Assembly (NCBI RefSeq): GCF_054482595.1
Contig: NZ_CM137008.1
Direction: 5' to 3' (one strand)
DNA: 64,000 nt
Shown: one piece after another, positions 1 through 64,000 of the stretch
Layout of the letters: the number at the start of each line of letters is the position of its first letter
How positions within the stretch are numbered: position 1 is the first letter of the stretch
The notes under the pieces: generated by a model
Database searches by the model: none
What the model was told of the DNA's origin: nothing
Seen by the model: the letters and a program-made list of their open reading frames with translations, nothing else
Made by a program: the position numbers and the translations under genes

Positions 1-1408
1 AATAGAGGGTTTGCCCCAGTTTTGCCAGACCATCCTTCAGATTGTTCATTGCTTTTTCGGCGTTATTGGCTTCGTCGAACTGCCCGTCCAGCGTATGCGT
101 GATGCTGACACCCTCTTCACTGGTGAGGGTCAGAATCAGTTGTTCCTGCCAGCCGCCCAGTTCAATGTCTACCGCCACCCGACGTTCGCTGGAGGTTTTT
201 GTCAGTGCCTGCTGCCAGTTATGATCAAGATTACGGTTTAGTGGGTGATGTGGACGAATTTTGTGCAAATCTGCTGGCATTTCATTGGGCCAGACGCGGT
301 ACTGATTTTCTCCGGTTTTCTCGACCGTATTGGCACGAAAACCGACGACTTCACGTTTAATCATCACGTTCAGGCCATCACCATTTGCCAGTGGCTCGGT
401 GACGGCAACATCGAGATGATCTTTCGCCACTTTCAATACTTCGCCTACCGGCAGGCCGATAAATTTCGGCGAATCGAACGCGCCAATATCGCCTTTACGG
501 GCATTCACAAAATAATCTGTGCTACCACGGTGGAAAGTCTTTTCCGTCGATGGAACAAAGAAATGTTCAGTACGACCTGATGAAGCGCGCGCCAGATCGC
601 CACGTTCTTCAATAATGGCATCAAGCATCTGGCGATAATGGGCGGTGATATTCTTCACGTAGCTCATATCTTTGTAACGCCCTTCAATCTTGAAGGAGCG
701 TACGCCAGCATCAATCAGCGCGCCGAGGTTGGCAGTCTGATCGTTATCTTTCATCGACAGCAGATGTTTTTCATAGGAAACCACCCGCCCCTGATCGTCT
801 TTCAATGTGTATGGCAAACGGCACGCCTGCGAGCAATCACCACGGTTGGCGCTACGCCCTGTTTGCGCATGAGAAATGTAGCACTGACCCGAATAGGCCA
901 CGCACAGTGCCCCATGAATAAAGAATTCAATGGTCGCGTCCGTGGCCTGGTGAATCGCGCGGATCTGCTCAAGATTCAGCTCTCGCGCCAGCACAATCTG
1001 CGTGAAGCCAACATCAGAGAGGAACTTCGCTTTTTCAACTGTACGAATGTCGCACTGCGTACTGGCGTGCAGTTCAATCGGCGGAATATCAAGTTCCAGA
1101 ATCCCCATATCCTGAACAATCAGCGCATCGACACCGGTCTGGTAGAGGTCAGTAATCAGCCGTTGCGCGGGTTCCAGCTCATCATCATGCAAAATGGTGT
1201 TAAGCGTGACGAAAATTTTTGCACCATAACGATGGGCAAACGGCACCAGCTCGGCAATATCTTTCAGGCTATTACTGGCATTATGACGGGCACCAAAACC
1301 AGGGCCGCCGATATAAACAGCATCGGCACCGTGCAAAATAGCTTCGCGGGCAATGGCGGCATCGCGTGCCGGGCTTAACAGTTCAAGTCGATGAGAAGAT
1401 ACGGTCAC
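1..1408 (-). CDS. ydcP: Peptidase U32-family protein YdcP (RlhA), 5' part only; GTG start, 3' end beyond window start
   Basis: Minus-strand translation from GTG at 1408 reads VTVSSHRLELLSPARDAAIAREAILHGADAVYIGGPGFGARHN... without stops to position 1; absent from ORF track because no in-window stop; plus-strand ORF 638..1378 is its antisense shadow. Confidence 0.8.
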   Translation of the reverse strand, partial: MTVSSHRLELLSPARDAAIAREAILHGADAVYIGGPGFGARHNASNSLKDIAELVPFAHRYGAKIFVTLNTILHDDELEPAQRLITDLYQTGVDALIVQDMGILELDIPPIELHASTQCDIRTVEKAKFLSDVGFTQIVLARELNLEQIRAIHQATDATIEFFIHGALCVAYSGQCYISHAQTGRSANRGDCSQACRLPYTLKDDQGRVVSYEKHLLSMKDNDQTANLGALIDAGVRSFKIEGRYKDMSYVKNITAHYRQMLDAIIEERGDLARASSGRTEHFFVPSTEKTFHRGSTDYFVNARKGDIGAFDSPKFIGLPVGEVLKVAKDHLDVAVTEPLANGDGLNVMIKREVVGFRANTVEKTGENQYRVWPNEMPADLHKIRPHHPLNRNLDHNWQQALTKTSSERRVAVDIELGGWQEQLILTLTSEEGVSITHTLDGQFDEANNAEKAMNNLKDGLAKLGQTLY

Positions 1409-1480
1409 ATTCTTATCCAGTAGCTGAAAAATGGCGGCTATTTTAGCCACAAGCGCGACGTTGCGAAATAGTTTTCCCGC

Positions 1481-2017
1481 TTAACTGCGCGGGTAATGGA
1501 TGAGGGAATGAAAATGTACGGTTTGCTCCCCACCATTACGATAGATATGCGTGACGTCTGCAGCAAATCGAACGCCTTCCCCACAATTAAGGGTCTGCCA
1601 TTCCCCATCAACGCACAGATCAAGTTGTCCATCAATGACGACGACATGTTCGATTACCCCCTTCTCATGGGGCGTCGATTCGCTTATTGCACCAGATGCC
1701 ATCTGAATCGAGAAGTGTTCGAAGCAGAGTTGTGGATCATAAGGAAACAGCGAAGTGATCACCATCGCCTGCTGTTGTGGATCATAAACTGAAGGCGTAG
1801 CGGACTGCGGCGGAGAAATAAATGTTGAAAATGGTACGTTCAACCCGGTGGCAATTTTCCATAATGTCGCGACCGTCGGACTGGACTCATTACGCTCAAT
1901 CTGCCCTAACATTGCTTTAGAAACGCCCGTCGCTTCTGCCAGTCGCGAAAGACTCCAGCCGCGCTGCTGGCGTAGTTGTTTAAGTGTGGTGGATAAAAAG
2001 CGAGCGAGATTTTCCAT
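1481..2017 (-). CDS. ydcN: XRE-family HTH plus cupin transcriptional regulator
   Basis: 178-aa ORF, N-terminal HTH (LSRLAEATGVSKAMLGQIERNESSP), C-terminal cupin-like region. Confidence 0.85.
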   Translation of the reverse strand: MENLARFLSTTLKQLRQQRGWSLSRLAEATGVSKAMLGQIERNESSPTVATLWKIATGLNVPFSTFISPPQSATPSVYDPQQQAMVITSLFPYDPQLCFEHFSIQMASGAISESTPHEKGVIEHVVVIDGQLDLCVDGEWQTLNCGEGVRFAADVTHIYRNGGEQTVHFHSLIHYPRS

Positions 2018-2108
2018 GCGACTCCTCCGGCAAAACGGAAGTTTATCACTTGTGCGTTATAACGGACAAATGCTACGGTGCCTGTACGCTATAACGCACG
2101 AGGTGACT

Positions 2109-3284
2109 ATGCGTCTGTTTTCTATTCCTCCACCCACGCTACTGGCGGGGTTTCTGGCGGTATTAATTGGCTACGCCAGTTCAGCGGCAATAATCTGGCA
2201 AGCAGCGATTGTCGCCGGAGCCACCACTGCACAAATCTCTGGCTGGATGACGGCGCTGGGGCTGGCAATGGGCGTCAGTACGCTGACTCTGACATTATGG
2301 TATCGCGTACCTGTTCTCACCGCATGGTCAACGCCTGGCGCGGCTTTGTTGGTCACCGGATTGCAGGGACTAACACTTAACGAAGCCATCGGCGTTTTTA
2401 TTGTCACCAACGCGTTAATAGTCCTCTGCGGCATAACGGGACTCTTTGCTCGTCTGATGCGCATTATTCCGCACTCGCTTGCGGCGGCAATGCTTGCCGG
2501 GATTTTATTACGCTTTGGTTTACAGGCGTTTGCCAGTCTGGACGGTCAATTTACGTTGTGTGGAAGTATGTTGCTGGTATGGCTGGCAACCAAGGCCGTT
2601 GCGCCGCGCTATGCGGTAATTGCCGCGATGATTATTGGGATCGTGATCGTCATCGCGCAAGGTGACGTTGTCACAACTGATGTTGTCTTTAAACCCGTTC
2701 TCCCCACTTATATTACCCCTGATTTTTCGTTTGCTCACAGCCTGAGCGTTGCACTCCCCCTTTTTCTGGTGACGATGGCATCGCAAAACGCACCGGGTAT
2801 CGCAGCAATGAAAGCAGCTGGATATTCGGCTCCTGTTTCGCCATTAATTGTATTTACTGGATTGCTGGCACTGGTTTTTTCCCCTTTCGGCGTTTATTCC
2901 GTCGGTATTGCGGCAATCACCGCGGCTATTTGCCAAAGCCCGGAAGCGCATCCGGATAAAGATCAACGTTGGCTGGCAGCTGCCGTTGCAGGCATTTTCT
3001 ATTTGCTCGCAGGTCTGTTTGGTAGTGCCATTACCGGGATGATGGCTGCCCTGCCCGTAAGTTGGATCCAGATGCTGGCAGGTCTGGCGCTGTTGAGTAC
3101 CATTGGCGGCAGTTTGTATCAGGCGCTGCATAATGAGCGTGAGCGCGACGCGGCGGTGGTGGCATTTCTGGTAACGGCAAGTGGATTGACGCTGGTCGGG
3201 ATTGGTTCTGCGTTCTGGGGATTAATTGCCGGAGGCGTTTGTTACGTGGTGTTGAATTTAATCGCTGACAGAAACCGATATTGA
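2109..3284 (+). CDS. ydcO: BenE-family membrane transporter
   Basis: Track ORF 1848..3284; start moved to internal ATG (MRLFSIPPPTLLAGFLAV...) giving 391 aa; polytopic hydrophobic protein. Confidence 0.8.
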   Translation: MRLFSIPPPTLLAGFLAVLIGYASSAAIIWQAAIVAGATTAQISGWMTALGLAMGVSTLTLTLWYRVPVLTAWSTPGAALLVTGLQGLTLNEAIGVFIVTNALIVLCGITGLFARLMRIIPHSLAAAMLAGILLRFGLQAFASLDGQFTLCGSMLLVWLATKAVAPRYAVIAAMIIGIVIVIAQGDVVTTDVVFKPVLPTYITPDFSFAHSLSVALPLFLVTMASQNAPGIAAMKAAGYSAPVSPLIVFTGLLALVFSPFGVYSVGIAAITAAICQSPEAHPDKDQRWLAAAVAGIFYLLAGLFGSAITGMMAALPVSWIQMLAGLALLSTIGGSLYQALHNERERDAAVVAFLVTASGLTLVGIGSAFWGLIAGGVCYVVLNLIADRNRY

Positions 3285-3323
3285 CATCCTCCACGCCCTG
3301 AAGGACGTGGATCCCTGCTACGT

Positions 3324-4532
3324 TCAGGCTGTCGCCTGAATCATTTCGGTGGGTTCCTGCTTCAACGGGCGGCCTGACTGCACCATCTCTCCACAGGCAA
3401 GAACGGCGTGCCCCGCCGCTAAAATGTTACGAGCGCCATTTACATCGGCGTTCGCTGTATATCCACATACCTGGCATCTGAATTTACTTTGTGACAGGCG
3501 GTTCTCTTTCGCTGTATGACCACAGTACGCGCAACGCTGGCTTGTATACGCTGGCGGAACAGCAAGCACCTGACCGCCACGCCAGAGCTGCTTGTACTCA
3601 AGCTGGCGGTGCATTTCATACCAGCCCTGATCCAGTATCGAACGGTTTAAACCTGATTTTGCCCGGACATTGCGCCCCGGCTGGCTGACCGTACCCGCTG
3701 CTGACTTTGACATGTTGCTGACCTTCAAATCCTCAATGACTATCATTGCGTGGTTTTTGCTGACGGCCGTTGTGACTTTGTGAAGGTAGTCCCTGCGGAT
3801 ATTTGCGATACAGGAATGCAGTCGCTGTATTTTGCGTTTCTGCTTCTGCCAGTTGTTGCTGAATTTGACCTTGCGGCTTAACTGTCGCTGAAGTCTCGCC
3901 AGCGTCTTCTGGTTTTTCTGAAAACTGTTTACAGGCTCAAAGACTGTGCCATCTGACAGCGTGGCGAGTTTAGCCACGCCAGCATCCAGCCCGACCATTG
4001 ATGCTGAAGGGTGAGCCGGAGTGGATACTTCACTTTCTGTCTGAATACTGATGTACCACTTACCGCAGGACTGGCTGACAGTGACATTTTTCACAACACC
4101 CGTGACCTGACGGCTGTTCCGGTAGCGCATCCAGCCCAGTTTCGGCAGAAAAATACGGCTGTTTTCCTGATCGAGCTTAACGCCCTGCGGGTAGCGGAAT
4201 GCATCATTCTGTCCCCGCTTTTTGAATCGGGGAAAAGCAGCCCGCTTCCGGAAGAAGTTTTTGTAAGCCCGCTCAAGGTCTTTCAGTGACTGTTGCAATG
4301 GCTGTGAGGGAGAATCTTTAAGCCATTGCGTTTCAGTGGCATTTTTCCACTCAACCAGCCAGGAAGCCATTTTCCCGTAAGGGATGTATTTATTACCGGC
4401 CTCATGATTCTCATTCTGACGTGCCAGAGCACGATTGAAAACGAAACGACATGCGCCTGCGAAGCGCCTCATTTCACACTCCTGTTGACCACCTGGTCTT
4501 AACTGGAATTTAAATGCCTGTAATCGTTTCAC
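3324..4532 (-). CDS. insQ: TnpB (OrfB) RNA-guided endonuclease of IS200/IS605 family
   Basis: 402-aa ORF with RuvC-like motifs [22 protein letters not shown] and zinc finger CAYCG...CQVCG. Confidence 0.9.
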
Positions 4533-4539
4533 AGGTCAA

Positions 4540-5046
4540 ATGATACTTTGGTCTGTGAAAAAAGAAACCGATATCCGGCGTGGAAGGCATTGTGTTTTCC
4601 TGATGCATGTTCACCTGGTCTTTGTCACCAGATACCGACGCCAGATTTTTGACCATGACGCGACAGAAAAACTACGCACTTACTTTTCAAATGTATGTGC
4701 TTATTTTGAAGCTGAACTGGTTGAAATGGATGGCGAACCAGATCACGTCCATTTGTTAATTAACTAACCTCCCAAACTGGCGATATCCAGTCTGGTAAAC
4801 AGCCTCAAAGGCGTATCGGGTAGGTTACTGCGACGAGATCGACCAGATATTGCAGTCAGGTATTACTACAAAGGCGTTTTGTGGAGTCCTGGCTATTTTG
4901 CCAGTAGCTGCGGAGGTGCGCCAATATCCGTCATCCGCCAATACATTGAACAACAGCAAACACCTGGTCAGGTGGAAAACCGCGCCTTATATCCCCGCCC
5001 TGAAGGATGGGGTTTTACGGCGCACCGGATAAAAAGCGCCATCTAA
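4540..5046 (+). pseudogene. IS200-type HuH/Y1 transposase TnpA interrupted by in-frame TAA at 4765-4767
   Basis: N-terminal part ...HVHLVFVTRYRRQIF...DGEPDHVHLLIN then TAA; same frame continues PPKLAISSLVNSLKGVSGRLL...YYKGVLWSPGYFASSCGGAPISVIRQYIEQQ to stop at 5044-5046. Confidence 0.7.
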
Positions 5047-5055
5047 CGATGGCGC
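5031..5055 (-). terminator. Intrinsic terminator downstream of ydcL
   Basis: Hairpin gcgccatc-taac-gatggcgc (5036-5055) followed on minus strand by U5 (5031-5035); 8 nt after ydcL stop. Confidence 0.5.
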
Positions 5056-5063
5056 GTCTGGAA

Positions 5064-5732
5064 CTACTTTTTGTTAACGTCAAACATGGTGGCATCGGTC
5101 GCCATGTCATCAATAACTTGTTTAATATTTTCGAAAGCCATTGGCGTACTTTCGTTATTCAGGTCTTTACCTTCGCCCTGACGAACGACTTTGATAACCG
5201 GTTTATTAGTCGCTGCATCAATCAGCTCACCTTCAAAATAGAGGCGAGTATCCATGGTACGGTGGCCTGTAGCCATTTGCGTCCCCGCAACCACTAATGC
5301 AACAGGAACCACTTCATAGAATTGCAGCCCTTCTTTGCTGGTATCTACACCGGTAATGGCCCCACGGAAAATCAGACTACGCGGCCCAGCGGTGGTAACC
5401 ACTGGTTTACGCTGCGCTATCGCTTCTTTCATTTCGGTGTTGGTATAGTTCAAAATTTTATCCAGAACTTTCTGCCCTACCTGGGTAGAAGGTTTTGGTA
5501 CCGGATAATAAGTGATTGGGTTCCAGACGATGCTGTCATATTTGCTTTGATCAAAACTCGGGTCTACCCAACGTAAAACAGGTTTACCTGTTGCTGAGGT
5601 TGTTTCTTTTAAATCAGAGTAATTGTTTAAAAAACCAGAATATTTATCTGGCTGGGTGATTTTAGAGGCACAACCAGACAGAGCCAACAAGCCGCATAAA
5701 GCTGCAACTTTCGCAAATGATGTGGTACGCAT
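5064..5732 (-). CDS. ydcL: Lipoprotein YdcL
   Basis: 222-aa ORF with lipobox LALSGCAS after signal peptide. Confidence 0.85.
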   Translation of the reverse strand: MRTTSFAKVAALCGLLALSGCASKITQPDKYSGFLNNYSDLKETTSATGKPVLRWVDPSFDQSKYDSIVWNPITYYPVPKPSTQVGQKVLDKILNYTNTEMKEAIAQRKPVVTTAGPRSLIFRGAITGVDTSKEGLQFYEVVPVALVVAGTQMATGHRTMDTRLYFEGELIDAATNKPVIKVVRQGEGKDLNNESTPMAFENIKQVIDDMATDATMFDVNKK

Positions 5733-6035
5733 GAATAGTTTCCTGAGATGATTATATTACTTTTTAAGTTATAGCAAAAAGCGCCGCTTCGTGTTGTGGC
5801 AAAAAAAGTGTTGGTGAAAATAAATTTTTTTAGCCCCTTTTCAGACGACATAGTCAATGCCGCAAAAGGGGCTAAGTCAATCATCAGTAGTTAAATTTCA
5901 GTAAGTTAAGCTGCTAAAAAACTTCGACTACTGTGATTAATTTCACATCCCTTCGATAAAAAATATGCTTACCGAAAAGAAGAACAGTAAATCATCTCAG
6001 CGTGGGGAATTTTCACGCGCCTTATTCTTAGCGGG

Positions 6036-6629
6036 TCATTTTTTACGTGCCAGCATCGTGGCGAAACGCAGTTTAATACGATTACCGTTGGCGTCGGTGC
6101 GGTGCAGCTCGCCGACGTCTTCATTGTATTTCACCCTCTCCCAGCCTTCGTAATATCGACGTAATTCTCCCTCTTTGAAGGCAAACGGGAAGCCGACGGT
6201 ACATGGATAATCAGCGGTATCCATCGCCGCCACAATCAGGTTGTAACCACCAGGTTTAGTGCAACGTTGCATATTGGCAATCAACCCGGGGATGGTTTTA
6301 GCCTCAAGGAACATCAGCACCACAGTCGAAAGAATAAAATCGTACTGTCCATCAAATGTGAGGTTATTCAGATCAACGACCCGGGTGTGTAAATTATCCA
6401 GATTTTCAATGGATTTAATGCGCTCGACGTTGGCGATACTCATGGCATTTTTATCCCATGCGTCAACATCATAACCATTGGCTGCCAGGTAAAGACTGTT
6501 ACGACCATTGCCACAGCCCAGATCCAGCGTTTTACCCGGTTTAACCACTTTCACCGCTTCCAGTACTTCAGAGTGTGTGCGGGTTAATTCATATTTATCA
6601 GTAAAATAGTTTTCGTCACGAATGATCAT
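6036..6629 (-). CDS. tehB: Tellurite resistance SAM-dependent methyltransferase TehB
   Basis: 197-aa [25 protein letters not shown]..., motif [15 protein letters not shown]. Confidence 0.9.
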
Positions 6630-7618
6630 TCTTTGTCCTCTGCTTTCATTAAAACGGCGCGCTCGGTTCTGACTAACAATTTTCCCTGCATCAGAAGCGC
6701 GAAAGTACGGATGAGCAGTATTGCAATAATAAAATTGGTAAAGATAAACAGCGGTACCGCCAGCGTATGGAAAAATCCATTTTCGCTGCCACTCCCCAGA
6801 TGCAAACCGGTGGTTGCCAGTGCAGATACGCCGAACGAGAAACTCCAGAATGAAGCATTAAATGGCTGGGAGAGATACCATGGCATCAGACGTAGCATAA
6901 ACAGCAGTTGCAGCAGTCCATAACCAAAAAGCATTTTCGCCAGCGTATCACCCTCGCCGCCGTTGACGCTCAACCAAGCACTACAGGCCACCAGCGCAGG
7001 AGCGAGCTGAATGCCGAGTGATGTCCGCAGTGCCGTGGGTAATTCTCCCGAACTGCGCAGACGCTGCAAGATCACAGGTTCAAGGCTTAGCCATGAGAAA
7101 ACGCCTGCGCCTAAAAACACCAGACCGGCGTCGGTGTAGCCCAACGCACCACAGGCCATTGCGCTGATAAAGTTGTTGGCAACTGTCGGCAGATACAGTC
7201 CAGGCGTGGTAGCTTCTTCAGGGTGAGATCCGCGCCATAATCCCGCAGTTTGCCAGGCGGCATAAGCCAACTGAACCACGACACCAAAACTGAACAGGCA
7301 CACCGCCAGTGGGCGAAACCACGGAACAAAACCAATCGCCACCAGCATCGTCGTTGCCGGAAACAAACTCACAAAACTGCTCATCACTGGATGGCGCACT
7401 TCTGCCAGCACGCTATGCGGAAAGCGTATGAGTCGGGTAATAAATGCGCTAGTTAACAATCCCCAGATGATCATCGCCAGAATCACCAGCCCATCCCCTA
7501 ACCAGTGGCTGACCTGCCAAACCTGGCTGGCATAGCGCCAGGCAAATCCCATCCCTATCGTCCCCAACACAATACCAAAGTAGCCTGCCGGCAAATTGAG
7601 CACTTTATCGCTCTGCAT
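6626..7618 (-). CDS. tehA: Tellurite resistance / dicarboxylate transporter-family membrane protein TehA
   Basis: Track ORF 6626..7726 trimmed to internal ATG ([19 protein letters not shown]...) giving 330 aa; 4-nt overlap with tehB start. Confidence 0.85.
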
Positions 7619-7741
7619 CTTCTTACTCATTTTGTTTAATTTATAAAGTATATTTGAAATGCATTTTATGGAATTTTCTCGAGCATAGCCAGAGCCGCAG
7701 AATTTGCTACGGTTATAGTAAGTCACCTGTGGGAAAACGCT

Positions 7742-8722
7742 ATGCGCAAATATCGTCTAAGTGAAGAACAGCGAGCCTTTAGTTATCAGGAAGATGGCAC
7801 TAAAAAAAATGTGTTATTACGGCAGATTATCGCCATTAGCGATTTTAACGATGTGATAGCAGGAACCGCTGGCGGCTGGATCGATCGCGAAACGGTGTTA
7901 GCACAGGAAGGAAATTGCTGGATTTACGACCAGAACGCTATTGCGTTCGGCGGAGCGGTGATTTCCGGTAATACGCGCATCACCGGCACCAGCGTGCTGT
8001 GGGGAGAGGTTTACGCAACGGATAATGTCTGGATCGATAATAGTGAAATCAGCCAGGGTGCATATATAAGTGACAGCGTCACCATTCATGACTCACTGGT
8101 TTGCGGGCAATGTAGAATATTTGGTCACGCCTTAATTAATCAACATTCTATGATCGTCGCAGCACAAGGCTTAACGCCTGACCATCAACTCCTGCTACAA
8201 ATTTATGATCGCGCAAGGGTTAGCGCCTCGCGTATTGTCCACCAGGCACAAATTTATGGCGATGCCGTCATCCGGTATGCTTTTATTGAACATCGTGCCG
8301 AAGTTTTTGATTTTGCCAGTATTGAAGGTAATGAAGAGAACAACGTCTGGCTATGCGATTGCGCTAAAGTCTACGGTCACGCGCAGGTGAAAGCTGGCAT
8401 AGAAGAAGATGCCATTCCAACGATTCATTACAGTTCGCAGGTGGCGGAATATGCCATTGTGGAAGGTAATTGTGTGTTAAAACATCATGTCTTGATTGGC
8501 GGAAATGCCGTGGTACGTGGTGGACCGATTCTGCTCGACGAGCACGTTGTAATACAAGGTGAGAGCCGTATTACAGGTGCGGTGATAATTGAAAACCATG
8601 TGGAGTTAACCGACCACGCCGTCGTTGAAGCCTTTGATGGCGACACGGTTCATGTCCGTGGTCCAAAAGTCATTAACGGCGAGGAGCGCATTACGCGAAC
8701 GCCGCTGGCAGGGTTATTATGA
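7742..8722 (+). CDS. ydcK: Uncharacterized protein YdcK (hexapeptide-repeat-like)
   Basis: 326-aa ORF; 3' end overlaps rimL 3' end by 6 nt (convergent). Confidence 0.8.
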
Positions 8723-9253
8723 ATCGATAATACGCGCGTATAAGTTCACATCATCATAGGCATCATTCAGGAACTCAGCCTGTTTCAGGCAACCTTCAAG
8801 GATAAAACCATTGCGCAAAGCGACCTGGTTGCTTTGCGGATTGTCCACCCGACATTTGATCACGAAGCGTCTAAGTTCACCAGACTGGGCGTAATGATGA
8901 ATCAATGCCTGCAGCGCCTGAGAAATGATCCCCTGCCCCTGATGAGATTCGTCCAGCCAGTAGCCTATTTCAGCGGTTTTATTCAGTGGTTCAATACGAT
9001 TAAACGAGATAACGCCGATAAGTTCATCTTCTTTGAAAATCATGAACATTTTGGCATAGCCGCGTTGATGCAACATCACATTACCCTGCACCGTTTTTCG
9101 CGTGTCCTCTTCACTCTGAACGAACTGCGGCCAGTTTAGCGACTGCTGTAACCAGGTTTTATTTTTACAGATTAACTGATAAAGAGGAGTGACGTGATTT
9201 TCTGCAACAGCATGTAATTCAAGTGATTCGCTTACTTTTATCGTTTCAGTCAT
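8717..9253 (-). CDS. rimL: Ribosomal-protein L7/L12 serine N-acetyltransferase
   Basis: Track ORF trimmed to [16 protein letters not shown]...; GNAT-fold sequence. Confidence 0.85.
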
Positions 9254-9315
9254 CTTATCTCCAGTCAATCCATGCTGTTGTTAAAAAAGCCGCCTGGCTG
9301 GCGGCTTAGGAAAGT

Positions 9316-9540
9316 TTACACCTCTTTGACGCTCTCCTGCTGCAGGATTTTGAGCATCTCATCTTTTAACTGTAGCTTTTGTTTTTTCATGCGGACCACT
9401 TCCGCATTGTACCCTCGACCGTCGGAACCTTCCTTTCTGGCAATTTCATGATCAAGTTTATTGTGTTTATCGAACAAGGACATAAAGCGAGGATTTTCGT
9501 TTTTCAGACGGGATATTAAATCTCGGTATTCTGGAAACAT
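9316..9540 (-). CDS. ydcH: Small conserved protein YdcH
   Basis: Track ORF trimmed to MFPEYRDLISRLKNENPRF... (74 aa). Confidence 0.8.
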   Translation of the reverse strand: MFPEYRDLISRLKNENPRFMSLFDKHNKLDHEIARKEGSDGRGYNAEVVRMKKQKLQLKDEMLKILQQESVKEV

Positions 9541-9679
9541 ACGCACTCCCTGTTAGTGGCTGACAAGGTGTATCTGAAATACACACCATCAGATTACTCA
9601 TTTAACTTAGGGAAAAATGCGAGCGGGATCGTGTTTAACCAGACGGCACCTCCCGAAGAAGGTGCCGAAGAAAAAACGA

Positions 9680-11335
9680 TTAACTCATCACGCGGTCGTC
9701 AACATACTGACGTTTATCCGGCGCTGGCGGGAAATACTGATACAGCCATGTTTCACTGATAGCGTCCCCCTGACAACGTAGATACATCCGCATATCGACC
9801 GGATCAGTGGAGTCCGAAGTCGGATACCAGTCAAACTGAATACGATAACCATCGATGGGTTCAATATAGAGAATTTCGATTTGCTTCGCTTCCCCACTGG
9901 AAAGCGTAATCACCGGCTCAATGCCTTTTGGCGCGGCAGCTTTCAGATCACCACCAACGAAATCAACGGCAAAACGACGCGCCCATTTTTCGGGATAGTG
10001 TTCACCTGGCGCCCAACCTTCCGGGAAACCGCCCATGCCGGTACGCGTCGCCATAACGCGCGCTAATGGGCAATGAACAGGCGGTTGCGCACTCCAGTAC
10101 AGACGATACTGGAATGCAAACTCATCACCTGCTTTTACAGCTTTTTCTGGCTGCCAGAAGCAGACAATGTTATCCAGCGTTTCGCCCGTTGTTGGGATTT
10201 CCATCAGGCCGATGGTGCCCTTACCCCACTTGTTACGCGGTTCCACCCACAGACTTGGGCGTTTGTTATACCAGCCCATAATGTCCTGATAATGGGAGAA
10301 GTCACGATCCAGTTGCAATAAACCAAACCCTTTCGGGTTGTTGTCGGTGTAAGCATTGAATTGCAATTTTTGCGGATTATTCAGCGGACGGCAAATCCAC
10401 TCGCCGTTGCCCCGCCACATGGACAGACGATCAGAGTCATGAATTTGCGGATGAATTGTATCGCACATCCGACGTTCATTAGTACCGCAGCTGAACATAC
10501 TGGTCATCGGCGCAATGCCCAGCTGTTTAATGTCTTTGCGCGCATACAGGTGATTTTCCACATCCATAATCACCTGACTTTTCTCACAATGGATAGTGAA
10601 CTTATAGGCACCAGTAATGCTGGCGCTATCGAGCAACGCATAAACGGTAAAGGTAGTTGCCCCCGGTTTTACCGTATCAAACCAGAAGGCGGTAAAGTCG
10701 GGGAACTCTTCTTTACTGTCGGTGTAAGTGTCGATCGCCAGGCCGCGGGCCGACAAACCGTATTGATATGTATCATCAACGGCGCGGAAATAACTCGCGC
10801 CGAGAAATGATACTACATCACGGCGCGCCAGTTCGGGGGCTTTAAACACGCGAAAACCGGCAAAGCCGAGATCGCTTTGCCCTTCTAATTGTTTTGTATC
10901 AACACCTGCATCGTTGTATTTGAACAACTCCGGGCGAAAGTGAATTTCACGCGCCAGATGTGTTGCTGGATCTACAGAAAACATACGAACGCGGCGACGG
11001 AATCCCATTCCCATATGGAAGAACTGAGCGTCCAGTTGACGGTTCTCAACGTTATGCCAGAGCGATTTTTCGGCGTCGTATTGAATACTGTTATAAGCCT
11101 GCGGCGTCATTGTCGCCAGCGTGTCAGGTAACGGACGAGGCGCACCACGCCACGCTGTTTGCGCTAAGTCGTGCGCCATTGACTGTAGAATGGAGAAGTC
11201 AAAACGCTGGGTTTGCCCGTCGGCAATATCAGAATCTGCCGCGAATGCCGCCTGAGAAAAAAGAGAAGCAATGCCGCTGGTACCGCACACGGCGGCCATA
11301 GCCATTGAACCTTTAATAAATCGTCTACGATCCAT
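9680..11335 (-). CDS. opgD: Periplasmic glucans biosynthesis protein OpgD (MdoD), Tat signal
   Basis: 551-aa ORF starting [21 protein letters not shown]... (twin-arginine motif). Confidence 0.9.
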
Positions 11336-11559
11336 ACCTGAAAGTGAGTCCTTCTGGTGTTGTGAATGGTCCCGCGCTGGTCGTTTTCAGCGGCAAGAAA
11401 GTGCTTATTTATGACCGCTCACTCTAGACAATATTTATTAATAATCCAATTGTTGAACTGAGAGAATATGCATAAATCGGCATTTTTTTTATGTCGATGG
11501 GATGAGCCTGATTCGTTTGTAAAATCAGGCAAATTTTTGCAAAGGCGGATGGTCAGAAT

Positions 11560-12903
11560 TTAAAGCAAACCACAGCGACGTTTACTGCGTTCTTCCGCTT
11601 CCTGGTAAAGCTGGAACTCATCCAAAACCGGACAACCCAACGCCTGCTCAAATGCTTCGCGACTGGCATTACCGTGACTGCGTGTCTGCGTTTCATTACC
11701 CAGATTTGACTGGAAGATCCCCGCCGCGCTAACGGGCAAGAAATCTTCATAGGTGATGGGTTGCGCCACTACCCAACCACGTTCAATTAAGGGCTGTGGA
11801 TCGTCTCCAGGATGAATCGCCTGACGATGCGCCTCACCCGAAGGCGTCAGACGGTACCGGAACCATGCCAACCCTTGCTGACGCATTAAAAACTCACTGT
11901 CAGGAAAAGTGCGGAAGGTTTCCTGTAAATGCATTTGGTGAGTGAGATTATCCTGCCCGGTTCCAGCGTTACGCAGAAGATCATCATACAGTTGTCGCCC
12001 TTTCGGCGTTAATGCCACACCACGCTGCTCTATTTCACCAAAGCGCGCAGTATGCGTGCCCTGTTTCTGCCCCGCAAACAACACCGTCTCTTCCAGTGCT
12101 TTAAAGCTGGTCTGGCGTAGTAAAATCGGTACCTCGCGGCGCGGCGGCCCTTCGATCAGAATTTTTGGTTCAATTCCGCATTCAGGCATCATCGACTGCA
12201 CCCGGTCAATATCCAGCGTACGTGGCGTCAGGTGGTTGATATGGCATCCAGGAAAACAGACCACATCAGCAATCAACCGATGTTCGTTGTGCAAGGCGCG
12301 ATAGGTTTCTTCATCTACCGTTGCTGACTGGTGCCAGCGAAACGTTTCCAGGGCTTCCTGCACAAACTCCTGTGCCTGTGTTTCGTTAAAACCGCCCTGC
12401 TGCTCATATTCCTCTAACAGTTGTCGACAACGTGGGGTGAAGATATCGCGCTGACGCAGAATCTCCGCCGCTTTCTGGCGCAAAATTTCGTTCTCGATAA
12501 GCTCAAGGCGGAGTAAGGAGGTAAAAACGCGGAAGGGATTACGCGCCAGAGAAGCATCATCAATGGGCCGAAATGCTGTCGAATGTACCGGCACCCCTGC
12601 CTGCGAGAGATCGTAATAGCTCACCGGGTACATCCCCATAATGGCAAACATCCGCCGAAGAGTAGCAAGCTCTTGTGCAGTCCCAACGCGAATCGCCCCA
12701 TGACGTTCAACATTCAGTCGCGCCAGCTCGTCTGCATTTACCATTTTTTCGTGCAGTTGAGGATTGTTTTCCAGCACAGCCAGATTCACATCAGCTACCA
12801 GTTCCAGCAGCGTGCCATATTGCGGAACTTCTTGCTGGTACATGGCTGACATTGCCTGCGAAAACTGTTCCCGAATCTCATCCGCCGTGATGCTGTTCGC
12901 CAT
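11560..12903 (-). CDS. ydcJ: DUF1338-family protein YdcJ
   Basis: 447-aa ORF recognised as YdcJ. Confidence 0.85.
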   Translation of the reverse strand: MANSITADEIREQFSQAMSAMYQQEVPQYGTLLELVADVNLAVLENNPQLHEKMVNADELARLNVERHGAIRVGTAQELATLRRMFAIMGMYPVSYYDLSQAGVPVHSTAFRPIDDASLARNPFRVFTSLLRLELIENEILRQKAAEILRQRDIFTPRCRQLLEEYEQQGGFNETQAQEFVQEALETFRWHQSATVDEETYRALHNEHRLIADVVCFPGCHINHLTPRTLDIDRVQSMMPECGIEPKILIEGPPRREVPILLRQTSFKALEETVLFAGQKQGTHTARFGEIEQRGVALTPKGRQLYDDLLRNAGTGQDNLTHQMHLQETFRTFPDSEFLMRQQGLAWFRYRLTPSGEAHRQAIHPGDDPQPLIERGWVVAQPITYEDFLPVSAAGIFQSNLGNETQTRSHGNASREAFEQALGCPVLDEFQLYQEAEERSKRRCGLL

Positions 12904-13119
12904 AGTGTCTGCCTCCAGTGGTCAGTAATCTGGAGTGTAGGTAACCGCATTCACTCTGGCGGGAAGAATTTACAAACTGTGATCTCGCCGCGAAAACATC
13001 AATATTATCCATTTTGCTGTAACACAATTGCTTTAATTGTTAATAATATTTTGCAATCAAGTTATCATAATCAAACAACTTCACTTGTCAGCGACACCGC
13101 TTCGTTTTTAACATCGCTT

Positions 13120-14043
13120 ATGGAAAAAAATAGTCTGTTTAGTCAGCGCATCCGTTTGCGCCACCTTCATACATTCGTAGCTGTCGCACAACAAGGAACT
13201 TTGGGGCGCGCGGCTGAAACCCTTAATTTGAGTCAACCTGCGCTCTCTAAGACATTGAATGAACTGGAGCAGCTGACTGGCGCTCGCTTGTTTGAGCGTG
13301 GTCGTCAGGGGGCGCAACTTACCTTACCCGGCGAACAATTTTTAACGCATGCAGTCAGAGTTCTTGACGCCATCAACACTGCCGGACAGTCGCTTCATCG
13401 TAAAGAAGGTCTTAATAATGATGTCGTCAGGGTTGGTGCACTACCTACTGCGGCACTGGGGATATTACCTTCGGTTATAGGTCAGTTTCATCAGCAACAA
13501 AAAGAGACGACCTTGCAAGTTGCGACAATGAGTAACCCTATGATTCTGGCGGGTTTAAAAACCGGGGAAATCGATATCGGCATTGGTCGGATGTCAGATC
13601 CTGAACTGATGACCGGGCTTAATTACGAACTGCTGTTTCTTGAATCGTTGAAGCTGGTTGTCCGCCCTAATCACCCGCTACTTCAGGAGAACGTAACGCT
13701 AAGCCGGGTGCTGGAATGGCCGGTCGTTGTATCACCAGAAGGCACTGCGCCACGCCAGCATTCAGATGCATTAGTGCAGAGCCAGGGCTGTAAAATTCCT
13801 TCGGGTTGTATCGAAACGCTGTCTGCTTCGCTATCTCGTCAACTTACGGTTGAATACGATTACGTGTGGTTTGTCCCTTCTGGCGCTGTAAAAGACGACC
13901 TGCGTCATGCCACGCTGGTGGCCCTGCCTGTTCCGGGACATGGTGCAGGCGAACCGATTGGAATACTGACCCGCGTAGATGCGACGTTCTCTTCTGGTTG
14001 CCAGTTGATGATTAACGCTATTCGAAAATCAATGCCGTTCTGA
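13120..14043 (+). CDS. ydcI: LysR-family transcriptional regulator YdcI
   Basis: Track ORF 12979..14043 trimmed to ATG at 13120 (MEKNSLFSQRIRLRHLHTFVAVAQQGTLGRAAETLNLSQPALSKTL) giving 307 aa. Confidence 0.85.
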   Translation: MEKNSLFSQRIRLRHLHTFVAVAQQGTLGRAAETLNLSQPALSKTLNELEQLTGARLFERGRQGAQLTLPGEQFLTHAVRVLDAINTAGQSLHRKEGLNNDVVRVGALPTAALGILPSVIGQFHQQQKETTLQVATMSNPMILAGLKTGEIDIGIGRMSDPELMTGLNYELLFLESLKLVVRPNHPLLQENVTLSRVLEWPVVVSPEGTAPRQHSDALVQSQGCKIPSGCIETLSASLSRQLTVEYDYVWFVPSGAVKDDLRHATLVALPVPGHGAGEPIGILTRVDATFSSGCQLMINAIRKSMPF

Positions 14044-14080
14044 AAGGTGAAGGGATCTGTCGATCCCTCCTTGAACATTT

Positions 14081-15721
14081 TCACACCGTAGCGAAACTAA
14101 CTGGTTCACCCGCTCCGCGAGGTTCTGCCGACACAGAATGTTTGTGCAGACGGAATACATCCACCGCCTCAGTTAATCGTGCCGCCTGTTCTTCAAGGGA
14201 CACCGCCGCCGCTGAGGCCTCTTCTACCAGAGAAGCATTCTGTTGCGTCACCTTATCCATTTCAGAAATCGCCTGGCTAACCTGCGTTATGCCCCTACTT
14301 TGCTCATCCGAGGCGGCGGCAATTTCCTGCATGATATGTGTGACACTCGCGACGGCATCAACAATAGTGCTCATGGTTTTCCCGGCCGTTGCCACCTCAT
14401 CCGATCCCAGGTCAATTAACCTGACTGATTCACTGATCAAGCCTTCAATTTCTTTTGCCGCCTGGGCGCTGCGGCTTGCGAGTGTCCGTACTTCGCTGGC
14501 GACAACGGCAAATCCACGCCCTTGCTCACCCGCTCGCGCAGCTTCAACGGCAGCATTCAGTGCCAGAATATTCGTCTGGAAAGCAATACTGTTGATGACG
14601 GCGGTGATCTCAGAAATTTTCTTCGAACTCGTGGAGATAGCGCCCATCGTTTTTACTACACCGGAAACCGTCTGCCCGCCATCGCTGGCTTTAATAGAAG
14701 CCTCTTGCGCCAGTTTACTGGCATAATGCGCATTATCCGCATTCTGTTTCACCGTCGCAGTGAGTTGCTCCATGCTGGCGGCAGTTTGTTCAATTGCCGC
14801 CGCTTGTTCTTCGGTGCGAGATGAAAGGTCCGCATTGCCAGCGGAAATTTCGCTGGTGCCACGATAAATCTCTTCCGCGCCCTGTCGAACAGTCCCTACT
14901 GTCATCCCCAGTGAATGCTGCATTTGCTGTAAATGACGACTTAAGCGACCGATTTCATTACGACCCGCCGGTTCATCATTCATCGTCAGATCGCCACTGG
15001 CGATTTTTTCAATCCGTTGTGCGGCATGTTGCAGTGGACGAATGACGATCCGACGTAGCACCATAAATGTTATCAGCGTCATGACCAGGGCAAGCACAAA
15101 CGCGCCAATCATAAACATCCCACCCAGGCTGGTGCGCTGATGGGCCAGTTCCGCCAGTTGGTTGGCTCTGGTGCTACGTATCTTAACGGCTTTGTTCAAA
15201 ATATCGGTATAAGCATTATCCAGCGTTCGGATCTGCTCACTTTCATGATTGATAATCGCTTCAAACATGCCATTTTTGGCATATTTCATCATAGGTTGCA
15301 TACCCGTGATATAAGCCTGGAAGCGTTGATTTAATTCAGTGTCTAGGGCTTCATCAGCAGGTGTTTTCACCGGCCGATTCTGATAAGCACGATAACCTTG
15401 CTGCGACTGTTTAATCTCCGATTCGGCTTGCGTAATATTTCGCTTCATTGCTTCCATTTCCGCAATACGACTCGCAGCCCCGGCCTGAATCATATTGATC
15501 CGGGCTGAACGCAAAAAATCTGAACTGTTCGCTAACCCGGTCCGAATCTCAATCTCCGCAGTAACATCACGCTGATCGCGATCGGCCTGCCAGAGGAAAT
15601 AGCCAGCCAGGGCTGAACTTAATGCGAATAGAACTAAGATACCGCCTAGAATGCAGGCAAATAACGGAACCAACCTGATGTGATGCAAAAAACCTAATCG
15701 CTGTGAGGGAGTTGTATTCAT
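14081..15721 (-). CDS. trg: Methyl-accepting chemotaxis protein III (ribose/galactose sensor)
   Basis: 546-aa ORF with HAMP and conserved MCP signalling domain. Confidence 0.9.
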
Positions 15722-15760
15722 TACCGTTGTCTCTCGTCCAGGTTTACTCCTGATAGAAAG

Positions 15761-15787
15761 TCATCGGCATTTGACGGTAATTACTTA
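15761..15787 (-). promoter_or_regulatory. Candidate sigma28 (FliA) promoter of trg
   Basis: Minus strand reads TAAGTAAT-N11-GCCGATGA about 40-65 nt upstream of trg start; close to sigma28 consensus TAAAGTTT-N11-GCCGATAA. Confidence 0.5.
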
Positions 15788-16016
15788 CGACTAAAAGCCT
15801 CTTTGCGTCACATTTTTACAACAATTATTGCAGAGAAGATTAATGCCATTGGAATGAAGAGAGTAACGAATGGTTAAACTGGCTAACCCGAATGACGAAA
15901 AATTCTGGAAAACAGCACGCAATTTCGTCAGGTGATTATTTTCGTCCCTAAGGAAACCACATAGGATGCTCACGGGTGCCTGAGACTTTCTGTTTTCAGG
16001 CTAACCGGGAATCAGA

Positions 16017-16061
16017 AAGACGAAGGCCCCGACCGATATTTCTATCAACCGAGGCCAACGA

Positions 16062-16072
<11 letters not shown>
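16017..16072 (-). ncRNA. sokB: sokB antisense RNA of the hokB/mokB locus; position inferred, boundaries approximate
   Basis: Placed antisense to the mokB translation-initiation region by analogy with hok/sok architecture; no independent sequence recognition. Confidence 0.35.
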
Positions 16073-16269
<197 letters not shown>

Positions 16270-16340
16270 GGGCAAGCGCGGGGATTTTCCCCGCGCATCT
16301 GACTAGCAGATTCATTTTCTCATGGCACCCCTTTTACACT

Positions 16341-16514
16341 TCAGTTAGTGCATGTTTTTTTCGATGCACTAATAGAACCATCATTACAGACAAATTTGCC
16401 GCCTGCCGTACAGTGTGAGATCCCCCCTTTCGAACCAGAACAGGGTTTGCGCCCGGCATCGGCATAAAAGGAAACAAGCGTTCCCATAAACAAAATAAGT
16501 GCCAGTTTTTTCAT
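16341..16514 (-). CDS. ydcA: Small secreted protein YdcA
   Basis: 57-aa ORF MKKLALILFMGTLVSFYADAGRKPCSGSKGGISHCTAGGKFVCNDGSISASKKTCTN; below track cutoff. Confidence 0.8.
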   Translation of the reverse strand: MKKLALILFMGTLVSFYADAGRKPCSGSKGGISHCTAGGKFVCNDGSISASKKTCTN

Positions 16515-16684
16515 ATAACCTCCATGGTTTATCGAATCTTATGTTCGATTTGAACGTTATACGCTGGTTTATTTTGATACCGTTGATGAGATCAAAGATC
16601 GGGTGAATTGATTAAAAATAAGGCAGATGGACGTATGGGCAAGGATTATGGTTTTATTTGTCATACAAATAAATATAATAGGCG

Positions 16685-16748
16685 CTTCCGATGTAGACCC
16701 GTATTCTTCGCCTGTACCACGGGTCGGTTTTAGTACAGGCGTTTTCTT
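16685..16748 (+). ncRNA. rydC: RydC small RNA (Hfq-dependent, pseudoknot-forming)
   Basis: 64 nt CTTCCGATGTAGACCCGTATTCTTCGCCTGTACCACGGGTCGGTTTTAGTACAGGCGTTTTCTT matches the RydC sequence as I remember it; ends in hairpin plus U-tract. Confidence 0.8.
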
Positions 16749-16758
16749 TAAATATCCT

Positions 16759-17289
16759 TCAGGAACGTTTACGCGGCATCATGCGTAGAAGTGTGTTGTC
16801 CTTCCAGAAATAGTGGTGTGCCAGTGCAGCCGCAGCGTGCAACCCGATGAGAAAATATCCCAGATTCGCCAGCGTCTCATGCCACGACTTTAAGCTATCA
16901 ACCCGTTCGAAATTGGCCTCTGAAGCGTAAGGCATCGTCAAACCAAACACAAACCACGGGTTGCCCCGGTTATACATCATCACCAAACCAATCACTGGCA
17001 GCGCAATAAACAGGAGATAAATCACCAAATGTCCCAAATGCGCCAGTCCCGTCATCATCGGTTTCGGCTTAGGTATAATCGGCGGGGTTGGGTATTTCAG
17101 TCTTAACAAAAGACGAACCACCATCAGCACGAGAATTGAGATGCCACAGGAAACATGAATCATGTTGATGAGCGGCCGATCGCTACGTGGGAAGAAACCC
17201 CGAAACTCCATTGCGCAATACGCTGCGATAACCAGCAAAAAGACCAGCCAGTGAATGCTGATTTGTAACCTTGAGTATTTATTTTCCAT
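16759..17289 (-). CDS. cybB: Cytochrome b561
   Basis: Track ORF trimmed to MENKYSRLQISIHWLVFLLVIAAY... (176 aa). Confidence 0.9.
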   Translation of the reverse strand: MENKYSRLQISIHWLVFLLVIAAYCAMEFRGFFPRSDRPLINMIHVSCGISILVLMVVRLLLRLKYPTPPIIPKPKPMMTGLAHLGHLVIYLLFIALPVIGLVMMYNRGNPWFVFGLTMPYASEANFERVDSLKSWHETLANLGYFLIGLHAAAALAHHYFWKDNTLLRMMPRKRS

Positions 17290-17477
17290 AACATTTCCTG
17301 CTTTAACATAATTTTCCGTTAACATAACGGGCTTTTCTCAAAATTTCATTAAATATTGTTCACCCGTTTTCAGTACGTTACGTTTCACTGTAAGAATGGA
17401 GATTGCCCATCCCACAATCCTGGGCTAAGCCTGGAAAGGATCAATTTTCATCCGAACGTTCCTGACAGGAGAAAACC

Positions 17478-18479
17478 ATGAGTAAAGTTGGTATTAACGG
17501 TTTTGGTCGTATCGGTCGACTGGTGTTGCGTCGATTACTTGAAGTCAAAAGCAACATAGACGTTGTCGCTATTAATGATCTTACTTCCCCAAAAATTCTC
17601 GCCTATCTGCTGAAACATGATTCAAACTATGGTCCGTTCCCCTGGAGCGTTGATTTTACGGAAGATTCACTTATCGTTGATGGGAAAAGTATCTCGGTTT
17701 ACGCCGAAAAAGAGGCTAAAAATATTCCGTGGAAAGCGAAAGGTGCAGAAATCATTGTCGAATGTACTGGCTTTTATACCTCCGCCGATAAATCGCAGGC
17801 GCATCTTGATGCTGGTGCGAAGAAGGTGTTGATTTCCGCTCCTGCCGGTGAAATGAAAACCATCGTTTATAACGTTAATGACGACACTCTGGATGGCAAC
17901 GATACCATTGTTTCCGTGGCGTCATGCACCACTAACTGCCTTGCGCCGATGGCCAAAGCCTTGCATGACAGTTTCGGGATAGAAGTCGGCACGATGACGA
18001 CCATTCATGCCTATACTGGCACCCAGTCACTGGTGGATGGCCCGCATGGTAAAGATTTACGTGCTTCACGCGCCGCGGCAGAAAATATCATTCCCCACAC
18101 TACGGGCGCGGCAAAAGCCATTGGTCTGGTGATCCCGGAACTGAGCGGCAAACTGAAAGGTCATGCGCAACGCGTGCCGGTGAAAACAGGTTCGGTCACT
18201 GAACTGGTATCGATTCTCGGAAAAAAAGTGACTGCCGAAGAGGTGAATAACGCACTTAAACAAGCAACCACCAATAACGAGTCATTTGGTTATACCGATG
18301 AAGAAATAGTCTCTTCCGATATCATTGGCAGCCATTTCGGTTCGGTGTTTGATGCCACGCAAACGGAAATTACCGCCGTGGGCGATTTACAACTGGTGAA
18401 AACGGTCGCCTGGTACGATAACGAATATGGCTTCGTCACGCAGCTTATTCGCACCCTCGAAAAATTCGCTAAACTCTGA
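17478..18479 (+). CDS. gapC: Glyceraldehyde-3-phosphate dehydrogenase GapC, intact 333-aa frame
   Basis: [19 protein letters not shown]..., catalytic SCTTNCLAP motif; continuous ORF. Confidence 0.9.
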
Positions 18480-18486
18480 CGCGCAC

Positions 18487-18518
18487 AGGCGGAGGAAAAA
18501 ACCTCCGCCTCTTTCACT
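18487..18518 (+). terminator. Intrinsic terminator after gapC (hairpin shared with convergent aldA)
   Basis: Perfect 9-bp stem aggcggagg/cctccgcct with A6 loop, followed by tctttcac. Confidence 0.5.
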
Positions 18519-18520
18519 CA

Positions 18521-19960
18521 TCAAGACTGTAAATAAACCACCTGGGTCTGCAGATATTCATGCAGGCCATGTTTACCATCTGCGCCGCCAATACCGGATT
18601 TACGCCATCCGGCGTGGAAGCCTTGCATAGCTTCGAAGTTTTCACGGTTGATGTAAGTTTCACCAAACTTCAGCCCTTTAATGGCTTTCATCGCGACGTT
18701 CAGATTTTGGGTATAGATTGATGAGGTCAGGCCGTAATCACTGTCATTAGCCATTGAGATAGCATCTTCCAGCGTGTCAAATGCGACTACCGGCAGAACC
18801 GGGCCAAAGGTTTCCTCATGCATAATCGACATTTCCTGGCGAACATCCAGCAGCAATGTCGGCGGATAATAATATCCTTTCCCCTCTACCGCTTTGCCAC
18901 CCAACGCCACTCTCGCCCCTTCTTCTACTGCGCGCGCCACTTTTTGCTCGACCCTTTCCAGCGCCGCGGCGTTAATCAACGGCCCCATCGCAATGTCGTT
19001 GCGTTCAGCGGGGTTACCAAATTGAACCGCCTGCATCGCTTCACCCAGCCGATTGACGAACTGATCATAAATGCCTTTCTGTACATAAACACGTTCTGCA
19101 CAGTTACACACTTGCCCACTATTAATGACACGTGAATCAACGATGGCTTTGACTGCCAGTTCAAGATCGGCATCGTCCATTACGATAGCTGGTGCTTTAC
19201 CCCCCAGTTCCAGGCACACTTTGGTGATGTTTTTCGCCGCAGTCGCCATGATCTTCTCACCTGCAGAGACGCTGCCTGTCATACTGACCATTGCGACCTT
19301 TGGGTTACCCGCCAGTTCTTGCCCAACGGTTTCACCACGCCCCAGAACAAGGTTAAACACGCCGCGCGGAAGGCCTATTTCATCGACGATTTTGGCGAAT
19401 GCAATCGCATTGTTTGGCGTAAATTCACTGGGTTTAATGACAATGGTATTACCAGTCAAAAGAGCGGGAGCCATTTTGCGGGCAATGAGGAAGAACGGGA
19501 AGTTCCACGGCAGAATGCCGGTAGTCACACCAAGCGCACGTTTAAACAGAAGAATATTTTCTCCTGGACGATCGCTTTGAATAATCTCGCCCTCGTAACG
19601 CCGTGCCCACTCCGCCATGTAATCGATATAGTCGGCAGTAAAAGCCACTTCGACTTCAGCCAGCTGCTGGATCTTGCCCCCTTCTTCAACAATCAGCGCA
19701 CTGATTTCACTGGCGCGTTCGCGGATCCCGGCGGAGATTTTGCGCAACCAACTGGCGCGTTCAATTGCAGGCAACGCTTCCCATTCTGGTTGTGCACGTT
19801 CTGCTGCATCGATTGCCTTACGGGCATCCTCGGCCTGACCATCGGGAATGCGGGAAATGACAGCCTCTGTAGCAGGGTTTACCACATCAATCCATGCGTC
19901 TCCACGCCAGGTAACAAACTGTCCATCAATATACATAGGATGTTGAACGGGTACTGACAT
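18521..19960 (-). CDS. aldA: Lactaldehyde dehydrogenase (NAD-dependent aldehyde dehydrogenase)
   Basis: 479-aa ORF MSVPVQHPMYIDGQFVTWRG... with ALDH catalytic region VCLELGGKAP and VCNCAERVYV. Confidence 0.9.
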   Translation of the reverse strand: MSVPVQHPMYIDGQFVTWRGDAWIDVVNPATEAVISRIPDGQAEDARKAIDAAERAQPEWEALPAIERASWLRKISAGIRERASEISALIVEEGGKIQQLAEVEVAFTADYIDYMAEWARRYEGEIIQSDRPGENILLFKRALGVTTGILPWNFPFFLIARKMAPALLTGNTIVIKPSEFTPNNAIAFAKIVDEIGLPRGVFNLVLGRGETVGQELAGNPKVAMVSMTGSVSAGEKIMATAAKNITKVCLELGGKAPAIVMDDADLELAVKAIVDSRVINSGQVCNCAERVYVQKGIYDQFVNRLGEAMQAVQFGNPAERNDIAMGPLINAAALERVEQKVARAVEEGARVALGGKAVEGKGYYYPPTLLLDVRQEMSIMHEETFGPVLPVVAFDTLEDAISMANDSDYGLTSSIYTQNLNVAMKAIKGLKFGETYINRENFEAMQGFHAGWRKSGIGGADGKHGLHEYLQTQVVYLQS

Positions 19961-20156
19961 GGGCGACTCCTGTGATTTATATGTTTGTTTTTGGTGAATA
20001 CATTGTTAATTAACATCAATCATCAGAGAGACGGCATCGCGAAAGGACAATTCTGTGAAGGGCTTCATAAAAACAAGTGTAAAAGGAATAAAAGGCAGAA
20101 ATAAAAGTCAGGAGTCATGCCCGTTTGCAAACAAGTGGTTCACAAACGGGCAATTT

Positions 20157-20957
20157 TTAACGTAACGAGCGACTTTCCATCGCCTCGATGAGCACCGCAT
20201 CGTGTTTCAGCGTTTGCCATGCATGGATGACTTCTGCCGGAAAATCAACGTGAACGATAAAATCTCGCCCGCGGGGACCGTAGCCATCGCTATCATCGCG
20301 TAAACGCGGCAGCTCGCCAGTGAGTAGTGAGAGATAACGCTCAACCGGCCATAATCCTTGTAACTGATTAATAAAGATTACACTGTCTGCGTTATTTCCT
20401 AACTGAGGAACGAATCCGGGATAACTCAACCAGCGGGGTGCATCGGGATTGTCCCCGGTCATACGGCGGAACGTTGCCATCGTGCGCCGCTGCATGGTGG
20501 GGTCCTGTACAACGATAGCCGTATGAACTCGTTCTACGGCCTGATTCAATAGCGCGATGCTAAAGCGTGCGTTTTCACCGCAGTTTGTTGACTGGTCTTC
20601 AATCCAGATTTTTTCATGCGGAATATGCCAGAACTGATGAGCGATATCCGCCAGGATGGTCGCTTCTGCTCTGCCAGTGGTGCGGATAGTGTTGTAGTGC
20701 GGATGCTGTGCGATGGCGCTATACAAAAAAGTGGTCGAGTGACCGATACCACCACTAATCAGTAAAGGAATTTGCTGATCGCGAGCAATCTTACATGCCG
20801 CATCGATAGTCGGCATAACCGCATTTCCTGCAAGTATGACGCAATCAGCCTGATACGGCACCTCACCGGAGAAATCATCCTGCGCCAGCCACTGTCCGAT
20901 AACATTTATGGCATCTATAGTTGCCGTCGAAAGCGTCGGAAACGGGGTAATGTTCAT
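20157..20957 (-). CDS. ydcF: DUF218-family protein YdcF
   Basis: 266-aa ORF recognised as YdcF. Confidence 0.85.
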
Positions 20958-21171
20958 GGTTCCTCCTTATCGTTCCCTTAAGAATACTGCGTGAGATAAT
21001 AGTGAGAAGCGGAGCACTCTGAAAGGAGGATGTCGTATTTCCTTAACCGCCACTCCGCAAGCCTGACATATCTTTTAAGGAAATGCTGTAGATAAACATT
21101 ATTCATCTTGCAGCAGAGAATTGTATTTTTCTGAATTCCTGAATTTTTGCCCTTACCGTTTTAGAATTAAT

Positions 21172-21201
21172 AAAAAACCCGGCGCTAAATGCTTACCGGG
21201 T
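21172..21201 (-). terminator. Intrinsic terminator downstream of hrpA
   Basis: Hairpin acccgg-cgctaaatgctta-ccgggt (21177-21201) followed on minus strand by U6 (21172-21177). Confidence 0.5.
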
Positions 21202-21228
21202 TTTATATTTATCAGGCAAATAGCCGCG

Positions 21229-24200
21229 TTAACCGCTAATCTGCTCCATCGCCTGCAAAATACGCTTATCTGAAATCGGATAAGGTGTACCGAGTTGTTG
21301 GGCAAAATAGCTGACGCGCAGCTCTTCTATCATCCAACGGATCTCTTTCACGTCTTCATCCTCACGACGTGCAGGCGGCAGTTTGTTGATCCATTGCTGC
21401 CACGCCTGCTGGACGTTTTCGACTTTCAGCATCTGAGCACGGTCGCGATGTGGGTCAACCCCCAGTTTTTCCAGTCGTTTTTCAATCGCCTGCAAATAAC
21501 GCAGCGTGTCGCCCAGCCGTTTGAAGCCGTTACCAGTCACAAAACCGCGATACACCAACCCGCCCATCTGCGCTTTAATGTCAGAAAGCCCCAGCGCCAT
21601 GGTCATATCCACCCGCCCTTTCAGGCGTTTGTTGATATTGAACACTGCCGTAAGGATTTGCTCGACCTGCTTCGCAATATCCACCACCGTGTCGTTCAGT
21701 TCAGCGCGAACTTTTTCATGCAGCGCAGCAAAGCCTTCTTCCGTCCAGACCGGGCCACCATTGGCGTCGATCAGTTGATCCACACCGCAGGAGATACAGT
21801 CGTCGATCAGCTCCAGCACTTTGCCATACGGGTTAAAGTACAGCCCCAGCTTGGCTTTGTTTGGTAACTTCTCATGTAAATACTTGATTGGTGAGGGAAT
21901 ATTCAGCAGCAGTAGACGGCGAAGACCGTTCCACATTGCCTGTTTTTGCTCCAGCGGGTTATCAAACAGTTTGATCGCCACACTGTCGCGCTCATCCACC
22001 AGCGCCGGCCACGCCTTCACTTTGTAGTTACCACGCTTCTGTTCGTAGCTTTCCGGCAACTGACCAAAACTCCAGATATGTAAGCCGCTCTGCTCGATAC
22101 CGTCATCCGCCACCGCAGATAGCGTTTCCTGCACTTTGCCTTTCAGCGCATCTTTCAGATCTTGTAGCGAGCGCCCTTCTTTTAGCTTCTTGTTTTTGTC
22201 ATCCACCACGCGGAAGGTGATTTTCAGGTGATCGGGCACCTGATCCCAGTGCCAGTCTTCGCGGTCAACGGTAACGCCGGTCATCCGCCGTAACTCGCGC
22301 TCAAGGCTGTCGAGCAACGGTAACTCCAGCGGTGTGACGCGGCCTAAAAACGCTTCGGCATAGTTTGGCGCAGGTACAAAATTACGGCGTACCGGTTTCG
22401 GCAACGATTTAATCAGAGCAATCACCAGTTCGCGGCGCAGACCAGGGATCTGCCATTCAAACCCGCTTTCCTCAACCTGGTTAAGTAACGGCAGCGGAAT
22501 ATGTACGGTCACACCGTCAGCATCCGCGCCGGGCTCAAACTGATAGCTCAAACGCAGCTTGAGATTGCCCTGATGCCAGAAGTTCGGGTAATCCAGCTTG
22601 CTGATCTTTTCCGCCCCTTCTTTGATCAACATGCTCTTTTCAAAGTTGAGCAAATCAGGCGTTTCGCGGCTGACTTTTTTCCACCAGCTGTCGAAGTGAC
22701 GAGCGGAGATTACATCGTGGCTGATGCGCTGGTCGTAGAACTCAAACAGCGTTTCGTCATCAACCAGAATATCGCGGCGACGTGATTTGTGTTCAAGCTC
22801 TTCCACTTCGGCCCGCAGTTTCAGGTTTTCACGGAAGAATGCGTGACGCGTCTGCCAGTCACCTTCCACCAGCGCGTGGCGAATAAAGAGTTCACGACAT
22901 AACGCCGGATCGATCTGGCTGTAGTTGACCTTGCGCGCGGCAACAATCGGCAAACCATAAACAGTGACTTTTTCCGTTGCCATCACCGCGCCCTGCGCCC
23001 GTTCCCAGTGCGGTTCGCTGTAGGTACGTTTAATCAAATGCTGAGCGACAGGCTCCACCCATTCCGGGTCGATACGCGCAGCAATGCGCCCCCACAGGCG
23101 GCTGGTTTCTACCAGTTCCGCCACCATTACCCATTTCGGCGGTTTTTTGAATAAACCAGAACCGGGGAAGATGGAGAAACGCGCGTTACGTGCGCCGGTA
23201 TATTCTTGTTTATCGGCATCTTTCATGCCGATATGGGAAAGCAAACCCGTCAGCAACGCAATGTGAATTTCGCGATATTCCGCCGGTTCGCTGTTCACCG
23301 GAATGCCGAGTTCTTTCACCACCTGGCGCAACTGGGTGTAGATATCCTGCCATTCGCGCACGCGCAGATAGTTGAGATAATCGGTACGACACAGGCGACG
23401 GAAGGCGTTGGAAGAAAGCGCCTTTTGCTGCTCGCCAAGATAATTCCACAGATTCACAAACGCGAGGAAGTCAGACTCTTTGTCGTGGAAGCGACGATGT
23501 TTTTCGTCCGATGCCTGCTGTTTGTCCATCGGACGTTCGCGCGGATCCTGAATGGAGAGCGCGGACGTGATAATCATCGCCTCACGCACGCAGCCATGTT
23601 TTTGCGCTTCCAGCACCATACGCGCCAGACGTGGGTCGACAGGCAACTGCGAGAGCTGGCGACCGAGCGGCGTCAATTTATAGGCGCTGGCCTGTTCATC
23701 AGTGGTGATCGCGCCCAGCTCTTCGAGCAGACGCACGCCATCCTGGATATTGCGTTTATCCGGTGCTTCGACAAACGGGAACGCAGCGATATCGCCCAGC
23801 CCCAGCGCGGTCATCTGCAAAATAACCGAGGCCAGGTTGGTACGCAGAATTTCCGGGTCGGTAAACTCCGGGCGCGAGAGGAAATCGTCTTCGGAATAGA
23901 GACGAATACAGATCCCTTCGGACACACGACCACAGCGGCCTTTACGCTGATTGGCAGACGCCTGCGAAATGGGCTCAATCGGCAAACGCTGCACTTTGGT
24001 GCGATAGCTGTAGCGGCTGATACGCGCCGTACCGGGGTCGATAACGTATTTAATCCCCGGTACAGTCAGCGAGGTTTCCGCGACGTTGGTCGCCAGCACA
24101 ATGCGTCGCCCGCTGTGCGACTGGAACACGCGGTTCTGTTCGCTATTCGAAAGCCGCGCATAAAGCGGCAAGATTTCGGTATGGCGTAAGTTCAGCTTGT

Positions 24201-25131
24201 TCAGCGCATCGGCGGTATCGCGAATTTCCCGCTCGCCGCTCATAAAGATCAGAATGTCGCCGGGGCTTTCCTGGCTTAGTTCGTCTACGGCGTCAAAAAT
24301 CGCCTGCAACTGATCGCGCTCGGTGTCATCGGCTTCTTCAACAATCGGGCGATAGCGCACTTCCACCGGATAGGTCCGACCGGAGACTTCAATAATCGGC
24401 GCATTATTAAAGTGGCGCGAAAAGCGTTCCGGGTCGATAGTCGCGGAAGTGATAATGATTTTTAGGTCAGGACGCCGCGGCAGCAACTCTTTCAAATAGC
24501 CGAGCAGAAAATCGATATTCAGGCTGCGTTCGTGCGCTTCGTCAATAATGATGGTGTCGTACTGCATCAGCAGGCGGTCTTGCTGGATCTCCGCCAGCAG
24601 GATACCGTCGGTCATCAGCTTGACCATCGTGTTATCACTTACGTGATCGCTGAAACGCACTTTGTAACCGATGCAACCGCCCGGCTCCGTTTTCAGCTCT
24701 TCCGCAATACGGTTCGCCACCGTTCTTGCCGCCAGGCGACGCGGCTGGGTATGGCCGATCAGCCCTTTAATCCCGCGCCCCAGCTCCATACAGATTTTCG
24801 GTAACTGAGTCGTTTTACCAGAACCCGTTTCCCCGGCGACGATCACCACCTGGTGATCACGAATCGCTTCGAGAATGTCCTGCTTTTTCTGACTAACCGG
24901 TAAATTGTCAGGATAAGTAATTTCCGGTCGTGCCGCTTCACGCAGCAGGACTTTCCCTGCCGCCTGGTCAATCTCTTTCGCCATCTCCTGGAAAATGGCC
25001 TGTTGTGCATCAGGATTTTTAACCTTCTTCACGCCGTGCAGACGGCGAGAAAAACGCAGTCTGTCACGCAGCATCAGCGAATCCAGCCGCTGCTGCAAGG
25101 CCGTAAAGGTCAATTTTTGTTGTTCTGTCAT
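21229..25131 (-). CDS. hrpA: ATP-dependent RNA helicase HrpA (DEAH-box)
   Basis: 1300-aa ORF with Walker A GETGSGKTTQ and DEAH motif IIIDEAHERS. Confidence 0.95.
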   Translation of the reverse strand: MTEQQKLTFTALQQRLDSLMLRDRLRFSRRLHGVKKVKNPDAQQAIFQEMAKEIDQAAGKVLLREAARPEITYPDNLPVSQKKQDILEAIRDHQVVIVAGETGSGKTTQLPKICMELGRGIKGLIGHTQPRRLAARTVANRIAEELKTEPGGCIGYKVRFSDHVSDNTMVKLMTDGILLAEIQQDRLLMQYDTIIIDEAHERSLNIDFLLGYLKELLPRRPDLKIIITSATIDPERFSRHFNNAPIIEVSGRTYPVEVRYRPIVEEADDTERDQLQAIFDAVDELSQESPGDILIFMSGEREIRDTADALNKLNLRHTEILPLYARLSNSEQNRVFQSHSGRRIVLATNVAETSLTVPGIKYVIDPGTARISRYSYRTKVQRLPIEPISQASANQRKGRCGRVSEGICIRLYSEDDFLSRPEFTDPEILRTNLASVILQMTALGLGDIAAFPFVEAPDKRNIQDGVRLLEELGAITTDEQASAYKLTPLGRQLSQLPVDPRLARMVLEAQKHGCVREAMIITSALSIQDPRERPMDKQQASDEKHRRFHDKESDFLAFVNLWNYLGEQQKALSSNAFRRLCRTDYLNYLRVREWQDIYTQLRQVVKELGIPVNSEPAEYREIHIALLTGLLSHIGMKDADKQEYTGARNARFSIFPGSGLFKKPPKWVMVAELVETSRLWGRIAARIDPEWVEPVAQHLIKRTYSEPHWERAQGAVMATEKVTVYGLPIVAARKVNYSQIDPALCRELFIRHALVEGDWQTRHAFFRENLKLRAEVEELEHKSRRRDILVDDETLFEFYDQRISHDVISARHFDSWWKKVSRETPDLLNFEKSMLIKEGAEKISKLDYPNFWHQGNLKLRLSYQFEPGADADGVTVHIPLPLLNQVEESGFEWQIPGLRRELVIALIKSLPKPVRRNFVPAPNYAEAFLGRVTPLELPLLDSLERELRRMTGVTVDREDWHWDQVPDHLKITFRVVDDKNKKLKEGRSLQDLKDALKGKVQETLSAVADDGIEQSGLHIWSFGQLPESYEQKRGNYKVKAWPALVDERDSVAIKLFDNPLEQKQAMWNGLRRLLLLNIPSPIKYLHEKLPNKAKLGLYFNPYGKVLELIDDCISCGVDQLIDANGGPVWTEEGFAALHEKVRAELNDTVVDIAKQVEQILTAVFNINKRLKGRVDMTMALGLSDIKAQMGGLVYRGFVTGNGFKRLGDTLRYLQAIEKRLEKLGVDPHRDRAQMLKVENVQQAWQQWINKLPPARREDEDVKEIRWMIEELRVSYFAQQLGTPYPISDKRILQAMEQISG

Positions 25132-25322
25132 AACGTTAGTGGGCAGTAGTCTGCCTGATTAATTTTCTTTGAAATGATAGATATAGAGTACCACATCGCG
25201 GCTTTCTATGCGTTGTTCAATAAATTCGAACATAGGCTTCGATTTATTGCGCTATCTCTGTGGCAGGATTGTGAATAAAGTGTCAACAAGCAACGGGGCA
25301 TCGCCCATTCAAATATCCATAA

Positions 25323-25937
<615 letters not shown>

Positions 25938-25990
25938 CCGGACACGGTCTTGATGTGGACTGTAGATATTCAGTCCACATCTCAATCCAC

Positions 25991-29054
<3,064 letters not shown>

Positions 29055-29069
29055 TTTCTCTATTTTCCT

Positions 29070-29966
29070 TCAGTAACAGCAGTAGCGAATAAAATAAAAA
29101 AATACCGGAGCGGTGAAAATTAATGAGTCAATCCTGTCAAGGAGTCCGCCATGTCCTGGTAATAGTTTTCCGCTATCTTTAACACTAATATCTCGTTTGA
29201 TGGCTGACATCACTACATCGCCGCAAAAACCACTAATACCAATTAACAAACCCGCTAATAATGCCTGTAATGTATTTAGCGGTGTCAGCAACGGTCCAAT
29301 AATAAGTGACGCAATCATGGTGGTGATTACGCCCCCCACCAGACCTTCCAGCGTTTTTCCCGGGCTGACTTTGGGGACCACTTTTCTTCTGCCGCAGGAT
29401 TTCCCCCATAAATACTGTGCAATATCGTTTGACTCTGTTGTCGCCAAAAGAAATAACACCAGTAACGCCCCGCCCTGGGTATTTGTGGTTGGCAACATTA
29501 ATAACCAGGCGGCATGACTCAAGGCGAAAACGGTCATTATCCAGCCCCAAAAAATGGCGCTCACGGTATGCAGAAAACCGGAGGTATCACCTACTAAAAC
29601 TCGCCAGGTGGTTAATATCAGAAACCCAGCCAAAGGTATAAATAACAGAAACAGCTCAAAGCAATTAAAACCGATAAGCAAATAGTTAAGAGGAATAACC
29701 CAATATAACCAACGCGGAAAATGTACGGATATAAGCGTACAATATTCTTTCAATGCCAGAAAACTTATCAGCGCAAAAAACGTCAACGTCATCCAGCGTG
29801 GACCTGAAATCACCAGTGAAAAACAAATGACGATACCCCACCAGGTACGAATACGTAATGTAACTTCATCCTCTTTTCTCTCCGGTAACCGCCATACCCG
29901 AAAACGGTTTATCAGCGTTGCTAAAATTAACAACGCGAAAAGTGTTGCCAGAGATTTTTCCAGCAT
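29070..29966 (-). CDS. ynbB: YnbB, CdsA-like phosphatidate cytidylyltransferase family
   Basis: 298-aa membrane ORF with CDS signature SAIKRDISVKDSGKLLPGHGGLLDRIDSL. Confidence 0.85.
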   Translation of the reverse strand: MLEKSLATLFALLILATLINRFRVWRLPERKEDEVTLRIRTWWGIVICFSLVISGPRWMTLTFFALISFLALKEYCTLISVHFPRWLYWVIPLNYLLIGFNCFELFLLFIPLAGFLILTTWRVLVGDTSGFLHTVSAIFWGWIMTVFALSHAAWLLMLPTTNTQGGALLVLFLLATTESNDIAQYLWGKSCGRRKVVPKVSPGKTLEGLVGGVITTMIASLIIGPLLTPLNTLQALLAGLLIGISGFCGDVVMSAIKRDISVKDSGKLLPGHGGLLDRIDSLIFTAPVFFYFIRYCCY

Positions 29967-30571
29967 TATCTTTCAGCACTCATCAGGAGCACACTCCGAC
30001 AACGATTAATCGCAGTCCAGATAAGCAGAATTGAAGCAATGCCCCATAAAAGATTATTCCATTGCATCCACTGTGGATAAATGGCAACGGCCAGCCCCCA
30101 CAACCCAAATATTAACGCACGATCGCTTTTGCCGAATGGACCGGCATAACTGCGAATACCGTTAATCGTCTGCGCGAGTAAACCGCAAAACTCAGTCAAT
30201 ATGGTGAAAAATAACATGAGTATTACGAGTGATGCGTTACTTTCTGGTAAAAATAAAAACGGTAAATAGAGCGCAATATCGGAAATAACATCGCCAGTTT
30301 CATTCAAAATCGCCCCCAGACGTGTTTGCAGATTGCACTCACGCGCCAACATGCCATCCAGCGCATTGAGTGCCATACGGATAAAAAGCACGATGGGCAA
30401 TAGCAAAAAGAGGATGGGTTGTGCGACCAACATCAACAGCAATCCGGTAATAAGAGAAAGCGCCAGTGCAGCAAGAGTGATGTGATTCGCTGTAACATGG
30501 TGCTTATAAAGCCAAAACATCGTCGGCCTTAACAGCGACTGAAAGAGCGGTTTTATCTGGTAGAGCGTCAT
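29966..30571 (-). CDS. ynbA: YnbA, CDP-alcohol phosphatidyltransferase family
   Basis: Trimmed to MTLYQIKPLFQSLL... (201 aa); motif DGMLARECNLQTRLGAILNETGDVISD; ATGA overlap with ynbB start. Confidence 0.85.
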   Translation of the reverse strand: MTLYQIKPLFQSLLRPTMFWLYKHHVTANHITLAALALSLITGLLLMLVAQPILFLLLPIVLFIRMALNALDGMLARECNLQTRLGAILNETGDVISDIALYLPFLFLPESNASLVILMLFFTILTEFCGLLAQTINGIRSYAGPFGKSDRALIFGLWGLAVAIYPQWMQWNNLLWGIASILLIWTAINRCRSVLLMSAER

Positions 30572-30740
30572 TATCAATCCTTGATAATTCGGTTTGCGCT
30601 ATGGTGCATCAATTCCCCTGACGGAGATATCGCAACACGACGCTTCATTAAAAATTCAGAATATATCAAGGTATTGGGGACTCACTGTCAGGAATGATTA
30701 TCCCAATAAATCAAGTGGTTAAAAATTATTACGCTGTTAT

Positions 30741-33047
30741 TCAATACAACTCATCAAGTTTTCTCATCGCTTGTTCCCGTATTGCGCGCGTCTTACCGTT
30801 AAGCGCCAGCTGGCGAACTAAATCCAGTTCAGGGTTAACAAGCTCTAACGCCAGCAAAGGATCACGTTTCAGCCTCGCCTTTAATACATCAACTGGAAAA
30901 CGGGGATTATTCATCGCCACAATCCACCACTCGGGATCAATTTCTGCCGCCAGTACTGCAGGCGGTGTGTGGCGGTTGTTAAGTGCGCCGAACTTGAAAA
31001 ATGTGAGATTGCTTTTCGCCAGTGTACTCCACCATATACGATCCGGTTGTTTTGCCAGTACATCCAGTTGTGCTAACGCATCGGGGTCTAGTGCATAATA
31101 AACACGTAACGCTTCGTTAACCTGCGCACGGGAACTGTTTTCCTGCCTCAGAAAAAACTTCGCCCAAATATCATTGCGTGGCGTGTTTTGCTGTAATTCC
31201 TTGAGAACAACAGCGGGTAAATTATCCCAACTAATTAATGCTCTCTCTAAAAAGTCCCAGTCGTCCGAACGTATCAGAGAGGTGGCATTTAATAGCATCT
31301 GGTCATCAACTTCACCGTAGCTGATAAGCTCAGACAAAATCATATCAGCGCTGGTTTCATATGCATCTGAATCTGCTTTGGGATTATTTTTCCGATGCGA
31401 TAAAGCACGTTGCCAAATTTTTTGTTTCATCGACGTGCTCAGATACTGATTTTTCGCCAGATTACTCCACCCCTCAGGATCGTTGAAACGTGTCAATAAC
31501 CGTTGTAAAGCAGCGTCAGAGTGAATTATCTGCATATCCCGACAGCAAAAGTAGGCAGGGGATTTTTTCTCCATCCTTTTAACAAAATTAAACTGTAAGT
31601 TATCTGGCAACGCTAAAAATAACGCACCTATTAGATCATCGTCATTCTCGAATTTTTGGTATAAATATACTGCTATTTTGTCACTCTCTTGTGGCGTCAT
31701 CCGCAACAATTGACCATGGTGTTTCATCTCTGCCAGCTTTAACGCTAAGCTTGTGACAACATCGTTTGATGAATCGTTCGCCAACTGCATTGCCTGATTG
31801 TAGGTGAGTTGTCCTCCAGCACCGACCTGACGAATAGAGGAATCATCACTGCGGATATAGCCATCAATAATGGATTCGGGCAATAACCACGCATCTTTAT
31901 AAAGCTCCTGAATGATCATATCCCAATCTCTTTTCGCCAGAGTCATGACGATATCCAGAGGGAGATTTTCACGTAGCGCAAGATTCAACGGACCGACACC
32001 ATCAGGTAGATGACTCATTCGCGTCATTATTTCGACAGAGAGCGGTTCACGGTCGAGCAACCCCAGAACAACAGGCTGGTAACCCAATTGCTGATCGGTC
32101 AACTCCAGAATCTCATTGTCAGGCATATATCTCGCCATACTTGCAATCGTTTGTCCATCATTGCTATTAATAAGTTGTTTGCGTAGGTTAGCTGAAATTC
32201 CTTTAAGCCTTGGGAGAGTTCGCATTATGGCAAGATCAAATGTCGCAATATCTCGTCCTTCAAATGCAGCAACGTTGCCTTCATCCAGCATTTGCAATTC
32301 CTGCACTAACTCAGGAGAAGGCTTAGGGCGAAACAGCGCTTCTTTTTTCATCTGATTACAGACATTCCCTGCCATGCGAATATTGCTTCGCTTAAAAATT
32401 TCTTTCAGAGCATCTTCATCATTTATTAGACCCCAATAATATGCATCAGGATTTATTATCTTCAACGCTTTTTTGACATTTTCAGTGTCATTTTTATCAC
32501 TCGCACGGACCATGAATTCACTATTTGTCGAAGACGCAACAACAGGTGCAATTATGTCATTGATAAATATCCCACGCGCATTAATACTCCCCTTAATCGT
32601 AGACGGATTATCGTAATATGAGTCGATAAATACCAGTCCACTTGCATTTATCGAACCGGTAATTAACAGTGGTGAATCCGTAACTATATTCGTTGCCGTC
32701 ACGTTACCGAGAATAACCCATGGATTAGAAAGAGAGAAAGTGGAAATATTACCTTTGACTGTCAAATTGCCAAGAACAATCAATTTTTGATTACTCTCTA
32801 TATTACCTTCTACCACTAAATCGCCACGATGCACTTTCCAGTCCGATGCAGATAAACCGAAGGGGACAAGATTCACGCTACTGTTGATAGCTTGTTCAAC
32901 TTGTTGTTTATCTTCAGCGGTAGCCGCAGAAAAAAATGGTTCAATATCAACTGCATTTGCAACACATCGAAGTTCCGCCTGTACTGGAAGACTCAGCATA
33001 AACAGGGGGAGTAAACCTATCCAGCTGCAAATCCTGGGCTTAAACAT
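30741..33047 (-). CDS. ydbD: YdbD, large secreted protein of unknown function (signal peptide); start ATG 33047 or GTG 33053
   Basis: About 768-aa ORF MFKPRICSWIGLLPLFMLSLPVQA... Confidence 0.8.
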   Translation of the reverse strand: MFKPRICSWIGLLPLFMLSLPVQAELRCVANAVDIEPFFSAATAEDKQQVEQAINSSVNLVPFGLSASDWKVHRGDLVVEGNIESNQKLIVLGNLTVKGNISTFSLSNPWVILGNVTATNIVTDSPLLITGSINASGLVFIDSYYDNPSTIKGSINARGIFINDIIAPVVASSTNSEFMVRASDKNDTENVKKALKIINPDAYYWGLINDEDALKEIFKRSNIRMAGNVCNQMKKEALFRPKPSPELVQELQMLDEGNVAAFEGRDIATFDLAIMRTLPRLKGISANLRKQLINSNDGQTIASMARYMPDNEILELTDQQLGYQPVVLGLLDREPLSVEIMTRMSHLPDGVGPLNLALRENLPLDIVMTLAKRDWDMIIQELYKDAWLLPESIIDGYIRSDDSSIRQVGAGGQLTYNQAMQLANDSSNDVVTSLALKLAEMKHHGQLLRMTPQESDKIAVYLYQKFENDDDLIGALFLALPDNLQFNFVKRMEKKSPAYFCCRDMQIIHSDAALQRLLTRFNDPEGWSNLAKNQYLSTSMKQKIWQRALSHRKNNPKADSDAYETSADMILSELISYGEVDDQMLLNATSLIRSDDWDFLERALISWDNLPAVVLKELQQNTPRNDIWAKFFLRQENSSRAQVNEALRVYYALDPDALAQLDVLAKQPDRIWWSTLAKSNLTFFKFGALNNRHTPPAVLAAEIDPEWWIVAMNNPRFPVDVLKARLKRDPLLALELVNPELDLVRQLALNGKTRAIREQAMRKLDELY

Positions 33048-33110
33048 ATGCACTCCATGCCATTAAAAAAGAAACAAAAGGGAAATGCATCTTTCCCTTT
33101 TGTATATTCG

Positions 33111-33971
33111 TTATTCTCGCGAAATACCATCCAACGTAGACAACACTTCCTCAGAAAGATGCAATTTTTCAGCAGCCATATTCTCCCGTAAATGCGCAAC
33201 AGAAGACGTCCCTGGGATCAGCAAAATATTCGGTGAACGTTGTAACAGCCACGCCAGCGCCACCTGCATTGGTGTTGCACCCAGGCTCGCAGCAACATCG
33301 GAAAGCGTGGAAGATTGCAGCGGCGTAAAGCCCCCGAGCGGAAAGAACGGCACGTAGGCAATGCCGTCACGAGCCAAAGCTTCAATCATTGCGTCATCAG
33401 CACGATGAGCAATGTTGTATTCGTTCTGCACACAGACGATTTCGGCAATCTTGCGCGCCTCTGCAACCTGCGTCGGTGTGACGTTGCTCAGGCCAATATG
33501 TTTTACCAGGCCTTGTTGTTGCATCTCTGCCAGCACGGTCAGGCTGGCTTCAATCGATCCTTCCGCCGGGCCATGACCATCCCCCATCATCACGCGCAGG
33601 TTAACCACATCCAGTATGTCCAGGCCGAGATTACGTAGATTATCGTGTACCGCTTTTTGCAGCTCTGCCGGAGAAAATGCGGGCAACCAGGATGCGTCCT
33701 CTCCACGCCGCGCACCAATTTTAGTGACAATTGTCAGATCGTCAGAGTAAGGATAAAGCGCTTCGCGGATAATCTGATTGGTGACGTGCGGACCATAAAA
33801 GTCGCTGGTATCAATGTGATTGACGCCCAATGCCAGCGCCTCACGCAGCACGGTTATAGCGACGTGGCGATCTCTTGGGGGGCCAAAAACCCCAGGACCT
33901 GCCAGTTGCATCGCGCCATAACCAAGACGGTTAACGGATTTTGTACCGAGAGTAAATGTATTGCTGCTCAT
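33111..33971 (-). CDS. ydbC: Aldo-keto reductase (pyridoxine 4-dehydrogenase PdxI / YdbC)
   Basis: 286-aa ORF with AKR-family sequence. Confidence 0.85.
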   Translation of the reverse strand: MSSNTFTLGTKSVNRLGYGAMQLAGPGVFGPPRDRHVAITVLREALALGVNHIDTSDFYGPHVTNQIIREALYPYSDDLTIVTKIGARRGEDASWLPAFSPAELQKAVHDNLRNLGLDILDVVNLRVMMGDGHGPAEGSIEASLTVLAEMQQQGLVKHIGLSNVTPTQVAEARKIAEIVCVQNEYNIAHRADDAMIEALARDGIAYVPFFPLGGFTPLQSSTLSDVAASLGATPMQVALAWLLQRSPNILLIPGTSSVAHLRENMAAEKLHLSEEVLSTLDGISRE

Positions 33972-34133
33972 CGCACCCTGCCCTGTAATAAAACGGATTA
34001 AGAAAAATCAGTATAGAAACGAAAAGAGATAAATAATGCGAAGGCGTAAACAAGATTTCTGGATGAGTAGCACTATTGTCCTGAAAGACACCAAAACATT
34101 AGACAGCAAAAGATAAGTCAAGCGTCGCATCCG

Positions 34134-34170
34134 GCAATAAAAAACCGCAACCTGTATCAGCGTTGCGGTT
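34134..34170 (-). terminator. Intrinsic terminator downstream of ydbA
   Basis: 9-bp stem aaccgcaac/gttgcggtt with 10-nt loop, followed on minus strand by UUUUAUU; about 20 nt after ydbA stop. Confidence 0.5.
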
Positions 34171-34190
34171 TGTGTATCACATGCTAAAAA

Positions 34191-37100
34191 TTAGAACGTT
34201 TTCTTAAAGTTCAGCATCACGCCTTTGTCGCTGATGCCGTCCTCTTTCCAGTGATACGCATCCAGATTCAGCGAACTTTCTTTGCTACTGTACTTCACGC
34301 CGACGCTCGCCAGGCTGTTGATACCGCCGCCCTTCTGACCGTCATCGACGTTAAAGTGCTGGCTGCCTGCCCCTGCAAGGCTTGCCGTGCGCTGGCTCTT
34401 GCTGTAGCTCAGGTTCGGCCCGCCTTCCAGCGTCGCATTCGCGCTCCAGCCGCCTTTCCCTGCGTAGTCCAGTTTCAGCCCGACGATGCTGTCCACCGCC
34501 GTTTCGCTGCCACTGTTCATATTCAGGTTAAAGTCTCCGGCATTGCGCTCCTGATAGCCACCTTCCAGTGTGTGACGCAGTTTTACACCCGCATATGGCG
34601 TAACCTTCAGTCCTTCGCTCGGTTCGAAAGTCTTCGCCACTTCGCTGCGGAACTCCAGGTACTGCTGCTTCACGTCGGTATCAGCCGTTTTGTTTGTGTT
34701 GCTAAATGCAATCGAACGGCTACTGTCAAGGTTGTGAACGTCATAACGCAATGCGTTATTCCAGTTCATGCCGTTGTCGAAGGACATCTGGTGCTTCAGG
34801 CCAAAGAACTGGCTATAACCACCTGTGACGCCATTATCACCCGCTTTCTGCGCACCATCACCATCGAGACGAGCGATACCGTACTCCAGACTCATCGTCT
34901 GGCTTTCGCTCAGGTCGATGGTTTTACGCAATGCCAGCATGTCGTATTCGGTATTATTACCTAACTCGGCACGTGGATCGCCTTTCGCAACAACGTTGAA
35001 CGCCAGACCGTTACCCACCTTCGGCGCGGCATCCGCCAGCATGCTGAAGCGGTTGCTTAACACACGCGCTTCACGGAATACCGTGGTCGCCTGGCTACCG
35101 CTCACCTGCTTCAGGGCGCTATTCAGTTCAGCAGTGGTGCCCACGTTCAGGCTGGTATACAGCTCGTTATTGGTGTAACCCGCATCCAGTGCCTTCGCCA
35201 CATCGTTCACCGAAGCATCGGTCGCCACATCGGTGTAGGCGTTTTTGCTCATGATGACGTCAACGTTGCCGCTGGCATCGGTGCTGCCTTTGGCGGTCCA
35301 TACCACGGACGTTGAGGTGATGGCATCGGCGTCGGTCAGGTTGATGCCTTCCACCACGTTGTCGAAACTGACCGTGGTGTCTGCCGTACCGGCGGCGAAA
35401 CCGGTGTTGATCCCGACACCATTCATGCTGGCGTTGTTAACCTTCAGTTTACCGGCGCTGCCGTCAACGTTGGTACCGACGATATAGCCGTTGAGGTTGT
35501 TACTGCTGCCATCGCTACTACCGCTATCAGTCGTTTCACTGAAAGGTGAAGTGGTGTAAGTGTTTGGCATGTCCGGCAACGTGTAGTCGGTGTAATGCAC
35601 TTCGGTATTGTTACCGCTGTTGCCGTTCACCCCTTCCACATTCACGCTGTCGCCCTGCTTAATCAACCCCGAACCAGTCACGCCGTCGGCAATCACCACC
35701 GTACCGTTGTTAACGATATGACCTTCTGTGCCCAGTACGCTGAACGCAAACGAGTCGTTAGCAAAAATATTGATCGTGCCGTTGTTCTCAATTACCGCAT
35801 CGGCGGTGGCATTGGCATCCAGTTGCATACCAGTCAATCCGGTATCGGTGGTGCCTTCGGTGCCGAGATTGATAACGCCGTTGTTAACCAGTTGTGCGTT
35901 TTTATCACCTTCCATCGCCACGGCATTGTTGCCGCTGATGTTCATCACGCCATCGTTGAGGGCAACATAGTTGTTGTGGGTGAATTTAACTGCGCTGGCG
36001 TTGTCTTTATCGAAGTTAATCACCCCGCCATCCTGGTTCCACAGGAAGGCATCGCTTTCTGTCGCACCAGCGGTACTTACCGCCACAGTGACTTTCGCAT
36101 CCACCACGCCCTTGTTAATAAACTGGCTGGCGCCGTCGTCATAGTGAATAGCGCCCGCGCCAAGTGCGGCATCCAGCGTCATTTCACCGGTGTTATATAA
36201 CGTGGCGTTAGCATTGCTTCCCTGGAAGCGAATGGCGTTTTTACTGTTATCAAGGATGAGCTTGCCGCTGTTGTTGAACGTTGATTGGTCGTCAATATCC
36301 AGCGTCCCGGCATTGTTATTTTCATCCTGATAACCCATTTTCCAGGTCCCCGCGTTATTCACCACCGCAGAGTTATAGAGAATGGCACCTTTACGCGCCT
36401 CGCCGCCTGCAAGGTTATTGAATACAGCATCGCCCTGGGCGTTAACGCGCGCCGACGCGATACCGCTGTTATTCACCGTGCCATCGTTAAGCTGTAAGGT
36501 TGACAGTGAACCGGTATTATTAATTACCGCGTTGCTGTTTTTCTCAATTTTTACGACGTCATTAAGCGTTCCGTTGTTATTGAAGGTTCCTCCTTCCAGA
36601 GTCACCGTGTTCAATACACCTTCATTGGTTAACGCACCGCCTTCATTCACGACGATGGCTGAGCTAATGGTTCCGCTCGACTCGTTAACCAGCGCACCAT
36701 TTTCGAGTATCCTGATCGTTCCATTTTTAACAGCACCCGCACTGGTGACATCCCCGTTGATAATCGCACCTGACGATAATAATACGGTCTCACCCGCAGA
36801 ACTTAATACATCGCCATCATCATATAAATCGGCAATATAATTATCCGTTGGATTATATTCATCGGCCCCCTGGCAAACGCCAAAGGTACAAATTGTGCCA
36901 TAGTTGATAATAAGCCCAGTGCCATCGTTATAGAATGCCTGACCATTTTCCGCGTTAATGTTGATTACGCCTGTCTGGTCATTAATGGCGGTGCCTTCGT
37001 GATAAACCGCCATGCCGACGAGTTTATTCACACCGAGAGAATCGTTGTAATTTTCATTTTTCTCCAGGTTGATGGTTCCCTGGTTAATGACCGTATTAGT

Positions 37101-40085
37101 ATTCCCATACGCCGCCATCCCCGCACCGGCGTTGTAGACAGTAATCACACCATTCTCGTGGTTGGTTGCCGTGGCTTTAGTTAATGCCCCATTATAGGCA
37201 TCGGTACCTGAAGCCATTCCCACACCGAAATCTTTCGCCGTGCTATTTGCAACATTATTACGCAGCGATGTTTCATCATTTTCATCGACCCACAGCGTAT
37301 CCAGGGTGATTTGCCCTTCGTTATCCGCGGTTGATTTATCGATAGCCAACATCCCCACGCTGCCACGACCATACATCTCAATAATACCCGTTTCGCCGTT
37401 CAGAATGGATGACGAGTAGCTGGCAAGCATACCTGTCAGCCCTAATGCCTTGTTATTGAAAGAGGTACCATCAGACAAGTTCCACTCTGCCGGATAATTC
37501 AGCACACTGTGCTGATTCATCATTTTGGTGGTCATGGTACCATTGTTAACGCCAATCCCACCGTATTCAACGTCAAAGACTTTTGGTGCCGGGTCGGTAC
37601 CAAAATCGTACATCGCCAGGCCAATGGATCCGTTATTGATTACCGTTGAATCTTTATTCCAGGCAGCCGCAAAACCGATATTTTTCAGTTCCACTTCACC
37701 GTTGTTTGTCGCCTTCGCACCAGAATCAATACTAATGGTGGATAACGCTACACGATAATAATAAGTGAAAGAATCCACATCACTCATATCAAACGTTGCG
37801 TCAGCGCCAATCTCCAGCTCCGCGCCATGGCTCAACTGAATGAGATTTTCGAACCCCAGCGGGAACTCGCCGCTGATGGTTGACTCACCATTCAGGTAGA
37901 CCGAGGAATGCCCATCAACGTTAATAAGCGGTGTGTCTCCGATACCACGACGAGATGCGGCAGGTTTTGAGCCATCATCCATGACATTTTTTTCACCGAC
38001 AAAATGAACACCGCCATTAAGCGTAAAGGTATTGTCATCGCCAGCAATAACAATACCCGCAATGTGTTCCTGAGCACCGTCGTAACTCGCATAGGAACGC
38101 GACGTGGTTTCACTATCAGCAACAACGGTTAACTGACCATCCAGCGTGACGTCGTTGTTGTCACCGCTGATATTTACCCCGGTTGAGGGATTAAAGAAGT
38201 AAGGCTGCGCATTATCAGCTTTCTGATCTTTATCAACCAGAATACTGCCCGCTATTTCGATAGTATTACCATCACCCGAAACATTAACACCTGTCGCTTC
38301 TTGCCCTGTCACATTCAGCCCATAAGTCGACAGCGTCATGTTGTTATTATCACCAGAGACATCAAGACCGGTGGAGAAATCCCCAACGTCTAACCCGCCC
38401 GCAAGTGAAATATTGGCTTTATCGCCTGCAACGCTGATACCGGTTCCGGCGTTGGTCGCGGTAATATCACCAACGTTAACAAATGTCGCATTATTACCGT
38501 CGATCTGAATGCCGATTGCATTTTCACCTGTAGCGGCCTGACCAACATTGAGGTCACCCATGTTGATCACGCTGACACCATCACCATCAAGCAGCATGCC
38601 GATAGAGTTTTCCTCGACGACCGTAATATTACCTTTGTTGCTGACGAACGTGTTGTTGCCGACAACGTCAATACCGTGCGCACCGCCGCTAACGTATAAG
38701 TCGCCTTCCTGTTTGATGATGGCATCGTCACCGACAACTTTCGAGCCAGTGGAATTCGCACCGTCAACGGTCATAGTACCTTTATTATCAACCCGCGCAT
38801 TATCGCCATTGATAAGGCTACCCGTACCGCCATTGGTGATGGTCGAGTCGCCCGCAGTGTTTAGCTTGGTATTATCGCCATTGATGATTACCGCGGTACC
38901 GCCATCAACTTCCGTCTCGCCATTATTGTTAATGGTGATATTGTCGCCGGTGAGTATACCGACAACCGAGCCTTCTCCGATGGCCGTCGTTTTGCCGTCG
39001 TTGTTGAGGGTGATGTTGTCACCATCAACCGTCATGACAGTACCGCCATTCAGCGCCGTGTTGCCGCCCTGATCGGTGATGATCGCGTTACCAAACTCAA
39101 TCGCATTCCCGGTTGTGCCGTCAACAACGACGCCGGCCTCTTTAGTGATGTGGATGAGTCCATCATCGTCGTAACTCCAGGTGATGCCACCTGAGGTATT
39201 TACGCCATCAAAGACAACGGTGTTGCTGTCGTCATGGACTGTCCAGGACTTAACTATCGTCTCCTTGCCCTCAGGCGCCGTTAAGGTGTAGCTCCCATCG
39301 GCATTTTGGCTGTAGGTAAAGGTGGTTTCGCGAATTTTGACGGTTTTCGCGTCCTGATCCCAGGTTACGTCATTTTTATAGACGACAGGATCGTGTTTAA
39401 CCGGGGTATCGCCACCATCGTCTGGCGGAACAGGCGTATCACCGCCGTCGTCTGGAACTGGCGTATCACCGCCATCATCTGGTGGAACCGGCGTATCACC
39501 GCCGTCATCTGGTGGAACCGGCATATCACCGCCGTCATCTGGCGGAACTGGCGTATCACCGCCGTCATCTGGCGGAACTGGCGTATCACCGCCGTCATCT
39601 GGCGGAACCGGCGTATCATCGCCGTCATCTGGCGGAACTGGCGTATCACCGCCGTCATCTGGCGGAACTGGCGTATCACCGCCGTCATCTGGCGGAACCG
39701 GCGTATCACCGCCGTCATCTGGCGGAACCGGCGTATCACCGCCGTCGTCTGGCGGAACAGGCGTATCACCGCCATCATCCGGAACTGGGGAGTTATTATG
39801 GTGGTGATTGTCATCGTCACTTAAGGTATATATAGCAATTCCCGTAGCTACTGCAGCAAGACCTGCAGCTGCCCATGGTAAAACTGCACTATCTTTATTT
39901 TCTCTGCACTCCGCGGATAAATTTTCTAGCTGCTCTTTGCTCAGGGAATGAATATTTGCCGGACATGTTATCTTACTGGACTTACGTGTTTTTTCGGTTG
40001 AGTCGGGTATTGAAGTATCCGCAGCCCATGTCTGGCTACTTAACGCCATGGCAACACAAACAGACAATAATTTTTTCCTTTGCAT
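34191..40085 (-). CDS. ydbA: Giant autotransporter (type Va) YdbA, uninterrupted: signal peptide, Pro/Asp/Gly-rich decapeptide repeat stalk, beta-helical passenger, C-terminal beta-barrel ending in Phe
   Basis: Track ORF 34191..40124 trimmed to MQRKKLLSVCVAMALSSQTWA (SD AAGGA 8 nt upstream); passenger full of GxNxT/GDNxxV beta-helix repeats; terminal ...VMLNFKKTF. Confidence 0.85.
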   Translation of the reverse strand: MQRKKLLSVCVAMALSSQTWAADTSIPDSTEKTRKSSKITCPANIHSLSKEQLENLSAECRENKDSAVLPWAAAGLAAVATGIAIYTLSDDDNHHHNNSPVPDDGGDTPVPPDDGGDTPVPPDDGGDTPVPPDDGGDTPVPPDDGGDTPVPPDDGDDTPVPPDDGGDTPVPPDDGGDTPVPPDDGGDMPVPPDDGGDTPVPPDDGGDTPVPDDGGDTPVPPDDGGDTPVKHDPVVYKNDVTWDQDAKTVKIRETTFTYSQNADGSYTLTAPEGKETIVKSWTVHDDSNTVVFDGVNTSGGITWSYDDDGLIHITKEAGVVVDGTTGNAIEFGNAIITDQGGNTALNGGTVMTVDGDNITLNNDGKTTAIGEGSVVGILTGDNITINNNGETEVDGGTAVIINGDNTKLNTAGDSTITNGGTGSLINGDNARVDNKGTMTVDGANSTGSKVVGDDAIIKQEGDLYVSGGAHGIDVVGNNTFVSNKGNITVVEENSIGMLLDGDGVSVINMGDLNVGQAATGENAIGIQIDGNNATFVNVGDITATNAGTGISVAGDKANISLAGGLDVGDFSTGLDVSGDNNNMTLSTYGLNVTGQEATGVNVSGDGNTIEIAGSILVDKDQKADNAQPYFFNPSTGVNISGDNNDVTLDGQLTVVADSETTSRSYASYDGAQEHIAGIVIAGDDNTFTLNGGVHFVGEKNVMDDGSKPAASRRGIGDTPLINVDGHSSVYLNGESTISGEFPLGFENLIQLSHGAELEIGADATFDMSDVDSFTYYYRVALSTISIDSGAKATNNGEVELKNIGFAAAWNKDSTVINNGSIGLAMYDFGTDPAPKVFDVEYGGIGVNNGTMTTKMMNQHSVLNYPAEWNLSDGTSFNNKALGLTGMLASYSSSILNGETGIIEMYGRGSVGMLAIDKSTADNEGQITLDTLWVDENDETSLRNNVANSTAKDFGVGMASGTDAYNGALTKATATNHENGVITVYNAGAGMAAYGNTNTVINQGTINLEKNENYNDSLGVNKLVGMAVYHEGTAINDQTGVININAENGQAFYNDGTGLIINYGTICTFGVCQGADEYNPTDNYIADLYDDGDVLSSAGETVLLSSGAIINGDVTSAGAVKNGTIRILENGALVNESSGTISSAIVVNEGGALTNEGVLNTVTLEGGTFNNNGTLNDVVKIEKNSNAVINNTGSLSTLQLNDGTVNNSGIASARVNAQGDAVFNNLAGGEARKGAILYNSAVVNNAGTWKMGYQDENNNAGTLDIDDQSTFNNSGKLILDNSKNAIRFQGSNANATLYNTGEMTLDAALGAGAIHYDDGASQFINKGVVDAKVTVAVSTAGATESDAFLWNQDGGVINFDKDNASAVKFTHNNYVALNDGVMNISGNNAVAMEGDKNAQLVNNGVINLGTEGTTDTGLTGMQLDANATADAVIENNGTINIFANDSFAFSVLGTEGHIVNNGTVVIADGVTGSGLIKQGDSVNVEGVNGNSGNNTEVHYTDYTLPDMPNTYTTSPFSETTDSGSSDGSSNNLNGYIVGTNVDGSAGKLKVNNASMNGVGINTGFAAGTADTTVSFDNVVEGINLTDADAITSTSVVWTAKGSTDASGNVDVIMSKNAYTDVATDASVNDVAKALDAGYTNNELYTSLNVGTTAELNSALKQVSGSQATTVFREARVLSNRFSMLADAAPKVGNGLAFNVVAKGDPRAELGNNTEYDMLALRKTIDLSESQTMSLEYGIARLDGDGAQKAGDNGVTGGYSQFFGLKHQMSFDNGMNWNNALRYDVHNLDSSRSIAFSNTNKTADTDVKQQYLEFRSEVAKTFEPSEGLKVTPYAGVKLRHTLEGGYQERNAGDFNLNMNSGSETAVDSIVGLKLDYAGKGGWSANATLEGGPNLSYSKSQRTASLAGAGSQHFNVDDGQKGGGINSLASVGVKYSSKESSLNLDAYHWKEDGISDKGVMLNFKKTF
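39401..39790. repeat. Tandem array of about 13 units of a 30-bp repeat (one 27-bp unit) inside ydbA, encoding PPDDGGDTPV
   Basis: ggcggaacYggcgtatcaccgccgtcatct repeated head-to-tail in exact 30-nt register from 39481 to 39780 with degenerate flanking units. Confidence 0.9.
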
Positions 40086-40492
40086 ATAAAATTCCTTAGA
40101 TCTAGACCGTGCGTAACAAGCCATGCAGAATTTGAAGATAAATCGTAGTAAATATTCATAGTGAAATAAGCAATAAAGAAATGCTTATATAATTCACAAA
40201 ATCAATATTAAAATCAGGCAAGTAAAAGCATACAAAAAAACAGTTGATGGAATTATATTCCACAAAAAACTCACTTCAATCTAAAAATTAACGACAAAAA
40301 ACAAAAACACACTAATAATTCATTGACGCTGCATATATATTTTGTGATTACATATATATTGGTAATGATTTGTTATTTAAGGGAAGGATATATAAGGTTT
40401 TTGTAGAAATACCCACGGTAATTAAGCATGCTAACGTCAGTTTAAATACTGTAAAAGATCATTAATAGATACATTTTGTAGCCAACTATAAT

Positions 40493-40819
40493 TTATTTGC
40501 GCAACCATTTACCATTAACTCCCTGAACATATTGCCCCGACTTCGCGCGAGCAACAAGCTTTTGTCCAGCCAGTTTGGCTATCTCTTTAGTGGATACATT
40601 ATTTTGCTTTGCCAGTTGTTGGTAACTATGGTTACGAGCTTCATTAATATCTTTTACTAATGCCTGTGTTTCGGCATCCGTTTGTAGCGCCACCAGGTAA
40701 CCGTTAAGCGTTTCACCTACCCGCCCCTGACTTCTGGCTTCGTTCAGGGTTAAAGCCATTGCACTGTCGCTCATCAGGCCAATGGCCCATACAGCTATGA
40801 GTAATGTTCTTTTCATCAT
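40493..40819 (-). CDS. ydbL: DUF1318-family periplasmic protein YdbL
   Basis: Track ORF trimmed to MMKRTLLIAVWAIGLMSDSAMA... (108 aa). Confidence 0.8.
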   Translation of the reverse strand: MMKRTLLIAVWAIGLMSDSAMALTLNEARSQGRVGETLNGYLVALQTDAETQALVKDINEARNHSYQQLAKQNNVSTKEIAKLAGQKLVARAKSGQYVQGVNGKWLRK

Positions 40820-40823
40820 CACC

Positions 40824-41009
40824 TCAAAATAGATCGCTACGGGTTTTGAGCAGGTCTTCAACGTCCTTATCCGCTTTAATGATGATTTCATGCTCAATTT
40901 TAACGTTCATATTAATGGTGATTGGCTCTTTCGGCGCAGCTACTTCAATGCGAGGCGTGCAACCAACCAACATAAAAGAGGACGCAAACGCGGCTATCAC
41001 TATTTTCAT
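40824..41009 (-). CDS. ynbE: Lipoprotein YnbE
   Basis: 61-aa ORF MKIVIAAFASSFMLVGCTP... with lipobox; 4-nt overlap with ydbH stop. Confidence 0.8.
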   Translation of the reverse strand: MKIVIAAFASSFMLVGCTPRIEVAAPKEPITINMNVKIEHEIIIKADKDVEDLLKTRSDLF

Positions 41010-43645
41010 TGTTTTTCCTCACACTCTTTTCCTGATGGGCAGCCAGTTTCCGGTAGCTGGGCATTCTGCTCCAGCCATAACTGGAGATTATCGCCAAAGC
41101 GTAAACTGCGCCATAACGTAAAAATATTCTCTTCATGGTGATAATTAAGGTTTACCGTACCGCTTTTACCATCGACGCGACTGGTGCCCGAAATGTTGGC
41201 CTGCATGGTTAACACACCGAGATTATCTAAATTAATCCTTGTTGATGAGCGACTGATTTCCATATAACGCAACCAGTTGATGGCAGTTCCAGCGGTCATA
41301 TTGTCTTTGGCCACCGCATCTGCAGTGTCTTTATCCAGCCGCAAGGTCATTGGCCCGCTATTTGCCAGCCAACCATCTTTCACTATCCATTTTTCATTGT
41401 TCAGCCATAGTGGCAAGGCCCCACTGAATGCCCCGGACATGGCAAATTGTTTCGGATTGACGGCGCTAACCAGTTCGCTGGATGAGAGATTATTCAGCCG
41501 CAACAGCGCCGGGTCATGTTGCGGCATACGTAATTGTTTCATCAGCACGTTACCGCCTAACACATCGACGCTAACATCAGTCAACAGCAATGGTTCTTCT
41601 TCAGTCCACGGATAACGCCCTTGCAAATCAGCCGTAATATTTTTCGCTGTCACCAGATTAATCACTTCGGCAATTCGCAACGTAACGGGGCCGCGAGTCC
41701 CAAGATGCCAGGCTCCATCGGCAAAACGGAAAGGCAGGACAAAATCGACACCGTTAACCTGATTATCTGGCATCCAGGCACTACCGCCTTTCAACACGCC
41801 GTGCCCTCCCGCGCGGAATCCTTGTTCAGGCGCAGCAGAAAATGCAACCTGAGCATACAGTTCACCATCGCGTAAGTTCATCTTCCAGTCGGGTGGCACC
41901 AGCGGCTGGAATACAGTCAGTGATTGTTTAGGCCACCAGGCGTTACCGCGCAGACGAATACCGTCCCAGCGACCATTTACCCGAACCGGGCCAATCTCAC
42001 CAGCATGTAAATCGCCTTTAAAGAGGAAATACGTCGGATCGCGCCCATCGACGCTAAACTTTAAGGTTGATGGCGGTAACACACTGCCGCCAGTGAACAG
42101 CGTTTGCCCGGCGTCCAGTGACAGCGCGCCGCTGAAGGAGAGATGCTGTGCGTCACGTACCCAGACGACGGGCTTGTCGAGAATTAGTCGCGGCTTTTCT
42201 ACCGTCATCGTACCGTATTGTAACTGGTCGAAACCGGTGGAGAGGTCGGTCAGCGTAATCGTGCTGTCATGCCACTCACCTTTTCCTGCGACATCCCAGG
42301 TGGCATTCATCGGTGTAAAACTGCCTTTTCCCCAGTAGCGCCACTGCCAGCGGCCAGCGTCAGGGAGAAAATCATTCGCCAGCCCATCCATATGCAGCAC
42401 GAAATCGCCCAGTTCATTTTCATGCGCCTGCAAAATGGCCTGCAAACGTCCGTCAACACCACGTTGGGTGACTTTTACACCCGCTAAAGGCCAGCGGATT
42501 TCATCGATGTCCAGCGAATCGATGACTCTTCCCTTTGAACGAAGTAACGCGCCTGGCTCAAAGGTCAGCGTTGGGTCAGACAGACTTCCACTTACCTGCG
42601 CAGGTAAACGGGCATATAAAATGAGGTCCGCCTGTTTCGCTTCACCGGTCAGTTGCATAGGCAGCTGGCTGTTATCCATGCTTAATTTTCCTGGGCCAAA
42701 ATTTAGCACCGCGTTGCCCTTACCCGCTTGCCCCTGGGTCAGCACACTCAGTCGTCCGCTGACCAGAGCGTTCTCAAGCCCTGCCTGCCAGTTGTCGACT
42801 TTGACACCCAGTCGGCCACTCAAAGGAAAACCTGCATACGGCCAGCTCCAGCGACCATCGCTTACGGTCAATTGTTGACGCGTAATTTGCCACGGCAAAT
42901 CGAGCAACGGATCGCCGTTATCCCGTGCCAGCACAATCAATTGCCCGCTATTCTCCTGCCAGTCCAGCTCGGCATCTACCAGTGACGGTTCCTGCGGCAA
43001 GTTTAACGTCGCAGTAGCATGACCACTTACAGGAAGTCCATCCGGCACGAGCGGCATAGTAAATTCCCCCACCAGTTTAACCGGCGGCTGATTTTCAAAC
43101 GCGACGACATCCAGTTCGCTGACTGTAAGTTGTTGCCCTTTCAGCTGGCCTTGAAATTTAACTTTTTCGCCCTGATAACGCAGTTGCTGGATATCGGAGG
43201 TTAATGCGAGAGAGAGTTTTCCCTGCCATTCCTGCCAGGGAGAAAAAATCAGTTTATCGATATTGATCCAGGTGTTAGGCAGCATGGACTGCCATTGCGC
43301 GAGGGTTTTTGGAGCAGCTGGCGATTGCTCCGTCTGCGGCAATTTCGCCAGACAAGCAGAATCAAGTTCTACCGTGCCGACGTTCAATAACCAGCGGCTG
43401 GGATGTGAAAGGCTGGCGTTGGTGATATGCGCAAGCTGACAATCTCCCACCAGATAACGGAGATCGGGAATGATTAAACCTTTACGCGTAATGCGTGGGC
43501 TTTCATCTAATGCAATACGTGTCCCGAGCGGTAGCCAGATGCCCGCCAGCGTGGGAACCCACAGCCCGAGCGTCATCAGCAGCGTCAACGGCACAAGAAT
43601 AATCAGTAATAACAGCGCGAGAACGGCTTTATATTTACCCAGCAT
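41006..43645 (-). CDS. ydbH: AsmA-like large envelope protein YdbH
   Basis: 879-aa ORF with N-terminal membrane anchor MLGKYKAVLALLLLIILVPLTLLM... Confidence 0.9.
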   Translation of the reverse strand: MLGKYKAVLALLLLIILVPLTLLMTLGLWVPTLAGIWLPLGTRIALDESPRITRKGLIIPDLRYLVGDCQLAHITNASLSHPSRWLLNVGTVELDSACLAKLPQTEQSPAAPKTLAQWQSMLPNTWINIDKLIFSPWQEWQGKLSLALTSDIQQLRYQGEKVKFQGQLKGQQLTVSELDVVAFENQPPVKLVGEFTMPLVPDGLPVSGHATATLNLPQEPSLVDAELDWQENSGQLIVLARDNGDPLLDLPWQITRQQLTVSDGRWSWPYAGFPLSGRLGVKVDNWQAGLENALVSGRLSVLTQGQAGKGNAVLNFGPGKLSMDNSQLPMQLTGEAKQADLILYARLPAQVSGSLSDPTLTFEPGALLRSKGRVIDSLDIDEIRWPLAGVKVTQRGVDGRLQAILQAHENELGDFVLHMDGLANDFLPDAGRWQWRYWGKGSFTPMNATWDVAGKGEWHDSTITLTDLSTGFDQLQYGTMTVEKPRLILDKPVVWVRDAQHLSFSGALSLDAGQTLFTGGSVLPPSTLKFSVDGRDPTYFLFKGDLHAGEIGPVRVNGRWDGIRLRGNAWWPKQSLTVFQPLVPPDWKMNLRDGELYAQVAFSAAPEQGFRAGGHGVLKGGSAWMPDNQVNGVDFVLPFRFADGAWHLGTRGPVTLRIAEVINLVTAKNITADLQGRYPWTEEEPLLLTDVSVDVLGGNVLMKQLRMPQHDPALLRLNNLSSSELVSAVNPKQFAMSGAFSGALPLWLNNEKWIVKDGWLANSGPMTLRLDKDTADAVAKDNMTAGTAINWLRYMEISRSSTRINLDNLGVLTMQANISGTSRVDGKSGTVNLNYHHEENIFTLWRSLRFGDNLQLWLEQNAQLPETGCPSGKECEEKQ

Positions 43646-43852
43646 GGGTAGTTAATATCCTGATTTAGCGAAAAATTAAGCATTCAATACGGGTATTGTG
43701 GCATGTTTAACCGTTCAGTTGAAGGTTGCGCCTACACTAAGCATAGTTGTTGATGAATTTTTCAATATCGCCATAGCTTTCAATTATATTTGAAATTTTG
43801 TAAAATATTTTTAGTAGCTTAAATGTGATTCAACATCACTGGAGAAAGTCTT

Positions 43853-44842
43853 ATGAAACTCGCCGTTTATAGCACAAAACAGTACGACAAGAAGTACCTG
43901 CAACAGGTGAACGAGTCCTTTGGCTTTGAGCTGGAATTTTTTGACTTTCTGCTGACGGAAAAAACCGCTAAAACCGCCAATGGATGCGAAGCGGTATGTA
44001 TTTTCGTAAACGATGACGGAAGCCGCCCGGTGCTGGAAGAGCTGAAAAAGCACGGCGTTAAATATATCGCCCTGCGCTGTGCCGGTTTCAATAACGTCGA
44101 CCTTGACGCGGCAAAAGAACTGGGGCTGAAAGTAGTTCGTGTTCCAGCCTATGATCCAGAAGCCGTTGCTGAACACGCCATCGGTATGATGATGACGCTG
44201 AACCGCCGTATTCACCGCGCGTATCAGCGTACCCGTGACGCTAACTTCTCTCTGGAAGGTCTGACCGGCTTTACTATGTATGGCAAAACGGCAGGCGTTA
44301 TCGGTACCGGTAAAATCGGTGTGGCGATGCTGCGCATTCTGAAAGGTTTTGGTATGCGTCTGCTGGCGTTCGATCCGTATCCAAGTGCAGCGGCGCTGGA
44401 ACTCGGTGTGGAGTATGTCGATCTGCCAACCCTGTTCTCTGAATCAGACGTTATCTCTCTGCACTGCCCGCTGACACCGGAAAACTACCATCTGTTGAAC
44501 GAAGCCGCCTTTGATCAGATGAAAAATGGCGTGATGATCGTCAATACCAGTCGCGGTGCATTGATTGATTCTCAGGCGGCAATTGAAGCGCTGAAAAATC
44601 AGAAAATTGGTTCGTTGGGTATGGACGTCTATGAGAACGAACGCGATCTGTTCTTTGAAGATAAATCCAACGACGTGATCCAGGATGACGTATTCCGTCG
44701 CCTGTCTGCATGCCACAACGTGCTGTTTACCGGGCACCAGGCATTCCTGACAGCAGAAGCTCTGACCAGTATTTCTCAGACTACGCTGCAAAACTTAAGC
44801 AATCTGGAAAAAGGCGAAACCTGCCCGAACGAACTGGTTTAA
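43853..44842 (+). CDS. ldhA: Fermentative D-lactate dehydrogenase (NAD-dependent)
   Basis: 329-aa ORF MKLAVYSTKQYDKKYLQQVNE..., NAD-binding GVIGTGKIG. Confidence 0.95.
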   Translation: MKLAVYSTKQYDKKYLQQVNESFGFELEFFDFLLTEKTAKTANGCEAVCIFVNDDGSRPVLEELKKHGVKYIALRCAGFNNVDLDAAKELGLKVVRVPAYDPEAVAEHAIGMMMTLNRRIHRAYQRTRDANFSLEGLTGFTMYGKTAGVIGTGKIGVAMLRILKGFGMRLLAFDPYPSAAALELGVEYVDLPTLFSESDVISLHCPLTPENYHLLNEAAFDQMKNGVMIVNTSRGALIDSQAAIEALKNQKIGSLGMDVYENERDLFFEDKSNDVIQDDVFRRLSACHNVLFTGHQAFLTAEALTSISQTTLQNLSNLEKGETCPNELV

Positions 44843-44952
44843 TCTTGCCGCTCCCCTGCAATCCAGGGGAGCTGATTCAGATAATCCCCAATGACCTTTC
44901 ATCCTCTATTCTTAAAATAGTCCTGAGTCAGAAACTGTAATTGAGAACCACA

Positions 44953-45375
44953 ATGAAGAAAGTAGCCGCGTTTGTTGCGCTAAGCCTGCTGATGGCGGGA
45001 TGTGTAAGTAATGACAAAATTGCTGTAACGCCAGAACAGCTACAGCATCATCGCTTTGTGCTGGAAAGCGTAAACGGTAAGCCCGTGACCAGCGATAAAA
45101 ATCCGCCAGAAATCAGCTTTGGTGAAAAAATGATGATTTCCGGCAGCATGTGTAACCGCTTTAGCGGTGAAGGCAAACTGTCTAATGGTGAACTGACAGC
45201 CAAAGGGCTGGCAATGACCCGTATGATGTGCGCTAACCCGCAGCTTAATGAACTCGATAACACCATTAGCGAAATGCTGAAAGAAGGTGCACAAGTGGAT
45301 CTGACCGCGAACCAGTTAACGCTGGCGACCGCGAAACAGACATTAACTTATAAGCTGGCGGATTTAATGAATTAA
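44953..45375 (+). CDS. hslJ: Heat-shock lipoprotein HslJ
   Basis: Track ORF (TTG 44941) trimmed to ATG 44953 MKKVAAFVALSLLMAGCVSN... (140 aa). Confidence 0.85.
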   Translation: MKKVAAFVALSLLMAGCVSNDKIAVTPEQLQHHRFVLESVNGKPVTSDKNPPEISFGEKMMISGSMCNRFSGEGKLSNGELTAKGLAMTRMMCANPQLNELDNTISEMLKEGAQVDLTANQLTLATAKQTLTYKLADLMN

Positions 45376-45638
45376 TAGCTGCCACAGCTCCCGGCGGCAA
45401 GTGACTGTTCACTACAGCGTTTGCCGTTGGGTAATGCACACATCCCAATCGCCGTACCATCCAGTTGACGGGCAACAGAAAGCGAACCGCCGATCATTGC
45501 ACAATTTGCTTCTCCACTACTGGACATCGACGCTTTTAAACCTGGCGCTACGTGCGCCGCAGTCGCCTGCTGAACAGGCTCACTACTACACGCCGACAAC
45601 AATAAAGCGGCACCCCCTACCCAAAACGCTGCTCGCAT
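45372..45638 (-). CDS. ydbJ: DUF333-family lipoprotein YdbJ
   Basis: 88-aa ORF MRAAFWVGGAALLLSACSSEP...; 3' end overlaps hslJ 3' end by 4 nt. Confidence 0.8.
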   Translation of the reverse strand: MRAAFWVGGAALLLSACSSEPVQQATAAHVAPGLKASMSSSGEANCAMIGGSLSVARQLDGTAIGMCALPNGKRCSEQSLAAGSCGSY

Positions 45639-45911
45639 CTCTTCTTCCTCTAATCTTCAAGCCAAACGACACCGCCATAAATAATAGGCAGCACAGAGGG
45701 CGGCGTCGAGAGCTGTCCTGCGCGTTGCCCCGCATTTTTACTTTTTTTTGGCTATTTTTTTGCCCTCTGTTTGATCAAAACATTCATTACTCTGATGTGG
45801 GGGACACAAAAGCGAAAATGCAGAAGAAAGCCATTTGCTAAAATTGAAGGATTACTACTGGGCGCGCAGCAATTTCGTGCGCCCCTCATTTGCGCAATGT
45901 AAGGGTGTCAT

Positions 45912-48900
45912 ATGATTACTATTGACGGTAATGGCGCGGTTGCTTCGGTGGCGTTTCGCACCAGTGAAGTTATCGCCATCTACCCTATTACCCCCAGTTC
46001 CACGATGGCAGAACAGGCTGATGCCTGGGCCGGAAACGGCTTGAAGAACGTTTGGGGAGACACACCACGCGTGGTTGAAATGCAGTCGGAGGCGGGTGCT
46101 ATCGCTACCGTGCATGGCGCTTTGCAGACGGGTGCCCTTTCAACATCGTTTACGTCATCGCAGGGTTTGCTGCTGATGATCCCGACGCTGTACAAACTGG
46201 CAGGCGAACTCACACCGTTTGTCCTGCATGTAGCGGCACGTACCGTTGCCACACATGCACTTTCTATTTTTGGCGATCATTCCGACGTCATGGCGGTGCG
46301 CCAGACGGGTTGCGCGATGTTGTGTGCGGCAAACGTCCAGGAAGCGCAAGACTTTGCTCTCATTTCGCACATCGCGACGCTGAAAAGCCGCGTGCCATTT
46401 ATTCATTTCTTTGATGGTTTCCGTACGTCCCACGAAATCAACAAAATTGTCCCGCTGGCCGATGACACTATTCTTGATCTCATGCCGCAGGCCGAAATTG
46501 ATGCTCATCGCGCCCGGGCGCTCAACCCGGAACATCCGGTGATCCGCGGTACGTCAGCCAATCCTGACACTTATTTCCAGTCTCGCGAAGCCACCAACCC
46601 ATGGTACAACGCGGTCTATGACCATGTTGAACAGGCGATGAATGATTTCTCTGCCGCGACAGGTCGTCAGTATCAGCCGTTTGAATATTACGGGCATCCG
46701 CAAGCGGAACGGGTGATTATCCTGATGGGCTCTGCCATTGGCACCTGTGAAGAAGTGGTTGATGAATTGCTAACCCGTGGCGAAAAAGTTGGCGTGCTGA
46801 AAGTTCGCCTGTACCGTCCCTTCTCCGCCAAACACTTGCTGCAAGCTCTGCCGGGATCCGTACGCAGCGTGGCGGTACTGGACAGAACCAAAGAACCCGG
46901 TGCCCAGGCAGAACCGCTCTATCTGGATGTAATGACCGCACTGGCAGAAGCCTTTAATAATGGCGAGCGCGAAACTCTGCCCCGTGTCATTGGTGGGCGC
47001 TATGGTCTTTCATCCAAAGAATTTGGCCCGGACTGTGTACTGGCGGTATTTGCCGAGCTCAACGCGGCTAAACCGAAAGCGCGCTTTACGGTTGGTATTT
47101 ACGATGATGTGACCAATCTGTCACTGCCGTTGCCGGAAAACACCCTGCCAAACTCGGCGAAACTGGAAGCCTTGTTTTATGGCCTTGGTAGTGATGGCAG
47201 CGTTTCCGCGACCAAAAACAATATCAAGATTATCGGTAATTCCACGCCGTGGTACGCACAGGGTTATTTTGTTTACGACTCCAAAAAGGCGGGCGGCCTG
47301 ACGGTTTCTCACCTTCGCGTGAGCGAACAGCCGATTCGTTCCGCTTATCTCATTTCCCAGGCTGATTTTGTTGGCTGCCACCAGTTGCAGTTTATCGATA
47401 AATATCAGATGGCTGAGCGTTTAAAACCTGGCGGCATTTTCCTGCTTAATACGCCGTACAGCGCAGATGAAGTGTGGTCGCGCTTGCCGCAAGAAGTTCA
47501 GGCCGTGTTAAACCAGAAAAAAGCGCGCTTCTATGTAATTAACGCAGCGAAAATCGCCCGCGAATGTGGCCTGGCGGCCCGTATTAATACCGTCATGCAG
47601 ATGGCTTTTTTCCATCTGACGCAAATTCTGCCTGGCGATAGCGCCCTCGCAGAATTGCAGGGTGCGATTGCCAAAAGTTACAGTAGCAAAGGCCAGGATC
47701 TGGTGGAACGCAACTGGCAGGCTCTGGCGCTGGCGCGTGAATCCGTAGAAGAAGTTCCGTTGCAACCGGTAAATCCGCACAGCGCCAATCGACCGCCAGT
47801 GGTTTCCGATGCCGCCCCTGATTTCGTGAAAACCGTAACCGCGGCGATGCTCGCCGGGCTTGGTGATGCCCTCCCCGTTTCGGCGCTGCCGCCAGACGGC
47901 ACCTGGCCGATGGGCACCACTCGCTGGGAAAAACGCAATATCGCCGAAGAGATCCCCATCTGGAAAGAGGAACTCTGTACCCAATGTAACCACTGCGTCG
48001 CCGCTTGCCCACACTCAGCTATTCGCGCAAAAGTGGTACCGCCTGAAGCGATGGAAAACGCCCCTGCCAGCCTGCATTCGCTGGATGTGAAATCGCGTGA
48101 TATGCGCGGGCAGAAATATGTCTTGCAGGTGGCTCCAGAAGATTGCACCGGTTGTAACCTGTGCGTCGAAGTTTGCCCGGCGAAAGACCGTCAGAATCCA
48201 GAGATTAAAGCCATCAATATGATGTCGCGCCTGGAACATGTCGAAGAAGAGAAAATCAATTACGATTTCTTCCTCAACCTGCCAGAAATCGACCGTAGCA
48301 AACTGGAACGTATTGATATTCGTACATCGCAGCTGATTACACCACTGTTTGAATATTCCGGTGCTTGCTCCGGTTGTGGCGAGACGCCGTATATTAAATT
48401 GCTGACTCAGCTCTATGGCGACCGGATGTTGATCGCTAACGCCACCGGCTGTTCTTCAATTTATGGCGGTAACCTGCCCTCTACACCGTATACCACCGAT
48501 GCCAACGGTCGTGGGCCGGCATGGGCGAACTCTCTATTTGAAGATAATGCCGAATTTGGCCTTGGTTTCCGCCTGACGGTCGATCAACACCGTGTCCGCG
48601 TGCTGCGTCTGCTGGATCAATTTGCCGATAAAATCCCGGCGGAATTACTGACGGCGTTGAAATCAGACGCCACGCCAGAGGTTCGTCGTGAACAGGTTGC
48701 AGCTTTACGCCAGCAACTCAATGATGTTGCCGAAGCACATGAACTGCTGCGTGACGCAGATGCACTGGTGGAAAAATCAATCTGGCTGATTGGTGGCGAC
48801 GGCTGGGCTTACGATATCGGCTTTGGCGGTCTGGATCATGTATTGAGTTTGACGGAAAACGTCAACATTCTGGTGCTGGATACGCAATGCTATTCCAACA

Positions 48901-49436
48901 CCGGTGGTCAGGCGTCGAAAGCGACACCGCTGGGTGCAGTAACTAAATTTGGCGAGCACGGCAAACGTAAAGCGCGTAAAGATCTTGGCGTCAGTATGAT
49001 GATGTACGGTCATGTTTATGTGGCGCAGATTTCTCTCGGCGCGCAACTGAACCAGACGGTGAAAGCGATTCAGGAAGCGGAAGCGTATCCGGGACCATCG
49101 CTGATCATTGCTTATAGCCCGTGTGAAGAGCATGGTTACGATCTGGCACTCAGCCATGACCAGATGCGCCAACTCACAGCTACCGGCTTCTGGCCGCTAT
49201 ATCGCTTCGATCCGCGTCGTGCCGATGAAGGCAAACTGCCGCTGGCGCTGGATTCACGCCCGCCGTCAGAAGCACTGGAAGAAACGTTACTTCACGAGCA
49301 ACGTTTCCGTCGTCTGAATTCGCAGCAGCCAGAAGTGGCAGAACAGTTATGGAAAGATGCTGCAGCTGATTTGCAAAAACGCTATGACTTCCTGGCACAA
49401 ATGGCCGGAAAAGCGGAAAAAAGCAACACCGATTAA
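45912..49436 (+). CDS. ydbK: Pyruvate:flavodoxin/ferredoxin oxidoreductase (PFOR)
   Basis: 1174-aa ORF with two 4Fe-4S ferredoxin motifs (CTQCNHCVAACP, CTGCNLCVEVCP) and TPP-binding region. Confidence 0.95.
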   Translation: MITIDGNGAVASVAFRTSEVIAIYPITPSSTMAEQADAWAGNGLKNVWGDTPRVVEMQSEAGAIATVHGALQTGALSTSFTSSQGLLLMIPTLYKLAGELTPFVLHVAARTVATHALSIFGDHSDVMAVRQTGCAMLCAANVQEAQDFALISHIATLKSRVPFIHFFDGFRTSHEINKIVPLADDTILDLMPQAEIDAHRARALNPEHPVIRGTSANPDTYFQSREATNPWYNAVYDHVEQAMNDFSAATGRQYQPFEYYGHPQAERVIILMGSAIGTCEEVVDELLTRGEKVGVLKVRLYRPFSAKHLLQALPGSVRSVAVLDRTKEPGAQAEPLYLDVMTALAEAFNNGERETLPRVIGGRYGLSSKEFGPDCVLAVFAELNAAKPKARFTVGIYDDVTNLSLPLPENTLPNSAKLEALFYGLGSDGSVSATKNNIKIIGNSTPWYAQGYFVYDSKKAGGLTVSHLRVSEQPIRSAYLISQADFVGCHQLQFIDKYQMAERLKPGGIFLLNTPYSADEVWSRLPQEVQAVLNQKKARFYVINAAKIARECGLAARINTVMQMAFFHLTQILPGDSALAELQGAIAKSYSSKGQDLVERNWQALALARESVEEVPLQPVNPHSANRPPVVSDAAPDFVKTVTAAMLAGLGDALPVSALPPDGTWPMGTTRWEKRNIAEEIPIWKEELCTQCNHCVAACPHSAIRAKVVPPEAMENAPASLHSLDVKSRDMRGQKYVLQVAPEDCTGCNLCVEVCPAKDRQNPEIKAINMMSRLEHVEEEKINYDFFLNLPEIDRSKLERIDIRTSQLITPLFEYSGACSGCGETPYIKLLTQLYGDRMLIANATGCSSIYGGNLPSTPYTTDANGRGPAWANSLFEDNAEFGLGFRLTVDQHRVRVLRLLDQFADKIPAELLTALKSDATPEVRREQVAALRQQLNDVAEAHELLRDADALVEKSIWLIGGDGWAYDIGFGGLDHVLSLTENVNILVLDTQCYSNTGGQASKATPLGAVTKFGEHGKRKARKDLGVSMMMYGHVYVAQISLGAQLNQTVKAIQEAEAYPGPSLIIAYSPCEEHGYDLALSHDQMRQLTATGFWPLYRFDPRRADEGKLPLALDSRPPSEALEETLLHEQRFRRLNSQQPEVAEQLWKDAAADLQKRYDFLAQMAGKAEKSNTD

Positions 49437-49464
49437 ATGCTCTGGATAAGGATTATCCAATTCT

Positions 49465-49500
49465 AAAAAAAAGCCCGGACGACTGTTCGGGCTTGTCTTT
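49465..49500. terminator. Bidirectional intrinsic terminator shared by ydbK (+) and micC (-)
   Basis: Hairpin gcccggacgactgttcgggc flanked by A8 upstream and ttgtcttttt downstream. Confidence 0.6.
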
Positions 49501-49574
49501 TTATATGTTGGAAAATCAGTGGCAATGCAATGGCCCAACAGAAAATAAAATCTGTGACAATAAAGGCATATAAC
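49466..49574 (-). ncRNA. micC: MicC small RNA (porin-mRNA repressor)
   Basis: Minus strand reads GTTATATGCCTTTATTGTCACAGATTTTATTTTCTGTTGGGCCATTGCATTGCC...GCCCGAACAGTCGTCCGGGCTTTTTTT, matching MicC as I remember it; lies between ydbK and ompN. Confidence 0.8.
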
Positions 49575-49801
49575 CCGCGCAGAATAACGTATAGAAAATT
49601 AAAAGTATAATTTTTATTTTGTATGTATTATCTTCGATACATTCACCAGACTTATTATCATTTCAGAGGAATTATTTGATTAAGGTTTTACTTAAGGCGT
49701 AACAAATGATATTTATCAGCTAACTGAACTTCTCCTTTAGGATGTTTTCACTCCCCGAAATGGGGATAAAAGGCAAATAAAATAACTAAAGGATTTATTC
49801 A

Positions 49802-50935
49802 ATGAAAAGCAAAGTACTGGCACTTTTAATTCCTGCCCTGCTCGCCGCAGGTGCTGCACATGCAGCCGAAGTTTATAATAAAGACGGCAACAAATTAGAT
49901 CTGTATGGCAAAGTTGATGGCCTGCATTATTTTTCTGATAATTCAGCGAAAGATGGCGACCAGAGCTATGCGCGTCTGGGTTTTAAAGGCGAAACCCAAA
50001 TTAACGATCAACTTACTGGCTACGGTCAATGGGAATACAATATTCAGGCAAACAACACTGAATCTTCAAAAAACCAGTCATGGACCCGTCTGGCATTTGC
50101 CGGACTGAAATTTGCAGATTACGGTTCTTTCGATTACGGACGTAATTATGGCGTAATGTACGACATCGAAGGCTGGACCGATATGCTGCCTGAATTTGGC
50201 GGTGACTCTTATACCAATGCAGACAACTTTATGACTGGTCGAGCCAATGGCGTCGCGACTTATCGTAATACTGATTTCTTCGGTCTGGTAAATGGTCTGA
50301 ACTTCGCGGTGCAGTATCAAGGTAACAACGAAGGAGCCAGTAATGGTCAGGAAGGCACCAACAACGGACGTGATGTTCGCCATGAAAACGGTGACGGCTG
50401 GGGTCTTTCCACAACATATGATTTAGGCATGGGCTTTAGCGCTGGTGCGGCATACACATCTTCTGACCGCACCAATGACCAGGTTAACCATACTGCGGCG
50501 GGTGGTGATAAAGCAGACGCGTGGACTGCTGGGCTAAAATACGATGCTAACAATATTTACCTGGCAACCATGTATTCAGAAACGCGTAATATGACCCCGT
50601 TTGGCGACAGCGATTATGCTGTTGCAAACAAAACCCAGAACTTTGAAGTCACTGCACAGTACCAGTTTGATTTTGGTCTGCGTCCGGCAGTCTCTTTCCT
50701 GATGTCTAAAGGCCGTGACCTGCACGCTGCCGGTGGTGCAGACAACCCGGCAGGTGTTGATGATAAAGATCTGGTTAAATACGCCGATGTTGGCGCGACT
50801 TACTATTTCAATAAAAACATGTCCACCTATGTTGACTATAAAATCAACCTGTTGGATGAAGATGACAGTTTCTACGCTGCCAACGGCATCTCTACCGATG
50901 ATATTGTCGCTTTAGGTCTGGTTTATCAGTTCTAA
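49802..50935 (+). CDS. ompN: Outer membrane porin OmpN (OmpC/F family)
   Basis: 377-aa ORF with signal peptide [21 protein letters not shown] and C-terminal ...GLVYQF. Confidence 0.9.
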
Positions 50936-50943
50936 ATCCTCCT

Positions 50944-50967
50944 GCCCGCTGTTATGGCGGGCTTTTT
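50944..50967 (+). terminator. Intrinsic terminator of ompN
   Basis: gcccgc-tgttatg-gcgggc followed by T5, 9 nt after stop. Confidence 0.6.
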
Positions 50968-50994
50968 CTGCTTATTCTTCCTCCTTTGATCTAA

Positions 50995-51510
<516 letters not shown>

Positions 51511-51517
51511 CACTAAC

Positions 51518-51542
51518 GCCCGCACATTGCTGCGGGCTTTTT
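51518..51542 (+). terminator. Intrinsic terminator of uspF
   Basis: gcccgca-cattgc-tgcgggc followed by T5. Confidence 0.6.
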
Positions 51543-51685
51543 GATTCATTTCGCAAATGTGCTGACATTTTCCCCTCTAATCCGTACCATACACGCCACA
51601 GTTTTTATATCAGATTTCTTATGCTGGGCGTTCCGGCATGACGCATACTCTTCTGATGCCATATAACGAATTGAGTCGCTTTTAA

Positions 51686-52621
51686 ATGTCGCAAAATCAA
51701 GAAATTAGCAAGAAAGAACAATACAACCTGAACAAATTACAAAAACGCCTGCGTCGTAACGTGGGCGAAGCCATTGCTGACTTCAATATGATTGAAGAAG
51801 GCGATCGCATCATGGTTTGCCTCTCCGGGGGTAAAGACAGCTATACCATGCTGGAGATTCTGCGCAATTTGCAGCAAAGCGCGCCAATCAATTTTTCGCT
51901 GGTGGCTGTTAACCTCGATCAAAAGCAACCGGGCTTCCCGGAACACGTTCTGCCCGAGTATCTTGAAAAGCTGGGCGTTGAGTACAAGATTGTTGAAGAG
52001 AACACTTACGGTATCGTGAAAGAGAAGATTCCAGAGGGCAAAACCACTTGCTCACTGTGTTCTCGGCTACGTCGCGGTATCCTTTATCGCACCGCAACGG
52101 AACTGGGGGCGACGAAGATCGCGTTGGGCCACCATCGTGACGATATCCTGCAAACGTTGTTCTTAAATATGTTCTACGGCGGCAAGATGAAAGGTATGCC
52201 TCCGAAACTGATGAGCGATGATGGCAAACATATTGTTATTCGTCCGCTGGCCTACTGCCGCGAGAAAGATATTCAGCGATTTGCCGATGCAAAAGCGTTC
52301 CCGATTATTCCGTGCAACCTGTGCGGTTCACAGCCTAACCTGCAACGTCAGGTGATTGCTGACATGTTGCGTGACTGGGATAAACGTTATCCAGGGCGTA
52401 TCGAGACGATGTTCAGCGCGATGCAGAATGTGGTGCCGTCACATCTGTGCGATACCAACCTGTTCGATTTCAAAGGCATCACCCACGGTTCTGAAGTGGT
52501 TAACGGGGGTGATCTGGCGTTTGATCGCGAAGAGATCCCACTACAACCGGCGGGCTGGCAGCCAGAAGAAGATGAAAATCAGTTGGATGAGTTACGGCTG
52601 AATGTGGTTGAAGTGAAATAA
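51686..52621 (+). CDS. ttcA: tRNA 2-thiocytidine(32) synthetase TtcA, full length
   Basis: 311-aa ORF with PP-loop SGGKDS and CxxC pairs. Confidence 0.95.
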
Positions 52622-52631
52622 CCAGGATAGC

Positions 52632-52701
52632 GCCCGATGCGCAAGCGTATCGGGCTACTCTTATGGAGGCCGGATAAGACGCGGCCAGCGTCGCATCCGG
52701 C
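52632..52701. repeat. REP/BIME-like element (two palindromic units) between ttcA and dbpA
   Basis: gcccgatgcgcaagcgtatcgggc and gccggataagacgcggccagcgtcgcatccggc, typical REP palindromic units. Confidence 0.6.
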
Positions 52702-52749
52702 AATCCCGAATAAGATGTTTACTCTTGCACCCGGCAATTCAACATTTCA

Positions 52750-54123
52750 TTATTTTAATAACCGCACCCGGCACGTTTTTCCTTTAATCTTCCCGCCCTG
52801 TAACTGTTTCCATGCTTTATGAGCAACAGCCTGACGGACCGCGACATAGACATGCGCCGGATGCACGGCGATTTTGCCTATATCTGCGCCATCAAGCCCG
52901 ATATCTCCTGTCAGTGCACCTAATACATCACCCGGGCGCATTTTGGCTTTTTTCCCGCCATCGATACACAACGTTGCCATTTCTGCTTCCAGCGTCACAA
53001 TGGAACTATTAGCTGGCGGCGTTTGCCAGTTAAGTTTTATCTGCAACATGTCAGAAATGATATTGGCCCGCTGTGCTTCTTCCGGAGCACAGAAACTGAT
53101 CGCCAGACCGCTATTTCCTGCACGAGCTGTACGACCGATGCGATGTACATGAACTTCAGGGTCCCACGCCAGCTCAAAGTTCACCACCAGCTCAAGCGAT
53201 TTAATATCCAGACCACGCGCAGCAACATCAGTCGCGACCAGTACACGGGCGCTACCGTTAGCAAAACGTACCAGGGTCTGATCGCGATCGCGTTGCTCCA
53301 AATCGCCGTGTAATGACAATGCACTTTGCCCTACTTCATTCAGCGCGTCGCAGACAGCCTGGCAATCTTTTTTGGTATTGCAAAACACCACGCAAGAGGA
53401 TGGCTGATGCAAGCTTAATAACCGTTGCAACAGAGGAATTTTGCCTTTACTGGATGTCTCATAAAATTGTTGTTCAATGGGTGGCAAAGCATCTGTTGAG
53501 TCAATTTCAATCGCCAAAGGATCGCGTTGCACTCGTCCGCTGATTGCGGCGATGGCTTCCGGCCAGGTTGCCGAAAACAGAAGCGTCTGTCGAGATGCAG
53601 GCGCAAAACGGATGACATCATCAATGGCATCGCTAAATCCCATATCCAGCATGCGGTCGGCCTCATCCATCACCAAAGTATTCAGCGCATCCAGTGATAC
53701 CGTGCCTTTTTGCAGGTGATCCAGCAAACGGCCCGGCGTTGCCACGATAATATGCGGCGCATGTTGCAACGAATCACGCTGCATACCGAACGGTTGACCA
53801 CCGCACAACGTCAAAATTTTGGTATTTGGCAGAAAACGCGCCAGCCGACGCAATTCACCTGCCACCTGATCCGCCAGTTCACGCGTAGGACACAGCACTA
53901 AAGCCTGGGTTTGAAATAGCGACGCATCAATTTGCTGTAACAAGCCGAGGCCAAAAGCCGCCGTTTTGCCGCTGCCAGTTTTCGCCTGCACGCGAACATC
54001 TTTTCCGGCAAGGATCGCCGGAAGCGCGGCGGCCTGCACCGGCGTCATGGTTAAATAACCCAACTCATTAAGGTTCGTGAGTTGGGCGGGAGGCAAAACA
54101 TTCAGGGTAGAAAAAGCGGTCAC
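52750..54123 (-). CDS. dbpA: ATP-dependent 23S rRNA-specific DEAD-box RNA helicase DbpA (GTG start)
   Basis: 457-aa ORF with Walker A AKTGSGKTAAF and DEAD motif VMDEADRMLD. Confidence 0.95.
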   Translation of the reverse strand: MTAFSTLNVLPPAQLTNLNELGYLTMTPVQAAALPAILAGKDVRVQAKTGSGKTAAFGLGLLQQIDASLFQTQALVLCPTRELADQVAGELRRLARFLPNTKILTLCGGQPFGMQRDSLQHAPHIIVATPGRLLDHLQKGTVSLDALNTLVMDEADRMLDMGFSDAIDDVIRFAPASRQTLLFSATWPEAIAAISGRVQRDPLAIEIDSTDALPPIEQQFYETSSKGKIPLLQRLLSLHQPSSCVVFCNTKKDCQAVCDALNEVGQSALSLHGDLEQRDRDQTLVRFANGSARVLVATDVAARGLDIKSLELVVNFELAWDPEVHVHRIGRTARAGNSGLAISFCAPEEAQRANIISDMLQIKLNWQTPPANSSIVTLEAEMATLCIDGGKKAKMRPGDVLGALTGDIGLDGADIGKIAVHPAHVYVAVRQAVAHKAWKQLQGGKIKGKTCRVRLLK

Positions 54124-54155
54124 AATCTATTCTCGTGGTCATCGACGCAAAGTCA

Positions 54156-54326
54156 TCAGGCGCGTATCCTCGCAGATCTACGCTCACGATGCGACAATTT
54201 AATCGGTTCTTCATCGGGTGGTGGGTCAGGCATGGGTTGCGGGCGAGGGATCGGATCGGGCACTGGAACAGGATCGCCAGGAATCGGTTCAGGGACAGGA
54301 ATTTGCAAATAAATAAGTATCGTCAT
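54156..54326 (-). CDS. Hypothetical proline-rich small protein (56 aa) immediately upstream of dbpA; not in ORF track
   Basis: ATG at 54326 preceded by GGAGGG 5 nt upstream; MTILIYLQIPVPEPIPGDPVPVPDPIPRPQPMPDPPPDEEPIKLSHRERRSARIRA; stop 32 nt before dbpA start. Confidence 0.3.
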   Translation of the reverse strand: MTILIYLQIPVPEPIPGDPVPVPDPIPRPQPMPDPPPDEEPIKLSHRERRSARIRA

Positions 54327-54382
54327 ATTTCCCTCCGGTCATTGGGTGGACTCTTAAAGGGTAGACGCTGATAAATAACAGG

Positions 54383-54505
54383 CAAAAAAAAGCCGACTCA
54401 TCAAAGTCGGCGTCGTACGAATCAATTGTGCTATGCAGTAATTCAAAAAAGGAAGTAAGACAATATGGAGCGCAACGCCCATCGCTTGACGTTGCATTCA
54501 CCTGC
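54383..54505 (-). ncRNA. fnrS: FnrS small RNA (FNR-activated)
   Basis: Minus strand reads GCAGGTGAATGCAACGTCAAGCGATGGGCGTTGCGCTCC...GCCGACTTTGATGAGTCGGCTTTTTTTT, matching FnrS as I remember it; terminator hairpin 54392-54411 plus U8. Confidence 0.8.
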
Positions 54506-54540
54506 AAGAGAGATATTGCCCTGAATGGGTAGAGAGTTTA

Positions 54541-54554
54541 TTGACTTCGCTCAA
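54541..54554 (-). promoter_or_regulatory. Candidate FNR binding site centred about -41.5 of fnrS
   Basis: Minus strand TTGAGCGAAGTCAA (consensus TTGAT-N4-ATCAA, 2 mismatches) 35 nt upstream of candidate -10 CAATAT. Confidence 0.55.
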
Positions 54555-54600
54555 ACTTTGCGGCGTTTTTGTATACAGACAGCCGGAAAAATTGCTTTTG

Positions 54601-55605
<1,005 letters not shown>

Positions 55606-55838
55606 TTATTTTGTAGTCTAGCCTTCTGGCCCTGTTACGCAACATCTCATCACCCCATTACCCTGAAATGATTAATAAAATTCTGTCTAAATTGAATACA
55701 AAAAGCAAAATGCTTTTCCGTATACAAACCGTGTGAAGTGTTAAATAGCGTCTATCATTATCAGAATTATCTGATCATATGACGTGGCTTTTTTGCGATC
55801 GGATAGCAACAAAAATTGATAAAAATAATGGGATCTCA

Positions 55839-57071
55839 ATGATTACGCACAACTTCAATACCCTGGACTTACTCACCAGTCCTGTCTGGATCGTTTCGCC
55901 CTTTGAGGAACAGTTAATTTATGCCAATAGCGCGGCGCGACTGTTGATGCAAGACCTCACGTTTAGTCAGCTACGAACCGGTCCCTATTCCGTCTCCTCA
56001 CAAAAAGAACTGCCGAAATACCTCTCCGATCTGCAAAACCAACACGATATTATCGAAATCCTCACTGTTCAGCGTAAAGAAGAGGAAACAGCATTAAGCT
56101 GTCGGCTTGTTTTGCGAGAGCTGACAGAAACAGAACCGGTGATTATTTTCGAAGGTATCGAAGCGCCGGCAACGCTGGGTTTAAAAGCCAGTCGCTCAGC
56201 AAATTATCAGCGCAAAAAACAAGGTTTTTATGCGCGCTTTTTTCTGACTAACTCTGCACCAATGTTGTTGATTGACCCGTCACGAGATGGCCAAATCGTC
56301 GATGCTAACCTCGCCGCGCTCAATTTCTATGGTTATAACCATGAAACGATGTGCCAGAAACATACCTGGGAAATAAATATGCTCGGGCGTCGCGTCATGC
56401 CTATCATGCATGAAATTTCGCATTTACCCGGCGGTCATAAACCTTTGAATTTTGTTCATAAACTGGCGGATGGATCTACTCGTCATGTGCAGACCTATGC
56501 CGGACCGATTGAAATTTATGGCGACAAGCTCATGTTATGTATTGTGCATGATATTACTGAGCAAAAACGGCTGGAGGAGCAGCTGGAACATGCTGCTCAC
56601 CATGACGCGATGACCGGATTACTGAATCGGCGACAGTTTTATCACATTACGGAACCAGGCCAAATGCAGCATCTCGCCATCGCTCAGGATTACAGCTTGT
56701 TGCTCATCGACACCGATCGTTTTAAACACATTAACGATCTCTATGGGCATTCTAAAGGTGATGAGGTGTTATGCGCCCTCGCCCGCACCCTCGAAAGTTG
56801 CGCTCGCAAAGGCGATTTGGTGTTTCGTTGGGGAGGCGAAGAGTTTGTCTTATTGCTACCAAGAACCCCACTGGATACCGCGCTTTCGCTGGCTGAAACT
56901 ATCCGCGTAAGCGTGGCAAAAGTGAGTATTTCGGGCTTACCACGCTTTACCGTCAGCATTGGTGTGGCGCATCACGAAGGAAATGAAAGCATCGATGAAC
57001 TGTTTAAACGCGTTGATGATGCTTTGTATCGGGCGAAAAATGATGGACGCAACCGCGTGCTGGCGGCATAA
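55839..57071 (+). CDS. dgcM: Diguanylate cyclase DgcM (PAS-PAS-GGDEF)
   Basis: Track ORF trimmed to MITHNFNTLDLLTSPVW... (410 aa); GGEEF active-site motif (RWGGEEFVLLL). Confidence 0.85.
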   Translation: MITHNFNTLDLLTSPVWIVSPFEEQLIYANSAARLLMQDLTFSQLRTGPYSVSSQKELPKYLSDLQNQHDIIEILTVQRKEEETALSCRLVLRELTETEPVIIFEGIEAPATLGLKASRSANYQRKKQGFYARFFLTNSAPMLLIDPSRDGQIVDANLAALNFYGYNHETMCQKHTWEINMLGRRVMPIMHEISHLPGGHKPLNFVHKLADGSTRHVQTYAGPIEIYGDKLMLCIVHDITEQKRLEEQLEHAAHHDAMTGLLNRRQFYHITEPGQMQHLAIAQDYSLLLIDTDRFKHINDLYGHSKGDEVLCALARTLESCARKGDLVFRWGGEEFVLLLPRTPLDTALSLAETIRVSVAKVSISGLPRFTVSIGVAHHEGNESIDELFKRVDDALYRAKNDGRNRVLAA

Positions 57072-57091
57072 GCCGCGGATGCGTCTCGAGA

Positions 57092-57655
57092 TCAACGACT
57101 GCGCTTAGCGTGGCGCTCCCAGTTTTCTTGCTTCGCCTGCGCCGTTTTACGTAGTGCGACGTAACACGCCCCGCTGCCGCCATGATGCGGTAGCGCGGTG
57201 CAATATGCCTGAACATCATCAAATTCGGTCAGCCAGCGCGCCACATAGCTGCGGACAATATTGGCATGCGATTTATCATCCCGCCCTTTACCATGAATAA
57301 TCAGCACGTTACGCAAACCATCCGCCAGGGCTTGTTGAATAAAACTGAACACCATTTTGCGGCACTCTTCCACCGGCTGGCGCAAAAGATTCAGGCTCGC
57401 CTGTTGCGGATATTTACCACTGCGCAGCTTATCCAGCACCCCATGTTGCAACCCTTCCCGCCGAAACTCCAGCGGCTGACTTAGTGGGATAATGTCGAGA
57501 AATCCGGTAGTGAGGAAATTATCAAGCTGCAGCGTGTCGATACGCTGTGGCGCACGTTGGTTACGCGTGGGATGCCAGTGGACATCGGTAGCACGTTTCA
57601 GCGGCTGGACATCTTCCATGGCGTCAAGAAACAGCGATTTGTCGTCAAGGTTCAT
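57092..57655 (-). CDS. smrA: Smr-domain DNA endonuclease SmrA
   Basis: 187-aa ORF with C-terminal Smr domain. Confidence 0.85.
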   Translation of the reverse strand: MNLDDKSLFLDAMEDVQPLKRATDVHWHPTRNQRAPQRIDTLQLDNFLTTGFLDIIPLSQPLEFRREGLQHGVLDKLRSGKYPQQASLNLLRQPVEECRKMVFSFIQQALADGLRNVLIIHGKGRDDKSHANIVRSYVARWLTEFDDVQAYCTALPHHGGSGACYVALRKTAQAKQENWERHAKRSR

Positions 57656-57881
57656 GTTACATCCTCCCGCAATTAAGAGCGCGATATGATAACCAGACCG
57701 GGTCGGTCCAACAACGTATTACCCAAAATTCCAGTAATAAGTTCCAAATGTTGCCGATATTTTAAGCAAAATGCTTATGCATGATTATTCATTCACGATA
57801 TTAATAATGTAACTTATATTTTCGTGAAATCTGTCACTGAAGAAAATTGGCAACTAAAGGTTAAAACCGTTATAACACAGT

Positions 57882-57976
57882 CACCGGCGCAGAGGAGACA
57901 ATGCCGGATTTAAGACGCGGATGCACTGCTGTGTGTACTATAGAGTCTGGCGGATGTCGACAGACTCTATTTTTTT
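57882..57976 (+). ncRNA. mcaS: McaS (IsrA) small RNA
   Basis: sigma70-like promoter TTGGCA-N18-TATAAC (57846-57875), transcript ACCGGCGCAGAGGAGACAATGCCGG...TAGAGTCTGGCGGATGTCGACAGACTCTA plus T7; matches McaS as I remember it. Confidence 0.75.
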
Positions 57977-57984
57977 ATGCAGTT

Positions 57985-58893
57985 TTAACTTTGCAGATAG
58001 CCGCATTCTCGCCGGAATTGCGTGATTAATGACGCGGTCAGTGGTGTCTGGCGACTATCACGCCGCTGAATCAAATAATAGGCCGCTTTCGGTAAAATTT
58101 CGCTAACCGGCAACATCACCAGCCCCTGTCCGTGCAAGGGATCGCAGCCCATTTCTTCAGGCAGTATGCTGAGAAAATCGCTTTTTGCCACCAGACTGAT
58201 ACAGGCTGAGAACGTCTCGCAGACTACACCGACCTGTGGCGTTTGCGCCTGATCGTCAAGCAATTCACTCAACTGTTTGTAGTAGCTGCCGTGTGGCGTC
58301 GGCATTGTCCAGCTGTAATCCAGTAACTGTTTGATCGAACGGGCACCAATGGCGGGGTGTCCCGGGCGGCAAAAGATCGCGAATTGCTTTTCCAGTAATT
58401 TCTCAAAAGTAAATTCGTGGTCGTACGATCCCTGATAATAGGTATTGATGGTGAAATCCAATTCTCCCTGACGCAATTCATTAATCATCGACACCAGTTG
58501 CCCTTCCATAATGCGTACTTTTACCTGCGGATGCTGCTGATGAAAACGAGATATGACAGCTGGCATCAGACTGCGGGAAATACTGGCCCCCATGCCGATA
58601 TTAATCTGCCCTGCCAGTTGCCCTTGTCGTTGGCGAATATCCTCTTGGGCTGCGCGCAGCTCTTCAAGAATAAGACTGGCGTGCTGATAAAAACTTTCAC
58701 CGGCATCAGTTAACGTCACGCCTTTACTACGGCGAAAAAAGAGTTGCGCCGCTAACCCTTCTTCCAGCTCCTGAATAGATTTACTCAGTGCCGGTTGCGA
58801 CATATTCAACATTCGGCTCGCTCCGCGAATGCTGCCCTGACGAGCCACTTCAACAAAAGCCCGAATTTGATGAATTTTTACCTGAAAAGCCAT
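57985..58893 (-). CDS. abgR: LysR-family regulator AbgR
   Basis: 302-aa ORF with N-terminal HTH (GSIRGASRMLNMSQPALSKSIQELE). Confidence 0.9.
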   Translation of the reverse strand: MAFQVKIHQIRAFVEVARQGSIRGASRMLNMSQPALSKSIQELEEGLAAQLFFRRSKGVTLTDAGESFYQHASLILEELRAAQEDIRQRQGQLAGQINIGMGASISRSLMPAVISRFHQQHPQVKVRIMEGQLVSMINELRQGELDFTINTYYQGSYDHEFTFEKLLEKQFAIFCRPGHPAIGARSIKQLLDYSWTMPTPHGSYYKQLSELLDDQAQTPQVGVVCETFSACISLVAKSDFLSILPEEMGCDPLHGQGLVMLPVSEILPKAAYYLIQRRDSRQTPLTASLITQFRRECGYLQS

Positions 58894-59068
58894 GACGCCA
58901 CCGATAACCGTTATTTATCAGACCAAAGAAACTGGCATCTACTTTAATGCAGATGATTGTGTCAGGGTAATTTATGAACGGTTAAAACTGTGAAAAATCA
59001 GTTAGTGATAAGTAAAAACTATCGCTACGTGAACCGGGTCACACTTTTTACTGATGACGGGAAAGGTT

Positions 59069-60379
59069 ATGGAGTATTTGAATCAATTTGTTAATTCGCT
59101 TGCCCCAAAATTATCGCACTGGCGACGTGATTTTCATCACTATGCAGAGTCTGGCTGGGTGGAATTCCGCACTGCCACCCTTGTTGCGGAAGAATTGCAG
59201 CAGCTCGGCTATTCACTGGCGCTGGGCCGCGAAGTAGTTAATGAAAGTAGCCGGATGGGACTACCTGATGAACTCACTCTACAACGCGAATTCGAGCGCG
59301 CTCGTCAACAGGGTGCGCTAGCACAATGGATTGCGGCTTTTGAAGGTGGTTTCACTGGTATCGTCGCCACCCTGGATACCGGTCGCCCCGGTCCGGTGAT
59401 GGCTTTCCGTGTCGATATGGACGCGCTGGATCTCAGTGAAGAGCAGGATGTCAGCCATCGCCCCTACCGCGACGGTTTTGTGTCATGTAACGCCGGAATG
59501 ATGCATGCCTGTGGTCATGATGGGCATACCGCCATTGGGCTTGGGCTGGCGCATACCCTTAAACAGTTCGAGTCCGGACTACATGGCATCATCAAACTGA
59601 TTTTTCAACCTGCAGAAGAAGGTACGCGTGGCGCGCGGGCGATGGTCGATGCAGGTGTAGTGGATGATGTTGATTATTTTACTGCCGTGCACATTGGCAC
59701 TGGCGTACCTGCGGGCACCGTGGTGTGCGGCAGTGATAATTTTATGGCAACCACCAAATTTGACGCGCACTTCACCGGGACCGCCGCTCACGCAGGCGCA
59801 AAACCAGAAGACGGTCACAATGCCTTGTTGGCGGCAGCACAAGCAACTCTTGCACTGCATGCAATCGCCCCGCACAGCGAAGGCGCTTCCAGAGTAAACG
59901 TGGGCGTTATGCAGGCAGGAAGCGGTCGTAATGTTGTTCCTGCCTCGGCGTTGCTGAAAGTGGAAACACGCGGGGCCAGCGACGTCATTAATCAATATGT
60001 TTTTGACCGTGCACAACAAGCGATTCAGGGCGCAGCAACCATGTATGGTGTCGGCGTTGAAATTCGTCTGATGGGTGCAGCTACCGCCAGTTCTCCTTCG
60101 CCGCAATGGGTCGCATGGTTGCAAAGTCAGGCGGCTCAGGTCGCGAGGGTCAATCAGGCCATTGAACGTGTCGAAGCGCCTGCGGGTTCCGAAGATGCCA
60201 CATTAATGATGGCCCGCGTGCAGCAACATCAAGGGCAAGCCTCCTACATGGTGTTTGGCACACAGCTGGCGGCAGGTCATCACAACGAAAAATTCGATTT
60301 TGACGAGCAGGTTCTCGCTATTGCCGTCGAAACGCTGGCGCGCACCGCGCTCAATTTTCCCTGGACGCGAGGTATCTGA
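59069..60379 (+). CDS. abgA: p-Aminobenzoyl-glutamate hydrolase subunit A (M20 peptidase family)
   Basis: Track ORF trimmed to MEYLNQFVNSLAPKLSHWRRDFHH... (436 aa). Confidence 0.85.
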   Translation: MEYLNQFVNSLAPKLSHWRRDFHHYAESGWVEFRTATLVAEELQQLGYSLALGREVVNESSRMGLPDELTLQREFERARQQGALAQWIAAFEGGFTGIVATLDTGRPGPVMAFRVDMDALDLSEEQDVSHRPYRDGFVSCNAGMMHACGHDGHTAIGLGLAHTLKQFESGLHGIIKLIFQPAEEGTRGARAMVDAGVVDDVDYFTAVHIGTGVPAGTVVCGSDNFMATTKFDAHFTGTAAHAGAKPEDGHNALLAAAQATLALHAIAPHSEGASRVNVGVMQAGSGRNVVPASALLKVETRGASDVINQYVFDRAQQAIQGAATMYGVGVEIRLMGAATASSPSPQWVAWLQSQAAQVARVNQAIERVEAPAGSEDATLMMARVQQHQGQASYMVFGTQLAAGHHNEKFDFDEQVLAIAVETLARTALNFPWTRGI

Positions 60380-61824
60380 TGCAGGAAATCTATCGTTTTA
60401 TCGACGATGCGATTGAAGCCGATCGCCAACGTTATACCGATATTGCCGATCAAATCTTGGATCATCCAGAAACACGTTTTGAAGAGTTCTGGTCAGCGGA
60501 GCATCTGGCTTCGGCGCTGGAATCTGCAGGCTTCACCGTTACCCGCAACGTAGGCAATATCCCAAATGCCTTTATTGCTTCGTTTGGTCAAGGCAAACCG
60601 GTTATCGCCCTGCTGGGAGAATATGACGCCCTGGCAGGTTTAAGTCAGCAAGCAGGTTGCGCGCAACCTACATCCGCGACGCCCGGTGAAAATGGTCACG
60701 GTTGCGGACACAATTTGCTGGGAACCGCCGCCTTTGCCGCTGCAATAACCGTCAAGAAATGGCTGGAACAATATGGGCAAGGCGGCACGGTGCGCTTTTA
60801 TGGTTGTCCTGGCGAAGAAGGCGGCTCGGGTAAAACGTTCATGGTTCGCGAGGGGGTATTTGATGATGTGGATGCGGCACTCACCTGGCACCCGGAAGCC
60901 TTTGCCGGTATGTTCAATACCCGCACGCTGGCAAACATTCAGGCATCATGGCGCTTTAAAGGGATCGCAGCACATGCCGCGAATTCCCCTCATTTGGGAC
61001 GCAGCGCCCTTGATGCCGTAACGTTGATGACCACTGGCACCAACTTCCTCAACGAACATATTATTGAAAAAGCGCGCGTACACTATGCCATCACAAATAG
61101 CGGCGGGATCTCGCCCAACGTGGTCCAGGCGCAGGCAGAAGTGCTTTATCTTATCCGCGCCCCCGAAATGACCGACGTGCAGCATATTTATGATCGGGTC
61201 GCCAAAATCGCCGAAGGTGCGGCATTGATGACCGAAACCACGGTTGAATGCCGCTTCGACAAAGCCTGTTCCAGTTATCTCCCGAATCGCACCTTAGAAA
61301 ATGCCATGTACCAGGCCCTATCCCATTTTGGTACCCCGGAATGGAACTCCGAAGAACTGGCTTTTGCGAGACAAATTCAGGCTACGCTCACCTCCAACGA
61401 TCGGCAAAACAGTCTGAATAATATCGCCGCAACCGGTGGCGAAAACGGCAAGGTTTTTGCACTACGTCATCGTGAAACGGTACTGGCGAATGAGGTCGCT
61501 CCATATGCCGCCACCGATAACGTGCTTGCGGCATCGACTGATGTCGGCGACGTCAGTTGGAAACTGCCTGTTGCCCAGTGTTTCAGCCCCTGTTTTGCCG
61601 TCGGTACACCGCTACATACGTGGCAACTGGTTAGCCAGGGGCGAACATCTATTGCTCATAAAGGAATGCTGCTGGCGGCGAAAACTATGGCAGCAACCAC
61701 AGTCAATCTCTTCATTGATTCAGGGCTATTGCAAGAATGCCAACAAGAGCATCAGCAAGTTACGGACACGCAACCGTATCACTGCCCTATCCCGAAAAAC
61801 GTGACACCGTCACCTTTAAAATAA
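60379..61824 (+). CDS. abgB: p-Aminobenzoyl-glutamate hydrolase subunit B (M20 peptidase family)
   Basis: 481-aa ORF; start overlaps abgA stop. Confidence 0.9.
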   Translation: MQEIYRFIDDAIEADRQRYTDIADQILDHPETRFEEFWSAEHLASALESAGFTVTRNVGNIPNAFIASFGQGKPVIALLGEYDALAGLSQQAGCAQPTSATPGENGHGCGHNLLGTAAFAAAITVKKWLEQYGQGGTVRFYGCPGEEGGSGKTFMVREGVFDDVDAALTWHPEAFAGMFNTRTLANIQASWRFKGIAAHAANSPHLGRSALDAVTLMTTGTNFLNEHIIEKARVHYAITNSGGISPNVVQAQAEVLYLIRAPEMTDVQHIYDRVAKIAEGAALMTETTVECRFDKACSSYLPNRTLENAMYQALSHFGTPEWNSEELAFARQIQATLTSNDRQNSLNNIAATGGENGKVFALRHRETVLANEVAPYAATDNVLAASTDVGDVSWKLPVAQCFSPCFAVGTPLHTWQLVSQGRTSIAHKGMLLAAKTMAATTVNLFIDSGLLQECQQEHQQVTDTQPYHCPIPKNVTPSPLK

Positions 61825-61857
61825 CAACAACGCAAACACAACAACCGAGGAATGCCC

Positions 61858-63384
61858 ATGAGTATGTCATCCATACCGTCGTCCTCCCAATCCGGGAAGC
61901 TCTATGGCTGGGTCGAAAGAATTGGTAACAAGGTTCCCCATCCTTTTTTGCTCTTTATCTATTTGATAATCGTACTCATGGTGACGACGGCAATTTTGTC
62001 AGCCTTTGGCGTCAGTGCGAAAAACCCGACCGATGGTACGCCGGTGGTGGTGAAAAACCTGCTCAGTGTGGAAGGATTACACTGGTTTTTACCCAATGTG
62101 ATTAAAAACTTTAGCGGTTTTGCTCCACTTGGAGCGATCCTGGCGCTGGTTTTAGGTGCCGGCCTAGCGGAGCGCGTCGGCTTACTGCCAGCGCTAATGG
62201 TTAAAATGGCATCGCATGTTAATGCCCGCTACGCCAGTTATATGGTGCTGTTTATTGCTTTTTTCAGCCACATTTCTTCCGATGCGGCGTTAGTGATCAT
62301 GCCACCGATGGGTGCGCTGATTTTTCTGGCGGTGGGCAGGCATCCAGTTGCAGGTTTACTGGCCGCCATTGCAGGCGTAGGTTGCGGCTTCACGGCTAAT
62401 TTACTGATTGTCACAACCGACGTGTTGCTGTCGGGGATCAGCACGGAAGCGGCGGCTGCGTTCAATCCGCAAATGCACGTCAGTGTAATTGATAACTGGT
62501 ATTTTATGGCCAGCTCCGTAGTCGTACTGACGATTGTTGGCGGCCTGATAACCGACAAAATCATCGAGCCACGGTTAGGTCAATGGCAGGGAAACAGCGA
62601 TGAGAAACTGCAGACATTGACCGAAAGTCAGCGTTTTGGTTTACGCATAGCAGGTGTCGTATCGCTACTTTTTATTGCTGCGATCGCGCTGATGGTGATC
62701 CCGGAAAACGGGATATTGCGCGATCCGATTAATCACACCGTGATGCCATCACCCTTTATTAAAGGTATCGTGCCACTGATCATTCTTTTTTTCTTTGTTG
62801 TCTCGCTGGCTTATGGCATCGCTACCCGCACAATTCGACGTCAGGCGGATTTACCGCATTTAATGATTGAACCGATGAAAGAGATGGCGGGATTTATCGT
62901 GATGGTTTTTCCCCTAGCCCAGTTTGTCGCCATGTTTAACTGGAGCAACATGGGGAAATTCATCGCCGTGGGGCTGACCGATATACTTGAAAGTTCAGGG
63001 CTTAGCGGCATCCCGGCGTTTGTCGGTCTGGCGTTGCTTTCCTCTTTCTTATGCATGTTTATTGCCAGCGGTTCCGCAATCTGGTCGATTCTGGCCCCCA
63101 TTTTCGTACCAATGTTTATGCTACTTGGCTTTCACCCGGCATTTGCGCAAATCCTCTTTCGTATTGCCGACTCATCCGTATTGCCTTTAGCGCCGGTATC
63201 TCCTTTTGTTCCACTGTTTCTTGGATTCCTGCAACGCTACAAACCAGACGCGAAACTGGGTACTTACTATTCGTTAGTCTTGCCCTATCCGCTTATCTTT
63301 TTGGTGGTATGGCTGCTGATGTTGCTGGCGTGGTATCTTGTCGGTCTGCCGATAGGTCCGGGTATTTACCCACGTTTGTCTTAA
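61858..63384 (+). CDS. abgT: p-Aminobenzoyl-glutamate transporter AbgT
   Basis: Track ORF trimmed to [30 protein letters not shown]... (508 aa), polytopic. Confidence 0.85.
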
Positions 63385-63394
63385 GAGAGAACGG

Positions 63395-63910
63395 ATGCTG
63401 AGATTACTTGAAGAAAAAATTGCCACGCCACTGGGTCCACTGTGGGTGATTTGCGATGAGCAATTTCGCCTGCGGGCGGTTGAATGGGAAGAGTACAGCG
63501 AACGCATGGTGCAGCTGCTGGACATCCATTATCGCAAAGAAGGCTATGAGCGCATTTCTGCCACCAACCCAGGTGGTTTAAGCGACAAGCTTCGTGAATA
63601 TTTTGCCGGTAATCTTAGCATTATTGATACGCTTCCCACTGCCACGGGGGGGACGCCATTTCAGCGCGAAGTCTGGAAAACACTGCGCACTATCCCCTGC
63701 GGGCAGGTAATGCATTATGGCCAACTGGCTGAACAATTAGGCCGCCCTGGCGCGGCGCGTGCCGTTGGTGCGGCAAACGGATCGAATCCCATCAGCATCG
63801 TCGTACCTTGCCATCGGGTTATTGGCCGAAACGGCACCATGACCGGATATGCAGGCGGAGTTCAGCGAAAAGAGTGGTTATTGCGCCACGAAGGTTATCT
63901 TTTGCTGTAA
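63395..63910 (+). CDS. ogt: O6-methylguanine-DNA methyltransferase
   Basis: 171-aa ORF with active-site PCHRV motif ([10 protein letters not shown]). Confidence 0.9.
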
Positions 63911-64000
63911 ACATTAAACAATTTGTGCCAGCTTGTTCACACTTTTATGTAAAGTTACCCTTAACAACTTAAGGGTTTTCAAATAGATAGACATATATTT

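Follow-up and report, generated by a model that had tools for sequence, protein, structure and literature searches.

The IS609 element between ydcO and ydcL of E. coli most probably (we put the probability at about 0.8) goes back to a single old insertion in which the transposase gene tnpA has decayed and in which tnpB and the scaffold of its guide RNA are intact, with a guide that is predicted to target the empty allele of the very same site. The window, i. e. the whole stretch of 64,000 nucleotides that was analysed, is E. coli DNA and is 100% identical to strain XH990. Positions 3200-5100 are 99.2% identical to the DNA at the same chromosomal site in K-12, where the record annotates IS609 with the same 1748 bp, and this mobile_genetic_element feature maps to 3281-5028. 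The matches to IS609 copies at other loci span exactly the same interval. The element runs from its left end (LE) at 5028 to its right end (RE) at 3281, the top strand of the transposon being the minus strand of the window. The initial annotation had recognized an IS609-like element, and this identity holds; its extent, given there as 3285-5050, has to be corrected on the basis of the empty-site comparison and the K-12 feature. The coordinates of all features are compiled in the table.

Features of the IS609 locus between ydcO and ydcL (positions refer to the window)
Feature	Position	Strand	Basis or remark
IS609 element, 1748 bp	3281..5028	minus (transposon top strand)	empty-site comparison and K-12 feature
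Target/TAM-side flank 5'-TTTAT-3'	5029..5033	minus	directly 5' of LE on the top strand; empty-site comparison
ydcL intrinsic-terminator-like hairpin	5036..5055	minus	its T-tract is the TTTAT target
ydcO stop codon TGA	3282..3284	plus	contributed by the right end of the IS
LE sub-terminal hairpin CCCCAUCC-UUCA-GGGCGGGG	4993..5012	minus	A.C mismatch at 5008
RE sub-terminal hairpin, 9 bp, UUCA loop	3290..3311	minus	sequence and covariation of helix 5
tnpA pseudogene (yncK in K-12), Y1 HUH transposase	4540..4971	plus	divergent from tnpB
In-frame TAA, codon 76 (Tyr76 to stop)	4765..4767	plus	K-12 and the intact O157 copy have TAT
Lost tnpA stop, TAG to CAG	4969..4971	plus	all 19 ydcO-site copies read
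tnpB/insQ, 402-aa open reading frame, GTG start	3324..4532	minus	open reading frame list
RuvC-I Asp183 codon	3984..3986	minus	aligns with ISDra2 D191
RuvC-II Glu267 codon	3732..3734	minus	aligns with ISDra2 E278
RuvC-III Asp363 codon	3444..3446	minus	aligns with ISDra2 D361
Zinc-finger region C334-x2-C337 ... C353-x2-C356	3462..3533	minus	aligned to CxxC...CxxC of ISDra2
Predicted guide-RNA (omega/reRNA) scaffold	3281..3418	minus	last ~95 nt of tnpB and 43-nt tail to RE
Predicted 16-nt guide 5'-TATCGGTTTCTGTCAG-3'	3265..3280	minus	RE boundary; flanking DNA

The empty allele, as present in strain ChlosBP-23-1, reads ...ACCGATA/ATAAAAAGC... (the slash marks the junction), and its comparison with the occupied allele shows that the element lies as TTTAT/element/TATCGG... 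without a target-site duplication. The right end terminates at ...GGAGGATGTCAA, and this ending is invariable among the homologues, with unrelated flanks beyond it. On the opposite side, the LE flanks found across the family in independent insertions and homologues are TTTAT, TTTAC or TTGAT, and the insertion site in O157 also bears TTAT on the target side. The insertion alters the end of the ydcO product, which is ...ADRNR followed by TAA in the empty allele and ...ADRNRY followed by TGA in the occupied one. Terminal inverted repeats are absent; the LE and RE hairpins both lie on the minus strand and carry the same UUCA loop, as is characteristic of the IS200/IS605 family. In the RE hairpin (UCCACGUCC-UUCA-GGGCGUGGA on the minus strand), positions 3290-3298 are paired with 3303-3311; a hairpin had rightly been noticed here before, but its limits had been set at 3291-3310. 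This hairpin is presumed to be both the recognition hairpin for TnpA and the last helix of the scaffold. With a Y1 HUH tnpA (present as a pseudogene), the hairpins, a target specificity without duplication and its identity to IS609, the locus is an IS609 element of the IS200/IS605 family.

The tnpA and tnpB genes diverge from each other, and a gap of 7 bp separates their start codons. The TAA at 4765-4767 that the initial annotation had pointed out indeed falls between the HUH motif (DHVHLL, with H69 and H71; 4744-4752) and the catalytic Tyr135 (IRQYIEQQ; 4942-4944). If this stop is repaired, the protein reaches 143.8 bits with the NCBIfam model transpos_IS200 (cutoff 55), and it matches PDB chains of the IS200/IS605 type including IS608 (2a6m/2vhg) with E values of 5e-20 to 1e-16, the HUH and Tyr residues being aligned. 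The suspicion that the TAA might be a sequencing error can be dismissed since a 59-mer containing it has exact matches in 1017 complete-genome records and since PGAP labels tnpA of the window strain with 'internal stop'. Recoding or read-through of the TAA was considered as well, and was rejected because frameshifts and other stops break tnpA in other lineages. The initial annotation had overlooked a second lesion in tnpA, the change of the normal stop from TAG to CAG, as a result of which the frame would pass the left end and continue into the flanking DNA up to 5046.

In the case of tnpB, the reading frame is uninterrupted: The product corresponds to RefSeq WP_000826403.1 and carries no pseudogene flag. 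It scores 378.6 bits with the NCBIfam model NF040570 guided_TnpB (cutoff 100), and 305.8 bits with the narrower 'exception' model IS200_TnpB, below the cutoff of 425. Residues 3-372 align to the TnpB of ISDra2 in the PDB (E=2.6e-55), and in this alignment with the solved protein both the D/E/D triad and the zinc finger are complete, as had been proposed, with D183, E267 and D363 unsubstituted at the positions of D191, E278 and D361. The catalytic residues are kept in the TnpB copies of the window, K-12 and O157, and the 14 aligned ydcO-site copies are free of substitutions at these three positions. Judged by its sequence, TnpB is thus an apparently intact putative RNA-guided nuclease with all catalytic residues. 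Neither for tnpB nor for the guide RNA did a simple promoter scan reveal a sigma-70-like site; read-through transcription from ydcL is possible because this gene has the same orientation as tnpB. The GTG start codon has no obvious Shine-Dalgarno sequence, and the internal ATG (Met21) does have one. A microarray-type report found the insQ mRNA to be up-regulated in biofilms (PMC5379667). An IS609 TnpB has been purified in one study, the accessible part of which does not single it out for strong trans-cleavage and describes no target cleavage by the purified protein (PMC12781874). Our literature search on IS609 and InsQ found no in vivo study of TnpB from the ydcO locus.

The initial annotation had also suggested that the guide RNA derives from the 3' end of tnpB and the right end of the element and reads into the ydcO flank, and this layout, which fits the TnpB family, is supported by a conserved RNA structure. 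For the structure, we used an alignment of 50 homologues, which had been gathered by a genome contig scan, and RNAalifold. On the window, the helices are formed by 3418-3414/3408-3404, 3397-3393/3360-3356, 3340-3335/3328-3323 and 3311-3303/3298-3290, and a fifth helix of 3 pairs is nested within 3397-3393/3360-3356. All five helices are backed by covariation among the 50 homologues. In the structure of 28 pairs, 93% of the cells are paired as compared to 46-52% if the partners are slid, compensatory changes occur at 20 of the pairs, and the window sequence itself forms all 28; the z-score of the minimum free energy is -3.3. In some lineages, pairs are broken by changes at 3308, 3311 or 3356. 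In an Rfam search of positions 2500-6000, no family reached its gathering score; sub-threshold matches to HgcC, sot0042 and RAGATH-18 in the guide-RNA region are a lead rather than evidence of membership. The similarity among the homologues drops sharply past ...GTCAA, with unrelated flank beyond. The predicted guide that starts there is antisense to the last codons of ydcO (...DRNRY), and its sequence TATCGGTTTCTGTCAG matches the empty allele, where it adjoins TTTAT.

Our proposal for the history of the locus is the following: IS609 would have inserted once, long ago, into the TTAT of the T-tract of a terminator common to ydcO and ydcL, which are convergent. The tnpA gene would then have decayed, in the window strain by the exchange of Tyr76 for TAA plus the loss of the normal stop, and with its tnpA decayed IS609 would be unable to excise or transpose by itself. 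By analogy to the TnpB proteins of ISDra2 and Geobacillus, the transcript leaving the right end may be trimmed to the scaffold and a guide of ~16 nt, and TnpB in complex with the trimmed RNA would cleave DNA that has the guide sequence after TTTAT. The empty ydcO-ydcL allele has precisely this arrangement and is the predicted target; the occupied locus would be protected because the guide sequence there comes after ...GTCAA and not after TTTAT.

Among 5426 complete E. coli genomes, 3265 (about 60%) carry the element at the ydcO site and 2018 (about 37%) have an empty site with ydcO intact, and thus the earlier description of the locus as fixed was too strong. In a lesion sample of 19 of the about 3265 occupied genomes, tnpB was full-length at 19/19 loci, and tnpA had acquired at least five independent lesions in different lineages (Y76*, L96*, E62*, a 5-bp deletion and a 1-bp deletion), so that the TAA of the window is one of several ways in which the gene has been lost. 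All five disruptive lesions fall into tnpA (P about 0.0013 if lesions are uniform per base). Exact short queries retrieved 1017 records for the TAA allele and 2598 for the TGA allele of K-12; since the two counts together exceed the 3265 occupied sites, some of the matches must sit at other loci, and the counts mix loci and are not allele frequencies of the ydcO site itself.

The closest known relative is the IS609 copy of K-12 MG1655 (insQ b1432 and the pseudogene yncK b4578), which is the same element at the same site with the same 1748 bp and which likewise combines an intact insQ of 402 aa with the lost tnpA stop and the mismatch in the LE hairpin. The two differ in the position of the internal stop: K-12 has TGA at codon 96 (4825-4827) and Tyr at codon 76, whereas in the window codon 96 encodes Leu and codon 76 is TAA; moreover, four residues differ between the TnpB proteins. 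The copy of O157:H7 E32511, which lies within a TetR gene near ytfB, shares the 1748 bp, the ends, the TTAT side and a TnpB of 402 aa, but unlike the window it has an intact TnpA of 143 aa that ends at the normal TAG, and its LE hairpin is paired throughout; 38 nucleotides distinguish the two copies, and 12 of these differences result in amino acid changes in TnpB. The TnpB of ISDra2 from Deinococcus radiodurans (PDB 8bf8, 8exa, 8h1j) is homologous over nearly the full length with the D/E/D and zinc-finger residues at the same positions, and the source of the guide RNA is predicted to be the same as described for ISDra2 in the literature, i. e. the 3' end of tnpB and the right end, and the flank for the guide itself. 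The target motif of ISDra2 is TTGAT; IS609 differs in its TTTAT motif and its divergent tnpA. The logic proposed here for IS609 is that of the IS605-family TnpB of Geobacillus stearothermophilus, which cuts the scarless donor joint made of target motif and RE flank and thereby restores the element, most of these elements being without tnpA (Meers et al., bioRxiv 10.1101/2023.03.14.532601). As compared to the Geobacillus elements, IS609 still has a tnpA, which point lesions have broken, and it sits at a single orthologous site with both occupied and empty alleles within the species.

Other readings of the locus have to be weighed against this proposal. It is unlikely that TnpB is a functionless relic, i. 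e. that both genes are decaying, that tnpB has simply not yet been struck, and that no guide RNA-nuclease complex is acting. The pN/pS of tnpB is 0.38 (18 synonymous and 24 non-synonymous polymorphisms, the latter including L211P and C241R). For a bacterial gene under constraint this value is high; it indicates only moderate constraint, and its significance varies with the fraction of synonymous changes assumed under neutrality (P=0.002 for 0.22, P=0.05 for 0.30). The promoter scan mentioned above would also agree with a relic, as would the fact that with TnpA dead the occupied genome holds no self target, and the single IS609 of K-12 was inert, with 0 transposition events in mutation-accumulation lines (PMC5009759). 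However, no tnpB was disrupted among the 19 loci as opposed to the at least five independent disruptions of the three-fold shorter tnpA, and a second chromosomal IS609 derivative (hslO-yhgE) likewise keeps a full tnpB beside a deleted tnpA. The conserved catalytic residues and the complete set of covarying scaffold pairs in the window speak against a relic, too. Mobility in trans, with a working TnpA encoded elsewhere in the genome that excises IS609 and with TnpB cutting the restored empty site in its classical role of winning the element back, appears quite unlikely to us. Both ends of the element are present, and intact tnpA copies are known in E. coli, e. g. in O157:H7; moreover, the ydcO-site copies have variants in common with the O157 copy, whose tnpA is intact, in a mosaic pattern that suggests past exchange between them. 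The earlier conclusion that the element is immobile is likely to be correct given the broken tnpA, but for the window strain it falls short of a proof, as two more places in the XH990 genome match tnpA and LE. Against mobility in trans, tnpA is dead at both of the common secondary IS609 loci that were read in other strains (through loss of the Tyr helix at one and an internal deletion at the other), the A.C mismatch of the LE hairpin is common to 14/14 aligned ydcO-site copies whereas position 5008 forms a G-C pair in the O157 copy, and the K-12 lines were devoid of IS609 events.

We regard it as highly improbable that TnpB has been co-opted as a nuclease-dead RNA-guided regulator, similar to TldR, or that the locus acts by an antisense effect on ydcO. 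The element is a long-lived insertion at one site in 60% of the genomes, the guide is antisense to the 3' end of ydcO with tnpB directed into this gene, and the retention of a TnpB homologue at a place in the chromosome that lacks a functional transposase resembles TldR. Membership in TldR was rejected, as all RuvC residues are present (as is the zinc finger), the gene still lies within recognisable transposon ends, and the guide is derived from the flank, being whatever adjoins the right end as in every homologue; moreover, 37% of the genomes do without the element and have an intact ydcO. Finally, the decayed insertion with an intact TnpB that we favour could, as a rather improbable extension, persist and spread without a transposase as a homing element with its guide aimed at the empty allele. 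If so, any encounter of the two alleles by conjugation or transduction would lead to a cut in the empty one and to its repair with the occupied copy as template, or, alternatively, incoming DNA with the empty allele would be destroyed. Homing, if true, would explain the intact tnpB alongside the repeated loss of tnpA.

The locus is already annotated, and it is real but ordinary: At this site, the K-12 annotation has entries for IS609, for insQ (called a 'putative RNA-guided DNA endonuclease') and for the pseudogene yncK. As a discovery it carries little weight, as the K-12 reference annotation and the PGAP output already contain the element, the intact InsQ/TnpB and the broken transposase, and TnpB-only elements and decaying tnpA genes are the rule in these families (bioRxiv 10.1101/2023.03.14.532601; PMC11061315). 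Our work adds the occupancy of the site across the species and the opposite fates of tnpB and tnpA in the sampled genomes. Most laboratory and natural E. coli strains hold an apparently intact endogenous TnpB with a predicted guide and a TTTAT motif, and this is relevant wherever interference assays with TnpB or Cas12 are carried out in E. coli. Moreover, the ydcO locus is a natural experiment: the element is present in ~60% and absent from ~37% of the genomes, and in the sampled genomes tnpA was lost repeatedly and tnpB never. Analysed across the full population, the locus could show whether selection keeps TnpB after the death of the transposase.

The initial annotation had described an IS609-like element with an intact tnpB and a nonsense-interrupted tnpA, and this identification is correct: the window is E. 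coli DNA, its positions 3200-5100 match strain XH990 at 100% identity and K-12 MG1655 at 99.2%, and in the K-12 record the same site carries 'insertion sequence:IS609', insQ ('putative RNA-guided DNA endonuclease InsQ') and the pseudogene yncK, a transposase remnant. The gene order is sutR, ydcO, IS609, ydcL, tehB. Since the XH990 copy is likewise annotated by PGAP as insQ plus 'tnpA, IS200/IS605 family transposase, internal stop', the object is real and already catalogued; it is the K-12 IS609/insQ/yncK locus with a different tnpA nonsense allele. The pattern of a broken tnpA beside an intact tnpB is documented in general: a working tnpA accompanies only a minority of tnpB genes, and tnpA is prone to degradation (bioRxiv 10.1101/2023.03.14.532601; PMC11061315). 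The defining features tested for an IS200/IS605 element are present, as are those of TnpB with its guide RNA, whereas the dead RuvC site that defines TldR is absent.

The limits of the element were set with strain ChlosBP-23-1, in which the same ydcO-ydcL interval lacks IS609 and reads ...GACAGAAACCGATA/ATAAAAAGCGCC... IS609 occupies 3281-5028 (1748 bp, no target duplication), as in the K-12 feature and not 3285-5050 as first proposed. Its top strand, the minus strand here, reads 5'-...GCGCTTTTTAT / CCGGTGCGCCGTAAAACCCC...(left end, LE)...tnpA (reverse)...tnpB...GGAGGATGTCAA (right end, RE) / TATCGGTTTCTGTCAGCG... An RE hairpin had been placed at 3291-3310; it exists, with 3290-3298 paired to 3303-3311. 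An independent insertion in O157:H7 likewise lies 3' of TTAT, and homologues in other species insert 3' of TTTAT, TTTAC or TTGAT. On the opposite strand the TTTAT target overlaps the ydcO stop codon, and IS609 sits within that codon (3280-3284; 1076-1084 in the comparison locus L002). YdcO ends in ...ADRNR-TAA in the empty allele and in ...ADRNRY-TGA in the occupied one; since the RE supplies the TGA, YdcO gains one residue in occupied strains. At ydcL the terminator-like hairpin is intact, and LE begins straight after TTTAT (5029-5055), so that the terminator tail runs on into IS DNA.

Features of the IS609 locus and tnpA lesions among 19 occupied loci
Feature	Position	Strand	Remarks
tnpB ORF, 402 aa	4532 to 3324	minus	ORF list
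Predicted scaffold helix 1	3418-3414 with 3408-3404		inside tnpB coding sequence, well upstream of RE sub-terminal hairpin
ydcO stop TGA, occupied allele	3282-3284		supplied by IS609 RE
ydcL terminator-like hairpin	5055-5036	minus	T-tract is the TTTAT adjoining LE
tnpA frame	from 4540	plus	divergent from tnpB
HUH motif DHVHLL, H69/H71	4744-4752	plus	upstream of TAA
In-frame TAA, tnpA codon 76	4765-4767	plus
Catalytic tyrosine Y135, IRQYIEQQ	4942-4944	plus	downstream of TAA
tnpA Y76* (TAA)	4767		8/19 copies, window among them
tnpA 5-bp deletion	4651-4655		7/19 copies; subset of TAA carriers, not window
tnpA L96* (TGA)	4826		6/19 copies, K-12 among them
tnpA E62*	4723		4/19 copies
tnpA 1-bp deletion	4581		3/19 copies; subset of E62* carriers
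tnpA without lesion except lost stop			1/19 copies

TnpB retains its RuvC motifs and zinc finger, as had been claimed: residues 3-372 align with ISDra2 TnpB (E=2.6e-55), D183, E267 and D363 correspond to ISDra2 D191, E278 and D361 when counted along the alignment, the zinc finger is formed by C334/C337/C353/C356, and the protein scores 378.6 bits against NCBIfam guided_TnpB (cutoff 100). Just 7 bp separate the GTG start of tnpB (4532) from the ATG of tnpA (4540). No clear Shine-Dalgarno sequence is found at this GTG, and AGGAG stands ahead of an internal ATG (Met21, 4472-4470); even so, homologues conserve the first 20 residues, which can also be aligned to ISDra2 TnpB. Once its stop is repaired, TnpA can be aligned to IS200/IS605 transposases of solved structure, among them those of IS608 and ISDra2 (E 5e-20 to 1e-16), and scores 143.8 bits on NCBIfam transpos_IS200. 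The TAA indeed lies between HUH motif and tyrosine, and on the sequence this tnpA cannot yield a protein with both. A 59-mer containing the TAA matches 1017 records exactly, so this is a real, common allele and not a sequencing error. The gene carries a second lesion, i.e. the loss of its normal stop (TAG to CAG at 4969). This loss is seen in 19/19 ydcO-site copies, and the frame would cross LE and 18 nt of chromosome (4969-5046); the related Escherichia sp. copy L017 shares it, and the ATG start of that copy is replaced by ATA.

The insertion had been called fixed, but of 5426 complete E. coli genomes, 3265 have the ydcO/RE junction and 2018 the empty one; the insertion is common, not fixed. 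All 14 aligned ydcO-site copies share variants, including the tnpA TAG to CAG change and, at 5008, an A.C mismatch within the LE hairpin, that distinguish them from the O157 copy with intact tnpA, and this shared set points to a single ancestral insertion. The comparison of occupied loci covered 19 copies: those of the window and K-12, another 12 spaced evenly along the similarity-ranked list, and five from arbitrary genomes. The full 402-aa tnpB ORF is present in every one, and tnpA is disrupted in 18 by lesions spread over different lineages, the TAA being one of several independent ones (Table). All five lesions fall in the 432-nt tnpA and none in the 1209-nt tnpB (P ~0.0013 if disruptions are uniform per base). 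With 18 synonymous and 24 non-synonymous tnpB polymorphisms among the first 14 copies (pN/pS 0.38), constraint on tnpB is moderate, not overwhelming. In three copies (L013-L015), 5' tnpB variants shared with the O157 copy stand next to the ydcO-site signature elsewhere (alignment, 4308-4536), a mosaic suggesting that IS609 copies have recombined or undergone gene conversion with one another. The initial observation is thereby confirmed and its interpretation supported, with corrected limits and frequency, several tnpA lesions and the lost stop codon.

The guide RNA had been predicted to read from the RE into the 3' end of ydcO, and the RE boundary agrees with this. Across 80 loci with TnpB relatives (57-94% protein identity, species-representative genomes), 60 distinct RE are conserved after the tnpB stop up to ...GGAGGA(T/A/C)GTCAA, and the next 20 nt are unrelated between loci, a pattern characteristic of right ends whose guide comes from the flanking DNA. 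An RNA structure alignment of 50 right ends of 180 nt, window included, contains covarying helices; written on the window sequence, the structure has five helices and 28 pairs. Standard pairs fill 93% of cells, compared with 46-52% after the partners are shifted by 1-3 columns; both sides change in 20 pairs, and the covariation score is 0.419 (0.05-0.10 in the shifted versions). The RNA structure of the RE is thus conserved by covariation, and the position of helix 1 within the tnpB coding sequence argues for an RNA structure rather than merely a DNA hairpin recognised by TnpA. Rfam gave only sub-threshold matches over the guide-RNA region (HgcC, sot0042 and RAGATH-18, the last of which forms the scaffold in guide RNAs of IS607 TnpB; PMC11061315). 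The predicted guide, TATCGGTTTCTGTCAG, is the reverse complement of 3265-3280 and antisense to the final ydcO codons. It is preceded by exactly TTTAT in the empty allele and by ...GTCAA in the occupied locus, which should therefore be a non-target. Substitutions break predicted scaffold pairs in some lineages (3308 in three strains; 3311 and 3356 in L013), and in some strains the guide RNA may be undergoing decay despite an intact tnpB ORF.

Related loci occur elsewhere. Strain Z22-2 has a second chromosomal IS609 derivative at hslO-yhgE (L103, 1545-2958) that repeats the pattern: its 402-aa tnpB is full-length, and its tnpA has an internal deletion that begins immediately ahead of the HUH motif and extends to the LE hairpin. 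In strain MSB1_8B, a remnant near yedF/ybcM (L102, 1995-2832) keeps only the first ~97 tnpB codons; its 174-aa 'tnpA', although annotated as intact, enters unrelated sequence ahead of the catalytic tyrosine helix. The XH990 genome has two further tnpA-like places besides the ydcO-site copy, candidate sources of a working TnpA. A Hahellaceae MAG (L035, 4792-4971) contains a second RE-like sequence (...GGAGGATGTCAA) ~1.2 kb downstream of the first, perhaps belonging to another element or to a derivative without genes. A 2057-bp contig labelled Streptomyces mutabilis (L026) encodes a TnpB that shares 81% identity with its E. coli counterpart and is flanked by enterobacterial-type ends; this tiny contig of a Streptomyces assembly appears to be contamination and not a genuine Streptomyces element.

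TnpB guide-RNA function was reportedly established by Karvelis 2021 and Altae-Tran 2021. By analogy with established ISDra2 and Geobacillus work (bioRxiv 10.1101/2023.03.14.532601), the tnpB transcript, or same-direction read-through from ydcL, would give scaffold and guide RNA, and TnpB with this RNA would cut TTTAT-TATCGGTTTCTGTCAG, i.e. the scarless empty site. Since ydcL and tnpB are co-oriented, such read-through could transcribe both tnpB and the guide RNA. Without TnpA no excision is expected, and the nuclease should normally have no target in this cell. The single IS609 of K-12 showed no events in mutation-accumulation lines (PMC5009759). It seems unlikely that what maintains tnpB is homing of the element into the empty allele during DNA exchange between strains; if true, this would be the one reading of interest.

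Follow-up and report, generated by a model that had tools for sequence, protein, structure and literature searches.

The stretch of DNA analyzed here (hereafter, the window; 64 kb in length) carries a 1,748-bp IS609 element of the IS200/IS605 family at positions 3281 to 5028, with ydcO and ydcL on either side of it and the E. coli genes ydcO, ydcL, tehB, and tehA making up its flanks. The element is read on the minus strand (i.e., the transposon top strand corresponds to the minus strand of the window). Its boundaries were set using the empty site of strain FEX669, which reads GGCGCTTTTTAT/TATCGG on the minus strand, and, in addition, an independent copy of the element in O157:H7. The pentanucleotide TTTAT (5029–5033, minus strand) lies directly 5′ of the left end (LE), next to which it is also found in the O157:H7 copy; the empty site contains a single TTTAT, the joint at ydcO/ydcL reading TTTAT followed by TATCGGTTTCTGT and so on. 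Comparing these two copies with the empty site, we found no target-site duplication. IS200/IS605 elements are recognized by their insertion 3′ of a specific short target, which is not duplicated, and the window copy displays this behavior.

The insertion is closely interwoven with the neighboring host DNA. The TTTAT target also serves as the T-tract for the intrinsic terminator of ydcL, the hairpin of which was located by a terminator scan at 5036–5055 on the minus strand (an 8-bp stem, six pairs of which are GC, and then TTTTTAT); this terminator is host DNA, and its sequence is also found in genomes with the empty site. On the other side, the stop codon of ydcO is now an IS609-encoded TGA (3282–3284), so that the product ends in RNRY before TGA, compared with RNR before TAA in empty-site genomes.

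The assignment to IS609 is supported by comparison with the O157 copy (97.8% nucleotide identity over 1,753 bp), the TnpA of which is named IS609 family by PGAP, and by 97.7–99.9% identity to 16 other E. coli copies. The K-12 copy at the same ydcO/ydcL locus has likewise been called IS609 (PMC2891674). The 64-kb window holds no second copy of IS609 or of TnpA.

The element carries two genes, 7 bp apart, in the divergent arrangement described for IS605. One of them, tnpB (insQ; 3324–4532, minus strand), is an intact gene of the RNA-guided-endonuclease family; its 402-aa open reading frame (ORF) contains the domain set of a TnpB protein, namely, the Pfam domains HTH_OrfB_IS605, OrfB_IS605 (RuvC), and Cas12f1-like_TNB (zinc ribbon). 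The other is tnpA, whose codons 1–143 occupy positions 4540–4968 on the plus strand. The first-pass annotation had described 4540–5046 as a single frame with a TAA at codon 76 (4765–4767), 92 further sense codons, and a terminal TAA at 5044–5046, and translation bears this description out.

When codon 76 is read as Tyr, the tnpA product matches the Pfam family Y1_Tnp (PF01797) with 139.4 bits (cut-off 23, E = 8e-41). The match is far beyond chance, spans residues 18–139, and stays in the same frame on both sides of TAA-76. The window TnpA and the repaired reference share all but 2 of 143 residues, and no indel separates the window tnpA from the intact O157 IS609 tnpA. Codon 76 encodes Tyr in functional copies, and the nonsense codon corresponds to a TAT-to-TAA change at position 4767; of the 16 other sampled copies, 12 retain the ancestral TAT, and residue 76 is Tyr in 82 of 85 homologues. 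In alignments to solved TnpA structures (ISHp608, ISDra2, and Sulfolobus), the HUH motif (H69-V-H71) and Y135 of the product line up with their counterparts in ISHp608 TnpA, Y135 matching its catalytic Tyr.

Y135 is encoded downstream of TAA-76 and would thus not be translated. Specifically, a 75-aa N-terminal product would keep H69 and H71 and lack everything from residue 76 on, Y135 included. An uninterrupted ORF of natural length, as expected for a functional gene, is therefore missing on two counts: codon 76 is TAA, and the stop at codon 144 has been lost. Consequently, the window tnpA is a pseudogene of the IS200/IS605 Y1 (HUH) TnpA family and not a functional member of it. The identical tnpA sequence of strain 90-3040, which shares a 621-nt stretch with the window at 100% identity, is annotated by PGAP as “IS200/IS605 family transposase, pseudo, internal stop,” and PGAP applies the pseudogene label to every tnpA copy sampled at this locus. 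Nothing in the sequence, homologue, and genome comparisons contradicts this status. A promoter scan of 4300–5150 returned no sigma-70-like promoter, a result that is uninformative on tnpA expression.

The frame that runs to 5046 is longer than the gene. The intact O157 TnpA (WP_000604943.1) has 143 aa and ends with a TAG at the equivalent of window positions 4969–4971 (plus strand), where the window reads CAG. Of the 17 E. coli copies sampled, 16 have this CAG at codon 144, and only the O157 copy has TAG. Homologues with 80–87% identity from Salmonella, Proteus, Photorhabdus, Morganella, Klebsiella, and Yersinia have 138–146 aa, covering 82–85% of the 168-aa query, and all 85 natural-length homologues from other genera end in TP[S/G/D] at the equivalent of codon 143. 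Therefore, codons 144–168 represent read-through, first of the non-coding LE (4972–5028), then of TTTAT (5029–5033) and 13 nt of host DNA, and the terminal TAA at 5044–5046 lies in the loop of the ydcL terminator hairpin. The earlier statement that clear TnpA sequence continues up to 5044–5046 must accordingly be shortened, as TnpA extends only to codon 143 (position 4968); the end of the 4540–5046 ORF is fixed by host sequence and not by tnpA.

This lost stop codon, which adds 25 residues to TnpA, bears on a further claim of the first-pass annotation, namely, that the gene is disrupted by a single stop and not by a frameshift. The claim holds for the reading frame, in that TAA-76 is the only reading-frame lesion in codons 1–143 and lies one base from TAT. 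It does not hold for the copy as a whole, which also carries a substitution of an invariant residue and a change that breaks the stem of the LE hairpin. The substitution is at codon 55 (4702–4704, plus strand), which reads TAT (Tyr) in place of GAT (Asp). The change is non-conservative: residue 55 is Asp in 85 of 85 homologues and aligns with Glu in three solved TnpA structures. T at position 4702 was found only in the window and in three sampled relatives at the ydcL locus, all of which also carry TAA-76.

The LE (4972–5028, minus strand) contains a subterminal hairpin at 4993–5012, which is weakened by a T at position 5008 that interrupts its 8-bp stem on the transposon top strand. All 11 copies sampled at the ydcL locus have this T; the 6 copies at other loci all have C there. 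DNA folding of the inner LE hairpin gave −3.9 kcal/mol (z −0.3) for the window, compared with −7.5 kcal/mol (z −2.9) for the other loci, and folding of the whole LE gave −10.6 kcal/mol for the window versus −18.1 kcal/mol for O157. The right end (RE; 3281–3323, minus strand) has an intact subterminal hairpin at 3290–3311, with a folding energy of −9.9 kcal/mol (z −2.6). IS200/IS605 elements typically bear imperfect subterminal hairpins at each end; in the window copy, the one at the RE is intact and the one at the LE is interrupted. Given that the TnpA proteins of ISHp608 and ISDra2 recognize subterminal hairpins, the weakened LE should impair excision of the window IS609. More generally, we infer that the D55Y substitution, the 25-aa tail, and the T at 5008 would each carry a functional cost.

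To place the window allele among its relatives, we turned to 5,426 complete E. coli genomes, of which 3,223 (about 59%) have the IS609/ydcL junction. An exact 57-mer centered on TAA-76 was found in 1,017 E. coli records when all loci were counted; TAA-76 is thus shared among E. coli genomes and is not a sequencing error. Plain 57-mer counts were rejected as a locus census, since genomes carry up to seven matches to the region and the counts are not locus specific. They were replaced by chimeric 92-nt queries, each consisting of the variant-centered 57-mer and 35 nt of ydcL flank, for which a single mismatch falls below the 99% identity band. The resulting figures combine identity bands with even-step row sampling and are accurate to roughly ±90 genomes. 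By this measure, TAA-76 is found at the ydcL locus in about 950–1,000 genomes, or ~30% of insertion carriers (10 of 36 full-coverage rows; by band arithmetic, 1,397 minus about 401 flank-only records), and about 1,700 genomes have TGA-96 (L96*, the K-12 type) at the same locus (19 of 36 rows). The carriers of TAA-76 include O26, O103, O111, and O121 strains and isolates from cattle, dog, chicken, and human. The junction of a 5-bp deletion (Δ5, 4651–4655) is matched exactly in 672 records; in strain E2865, Δ5 lies ~60 bp from TAA-76 in the same copy. About two-thirds of the TAA-76 genomes therefore carry this frameshift as a second disabling lesion.

The diversity of lesions is also evident in the ten copies that were sampled at the ydcL locus in addition to the window. 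Y76* occurs alone in strain 90-3040, whose tnpA region is the same as that of the window, and together with Δ5 in S1-KEN-03-A and 2015C-4944. L96* is found in K-12, TKEC21-17, ET490, CREC-629, and Ec-U11, E62* in N1083, and a 1-bp deletion in tnpA in 2015C-3905. Uninterrupted 168-aa ORFs that end in the ydcL flank also exist (P0001, representing a cluster of 1,137 sequences, and P0010); therefore, the internal stops are secondary to the stop loss and the LE change that the copies at this locus share.

Several observations on the sampled copies lie beside this allele series. TAA-76 is also present, without D55Y, in the yajI/tsx copy of SCU-109 (L013), and TGA-96 (position 4826) is also present in copies at yedK (L018), ytfB (L015), and gltX (L016). 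Such sharing of nonsense alleles across loci implies gene conversion between copies or trans-mobilization of already defective elements, and it blurs the reading of one independent mutation per lineage. In the record of 90-3040 (L001), which is the best match to the window, ydcL is annotated with an internal stop and tehA as frameshifted, while both ORFs are open in the window (5064–5732 and 6626–7726); either the window comes from a different strain or the 90-3040 assembly contains errors. In TKEC21-17 (L005, locus positions 2085–3529), the ydcL gene beside IS609 is split by an IS1A insertion. The ST131 strain 2822 (L017, locus positions 1263–2100) carries a truncated IS609 relative between yedK and ybcM, in which only an HTH fragment is left of tnpB, and a 179-aa tnpA, annotated as intact, departs from IS609 past the equivalent of window position 4911.

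These data allow us to weigh the possible explanations of the interrupted frame. The first-pass annotation had taken the single nonsense change to mean a recent or easily reversible event, i.e., one hit in an otherwise functional transposase. This is what one would think from a lone reading-frame lesion in codons 1–143 that lies one base from Tyr, from an RE hairpin that is intact, and from an allele that is less decayed than its Δ5 relatives. However, the same TAA-76 is common to ~30% of the roughly 3,220 genomes that carry the insertion, across varied hosts and serotypes, and two-thirds of these have an added frameshift. Furthermore, multiple lesions at this locus, which had been named as the finding that would count against a recent event, do occur in other strains (Δ5 with the same TAA in 672 records, L96*, E62*, and the 1-bp deletion), and the window copy itself also carries D55Y, lacks the natural stop codon, and has a weakened hairpin at its LE. 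We thus regard a recent single hit as improbable, the census having already largely refuted it. An error of sequencing or assembly, with T as the true base at 4767, is the least credible explanation of all; it has in its favor the general possibility of such errors alone, and it would have to account for an identical 57-mer in 1,017 independently assembled records and for 621 nt at 100% identity in 90-3040.

It is also conceivable that the transposase is split or recoded, such that the stop is read through or that an N-terminal fragment and an internally started C-terminal fragment reassemble. TnpA active sites are built in trans across a dimer, the HUH motif and the catalytic Tyr fall on opposite sides of TAA-76, and there is an in-frame TTG at 4879. 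On the other hand, the suggestion that the downstream part could be translated from an internal start finds little to build on: the segment from TAA-76 to the natural end lacks an in-frame ATG or GTG as well as any evident ribosome-binding site, and the sole candidate, the TTG at 4879 (codon 114), would yield a fragment holding just 30 TnpA residues without the HUH motif. In addition, the position of the stop is not conserved, other lineages having theirs at codon 62 or codon 96 or carrying frameshifts instead, and tnpA evolves neutrally (pN/pS of about 1.1–1.6). A split or recoded enzyme is therefore very unlikely, though a little less so than a misread base.

The explanation that we favor, with a probability of about 0.9, is that the window tnpA belongs to an old IS609 copy, fixed in the chromosome and undergoing neutral decay. 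The comparisons show that IS609 inserted 3′ of TTTAT beside the ydcL terminator and that the loss of the stop codon and the LE hairpin mismatch came first at the ydcL locus, because both are found in every copy sampled there. Individual lineages then gained different knock-outs, namely, Y76*, L96*, E62*, Δ5 on a Y76* background, and the 1-bp deletion. In the window copy, TAA-76 is predicted to end translation after 75 residues, leaving the HUH half of the protein without the helix that carries Tyr135, so that no active transposase would be made from this copy. Reversion of the TAA would still leave D55Y, the 25-residue tail, and the damaged LE, and the copy is therefore most likely immobile. 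The TAA-76 allele is thus a lineage-specific form of a well-known and already annotated decaying IS609 tnpA pseudogene. What looked like a clean knock-out by a single hit turns out to be one of the alleles of an old and multiply damaged pseudogene and, as such, matters little, apart from the use that can be made of the TAA-76, TGA-96, and Δ5 alleles as lineage markers at the ydcO/ydcL locus.

The K-12 IS609 at ydcO/ydcL (transposase “ynck” in PMC2891674; tnpB = insQ/ydcM) is the same element at the same site and in the same orientation, with 99.2% nucleotide identity, and it shares with the window the loss of the natural stop, the LE hairpin change, and the intact 402-aa tnpB. It differs from the window in having TAT (Tyr) at codon 76, TGA at codon 96, V27L, and V106F, and in lacking D55Y. 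The K-12 element has been described, as data not shown, as transposition-dead owing to its stop codon (PMC2891674). The O157:H7 IS609 in the ytfB/yjfZ region likewise has the TTTAT target and divergent tnpA and tnpB genes at 97.8% identity, but its TnpA is an uninterrupted 143-aa protein ending at TAG and its LE hairpin is strong (−18.1 kcal/mol). In O157:H7 F7386 (L003, locus positions 1302–1351), a C-to-A change at the equivalent of window position 3294 disrupts the RE hairpin (−6.7 kcal/mol and z −0.8, compared with −9.9 and −2.6 for the window); a mismatch in the RE hairpin is thus found in the only copy whose 143-aa TnpA is intact, which also has the strongest LE hairpin. At a greater distance, the TnpA proteins of ISHp608 and ISDra2 (PDB 2a6m, 2vhg, and 2xm3), which are Y1 HUH single-strand transposases, match the window product at the level of the fold over residues 11–141 (E of about 1e-17 to 1e-19). 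The elements resemble the window IS609 in insertion 3′ of a short target without duplication, and they have subterminal hairpins, of which the window copy has an intact one at the RE and an interrupted one at the LE; the proteins are only distantly related to the product of the window gene, which is a pseudogene.

The picture is different for tnpB. A clean 402-aa tnpB ORF is present in all 17 sampled copies, which represent six chromosomal loci (the window, L001–L003, L005–L016, and L018). In the same 17 copies, tnpA is intact at its natural length in only one and is uninterrupted but stop-less in one more. Over codons 1–143, the tnpA copies show 5 synonymous and 23 nonsynonymous changes, 3 nonsense changes, and 3 indels (pN/pS 1.55), while the tnpB copies show 32 synonymous and 43 nonsynonymous changes with neither nonsense changes nor indels (pN/pS 0.39). 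When the comparison is confined to the 11 orthologous copies at the ydcL locus, pN/pS is 1.12 for tnpA and 0.33 for tnpB (P = 0.003 versus neutrality). Therefore, tnpA is drifting and tnpB is constrained. The minus strand of 3271–3451, at the 3′ end of tnpB and the RE, also gave three Rfam matches, all below threshold: HgcC (22 bits, cut-off 50, E = 0.024), sot0042 (17 bits, cut-off 88, E = 0.16), and RAGATH-18 (25 bits, E = 0.077). These matches sit on the strand and at the place expected for a TnpB guide (omega) RNA. A literature search on insQ/ydcM, or on tnpB combined with pseudogene and purifying selection, returned nothing specific to the ydcO/ydcL locus.

In two reports, TnpB is assigned a role in RNA-guided cleavage of the vacated site, which promotes retention of the transposon (10.1101/2023.03.14.532601, 10.1101/2023.11.20.567912). 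The geometry at this locus would fit such a role, as the sequence just past the RE would directly follow TTTAT at the empty joint. One could tentatively propose, as a possibility that we consider rather doubtful, that an immobilized, RNA-guided TnpB is kept for a function at the level of the host or of the element, with no need of a transposase in cis. Guarding the locus against loss, with TnpA coming from other copies, or a co-opted regulatory or defense role would be examples of such functions. On this reading, tnpB has stayed intact under purifying selection at one orthologous site in ~3,200 genomes, while the adjacent tnpA died repeatedly and independently and the LE was damaged. An intact, constrained tnpB beside a repeatedly inactivated tnpA is the only mildly interesting point to emerge from this locus; the contrast between the two genes, one decaying and one constrained at the same fixed site, provides a convenient natural setting in which to ask what TnpB does after the loss of its transposase.

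Follow-up and report, generated by a model that had tools for sequence, protein, structure and literature searches.

A stem-loop without a U-tract in the spacer between tehB and ydcL of Escherichia coli is best, if tentatively, explained as a structure that marks or stabilises the 3' end of the tehAB mRNA, and its flank and loop would double as the distal promoter of ydcL. According to this explanation, RNA polymerase would run past the hairpin, as the latter is devoid of the U-tract needed for efficient intrinsic termination, and transcription of tehAB would end downstream, where the next 60-100 nt are C-rich and G-poor, presumably with the involvement of Rho. The 3'-to-5' exonucleases would trim the transcript back to the base of the hairpin, which would thereby protect the tehAB mRNA and form the predicted end of a tehAB RNA, and some contribution of the hairpin as a weak terminator or pause site may be envisaged in addition. 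The same DNA would serve as the ydcL promoter designated P2, with a -35 element abutting the 5' arm, the invariant loop supplying the -10 region and the start positioned just before the 3' arm. This assignment is favoured by the coding strand, the slot that is occupied, a selected hairpin in a sister clade, the conservation of pairing, the stability of the fold, the match to a class of 3' ends described by Dar and Sorek, the mapped transcripts and the overlap with P2. On the whole, the hairpin appears to be a fairly ordinary gene-boundary element, whose embedded mapped promoter is mildly unusual, and a literature search retrieved no paper describing it.

Position, sequence and stability of the stem-loop

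The window, i.e. the whole stretch of 64 kb of DNA analysed, originates from E. coli and carries the minus-strand gene order tehA-tehB-ydcL-IS609, with a tehB-ydcL spacer of 303 bp that has no RefSeq annotation (Table 1). A first-pass annotation had correctly located in this spacer a perfect 10-bp stem with a 22-nt loop (AGCCCCTTTT-N22-AAAAGGGGCT) at 5832-5873, and these values are exact, with the full perfect repeat amounting to 12 bp (5830-5841 and 5864-5875), five of them G-C pairs. The same annotation regarded the hairpin as an orphan with no gene to terminate, which was found to be wrong, since tehA, tehB and ydcL are all encoded on the minus strand and the tehB stop codon is located 160 nt upstream of the hairpin. 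As in the case of intrinsic terminators, a GC-rich stem-loop thus lies downstream of a co-directional gene. The further claim of the annotation that no U-tract flanks the stem on either strand is borne out by the terminator scan, which gave no match at this site: a U-tract, taken as 5 or more U residues among 8 nt and beginning no more than 2 nt beyond the stem, is absent. A run of seven T residues precedes the stem on the plus strand and hence becomes an A-run after the stem on the minus strand, where the tail AAAAATTTATTT opens with five unpaired A residues, followed by TTTATTTT. The upstream flank of the hairpin, GAUGAUUGACUU, is not an A-tract.

Table 1. Genes and sequence elements at the tehB-ydcL boundary (positions are those of the window; P1 and P2, proximal and distal ydcL promoters)
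Feature	Position	Strand	Remarks
tehA	7726-6626	minus	First gene in the order tehA-tehB-ydcL-IS609
tehB	6036-6629	minus	Co-directional with ydcL; stop codon 6036-6038, 160 nt before the hairpin
ydcL (DUF3313 lipoprotein)	5064-5732	minus	ATG 97 nt after the hairpin
Whole stem-loop	5830-5875	minus	12-bp perfect inverted repeat with 22-nt loop; sense to tehB and ydcL
5' arm TTAGCCCCTTTT	5864-5875	minus	Also spacer of the putative ydcL distal promoter P2
3' arm AAAAGGGGCTAA	5830-5841	minus	Corresponds to +3 to +14 of P2-initiated transcripts
Loop segment CATTGACTAT	5850-5859	minus	Invariant in seven Escherichia lineages; contains -10-like GACTAT (5850-5855)
Post-stem tail AAAAATTTATTTT	5817-5829	minus	A-run in place of a terminator U-tract
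TSS 1502347 (ydcL distal start, P2)	5843	minus	Inside the hairpin, 1 nt before the 3' arm
-35-like TTGACT of P2	5875-5880	minus	At -37 to -32, 5/6 match; abuts the 5' arm
ydcL proximal promoter P1	5761-5776	minus	Extended -10 TGCTATAAC (5768-5776), TSS 5761, 29-nt 5' UTR
Invariant block CAACACTTTTTTTGCCACAACACGAAGCGG	5784-5813	minus	Upstream region of ydcL P1; 30 nt, seven Escherichia lineages

Perfect inverted repeats of at least 12 bp with a spacer of 3-30 nt occur twice in the window, as compared to 0.13 expected, and those of at least 10 bp eight times, as compared to 1.9 expected. The sole other perfect repeat of at least 12 bp is located at 33074-33103 (ACAAAAGGGAAA-N6-TTTCCCTTTTGT). RNA folding of the minus strand yields -26.4 kcal/mol (z = -6.2) as compared to -19.3 kcal/mol for the plus strand, and the minus-strand hairpin ranks 20th among 31,978 sliding 46-nt windows of both strands, hence within the top 0.1%. 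The low minus-strand energy is due to the E. coli loop, which adds seven inner pairs including G-U, so that the loop shrinks to 5 nt and the fold comprises 19 pairs and a single bulge; this inner pairing is not maintained in the other Escherichia. Choosing the strand by folding energy alone was abandoned, because the minus strand is favoured in E. coli and the two strands are approximately equal in the other Escherichia lineages, and the type of substitution was therefore used to judge the strand. Another hairpin, of 16 bp with G-U pairs (-25.7 kcal/mol), lies at 5462-5498 on the plus strand, antisense inside ydcL, and belongs to the top five of the distinct local folds of the window in terms of stability.

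Two further origins of the element were considered. An IS609 copy comprising insQ/TnpB and a disrupted tnpA is present at 3324-5050, directly downstream of ydcL, and the hairpin resembles REP/BIME units and the subterminal hairpins of IS200/IS605 elements in being palindromic and GC-containing and in lying between genes in the vicinity of an IS609 copy. However, it differs from them in occurring as one copy per genome and in being separated from IS609 by the whole of ydcL. The element is found at exactly one place per genome and is present in 5406 of the 5426 complete E. coli genomes, and an origin from a repeat or mobile element was rejected on account of this single-copy nature; the sole other near match to an arm in the window is one 12-mer with one mismatch at 17708, outside IS609. 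Two open reading frames spanning the hairpin, of 32 amino acids on the plus strand and of 85 amino acids on the minus strand, were likewise rejected, as 1-nt indels in the A-run and T-run of K-12 shift their frame.

Upstream of the hairpin, the spacer contains at 5932-5947 a perfect CRP core consensus, TGTGATTAATTTCACA, the sole one in the window, with 0.09 expected. This site is conserved in every Escherichia lineage with a long tehB-ydcL spacer and is located 57 nt upstream of the hairpin, with its centre at -96.5 from the distal and -178.5 from the proximal ydcL start. No convincing -10 element was found at a class I or class II distance from it on either strand, and the literature search found nothing on this site. 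On the plus strand, a promoter-like TTCACA-16-TATGCT at 5942-5969 overlaps the CRP site, and a hairpin at 6000-6018, with G-U pairs and a T-rich tail, is terminator-like on this strand only, its sequence varying among Escherichia lineages. Together, such a promoter and hairpin (5942-6028) could yield a transcript of about 50 nt that runs antisense to the 3' UTR of tehB.

The presence of the CRP site 57 nt upstream and the 19-pair fold with a single bulge could be taken to indicate an RNA-processing or small-RNA element, such as an RNase III site in the tehAB 3' UTR by which mRNA decay would be controlled, or the hairpin at the end of a small RNA whose expression is driven by the CRP site. Such a function is very improbable, as conservation of the seven inner pairs is confined to E. 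coli, with the other lineages having stems of only 10-13 bp, as no U-tail for binding of Hfq is present, and as neither a convincing promoter at the proper distance from the CRP site nor a reported transcription start site (TSS) between this site and the hairpin (PMC6131387, PMC3415461) was found. Consistent with this, a scan of positions 5000-7000 against Rfam 15 with permissive E-values returned only chance-level hits (at most 23 bits, E at least 0.67), and a literature search yielded nothing relevant that links tehB or ydcL to CRP, a terminator, Hfq or a small RNA.

Conservation in Escherichia and the slot preceding ydcL

Conservation was examined by comparing seven Escherichia lineages, comprising the window, K-12, representatives of three divergent species, E. 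albertii and a strain with a shortened spacer. As regards the conservation check proposed at first pass, the element was found to be conserved across the genus. The core GCCCCUUUU / AAAAGGGGC is kept in all seven lineages, the positions GC-CC-TTT of the 5'-arm core are invariant, and so are the TTGACT immediately 5' of the stem and the loop sequence CATTGACTAT, the latter despite the lack of conservation of the inner loop pairs. One outer stem pair varies as U-A, U-G and C-G among the lineages, and deviations in the stem are almost all G-U pairs on the sense strand: 13 wobble cells are counted in the tehB-sense orientation versus one in the antisense orientation, and 91 of 95 cells are paired in the sense as compared to 79 of 95 in the antisense orientation. 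This bias is suggestive of an RNA made from the minus strand, although it reflects few independent events in related lineages and a structure that was predicted from the sense strand.

Naturally occurring variants of the spacer were also found. In Escherichia sp. MOD1-EC7003 (L003, positions 2327-2500), 127 bp following tehB are deleted and the CRP site is gone, and the hairpin is kept at a distance of 33 nt from the stop codon. In E. coli ET210 (L083, about 560-620), an IS1 element is inserted in the 3' arm (…AAAAGGGG|IS1) and IS1 sequence is found at the usual place of ydcL. Additional E. coli variants (H20, H44, H50) comprise IS1 insertions and one stem-weakening SNP and are uninformative.

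The position of the hairpin was compared among 80 ydcL loci from across Enterobacteriaceae. Nearly all of the approximately 80 loci possess a GC-rich hairpin whose end is about 96-112 nt upstream of the ydcL ATG, and this applies to loci preceded by tehB as well as to those preceded by an unrelated gene of about 530 amino acids. In Enterobacter, Leclercia, Klebsiella, Raoultella, Trabulsiella, Yokenella and others, this slot is filled by a canonical terminator with a U-tract. Given that the E. coli hairpin ends 97 nt before the ATG, it occupies by its position the terminator slot of the upstream gene. It shares with the canonical intrinsic terminators of Enterobacter, Klebsiella, Leclercia and Yokenella the location about 100 nt before the ATG and a GC-rich stem of similar energy, and is unlike them in having an A-run for the U-tract and an outer loop of 22 nt instead of the usual 3-8 nt, although the inner pairs on the sense strand of E. 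coli reduce this loop to 5 nt. Downstream of the slot, homology extends across genera in motifs such as AATTT(A/G)T..TCACC, TTTTTG(C/T)CACAAC and TTTGCTATAAC, which represent the ydcL promoter module.

The slot hairpin of Citrobacter and Salmonella (CTGCGTTCAGCA-T-rich loop-TGCTGAGCGCAG) is instructive in this respect. It occupies the same slot, again has no U-tract and carries an A-rich tail in most cases: the tail is A-rich in Citrobacter (…AGAAAAAATTGTG), and two Salmonella carry CGCGTTCAAATT, which is not U-rich either. In this hairpin, compensatory double changes were observed at eight of nine pairs, which argues that the U-less structure in the slot of these genera is clearly under selection, as judged from sequence comparison. 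It differs from its Escherichia counterpart in having an unrelated sequence, in being located about 25 nt after the tehB stop and in lacking the TTGACT and CATTGACTAT promoter-like elements.

These patterns also bear on whether the hairpin has any function of its own. It could represent a chance repeat or the decayed remnant of a former terminator, conserved merely through its overlap with the ydcL promoter in a slowly evolving spacer. Indeed, Escherichia shows high conservation all the way from the hairpin to the ATG, including the invariant block of 30 nt downstream of the hairpin, a few repeats of 10-12 bp per genome are expected by chance, one strain tolerates an IS1 element inside the 3' arm, and the Term-seq tables discussed below contain no transcript end in this region. 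Nevertheless, a lack of function is considered rather improbable in view of the scarcity of perfect 12-bp repeats (0.13 expected per 64 kb), a stability within the top 0.1% of windows, the survival of pairing through substitutions in all lineages, the retention of the hairpin despite the 127-bp deletion in L003 and the clear covariation in the analogous hairpin of Citrobacter and Salmonella. Thus, among the possibilities raised at first pass, namely a protein-binding element, an RNA-processing element or chance, the last is disfavoured, and options at the level of RNA or of protein binding are retained.

Transcript maps and the promoter within the hairpin

In K-12, tehAB (b1429|b1430) was mapped by SMRT-Cappable-seq as an operon with a TSS at 1500535, and ydcL was assigned TSSs at 1502428 and 1502347, using a rule of more than four reads together with enrichment over the control (PMC6131387). 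The TSS at 1502347 heads both the b1431 and the b1431|b1432 transcripts, the latter corresponding to ydcL-insQ. No tehAB-ydcL transcript is present in the operon table of this data set, in which a single read is enough to extend an operon. The proximal start at 1502428 is positioned 7 nt after the conserved TGCTATAAC and is the same as 1500452 in the older numbering used by Kim et al. 2012 (PMC3415461), who reported the 29-nt 5' UTR. A SELEX peak of the RpoS holoenzyme falls within the tehB-ydcL spacer (PMC5493296), and the table of Latif 2018 lists ydcL solely among the sigma-70 ChIP-exo promoters, with a coordinate that is unusable. Within the invariant block at 5784-5813, a TTTTTG(C/T)CACAAC core is found which, like the TTTGCTATAAC -10 element, is shared upstream of ydcL by many genera, and the conservation of this block suggests that the RpoS-associated proximal promoter is served by a conserved site for a regulator.

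The distal start lies inside the hairpin. Its -10-like element GACTAT is placed at -12 to -7 and matches the consensus at three of six positions, including A-11 and T-7, and its distance from the -35-like element is 19 nt, as compared to the 16-18 nt range of the promoter scan. P2 is absent from the data of Kim et al. 2012 (PMC3415461) and comes from one dataset. Transcripts initiated at P2 contain the 3' arm alone and hence cannot form the hairpin. The first-pass annotation had suggested searching for transcript starts or ends near the stem-loop, which succeeded with respect to a published TSS inside the hairpin and failed for 3' ends in the Term-seq tables. As the element is conserved across Escherichia and has a mapped TSS within it, the combination of no conservation and no nearby transcript start or end, on which that annotation would have given it up, does not describe this site.

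The location of P2 raises the question of whether the repeat acts as DNA and the RNA hairpin is incidental. The repeat brackets the core of P2 and could constitute an operator for a putative dimeric or tetrameric regulator or an architectural feature of the promoter. This would be in line with the mapping of a TSS within the repeat, with the invariance of the -35 hexamer and the 10-nt loop segment as opposed to the inner loop pairing, and with a single copy per genome, as expected of a local operator. Furthermore, the arms are largely conserved as sequence, and their positions at -32 to -21 and +3 to +14 fit a DNA-level role equally well, which counts against the assignment as a tehAB 3' stem-loop. 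However, no known transcription-factor motif was recognised in the repeat, and the centres of its half-sites are 32-33 bp apart, an unusual spacing for a simple dimer. Changes within the arms preserve RNA-type pairing, as seen from the sense-strand G-U pairs and the U-A/U-G/C-G series, a pattern not predicted by DNA recognition, and in other genera the slot is filled by unrelated hairpins without an evident promoter of this kind. An operator or architectural role is consequently regarded as unlikely, though it deserves some weight.

The absence of a U-tract together with the resemblance to a described class of 3' ends is the reason for which the 3'-end stem-loop of tehAB is favoured. In E. coli, mRNAs terminated by Rho have been reported to carry stem-loops without a U-tract at their steady-state 3' ends, and this class is characterised by the absence of a U-rich tail and of an upstream A-tract and by an excess of C over G downstream (Dar & Sorek 2018, PMC6061677). 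The tehB-ydcL hairpin is similar in being stable, in following a co-directional gene, in lacking both the U-tail and the A-tract and in the prevalence of C over G downstream: the C/G ratio is 2.0 in the 60 nt and also in the 97 nt after the hairpin versus 0.9 in the 160 nt before it, albeit in a small sample, and the RNA downstream of the hairpin is thus C-rich and G-poor. It is dissimilar in having a distinctly A-rich tail and in overlapping the promoter of the next gene. Moreover, unlike in this class, no 3' end is found directly after the stem in the Term-seq tables of Adams et al. 2021 (PMC7815308), which for three conditions list no 3' end at all in K-12 between 1,500,000 and 1,503,999. 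An RNA end at the hairpin is the key step of the favoured explanation, and its absence from these tables counts against it, as does the distance of only 97 nt to the ydcL ATG, which provides little untranslated RNA for the loading of Rho. In the same study, no bicyclomycin-sensitive, i.e. Rho-dependent, region is reported between tehB and ydcL, the nearest being at 1503424(+), after ydcL. This region falls inside the IS609 element. Low expression of tehAB could hide both a 3' end and a Rho region in these tables.

An alternative in which the hairpin itself terminates tehAB transcription was also considered, i.e. a weak or non-canonical, stand-alone Rho-independent terminator, with release aided by the TTTATTTT run that follows the stem at a distance of 5-7 nt or by weak A-U pairs between the flanking sequences. 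The slot is shared with canonical terminators of other genera, the stem has a very high stability, there is no report of a tehAB-ydcL transcript, and RNAfold adds a few A-U and G-U pairs that bring the UAUUUUC next to the structure. On the other side, the U-tract within 0-2 nt of the stem is missing and the tail opens with five unpaired A residues, the additional flank pairs are weak and an internal loop lies between them and the stem, and the Term-seq tables (Adams et al. 2021) contain no corresponding 3' end, which makes such a terminator quite improbable. A comparably improbable extension combines the features described above into a composite terminator-promoter switch, in which the same 46 bp would provide the tehAB 3' hairpin and the -35 and -10 elements of ydcL, with the arms perhaps recognised by a regulator and the orphan high-affinity CRP site feeding in. 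Should this hold, read-through from tehAB, formation of the hairpin and initiation at P2 would be mechanistically coupled.

Implications for the tehB-ydcL boundary

On its own, the hairpin is of little significance, and its description serves to fill in an unannotated gene boundary of E. coli, between tehB and ydcL, with a U-less hairpin, two ydcL starts and a CRP site. It also calls for caution in annotation, in that, before a hairpin is classified as "orphan", the other strand ought to be inspected for an upstream gene that runs in the same direction. The arrangement at P2 shows how the promoter of a downstream gene can be built into a hairpin of this type. With respect to the family, the slot preceding ydcL offers a natural case of what replaces the U-tract once the slot stays and the tail is lost, with Escherichia and Citrobacter both showing an A-rich tail.

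Follow-up and report, generated by a model that had tools for sequence, protein, structure and literature searches.

Short overlaps between convergent genes are a regular feature of prokaryotic genomes. They involve two real genes on opposite strands that share a few 3′ bases, the stop codons included, and they are created by movement of a stop codon. In a survey of 338 genomes, 3,035 convergent overlaps between well-characterised genes were counted, and the convergent class made up 7% of the overlaps surveyed (Pallejà et al., PMC2478687). For E. coli, 75 convergent overlapping pairs have been reported (Huvet & Stumpf 2014, PMC4161906).

Several mechanisms have been described by which the transcripts of such pairs may end or act on each other. 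Termination by polymerase collision is known for E. coli convergent pairs and needs a stem-loop for positioning (Wang et al. 2022, bioRxiv 10.1101/2022.10.23.513370), and bidirectional intrinsic terminators have likewise been described between convergent genes with minimal spacing (Ju et al. 2019; Wang et al. 2022). Termination of antisense and 3′-UTR RNA is also a recognised activity of Rho (Peters et al. 2012, cited in PMC7815308); Adams et al. (eLife 2021, PMC7815308) mapped 1,078 bicyclomycin- (BCM-) sensitive Rho regions in MG1655, 51.5% of which are antisense to genes. The classic excludon concept adds reciprocal repression of the two partners. Sanmartin et al. (NAR 2025, PMC12288877) listed 165 convergent excludons in E. 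coli MG1655 (their Table 1), a pair being called by ExcludonFinder when its coverage-defined transcript ends overlap in 50% or more of 58 RNA-seq samples. Compared with other neighbours, excludon pairs taken together show greater synteny and less frequent co-expression in single cells, and the support for mutual exclusion in that work is statistical and concerns the whole class.

The window considered here is the whole stretch of 64,000 nt from contig NZ_CM137008.1 (assembly GCF_054482595.1). It is a piece of the E. coli chromosome, reverse-complemented with respect to K-12 MG1655. An earlier note on this DNA had described two convergent pairs with overlapping 3′ ends, ydcK/rimL by 6 nt and hslJ/ydbJ by 4 nt, and both its coordinates and its lengths are exact (Table 1). 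In the first pair, ydcK ends in AGLL* and rimL in ..IIDS*; the two stop codons are adjacent and do not overlap, each lying within the final sense codon of the partner. In the second pair, the stop codons have 2 nt in common. Both convergent overlaps are annotated by RefSeq in K-12 and in other strains. Inside rimL, the codons for YARI (8730-8741) hold a perfect 12-nt palindrome, ATACGCGCGTAT, 8 nt past the ydcK stop; it forms no significant hairpin, and the E. albertii sequence differs there.

Table 1. Features of the two convergent junctions, in window coordinates; Rho regions are from K-12 (PMC7815308), with reads given as upstream/downstream.
Feature	Position	Strand	Description
ydcK CDS	7742..8722	+	326 aa; YdcK beta-solenoid/hexapeptide family; stop TGA 8720-8722
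rimL CDS	8717..9253 (9253..8717)	-	178 aa here, 179 aa in K-12; stop TAA = complement of 8717-8719
ydcK/rimL overlap	8717..8722	both	TTATGA, 6 nt
rimL 3′ UTR (probable)	8604..8716	-	antisense to ydcK 3′ end; C richer than G
Rho region K-12 1499587(+)	8604	-	antisense to ydcK; -BCM 82/20, +BCM 137/144 reads; score 4.3, p=1.5e-8
hslJ CDS	44953..45375	+	140 aa; META-domain lipoprotein; stop TAA 45373-45375
ydbJ CDS	45372..45638 (45638..45372)	-	88 aa; DUF333; stop TAA = complement of 45372-45374
hslJ/ydbJ overlap	45372..45375	both	TTAA, 4 nt
ydbJ-strand transcription (probable)	44807..45371	-	antisense to all of hslJ and to ldhA 3′ end
Rho region K-12 1441889(+)	44807	-	antisense to ldhA; -BCM 80/17, +BCM 77/69 reads; score 4.2, p=1.5e-6
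Rho region K-12 1441748(-)	44948	+	between ldhA and hslJ; -BCM 64/72, +BCM 61/176 reads; score 2.6, p=3.8e-5
Candidate Rho loading region, hslJ read-through	45571..45700	+	most C-rich, G-poor stretch past hslJ; C/G <=3.75
Hairpin, ~18 bp	45390..45432	+	directly past hslJ stop, in ydbJ codons; without U tract; z = -1.46

All four genes are genuine protein-coding genes, as judged from Pfam and PDB matches and from conservation across genera. RimL, an acetyltransferase acting on ribosomal protein L12, aligns from end to end with the Salmonella RimL crystal structures (E=1e-80); YdcK matches PDB 2f9c (7e-142), HslJ matches PDB 2kts (1e-73), and the DUF333 protein YdbJ keeps 80-90% identity across Enterobacteriaceae. 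In both pairs the genes lie on opposite strands and share 3′ nucleotides that include the stop codons. An artefact of annotation or sequencing, for instance an incorrect stop or a gene that does not exist, might be suspected because ydbJ is small and was annotated late, and because alternative starts (TTG 9268 and TTG 44941) appear among the listed open reading frames. The stop codons are unambiguous, however, so the overlaps cannot be produced by a misplaced start codon; the 61-mers spanning the junctions are found in thousands of complete genomes, homologues of all four genes with intact C-termini occur across genera, and structures have been solved for three of the products. The chance of an artefact is therefore negligible, and it is ruled out by the conservation data.

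The genes ydbJ and hslJ are conserved neighbours and both encode lipoproteins, so a fusion of the DUF333 and META domains was looked for. An exhaustive profile search collected 172 relatives; in a small sample of ten long ones, DUF333 was accompanied by Kazal, PD40, PdaC/DUF3298, or cytochrome b5 domains, and no fusion with META was present. Distant YdbJ relatives (P0275, P0296, P0326, and P0359) carry DUF333 in tandem, alongside Kazal-type protease-inhibitor, PD40 beta-propeller, PdaC/DUF3298, or cytochrome b5 domains, and these partner domains may give a hint to the function of YdbJ. Elsewhere in the window, positions 34191-40124 (-) hold a single uninterrupted open reading frame of 1977 aa, presumably corresponding to ydbA, which is an IS-disrupted pseudogene in K-12. 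Strain NT1F34 is annotated with a paa-tynA-feaB-feaR block that does not map to the window.

Tail-to-tail packing is very tight throughout this region. When a RefSeq annotation was transferred onto the window, nine convergent junctions could be mapped, with gaps of 39, 17, -6, 37, -23, 41, 53, -4, and 128 nt. The overlaps of 6 and 4 nt thus fall within a continuum. The 23-nt overlap is a third convergent overlap of the window, between hokB (+) and the small annotated gene yncP (-) at 16247-16269; it adjoins the Sok antitoxin RNA (Rfam match 15974-16125), and yncP-hokB also appears in the excludon list (PMC12288877). A further convergent pair close by, ydcZ (+) and ydcY (-) of strain NT1F34, falls outside the window and has a 0-nt gap, leaving no intergenic space (L003, 2599/2600). 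The ydcK/rimL and hslJ/ydbJ pairs do not differ materially from the short convergent overlaps known from other prokaryotes. The one local detail is that the rimL/ydcK overlap occurs in two lengths, 9 and 6 nt, within E. coli.

The difference between the two lengths is accounted for by a single base. At position 8719 the window has A where K-12 has G, so that the end of ydcK reads TTA TTA TGA here and TTA TTG TGA in K-12. In ydcK the change from G to A is silent (TTG to TTA, Leu326). In rimL the same change converts CAA (Gln179) to the stop codon TAA, and the final residue of RimL is lost; the overlap, which is 9 nt in K-12, becomes 6 nt. The window-type 61-mer has an exact match in 1,910 of 5,263 complete E. 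coli genomes (about 36%), O157:H7 strains included, and the K-12 rimL/ydcK 61-mer in 2,015 of 5,412 genomes. In an evenly spaced sample of 30 matches to the window-type 61-mer, the 11 exact ones name ydcK as the first feature, and rimL comes first in the remaining 19. This order of features was taken as a proxy for the 6-nt allele and the longer K-12-type allele, respectively, a reading deduced from the gene that takes up the larger share of the 61-mer. The genomes of E. albertii, E. whittamii, and the Escherichia clades all have the 9-nt form (TCA CAA TAA/TAG). Since the other Escherichia species are uniform in this respect, the 9-nt overlap is the ancestral state and the 6-nt overlap is derived. 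That about 36% of the complete E. coli genomes carry the truncating allele indicates, in turn, that the last residue of RimL is dispensable.

Gene order around both junctions is kept across Enterobacteriaceae, as rimL><ydcK-tehA-tehB in one case and ydbK-ydbJ><hslJ-ldhA-ydbH in the other. The rimL/ydcK gap (negative values denoting overlap) is -9 nt in Escherichia species, in three Citrobacter species, and in two Enterobacter, -6 nt in the window's allele, -4 nt in Salmonella, +4 nt in K. aerogenes, and +117 nt in K. oxytoca. The ydbJ/hslJ gap is -4 nt in E. coli, where 5,128 of 5,412 genomes share the same 61-mer across the junction, +32 nt in Salmonella, 0 nt in Enterobacter kobei and Cronobacter, and -7 nt in Kosakonia. 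Synteny and tight packing are therefore conserved, but the length of the overlap is not. As this length varies between species and also within E. coli, selection for the overlap itself is argued against, and the varying junctions are better matched by stop codons drifting among expendable C-terminal codons than by selection for one given overlap. In the opposite sense, the 9-nt rimL/ydcK overlap keeps its length in three genera even though the RimL tail has changed, and strong synteny with a very small gap in most genera is also what would be expected of a selected transcriptional coupling.

Some of the compared junctions have features of their own. The 117-nt rimL/ydcK spacer of K. oxytoca (L038, 3086-3202) is GC-rich, contains nested palindromes, and is somewhat REP-like; no terminator motif was found when it was checked for one. 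Strain RMDEC364 (L042, 2102-2799) carries IS1 in ydcH and is otherwise 100% identical to the window over the region. In strain ES1 (L043, 4011-5762) a Tn3-like element stands in the place of rimL and cuts into the 3′ end of ydcK. Insertion of a mobile element at the junction was considered and rejected; the IS1 copy sits in ydcH and not at the overlap, the Tn3-like element truncates the region, and neither is relevant to the overlap.

Signals for intrinsic termination were searched at both junctions. Consensus scans returned one weak site per region, which does not exceed the expectation from shuffled sequences. Folding of about 120 nt past each of the four stops gave z = 0.31, 0.00, -1.46, and -0.67 against shuffles, none of which is significant, and no Rfam family was found at either junction. 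Small RNAs above the Rfam gathering thresholds do occur in the window (Sok, RydC at 16685-16748, MicC at 49457-49577, FnrS at 54388-54505, and McaS at 57883-57978), none of them near either junction. The hairpin directly past the hslJ stop, which lies close to a second one at 45379-45400, was rejected as a canonical terminator because it has no U tract and does not fold significantly better than shuffled sequences. A test for bidirectional intrinsic terminators found no stable GC-rich hairpin at the boundary with a U tract on each strand. Unlike bidirectional terminators between convergent genes, neither pair has a GC-rich hairpin with A and U tracts at its sides.

Published K-12 data place Rho termination regions within the neighbouring genes. 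The K-12 entries in supplementary file 2 of Adams et al. were placed on the window by alignment (Table 1). On the rimL strand, a Rho region falls inside ydcK, 110 nt beyond the K-12 rimL stop; on the ydbJ strand, one falls 565 nt beyond the ydbJ stop, past all of hslJ. These distances have the coarse resolution of 800-nt windows and refer to one growth condition in K-12 rather than to the present strain. For the opposite directions, ydcK into rimL and hslJ into ydbJ, the same file holds no Rho region. The curated Term-seq tables of Adams et al. give no 3′ end near either junction, and the SMRT-Cappable-seq supplements make no mention of the four genes.

The base composition of the RNA downstream of the stops is compatible with Rho loading. 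The C/G ratio is 1.3-2.5 over 8716-8431(-) and 1.3-3.75 over 45376-45700(+), the excess of C being less marked over 45371-45000(-). Most of the length of each of the four downstream stretches holds more C than G, and an untranslated, C-rich and G-poor stretch of more than 50 nt lies upstream of the termination zone; a composition of this kind has low specificity, being typical of any antisense coding strand as well as of Rho loading sites. Termination takes place inside the neighbour, apparently via Rho, on the two strands with data (rimL and ydbJ, in K-12), and the Rho-terminated transcripts presumably start at the rimL and ydbJ promoters. The BCM-sensitive drops past rimL and ydbJ resemble the known Rho termination of antisense and 3′-UTR RNA; here it is reported for the rimL and ydbJ directions. 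In this regard, the suggestion of the earlier note that the overlaps leave no room for terminators is correct for intergenic intrinsic terminators, as there is no gap and the scans are null. It does not extend to termination as such, which happens inside the coding sequence of the neighbour, apparently via Rho.

A different account of how these transcripts end would be programmed head-on collision of polymerases at a stem-loop on the boundary, as in bidirectional termination (Ju et al. 2019; Wang et al. 2022). The mechanism is on record for E. coli convergent pairs, and two hairpins directly adjoin the stops at the hslJ/ydbJ junction. Nevertheless, ydcK/rimL is devoid of significant structure (z about 0), and the better of the hslJ/ydbJ hairpins does not reach significance. 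Moreover, transcripts of the rimL and ydbJ strands read through for 110-565 nt in a BCM-sensitive manner, which points to Rho rather than to a collision at the boundary, and the low expression of these genes makes encounters of several polymerases unlikely. Programmed collision is accordingly very improbable at these junctions. A further proposal is that each pair is a functional excludon, in which RNase III-cleaved dsRNA or polymerase interference would let each gene suppress its partner, for example through silencing of hslJ by the ydbJ strand. Both rimL-ydcK and ydbJ-hslJ are among the MG1655 convergent excludons of PMC12288877 and share with them the overlap of transcripts in RNA-seq coverage. 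Transcription of the ydbJ strand also appears to cross the entire hslJ gene, the tail-to-tail synteny is conserved across Enterobacteriaceae, and the excludon class as a whole is less co-expressed in single cells. On the other hand, pairs were listed by means of coverage thresholds applied to K-12 rather than to this strain, and an overlap defined in this way does not prove regulation, whereas the classic concept includes reciprocal repression. Validation of dsRNA with p19 failed for convergent pairs generally and is described as not feasible for them (PMC12288877). No published RNase III cleavage or reciprocal-expression data were found for the four genes, and the geometry of the junctions is not conserved, with spacers in Salmonella and K. 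oxytoca. All four genes also have low reads in the BCM dataset (64-82 per 800 nt), and encounters between polymerases should therefore be rare. A functional excludon at either junction is thus unlikely.

The antisense overlap itself, as proposed in the earlier note, is borne out. The mRNAs are complementary at their 3′ ends, and the K-12 excludon calls (PMC12288877) and Rho regions (PMC7815308) agree on this point. Some overlap is unavoidable, since no full-length mRNA can end before its own stop codon; what matters is the reach of the 3′ UTRs. Transcriptional interference and RNase III-dependent co-regulation, which the earlier note had mentioned as consequences, are only possibilities for these pairs, and any regulatory effect by either route would probably be weak. 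For RNase III to act, about two helical turns of dsRNA are necessary. Complementarity of 4-6 nt alone is thus irrelevant to the enzyme, and extended 3′ UTRs alone could matter. A more specific proposal can be made for ydbJ/hslJ, namely, that ydbJ read-through of about 565 nt across hslJ would act as an antisense switch, lowering hslJ via interference or RNase III with Rho setting the strength, and that a weaker version would operate at rimL/ydcK. We regard such a switch as a long shot.

The two junctions are probably ordinary tail-to-tail overlaps in a compact enterobacterial genome, without a dedicated intrinsic terminator, in which Rho stops read-through within the partner gene and the complementarity of the transcripts is a by-product. 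The overlaps would have arisen by small shifts of stop codons, and they would be tolerated because the shared C-terminal codons are dispensable. Each transcript would then pass its own stop and enter the antisense strand of the partner, where Rho would stop the untranslated C-rich RNA after tens to hundreds of additional nucleotides. The complementary 3′ regions would follow from this read-through, and the overlap itself appears to be selectively neutral. The arrangement is ordinary and has already been annotated and catalogued, and the idea of antisense overlap for these pairs has likewise been published.

These junctions yield a clean negative, in that they contain no hidden terminator, RNA element, or misannotation, and the regulatory reading draws solely on a transcript overlap that is necessary in any case. 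Short convergent overlaps are a routine result of genome compaction and matter little. Base 8719 is the one instructive detail: a base change can be silent in one gene and yet introduce a stop into the gene that overlaps it, and this one has spread to about one-third of E. coli genomes at no apparent cost.

Follow-up and report, generated by a model that had tools for sequence, protein, structure and literature searches.

Among described sigma-28 promoters, two kinds lie closest to the one considered here. The canonical class 3 promoters (tar, fliC, motA, flgM and tsr) share their sigma factor, their -10 core and the spacing of their elements with trg, and like trg they lose expression in a fliA deletion (PMC4183435). 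Scored on the same weight matrix, they reach about 20-29 bits as against 16.6 bits for trg. The aer promoter studied by Hollands et al. (2010) resembles trg in its whole architecture, which runs from a 22-mer CRP site through a 6-bp gap, the -35 element and an 11-nt spacer to the -10 element. Each of the two promoters drives a chemoreceptor gene, and each has an imperfect core, with GCCGACAT as the -10 of aer and TAAGTAAT as the -35 of trg. They differ in where the imperfection lies, as aer combines a good -35 (TAAAGATA) with a weaker -10 whereas trg shows the reverse. They also differ in the CRP site, which in aer has two recognisable half-sites (TGCGA..TCAAA) and matches the consensus at 17/22 positions, while in trg only the left half is recognisable, with 13/22 matches. 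Primer extension placed the start of aer transcription at the 6th base after the -10, and CRP is positioned at -49.5, intermediate between Class I and Class II (PMC2859248). Activation was lost when the CRP site was moved to -41.5, -44.5 or -54.5, and only sigma-28-independent activity was left when it was at -61.5; these data suggest that CRP acts at aer by recruiting the sigma-28 polymerase (PMC2859248). The placement of the alpha-CTD and the effects of shifting the CRP site have been dissected at aer only.

The trg promoter is itself already known for E. coli K-12, with its sigma factor, start site and CRP co-activation all published. This promoter (trgp1 of RegulonDB; trg100 of Hollands et al. 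2010) is the orthologous locus of the one described below. A FliA ChIP-seq peak lies upstream of K-12 trg, with the motif TAAGTAATTACCGTCAAGTGCCGATGAC and a fold-above-threshold score of 23 (PMC4183435, Table 2). Zhao et al. observed in arrays that trg was 2.0-fold down in a fliA mutant and 2.2-fold up on induction of sigma-F (PMC1935009). The start of trgp1 in RegulonDB, a C located by high-throughput mapping, is the 9th base after the -10 and hence 2-3 nt farther than at the other sigma-28 promoters of that table, where it is the 6th-7th base (PMC4183435, Table S3). Hollands et al. found expression of a trg100::lacZ fusion to be sigma-28-dependent, observed binding of CRP to the trg fragment in vitro by gel shift, and showed that CRP activates the fusion even with plasmid-supplied FliA, a situation in which activation is uncoupled from sigma-28 levels (PMC2859248). 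The same study stated that the spacing between CRP and the promoter elements is identical at trg and aer (PMC2859248).

The DNA that we analysed is a stretch of 64,000 nucleotides (the window) of E. coli chromosome; the 501 nt around the trg promoter are 100% identical to several RefSeq strains, and the local gene order is aldA, gap(C), cybB, ydcA, hokB, trg, ydcI. The trg CDS occupies 14081..15721 on the minus strand and encodes methyl-accepting chemotaxis protein III (546 aa), according to its open reading frame and to the RefSeq annotation of a strain 100% identical over these 501 nt. The original prediction, made from the sequence alone, had placed a near-consensus sigma-28 promoter for trg at 15761-15787, with an N11 spacer and at the expected distance upstream of the gene. 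On inspection of the sequence, the coordinates and the N11 arrangement proved exact. The strand of the motif, left unstated in that prediction, is the minus strand, which also carries the trg CDS. The -35 octamer TAAGTAAT (15787..15780), which takes the -35 position in the FliA ChIP-seq motif, is followed by the spacer TACCGTCAAAT (15779..15769), which by count is exactly 11 nt as in the sigma-28 consensus, and by the -10 octamer GCCGATGA (15768..15761), whose end lies 39 nt upstream of the trg ATG (15721). "Near-consensus" is apt for the -10, which matches GCCGATAA at 7/8 positions with the CCGA core intact, and too generous for the -35, which matches TAAAGTTT at 4/8 positions only. Alignment with the K-12 starts transfers the transcription start region to 15752..15755 (minus strand), where 15752 corresponds to the trgp1 start of RegulonDB and 15755 follows from the aer rule of the 6th base after the -10. 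With the trgp1 start, the 5' untranslated leader of trg spans 15722..15752 (minus strand, 31 nt), and a run of GAGAG 8-12 nt before the ATG is probably a Shine-Dalgarno-like sequence.

When the window was aligned with K-12 MG1655, both octamers, the length of the spacer and the distance to the ATG were identical, as were the whole 5' leader and, in the CRP site, the left half (TGTGA). Within the 99 nt from the CRP site to the trg ATG there are four single-base differences: an A in the window for a G in K-12 at 15770 of the promoter spacer, two in the 6-bp gap between CRP site and -35 (15788 and 15791), and a C for a T at position 19 of the CRP 22-mer (15797). All four spare the conserved positions of the sigma-28 elements. 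A 1-nt deletion in the -35 of the window had been suggested by the form TAAAGTAA, with an extra A, in the text-recognised supplement on trg100 (PMC2859248). We rejected this candidate, as the extra A is a text-recognition error and the real K-12 sequence has octamers identical to those of the window. The functional data all come from K-12, and the sequence identity leads us to expect that the window strain behaves like K-12. The assignment of the site as a class III flagellar, sigma-28 promoter of trg agrees with the K-12 ChIP-seq peak, the loss of RNA in the fliA deletion, trgp1 and the lacZ fusion. The comparison with a fliA mutant that had been proposed as a check has, in effect, been published for K-12 and upholds the prediction: trg RNA falls from 108 to 4 in the fliA deletion, a significant, 27-fold decrease (PMC4183435, Table 2), and the K-12 start maps 9 nt after the -10.

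What the original prediction overlooked is the part played by CRP, the sugar-starvation regulator. Of all matches to the CRP consensus between trg and hokB, the best is the 22-mer AAATGTGACGCAAAGAGGCTTT at 15815..15794 (minus strand), with 13/22 positions as against at most 10 for every other one. Its left half is a perfect AAATGTGA, with TGTGA at 15812..15808, and the core of its right half agrees with TCACA at 0/5 positions. In the window, 6 bp (TAGTCG) by direct count separate the 22-mer from the -35 octamer, and the count in K-12 aer is likewise 6 bp (ATCGGT). The centre of the site lies at -49.5 relative to a start at 15755 and at -52.5 relative to 15752. Direct activation of the trg promoter by cAMP-CRP is supported, and by analogy CRP would be expected to work at trg by recruitment, as at aer.

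We examined the conservation of these elements in a genome scan with the N-terminal (ligand-binding) domain of Trg, which returned 14 species-level loci; these belong to Escherichia, Enterobacter, Leclercia, Superficieibacter, Pseudenterobacter and one unclassified metagenome-assembled genome. Owing to overly strict peptide patterns, Salmonella and Citrobacter are absent from the 14 loci. Together with the window and K-12, these loci gave a footprint of 16 sequences, anchored on the -10. The block TGCCGATGAC, found at 15761-15770 and in the orthologues and extending past the -10 octamer, does not vary in any of the sequences (16/16, drawn from at least five genera), and this holds for its non-consensus G too. 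Also invariant in all 16 are the TAA of the -35, which keeps its place in a fixed 27-nt frame, and a block of TTTT shortly before the -35. The 11-nt spacer, in contrast, is fixed in length and varies freely in sequence among species, as does the -35 octamer outside the TAA. A TGTGA half-site is present in every one of the 16 sequences, 1 nt farther upstream outside Escherichia: its distance from the TTTT block is 12 nt in those other genera compared with 11 nt in Escherichia, and therefore any CRP site would be 1 bp farther from the promoter there. Such a pattern is what a working sigma-28 promoter preceded by an activator site should show, and the phylogenetic footprint confirms that selection has acted on exactly these elements.

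We are accordingly left in very little doubt that the interval 15761..15787, read on the minus strand, forms the core of trgp1, and that trgp1 is an aer-type promoter which depends on FliA and is co-activated by CRP. RNA polymerase with FliA (sigma-28) would recognise GCCGATGA as the -10 and TAAGTAAT as the -35, 11 bp apart, and would initiate some 6-9 nt past the -10, at about 15755-15752, so that the leader measures about 31 nt. The promoter is intrinsically sub-optimal because its -35 is weak and one base of its -10 departs from the consensus. Assistance by cAMP-CRP would come from 15815..15794, 6 bp upstream of the -35 and centred at about -49.5, an uncommon arrangement that aer was the first promoter to reveal. 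As a FliA-dependent promoter would be active only at the class 3 stage, when FliA is free of FlgM, the ribose/galactose chemoreceptor Trg would be made only then, and it would be made more strongly when glucose is absent. As a discovery this has little value, since the promoter was published for K-12 and the window carries the same elements; what the analysis offers is that a call made earlier from sequence alone was correct and that its missing CRP half has been added.

A different reading of the motif is that it resembles a degenerate consensus merely by chance and that trg is transcribed from another promoter. Taken by sequence alone, the site is indeed unremarkable and not decisive. It matches TAAAGTTT-N11-GCCGATAA at only 11/16 positions, with 5 mismatches, and was not recovered in a search with the 16-position consensus that allowed up to 3 mismatches. 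The looser pattern TAAA-N15-GCCGATAA, with up to 2 mismatches, included the site among 18 matches and is not discriminating because of that number. We therefore used a weight matrix built from the 24 strongest FliA ChIP-seq sites (Fitzgerald et al. 2014) with trg excluded, on which the trg site scored 16.6 bits and had the dominant base at every one of matrix positions 20-25 (the -10). This is below the median of the strong sites, which is about 20 bits in the training set (28.7 bits for tar), and it is near the best score of 14.7 +/- 1.9 bits obtained in random 64 kb. By this score the trg site ranks 3rd of 128,000 window positions, after two intragenic sites, so that equally good matches are present inside unrelated genes of the window. 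Position, however, puts the site far beyond chance. The probability of such a score is 1.3e-6 per position, and the number of sites expected falls from 0.17 per 64 kb on both strands to 0.0004 for the correct strand of the 300 nt upstream of trg, which is where the site lies. The invariance of its elements in at least five genera, set against a drifting spacer, and the ChIP-seq peak, the 27-fold drop in RNA and the mapped start in K-12 also argue against coincidence, and we regard a chance match as extremely improbable. A scan of 15650..16350 for sigma-70-like promoters found none, and a housekeeping (sigma-70) promoter was dropped as an alternative for trg. A match as weak as 11/16 can be trusted here only through its position, its conservation and the published ChIP and RNA data; elsewhere in the window, matches as good stand without such support.

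It could also be argued that trg has a plain sigma-28 class 3 promoter without a direct activator, at which CRP acts indirectly through flhDC and the level of FliA. The motif alone fits a sigma-28 promoter, and several features of the CRP site are in keeping with this proposal: its right half is non-consensus, which makes it effectively a half-site; one base of the 22-mer differs between window and K-12; TGTGA is shifted by 1 nt in genera other than Escherichia; and one E. coli strain, GPEC1176, is without the TGTGA half-site and has nevertheless kept the promoter and an intact trg. An indirect effect does not, however, account for the activation of trg100::lacZ by CRP in the presence of plasmid FliA or for the binding of CRP to the fragment in vitro (PMC2859248), nor for a geometry identical to that of the dissected aer promoter and the conservation of TGTGA across genera. 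We consider this proposal very unlikely, if a little less so than a chance match, and retain direct co-activation by CRP of a FliA-dependent promoter.

The sub-optimal features of the promoter, namely the G of GCCGATGA and a degenerate -35 (TAAG/TAAT...), have been kept in at least five enterobacterial genera, together with the TGTGA half-site and the TTTT block upstream. The invariant non-consensus G in TGCCGATGAC may reflect selection for a sub-optimal, activator-dependent promoter. We raise only tentatively, and with more doubt than conviction, the broader idea that selection keeps the promoter sub-optimal, that dual control of the ribose/galactose chemoreceptor by FliA and cAMP-CRP is ancient, and that the weakness of the core makes the activator necessary. 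On this idea, the 1-nt shift of TGTGA in Enterobacter, Leclercia and their relatives would mean that CRP can activate a sigma-28 promoter from about -50.5 as well.

The two higher-scoring sites lie within genes. In the window three sites reach at least 16.5 bits, compared with the 0.17 expected. One of the other two, TAAAGATCTGGTTAAATACGCCGATGTT at 50764-50791 (plus strand, 17.2 bits), is in sense orientation near the 3' end of an OmpN-like porin ORF (49802..50935), and the other, CAAATTTCACATCGGTAATGCCGATAAA at 25818-25845 (minus strand, 16.8 bits), is antisense inside an AzoR-like ORF (25332..25937). The host genes of both are absent from the published K-12 FliA ChIP-seq list. Each may be a weak FliA promoter inside a gene, or a match by chance.

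One part of the original prediction, that the motif marks the edge of the hokB/sokB region, is only approximate. By open reading frames and K-12 annotation, hokB lies at 16120..16269 and mokB at 16062..16229, both on the plus strand; K-12 annotation places sokB at 16016..16072 on the minus strand, where a terminator-like hairpin (16056..16025, minus strand) fits its 3' end, and the Rfam sok model matches 15974..16125. The nearest part of hokB/sokB is ~190 bp from the trg -35, or ~150 bp if the hokB promoter is allowed for, so that roughly 150-190 bp of other sequence lies between. In Enterobacter cloacae (L009), the only non-Escherichia locus for which open reading frames were listed, a gene for an adhC/frmA-like dehydrogenase comes before trg. 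The terminator-like hairpin of this gene has the same place in Enterobacter, Leclercia and Pseudenterobacter, directly before TGTGA, and no hokB/sokB was seen upstream of trg in the stretches inspected of Enterobacter cloacae and related loci. The similarity of non-Escherichia trg upstream regions to E. coli fades near window position 15849, which suggests that the ancestral upstream region of trg runs to about this point. As the hokB/sokB locus lies at or beyond about 15974, we rejected the promoter as a boundary of a hokB/sokB insertion: it would be located inside an ancestral trg regulatory region of ~130 bp and would therefore be a neighbour of hokB/sokB, not its junction. The small new support that this comparison across genera contributes, which we consider only mildly new, consists of the invariant TGCCGATGAC, the conserved TGTGA and the independence of the promoter from hokB/sokB.

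Two neighbouring features were observed in passing. The RydC small RNA (16685-16748, plus strand) is present at full length between cybB and ydcA, with 92.5 bits for Rfam RF00505. Farther on, a gapC-type glyceraldehyde-3-phosphate dehydrogenase ORF (17478-18479, plus strand) is intact at 333 aa and carries the annotation "gap" in a strain whose 501 nt around the trg promoter are 100% identical to those of the window; in K-12, gapC is a pseudogene.

Within E. coli, the 99 nt of promoter and leader are present as one copy at >=90% identity in 4499/5426 complete genomes, and even the most divergent of the sampled alleles show no change in the -35 and -10 octamers. The remaining 927/5426 genomes (about 17%) gave no match to the promoter and leader, a proportion that fits the reported absence of trg from many uropathogenic and phylogroup B2 strains. 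In E. coli GPEC1176 (L018, about 240-300), the sequence ceases to be homologous to that of other E. coli within the CRP 22-mer. Unrelated sequence takes the place of the TGTGA half-site and of everything upstream of it; trg and the sigma-28 octamers remain intact. This strain carries a natural "CRP-site deletion" allele, which possibly arose by insertion or rearrangement. An alteration on the other side of the core was seen in Enterobacter mori (L014, about 1260-1480), where an insertion of ~190 nt directly follows the conserved -10 (GCCGATGA at 1243) and precedes the start of trg. The inserted sequence (...CACCCCAGTCACTTACTTATGTAAGCTCC...) resembles an ERIC-type intergenic repeat, and the leader would be about 250 nt long if the promoter is still used.

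Follow-up and report, generated by a model that had tools for sequence, protein, structure and literature searches.

The question raised by this locus is whether the 64 nt lying beside the 3′ end of cybB are a genuine rydC gene and, if so, how that gene is controlled and how it stands in relation to its convergent neighbor. Knowledge of RydC goes back to the early 2000s: its crystal structure with Hfq has been solved, its targets have been mapped, and its repressor has been identified. The window analyzed here is a stretch of 64,000 nucleotides from NCBI RefSeq assembly GCF_054482595.1 (contig NZ_CM137008.1), with position 1 as its first letter. The gene and its two immediate neighbors are placed in the window as follows.

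16685..16749, + strand: rydC gene (Rfam RF00505; identity to b4597)
16759..17289, − strand: cybB, cytochrome b561/superoxide oxidase (open reading frame; 531-nt coding sequence as annotated in MG1655 and strain XH990)
16341..16514, − strand: ydcA, encoding a 57-aa periplasmic protein, divergent and on the 5′ side of rydC (open reading frame; MG1655 annotation)

An Rfam 15 scan of both strands of the whole 64-kb window aligns 16685..16748 (+) to positions 1–64 of the 64-position RydC model, RF00505, with 92.5 bits, the gathering score being 48 (E = 5.2e-17). The original prediction had placed RydC at exactly these coordinates and on this strand. Its reading of the 64-nt sequence, CUUCCGAUGUAGACCCGUAUUCUUCGCCUGUACCACGGGUCGGUUUUAGUACAGGCGUUUUCUU, as RydC is upheld by the Rfam score, by base-for-base identity to K-12, and by a gene order that is that of K-12. 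Alignment to rydC of K-12 MG1655 (b4597) shows 100% identity over the full length of the RNA. Across 16560..16800, the window and MG1655 differ at just two positions, both flanking the gene: K-12 has C where the window has G at 16623, and A where the window has G at 16660, the latter G creating a perfect YieP palindrome (see below). The length of the gene is 64 nt by the Rfam convention, ending at 16748, and 65 nt by the MG1655 annotation, which takes in one more T and ends at 16749. Besides all 64/65 nt of the RNA, K-12 has in common with the window the TSS and −10 box, cybB as convergent and ydcA as divergent neighbor, and the gene order farther out.

Of 5426 complete E. coli genomes, 5411 contain the 64-mer, 4063 of them in identical form. 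The rydC region is missing from 11–15 complete genomes, and of its roughly 5400 matches, five fall on records labelled as plasmids. From its sequence, the stretch is almost certainly the chromosomal rydC of an E. coli strain. That is, it is an already known gene, the K-12 type in another strain, and no evidence counters the RydC identification. The identification itself is nothing new; its use lies in annotation, as the PGAP annotation of E. coli genomes carries no feature at the rydC position. A mechanical 53-aa open reading frame at 16627..16788 (+) was dismissed, since it starts upstream of the TSS and is without support.

The surrounding genes run, as in K-12, in the order trg, sokB/mokB/hokB, ydcA, rydC, cybB, gapC, aldA, and ydcA has been named as the gene flanking rydC on its 5′ side in E. 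coli (PMC11340327). The cybB stop codon, TGA, occupies 16761..16759 on the − strand, and cybB and rydC are convergent, as had been predicted. Subtracting 16748 from 16759 gives 11, i.e., 10 intervening bases, or nine when the 65-nt annotation is used, which fits the earlier statement that RydC ends 11 nt from the cybB stop. Several further features of the neighborhood are noted here in their own right. The gapC gene (17478..18479, +) is an intact 333-aa glyceraldehyde-3-phosphate dehydrogenase open reading frame in the window, likewise in strain XH990, whereas it is a pseudogene in K-12 MG1655. The hokB/mokB/sokB type I toxin-antitoxin locus lies at 15974..16269 (+), with sok scoring 109.7 bits in Rfam and a 49-aa HokB open reading frame at 16120..16269; in E. 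coli E69, two tandem sok copies are found close to rydC. Inside ydcA, in the 5′ part of its coding sequence (16470..16485, −), there is a terminator-like hairpin followed by a T-run (GGGAACGCTTGTTTCC TTTTAT), which may be due to chance.

The RNA itself is divided as follows, nucleotides being numbered from +1.

16685..16697, + strand: single-stranded 5′ seed, nt 1–13, of which nt 3–13 (16687..16697) pair with the cfa 5′ UTR
16695..16702, + strand: 5′ arm of pseudoknot stem 1, nt 11–18 (Rfam consensus structure)
16719..16726, + strand: 3′ arm of pseudoknot stem 1, nt 35–42, carrying G37 and G39
16709..16717, + strand: 5′ arm of pseudoknot stem 2, nt 25–33, which forms the MFE hairpin and, with its partner, the terminator hairpin
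16733..16741, + strand: 3′ arm of pseudoknot stem 2, nt 49–57, left free in both search patterns
16742..16749, + strand: U-rich 3′ tail UUUUCUUU, the terminator tail (read from the sequence)

The conserved 5′ seed beginning at +1 (CUUCCGAUGUAG...) is present and identical to that of K-12. Both loops contain a U-U step, U23U24 (T at 16707–16708) and U46U47 (T at 16730–16731), and the UUUUCUU(U) tail is likewise in place. In the RydC–Hfq crystal structure, the U-U steps and the U-rich tail are contacts to Hfq, the tail sitting on the proximal face; RydC stability requires Hfq and an intact pseudoknot, and mutation of G37 and G39 destabilizes the RNA in vivo (PMC4337610).

Homologues for assessing the fold were collected by two routes. 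The first was independent of the RydC sequence: CybB orthologues at 74–86% identity were taken together with their surrounding DNA, giving 10 loci. The second used DNA patterns and added three more Escherichia loci and five metagenomic loci, four of them C. koseri-like and one Salmonella-like. The genome pattern, GACCCGTNNNCTTCGCCTGNNNCACGGGTC, matched only the three Escherichia loci; it gave no cross-genus matches because loop length or the bases of stem 2 are not the same in other genera. Nucleotides 1–18 are invariant in all 10 aligned homologues, a count in which the metagenome pattern had fixed nt 1–18 for five of the 10 rows (L016–L020), while nt 1–10 were left free for the three Escherichia loci of the genome scan, and CybB, not RydC sequence, was the basis on which both Citrobacter loci were chosen.

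The pseudoknot was taken as published, with stem 1 joining nt 11–18 to 35–42 and stem 2 joining nt 25–33 to 49–57, and its pairs were counted on the homologue alignment. Overall, 99.3% of the cells are paired, against 25–46% in controls in which the 3′ partners were slid by 1–3 columns; the two-stem H-type pseudoknot of the family is present. Stem 1 is paired in 98.4% of cells, the sole exception being A11·G42 of the window/K-12 allele. Save for this closing mismatch stem 1 is invariant, and it is therefore uninformative on covariation. Stem 2 is paired in 100% of cells, with compensatory double changes in four of the nine pairs among Escherichia, Citrobacter, and the Salmonella-like locus, as in the exchange of E. 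coli CGCCUGUAC/GUACAGGCG for C. koseri CACCUGCGU/ACGCAGGUG. MFE folding of the 64-mer recovers stem 2 alone and does no better than shuffles (z −0.48), a result that is uninformative, as expected, because the method does not model pseudoknots. A terminator-like match at 16710..16724 (+) is an alternative pairing within RydC rather than a separate element. The stem 1 closing pair (16695, 16726), A·G in the window and K-12, is A-U in all other aligned homologues, including the three divergent Escherichia loci.

Salmonella and Citrobacter RydCs are like that of the window in nt 1–18, stem 1, pseudoknot topology, U-U steps, and U-tail. They differ in stem 2, where three or four inner pairs are swapped compensatorily, CGU/ACG for the UAC/GUA of E. 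coli, and the loops of the Salmonella type are one nt longer. The primer sequences in PMC4337610 are of this Salmonella type, having CGCCUGCGU/ACGCAGGCG as stem 2 and one extra nt in a loop.

The control of rydC involves two elements upstream of +1.

16674..16679, + strand: −10 box TATAAT of the sigma-70 rydC promoter, 5 nt before +1 (C16685) (sequence)
16656..16670, i.e., −29..−15, no strand assigned: palindrome ATTTGT-CAT-ACAAAT (ATTTGTCATACAAAT), putative YieP operator (motif match)

The −10 box, a consensus hexamer at the mapped TSS, gives the gene a promoter of its own, and it is kept across genera as TATAAT or TATACT. No −35 box is recognizable at the rydC promoter, so that a sigma-70 consensus scan is silent there and finds no −35/−10 pair. 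The promoter has been described in the same terms, as having a consensus −10 and lacking a −35 box (PMC11340327). A reanalysis of TSS data reports that rydC has a secondary start at −96 bp relative to +1 (~16589, +), from which an RNA of ~160 nt running across the putative YieP operator would result (PMC7967276). With the promoter included, every RydC-family feature that can be tested computationally is present in the window, and none fails.

YieP, a regulator of the GntR/FadR type, represses rydC 20-fold, and Northern blots reveal RydC only when yieP is deleted (PMC11340327). A 2020 study lists rydC and ydcA among YieP ChIP-exo/RNA-seq candidates (PMC7642389). The 2024 study of repression reports the rydC promoter to be without a recognizable YieP site and one ChIP-exo study to omit rydC as a YieP target (PMC11340327). 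No site-level mapping of YieP at rydC was found in the literature examined. The reverse complement of the palindrome, ATTTGTATGACAAAT, agrees with the YieP ChIP-exo motif, atTTGTaTGAcaAAT (PMC7642389), at 15 of 15 positions on the − strand. It is the sole match to the motif with 0 mismatches in the window; chance alone would yield about 1e-4 exact matches in 128 kb. Conservation across genera extends to both 6-bp arms and to the spacing of 3 bp before the −10 box, the central triplet being either CAT or ATG; Salmonella and Citrobacter rydC agree with the window in the arms and in the operator-to-(−10) spacing. Conserved arms around a varying center are the behavior to be expected of an operator. 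We infer that the palindrome is a YieP operator whose occupation would occlude the promoter spacer; YieP would bind at −29..−15, as indicated by a motif match rather than a footprint.

The K-12 palindrome has ATTTAT as its left arm, with A at the position of 16660, and matches the motif at 14 of 15 positions. Counted as identical 69-mers, the 69-nt promoter segment occurs in the form seen in the window in 2236 E. coli genomes and in the K-12 form in 1233; therefore, both operator alleles are common. It is possible that K-12 does not display the typical strength of YieP repression of rydC.

Could rydC be intact here yet effectively silent, the perfect consensus operator imposing tighter repression than in K-12? 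The 15/15 match set against 14/15 in K-12 points that way, and RydC is undetectable even in K-12 unless yieP is deleted (PMC11340327). The perfect palindrome, however, is also found in Citrobacter and in the Salmonella-like locus, and the promoter segment is identical in the 2236 genomes; thus, it looks like a normal regulated state and not like a dead gene. The RydC RNA itself, moreover, is strongly conserved. We consider a silenced rydC unlikely. FnrS has been reported as a repressor of yieP translation. It is encoded in the window at 54388..54505 (−), so that this reported upstream regulator in the rydC cascade lies 38 kb from rydC; MicC (49457..49577, −) and McaS (57883..57978, +) are further sRNAs above their Rfam gathering scores.

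What the RNA would act upon is suggested by its seed. Nucleotides 3–13 form 11 contiguous pairs, one of them G·U, with positions −109..−99 of the cfa 5′ UTR at −17.7 kcal/mol, as computed with the cfa of MG1655, the strain's own cfa and yieP lying outside the window. This energy is equalled by one of 1000 shuffled seeds, and the duplex covers the GG|AUUAU RNase E site. The 61 nt around the target site are present in 5424 of 5426 E. coli genomes and identical in 4312. A full-length RydC–cfa duplex (−39.7 kcal/mol) was discarded, as it ignores intramolecular structure, and the seed result alone was used. Weaker repression by RydC has been reported for pheA, trpE, csgD, and yejABEF.

For the identical K-12 sequence, accumulation of RydC as an Hfq-bound RNA of ~64 nt and activation of cfa in vivo have been published (PMC6755755, PMC11340327). 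Activation by RydC is confined to the long cfa isoform, and RydC confers resistance to acid (PMC6755755), and a Rho-based mechanism of cfa activation has been described (PMC12691595). We suggest the following course of events for the gene in the window. The ~64-nt transcript would fold into the two-stem pseudoknot, leaving the 5′ seed single-stranded, and stem 2 with the U-tail would also serve as the intrinsic terminator of rydC. The fold would offer the two U-U steps to the Hfq rim and the U-rich 3′ tail to the Hfq proximal face. With Hfq, the seed would pair at −109..−99 with the long, sigma-70-derived cfa mRNA isoform, and this pairing would both lessen premature Rho-dependent termination in the 5′ UTR and mask the RNase E site. 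The outcome would be more cyclopropane fatty acid synthase and higher acid resistance.

Two other Hfq-dependent sRNAs, ArrS and CpxQ, act, as RydC does, through the long cfa 5′ UTR. The site of ArrS overlaps that of RydC, and ArrS likewise activates (PMC6755755). CpxQ, in contrast, is a processed 3′-UTR fragment that represses from an upstream site, whereas RydC is a primary transcript with a 5′-terminal seed and a pseudoknot.

The relation of rydC to cybB is best approached through its distribution. Among the 10 cybB loci, rydC is present at two, those of Citrobacter koseri and C. amalonaticus. In C. koseri, the two genes converge across a gap of 36 nt in which cybB has a terminator of its own; in C. 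amalonaticus, they are separated by an MFS transporter gene. The Salmonella-like locus has a rydC–cybB gap of ~80 nt. By seed search and filter-free local alignment, in which background scores were 17–28 against 62–65 for true matches, RydC is absent beside cybB in Klebsiella grimontii, Enterobacter, Lelliottia, Kosakonia, Trabulsiella, Shimwellia, Scandinavium, and locus L006. The range of rydC is thus far narrower than that of cybB and, together with the spacing in C. amalonaticus, this indicates that rydC is not dependent on cybB. In loci L006–L015, the gene on the far side of cybB is a different one from nearly every genus to the next (frmR-like, MFS transporter, LysR, oxidoreductase, fimbrial usher). 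The 3′ flank of cybB has the look of a junction prone to recombination, with rydC kept in some lineages only.

These loci bear on the idea that the hairpin and U-tract are simply a shared or bidirectional terminator of cybB, the RydC match being conserved 3′-UTR sequence and no independent sRNA gene being present. It is true that just 10 nt separate the element from the cybB stop and that nothing else resembling a terminator follows cybB in E. coli: no such site is predicted in the 10-nt gap or anywhere between the cybB stop and ydcA. On the cybB strand, however, the complement of stem 2 forms an 11-bp hairpin followed by AAGAAUAC; there is no U-tract, and hence this is not a canonical terminator. 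The element also has its own TATAAT and candidate operator, and what is invariant in it is the 5′ seed, for which a terminator has no use. C. amalonaticus has retained rydC in spite of the MFS gene between it and cybB; in C. koseri, cybB has a separate terminator beside rydC; and the eight loci of the seven genera named above and L006 have cybB without RydC. Finally, a primary transcript starting at RydC +1, the equivalent of 16685, is already published for K-12. We give practically no credence to a cybB terminator as the whole explanation, and rydC is treated in what follows as a gene in its own right.

The remark in the original prediction that the two 3′ ends nearly abut holds for the 3′ end of RydC and the stop codon of cybB. 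For the transcript ends it goes too far: no terminator-like element of cybB is predicted in the 10-nt gap, and therefore the cybB and RydC transcripts probably overlap. C. koseri differs from E. coli in this respect, its cybB having its own terminator between the two genes (ACCCCGCG-TAA-TGCGGGGT, then TTCTTTT; L008 2543..2561). On the − strand, 16658..16581 is 29.5% C and 7.7% G, a C/G ratio of 3.83 as compared with 2.29 at the 99th percentile of the window, and in composition it looks like a Rho site. The cybB mRNA 3′ end would most likely lie beyond the gap, antisense to rydC, with termination by Rho.

Such an arrangement invites the view that RydC acts mainly in cis, through a perfect 64-bp duplex with the cybB 3′ UTR or through polymerase collision, so that cybB and RydC levels would be coupled. 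Both the lack of a cybB terminator in the gap and the C-rich, G-poor, Rho-like tract beyond rydC, which implies antisense overlap, are consistent with it. Against it, no such effect appears in the papers found that mention both rydC and cybB, and the conserved seed together with genetically proven trans targets accounts for the sequence constraint. Nor is the arrangement conserved, given the cybB terminator of C. koseri and the intervening gene of C. amalonaticus. Cis action as the main role of RydC is thus reckoned very improbable, and a cis effect would be at most a layer added to the action of RydC in trans.

The literature search gave nothing specific on antisense or read-through transcription across rydC, and no paper addressing a cybB–rydC overlap was found. 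A more elaborate proposal is that cybB transcripts cross rydC, its promoter, and the YieP operator in antisense as far as 16658..16581, and that convergent transcription or the 64-bp duplex would couple CybB to the level of RydC and hence to membrane cyclopropanation; we offer it as a long shot.

To summarize, two small points, both testable, are added to what is known of RydC: the proposed operator and the possible read-through from cybB. The former links two papers, in that the 2020 YieP motif falls exactly on a palindrome conserved across genera, in a promoter for which the 2024 paper reported no recognizable site. It offers a testable explanation for the shut-off of rydC by YieP, at an operator in which one base varies among E. 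coli lineages, being perfect here and mismatched in K-12.

Follow-up and report, generated by a model that had tools for sequence, protein, structure and literature searches.

The gapC gene in the 64,000-nucleotide stretch of DNA that was analyzed here (the window) was found to be intact, and it is very probably an ordinary functional allele that encodes an NAD-dependent, phosphorylating glyceraldehyde-3-phosphate dehydrogenase (GAPDH) as a condition-specific supplement to GapA. The presence of an intact gapC is already known (it was reported in 1998) and is typical of the species. For this gene the reading frame, family, catalytic residues, K-12 lesions, population frequencies, dN/dS ratio, and synteny were computed here. 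The activity of a 99% identical protein and the control of expression by fresh water, sigma-S, and similar conditions are taken from the literature.

The locus is composed of the following features:

16759..17289, minus strand: cybB (cytochrome b561 / superoxide oxidase), the divergent neighbor of gapC and locus-defining

17290..17477: the divergent cybB-gapC intergenic region of 188 nt, which must contain the gapC promoter

17467..17471, plus strand: Shine-Dalgarno sequence AGGAG of gapC, 6 nt ahead of the ATG, as read from the sequence

17478..18479, plus strand: gapC coding sequence, 333 codons with an ATG start and a TGA stop, from the ORF list and the raw sequence

18487..18510, no strand assigned: GC-rich hairpin GGCGGAGG-AAAAAA-CCTCCGCC, between the convergent gapC and aldA and just past the gapC stop

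18521..19960, minus strand: aldA (aldehyde dehydrogenase A), the convergent neighbor of gapC and locus-defining

Translation of 17478..18479 gave zero internal stops. An earlier sequence-only reading had described gapC as a continuous 333-codon frame that keeps its catalytic cysteine motif, and both statements were borne out by this open reading frame and by the motif ASCTTNCL with Cys150. The gene order cybB-gapC-aldA is the same as that in K-12 MG1655 and in strain XH990, where the counterpart of the window gene is annotated as "gap" (WP_021556770.1). The AGGAG sequence is unchanged in K-12 and in 16 of 16 sampled strains (full-length loci taken in even steps along a similarity ranking), and the intergenic region differs from K-12 by 5 SNPs, none of which is private to the window when K-12 and the sampled strains are compared. 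The hairpin at 18487..18510 is the same in K-12 and was calculated to fold with -18.1 kcal/mol (z = -4.2), a value equaled by 0 of 200 shuffles. It is probably a bidirectional terminator for gapC and aldA, and it was not called in the terminator scan because its T tract is weak. The mechanical open reading frame of cybB (16759..17325, minus strand) begins at an upstream ATG and spans 188 aa, as opposed to the 176 aa from the annotated start at 17289; this longer frame would take 36 nt of the cybB-gapC intergenic region.

GapC was scored at 448.1 bits against the NCBIfam model for type I GAPDH (TIGR01534, cutoff 367.2), with residues 3-325 aligned to profile positions 1-330. The Pfam domains Gp_dh_N (PF00044, 5.7e-36, residues 3-102) and Gp_dh_C (PF02800, 1.6e-58, residues 155-313) correspond to the N-terminal NAD-binding domain and the C-terminal catalytic domain, respectively. 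These matches place the gapC frame well beyond a chance open reading frame. The motifs of the family were located as follows:

17499..17516, plus strand: GFGRIG at codons 8-13, the GxGxxG dinucleotide-binding motif, read from the sequence

17577..17579, plus strand: Asp34, in AINDL, read from the sequence

17919..17942, plus strand: active-site motif ASCTTNCL at codons 148-155, with the catalytic Cys150 at 17925..17927

In an alignment of 85 diverse GAPDHs, G10 and G13 are invariant, and G8, N33, and the positions of Cys150 and His177 are at least 90% conserved. The active-site motif satisfies the pattern [ASV]-S-C-[NT]-T-x(2)-[LIM], and the catalytic His177 is found within TIHAYT. Numbered as in the solved E. 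coli enzyme, the residues of the Ps site (Thr180, Thr182, and Arg232) and of the new Pi site (Ser149, Thr151, Thr209, and Gly210) are complete in GapC, and His207 is likewise kept. Crystal structures of that enzyme, EcGAPDH1, have S149, C150, T151, H177, T180, T182, H207, T209, G210, and R232 in contact with the substrate or phosphate. GapC would thus be expected to act as a homotetrameric, NAD-dependent, phosphorylating type I GAPDH in which Cys150 attacks glyceraldehyde-3-phosphate with His177 as the base. The hydride would be transferred to NAD+, and phosphate would then free 1,3-bisphosphoglycerate.

The fold, the chemistry, the SCTTNCLAP motif, and the type I family are all shared with GapA, the housekeeping GAPDH of K-12 (b1779). 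The two proteins are 46% identical, which makes GapC a distinct paralogue of GapA, and gapC, unlike gapA, is dispensable and, by published accounts, conditionally expressed. Identity as a type II GAPDH was rejected, the NCBIfam model being failed by a wide margin.

The closest matches to GapC in the PDB are the entries of the 7C5F series (330 of 333 residues identical, 725 bits). These belong to EcGAPDH1 (UniProt P58072 for O157:H7; PDB 7C5F-7C5R and 7C7K), for which the gene, the locus, and the catalytic and phosphate-site residues are as in the window GapC. The three substitutions are S73, D104, and H190 in the window protein versus A, E, and R in EcGAPDH1. In the 2021 paper that describes EcGAPDH1, whose authors did not use the name gapC, the wild-type enzyme was reported to have a KM of 0.73 mM for G3P and a kcat of 224,926 per min at 50 °C and pH 10, conditions that tell little of the contribution in vivo. 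The C150A mutant was inactive and the activity of H177A was reduced about 8000-fold. The enzyme assay of the cloned gene that had been proposed from the sequence is thus, in effect, already in print for this protein with its 3 substitutions in 333 residues. The next solved type I GAPDHs (PDB 6IQM, 8HMN, 7WWW, and 5J9G) follow at about 460-480 bits, a long way behind the E. coli entries, and the enzyme from Bacillus stearothermophilus (1GD1) is well below these at 309 bits. We take 5J9G to be from Lactobacillus, an origin that would agree with the older idea of gapC as a "Gram-positive-like" paralogue.

Could GapC be an enzyme with the GAPDH fold and a different role, being like the erythrose-4-phosphate dehydrogenase Epd/GapB, arsenate-linked, NADP-dependent, or gluconeogenic? 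E. coli already has Epd, a diverged paralogue with a changed substrate, and the transcription of gapC in K-12 clusters with gluconeogenic, RpoS-dependent genes. However, the Epd/GapB models (TIGR01532, 279.3 versus a cutoff of 530.55; NF010058, 282.6 versus 539) and the ArsJ-associated GAPDH model (308 bits versus a cutoff of 450) were far below their cutoffs, so that both identities were rejected, whereas the general type I model passes. Asp34, which favors NAD over NADP, is kept in GapC. The near-identical EcGAPDH1 oxidizes G3P with NAD+, and its structures hold NAD, G3P, the thioacyl intermediate, and 1,3-BPG. GapC may be used in the gluconeogenic direction, which would be the same chemistry. 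A different role is therefore very unlikely, and the assignment of GapC as an NAD-dependent type I GAPDH is preferred.

The gapC gene of MG1655 (b4493) is annotated as a pseudogene of 1001 nt. It was formerly divided into gapC_1 (b1417) and gapC_2 (b1416), and the older literature uses the names gapC_1/gapC_2 for K-12. The sequence-only reading had stated that gapC is broken into pseudogene fragments in K-12, and it was correct in this. The K-12 pseudogene is 98% identical to the window gapC at the DNA level, and its neighbors cybB and aldA, its ribosome-binding site, and its terminator hairpin are all as in the window. The alignment to K-12 gapC that the same reading had put forward as a check located two lesions, K39* and a 1-nt deletion in the A7 run:

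17592..17594, plus strand: codon 39, AAA (Lys) in the window and TAA in K-12, from A to T at nt 115 in the alignment to b4493

18221..18227, plus strand: codons 248-250, A7 in the window and A6 in K-12, at nt 744-750 of the alignment

The deletion of 1 nt from the A run in K-12 shifts the frame past about codon 249. Neither the codon-39 TAA nor the A-run deletion, by which a K-12-type pseudogene is recognized, is found in the window copy. Beyond the lesions there are about 20 SNPs between the two genes, and the missense changes of K-12 relative to the window are R18G, S73A, D104E, and H190R. The second of the lesions is at a homopolymer, a classic place for sequencing errors, and the intact frame could in principle be an assembly artefact in which A6 was miscalled as A7. 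This explanation is so improbable as to be negligible, since the codon-39 TAA, a substitution rather than a homopolymer length, is likewise absent, and the 20 or so additional SNPs also separate the gene from that of K-12. Furthermore, the independent genome of XH990 has the identical intact allele, and 13 of the 16 sampled genomes have A7 and an intact gene. We therefore regard the intact frame as genuine.

The gapC locus was found in 5417 of 5426 complete E. coli genomes. The 45-mer with the K-12 stop was present, as an exact match, in 1155 of the 5426 genomes and the 45-mer with the K-12 A6 frameshift in 1050; the frequency of the frameshift is this exact count, and the intact state was assessed from the sampled loci. 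Thirteen of the 16 sampled loci have an intact 333-codon gene with A7, by annotation and by translation. The other three are annotated as "frameshifted; internal stop" and have the K-12 lesions with the stop at codon 39. A dead gapC of the K-12 type is thus present in about a fifth (~21%) of sequenced E. coli, with many of these alleles in K-12 derivatives and others in animal and human isolates. Together, the counts of the lesion 45-mers and the 13 intact loci of 16 indicate that an intact gapC is the norm in E. coli and not a peculiarity of this strain. Since about one genome in five is without a functional gapC and shows no obvious harm, the gene is dispensable in at least some lifestyles. 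A route to the loss of gapC that is independent of the K-12 type was seen in a seventeenth locus, L019 (NZ_CP144926.1), from the raw-milk strain SCPM-O-B-7615, where an IS1A element at 2579..4756 has taken the place of the 3' portion of gapC together with the end of aldA. Five matches to gapC are on records labeled as plasmids.

The housekeeping gene gapA was found in 5425 of the 5426 complete genomes, with at least 99% DNA identity in 5424. The suggestion that this strain may carry a second functional GAPDH besides gapA was therefore a reasonable one to make from the sequence. The gapC gene is much more polymorphic than gapA: most alleles share 95-99% identity with that of the window, and another 98 are at 90-95%. 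Among 14 distinct intact gapC alleles, the mean dS was determined to be 0.090 and the mean dN 0.0033 (Nei-Gojobori), and the ratio of 0.037 indicates strong purifying selection on gapC. Annotated orthologues that are 86-96% identical to GapC occur in E. albertii, Citrobacter, Trabulsiella, Klebsiella, Enterobacter, Pseudescherichia, Scandinavium, and others. The order cybB-gapC-aldA-ydcF-hrpA is kept in Citrobacter and gapC-aldA-ydcF in Klebsiella. These orthologues and their synteny indicate that gapC has long been resident at this locus in the Enterobacteriaceae and is not a recent import.

The window protein has one rare residue:

18045..18047, plus strand: codon 190, CAT (His), a rare allele in the S-loop; CGT (Arg) in the other sampled E. 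coli

The other intact E. coli alleles examined (13 of 13) and the 15 enterobacterial orthologues all have Arg190, and the 45-mer that encodes His190 is present in 14 of the 5426 genomes. The carriers were obtained from human clinical isolates, poultry, a pig, and an indoor environmental sample. A fresh sequencing error is unlikely, since the allele is common to 14 genomes from several sources. In the alignment, residue 190 is an S-loop insertion of a single residue that 72 of 84 diverse type I GAPDHs lack. Among those that have it, the residue is S, N, R, H, K, A, or I, and the consensus of the family around it is P-H-K-D. With a variable insertion and such a consensus, His190 is unlikely to be damaging, and we infer from the sequence that the His190 allele would be active. 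It is very unlikely that His190, which lies in the insertion that sets enterobacterial GapC apart, is an adaptive change in cofactor handling, tetramer stability, or the temperature profile; if it were, the lineage would have GapC kinetics unlike those of the characterized EcGAPDH1.

It may also be asked whether the gene, with its frame intact, is functionally dead or dying, either because R190H cripples the tetramer or the interactions with NAD or because the gene is silent, so that GapA would act alone. His190 is rare, at a site that is fixed as Arg in enterobacterial GapC, and the gene is dispensable, with about 21% natural pseudogenes. A convincing sigma-70 promoter for gapC was not found in the consensus scan, which gave a single weak site at 17283..17312, overlapping the start of cybB, and fewer sites than the shuffles predict. 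Against this, residue 190 is variable across the 84 type I GAPDHs and His is well tolerated there, the reading frames are open by annotation in all of the 14 genomes that carry His190, and the upstream region and ribosome-binding site match those of the other intact strains. A dead or dying gapC is thus unlikely, and a functional allele is favored. By eye, TGTAAGAAT near 17388..17396 resembles an extended -10 element and is at most a candidate for one.

The published work on expression is from several strains. According to later papers, Espinosa-Urgel and Kolter (1998) reported that gapC is intact and expressed in environmental isolates, and these papers add that laboratory strains have kept the activation of the gapC promoter and have a truncating mutation in the gene. 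The ribosome-binding site, the hairpin, and all but five of the intergenic bases are unchanged in K-12, which fits this activation of the promoter despite the broken gene. In K-12, the transcripts of gapC-1 and gapC-2 depend on RpoS and are higher in slow growth, and a ChIP peak of the sigma-S RNA polymerase lies between gapC_1 and cybB. The gapC transcript was detected in EPEC and was lower in a csrA mutant. UniProt P58072 is the intact GapC of O157:H7, and gapC serves as a qPCR marker for E. coli. On the available evidence GapC would be a condition-specific back-up to GapA and not the main glycolytic enzyme.

Other features of the window were compared with those of K-12 and of XH990 (NZ_CP019359.1, a urine isolate from Zhejiang). 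The window differs from XH990 at 6 of 64,000 positions (5537, 13522, 34639, 50989, 58428, and 60458). The counterpart of ydbA (34191..40124, minus strand) is an intact open reading frame of 1977 aa, for which the XH990 annotation begins at 40085 and gives an autotransporter of 1964 aa. In K-12, IS2D and IS30C interrupt ydbA, which is a pseudogene there; in the window it is whole. Directly after ydbA, at about 40085..40493, the window continues with ydbL/ynbE/ydbH/ldhA. In K-12, paaK, paaX, paaY, and ynbG adjoin ydbA, and a comparison of the annotation tables found none of these annotated in the window. On the K-12 map we take the whole feaRB-tynA-paa block to lie between ydbL and ydbA, and this block appears to be absent from the window. 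The uspF and ttcA genes are adjacent (51076..52621). We assume that the Rac prophage is located between them on the K-12 map, in which case this strain would be without Rac at that site.

Two RNAs in the window are unannotated in the XH990 record. The sRNA RydC (16685..16748, plus strand; Rfam, 92.5 bits) lies just past cybB, and at 15974..16125 (plus strand; Rfam, 109.7 bits) is the sok antitoxin RNA that belongs to the hokB/sokB module. An element of the IS200/IS605 type at 3324..5046 has an intact insQ, which encodes a TnpB-family RNA-guided endonuclease, and the tnpA beside it is annotated in XH990 as a pseudogene with an internal stop.

The importance of the intact gapC is small beyond its correct annotation, and the two lesions of K-12 gapC can conveniently mark the lineage of a subset of E. 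coli. The niche of the gene is loosely defined: it includes stationary phase and either low temperature or fresh water, with gluconeogenic flux as a further possibility. A second GAPDH that is maintained by selection is kept in roughly four of every five sequenced E. coli. K-12 is atypical at gapC, and thus metabolic models and knockout reasoning that start from K-12 ("gapA is the only GAPDH") are not automatically transferable to wild, clinical, and production strains.
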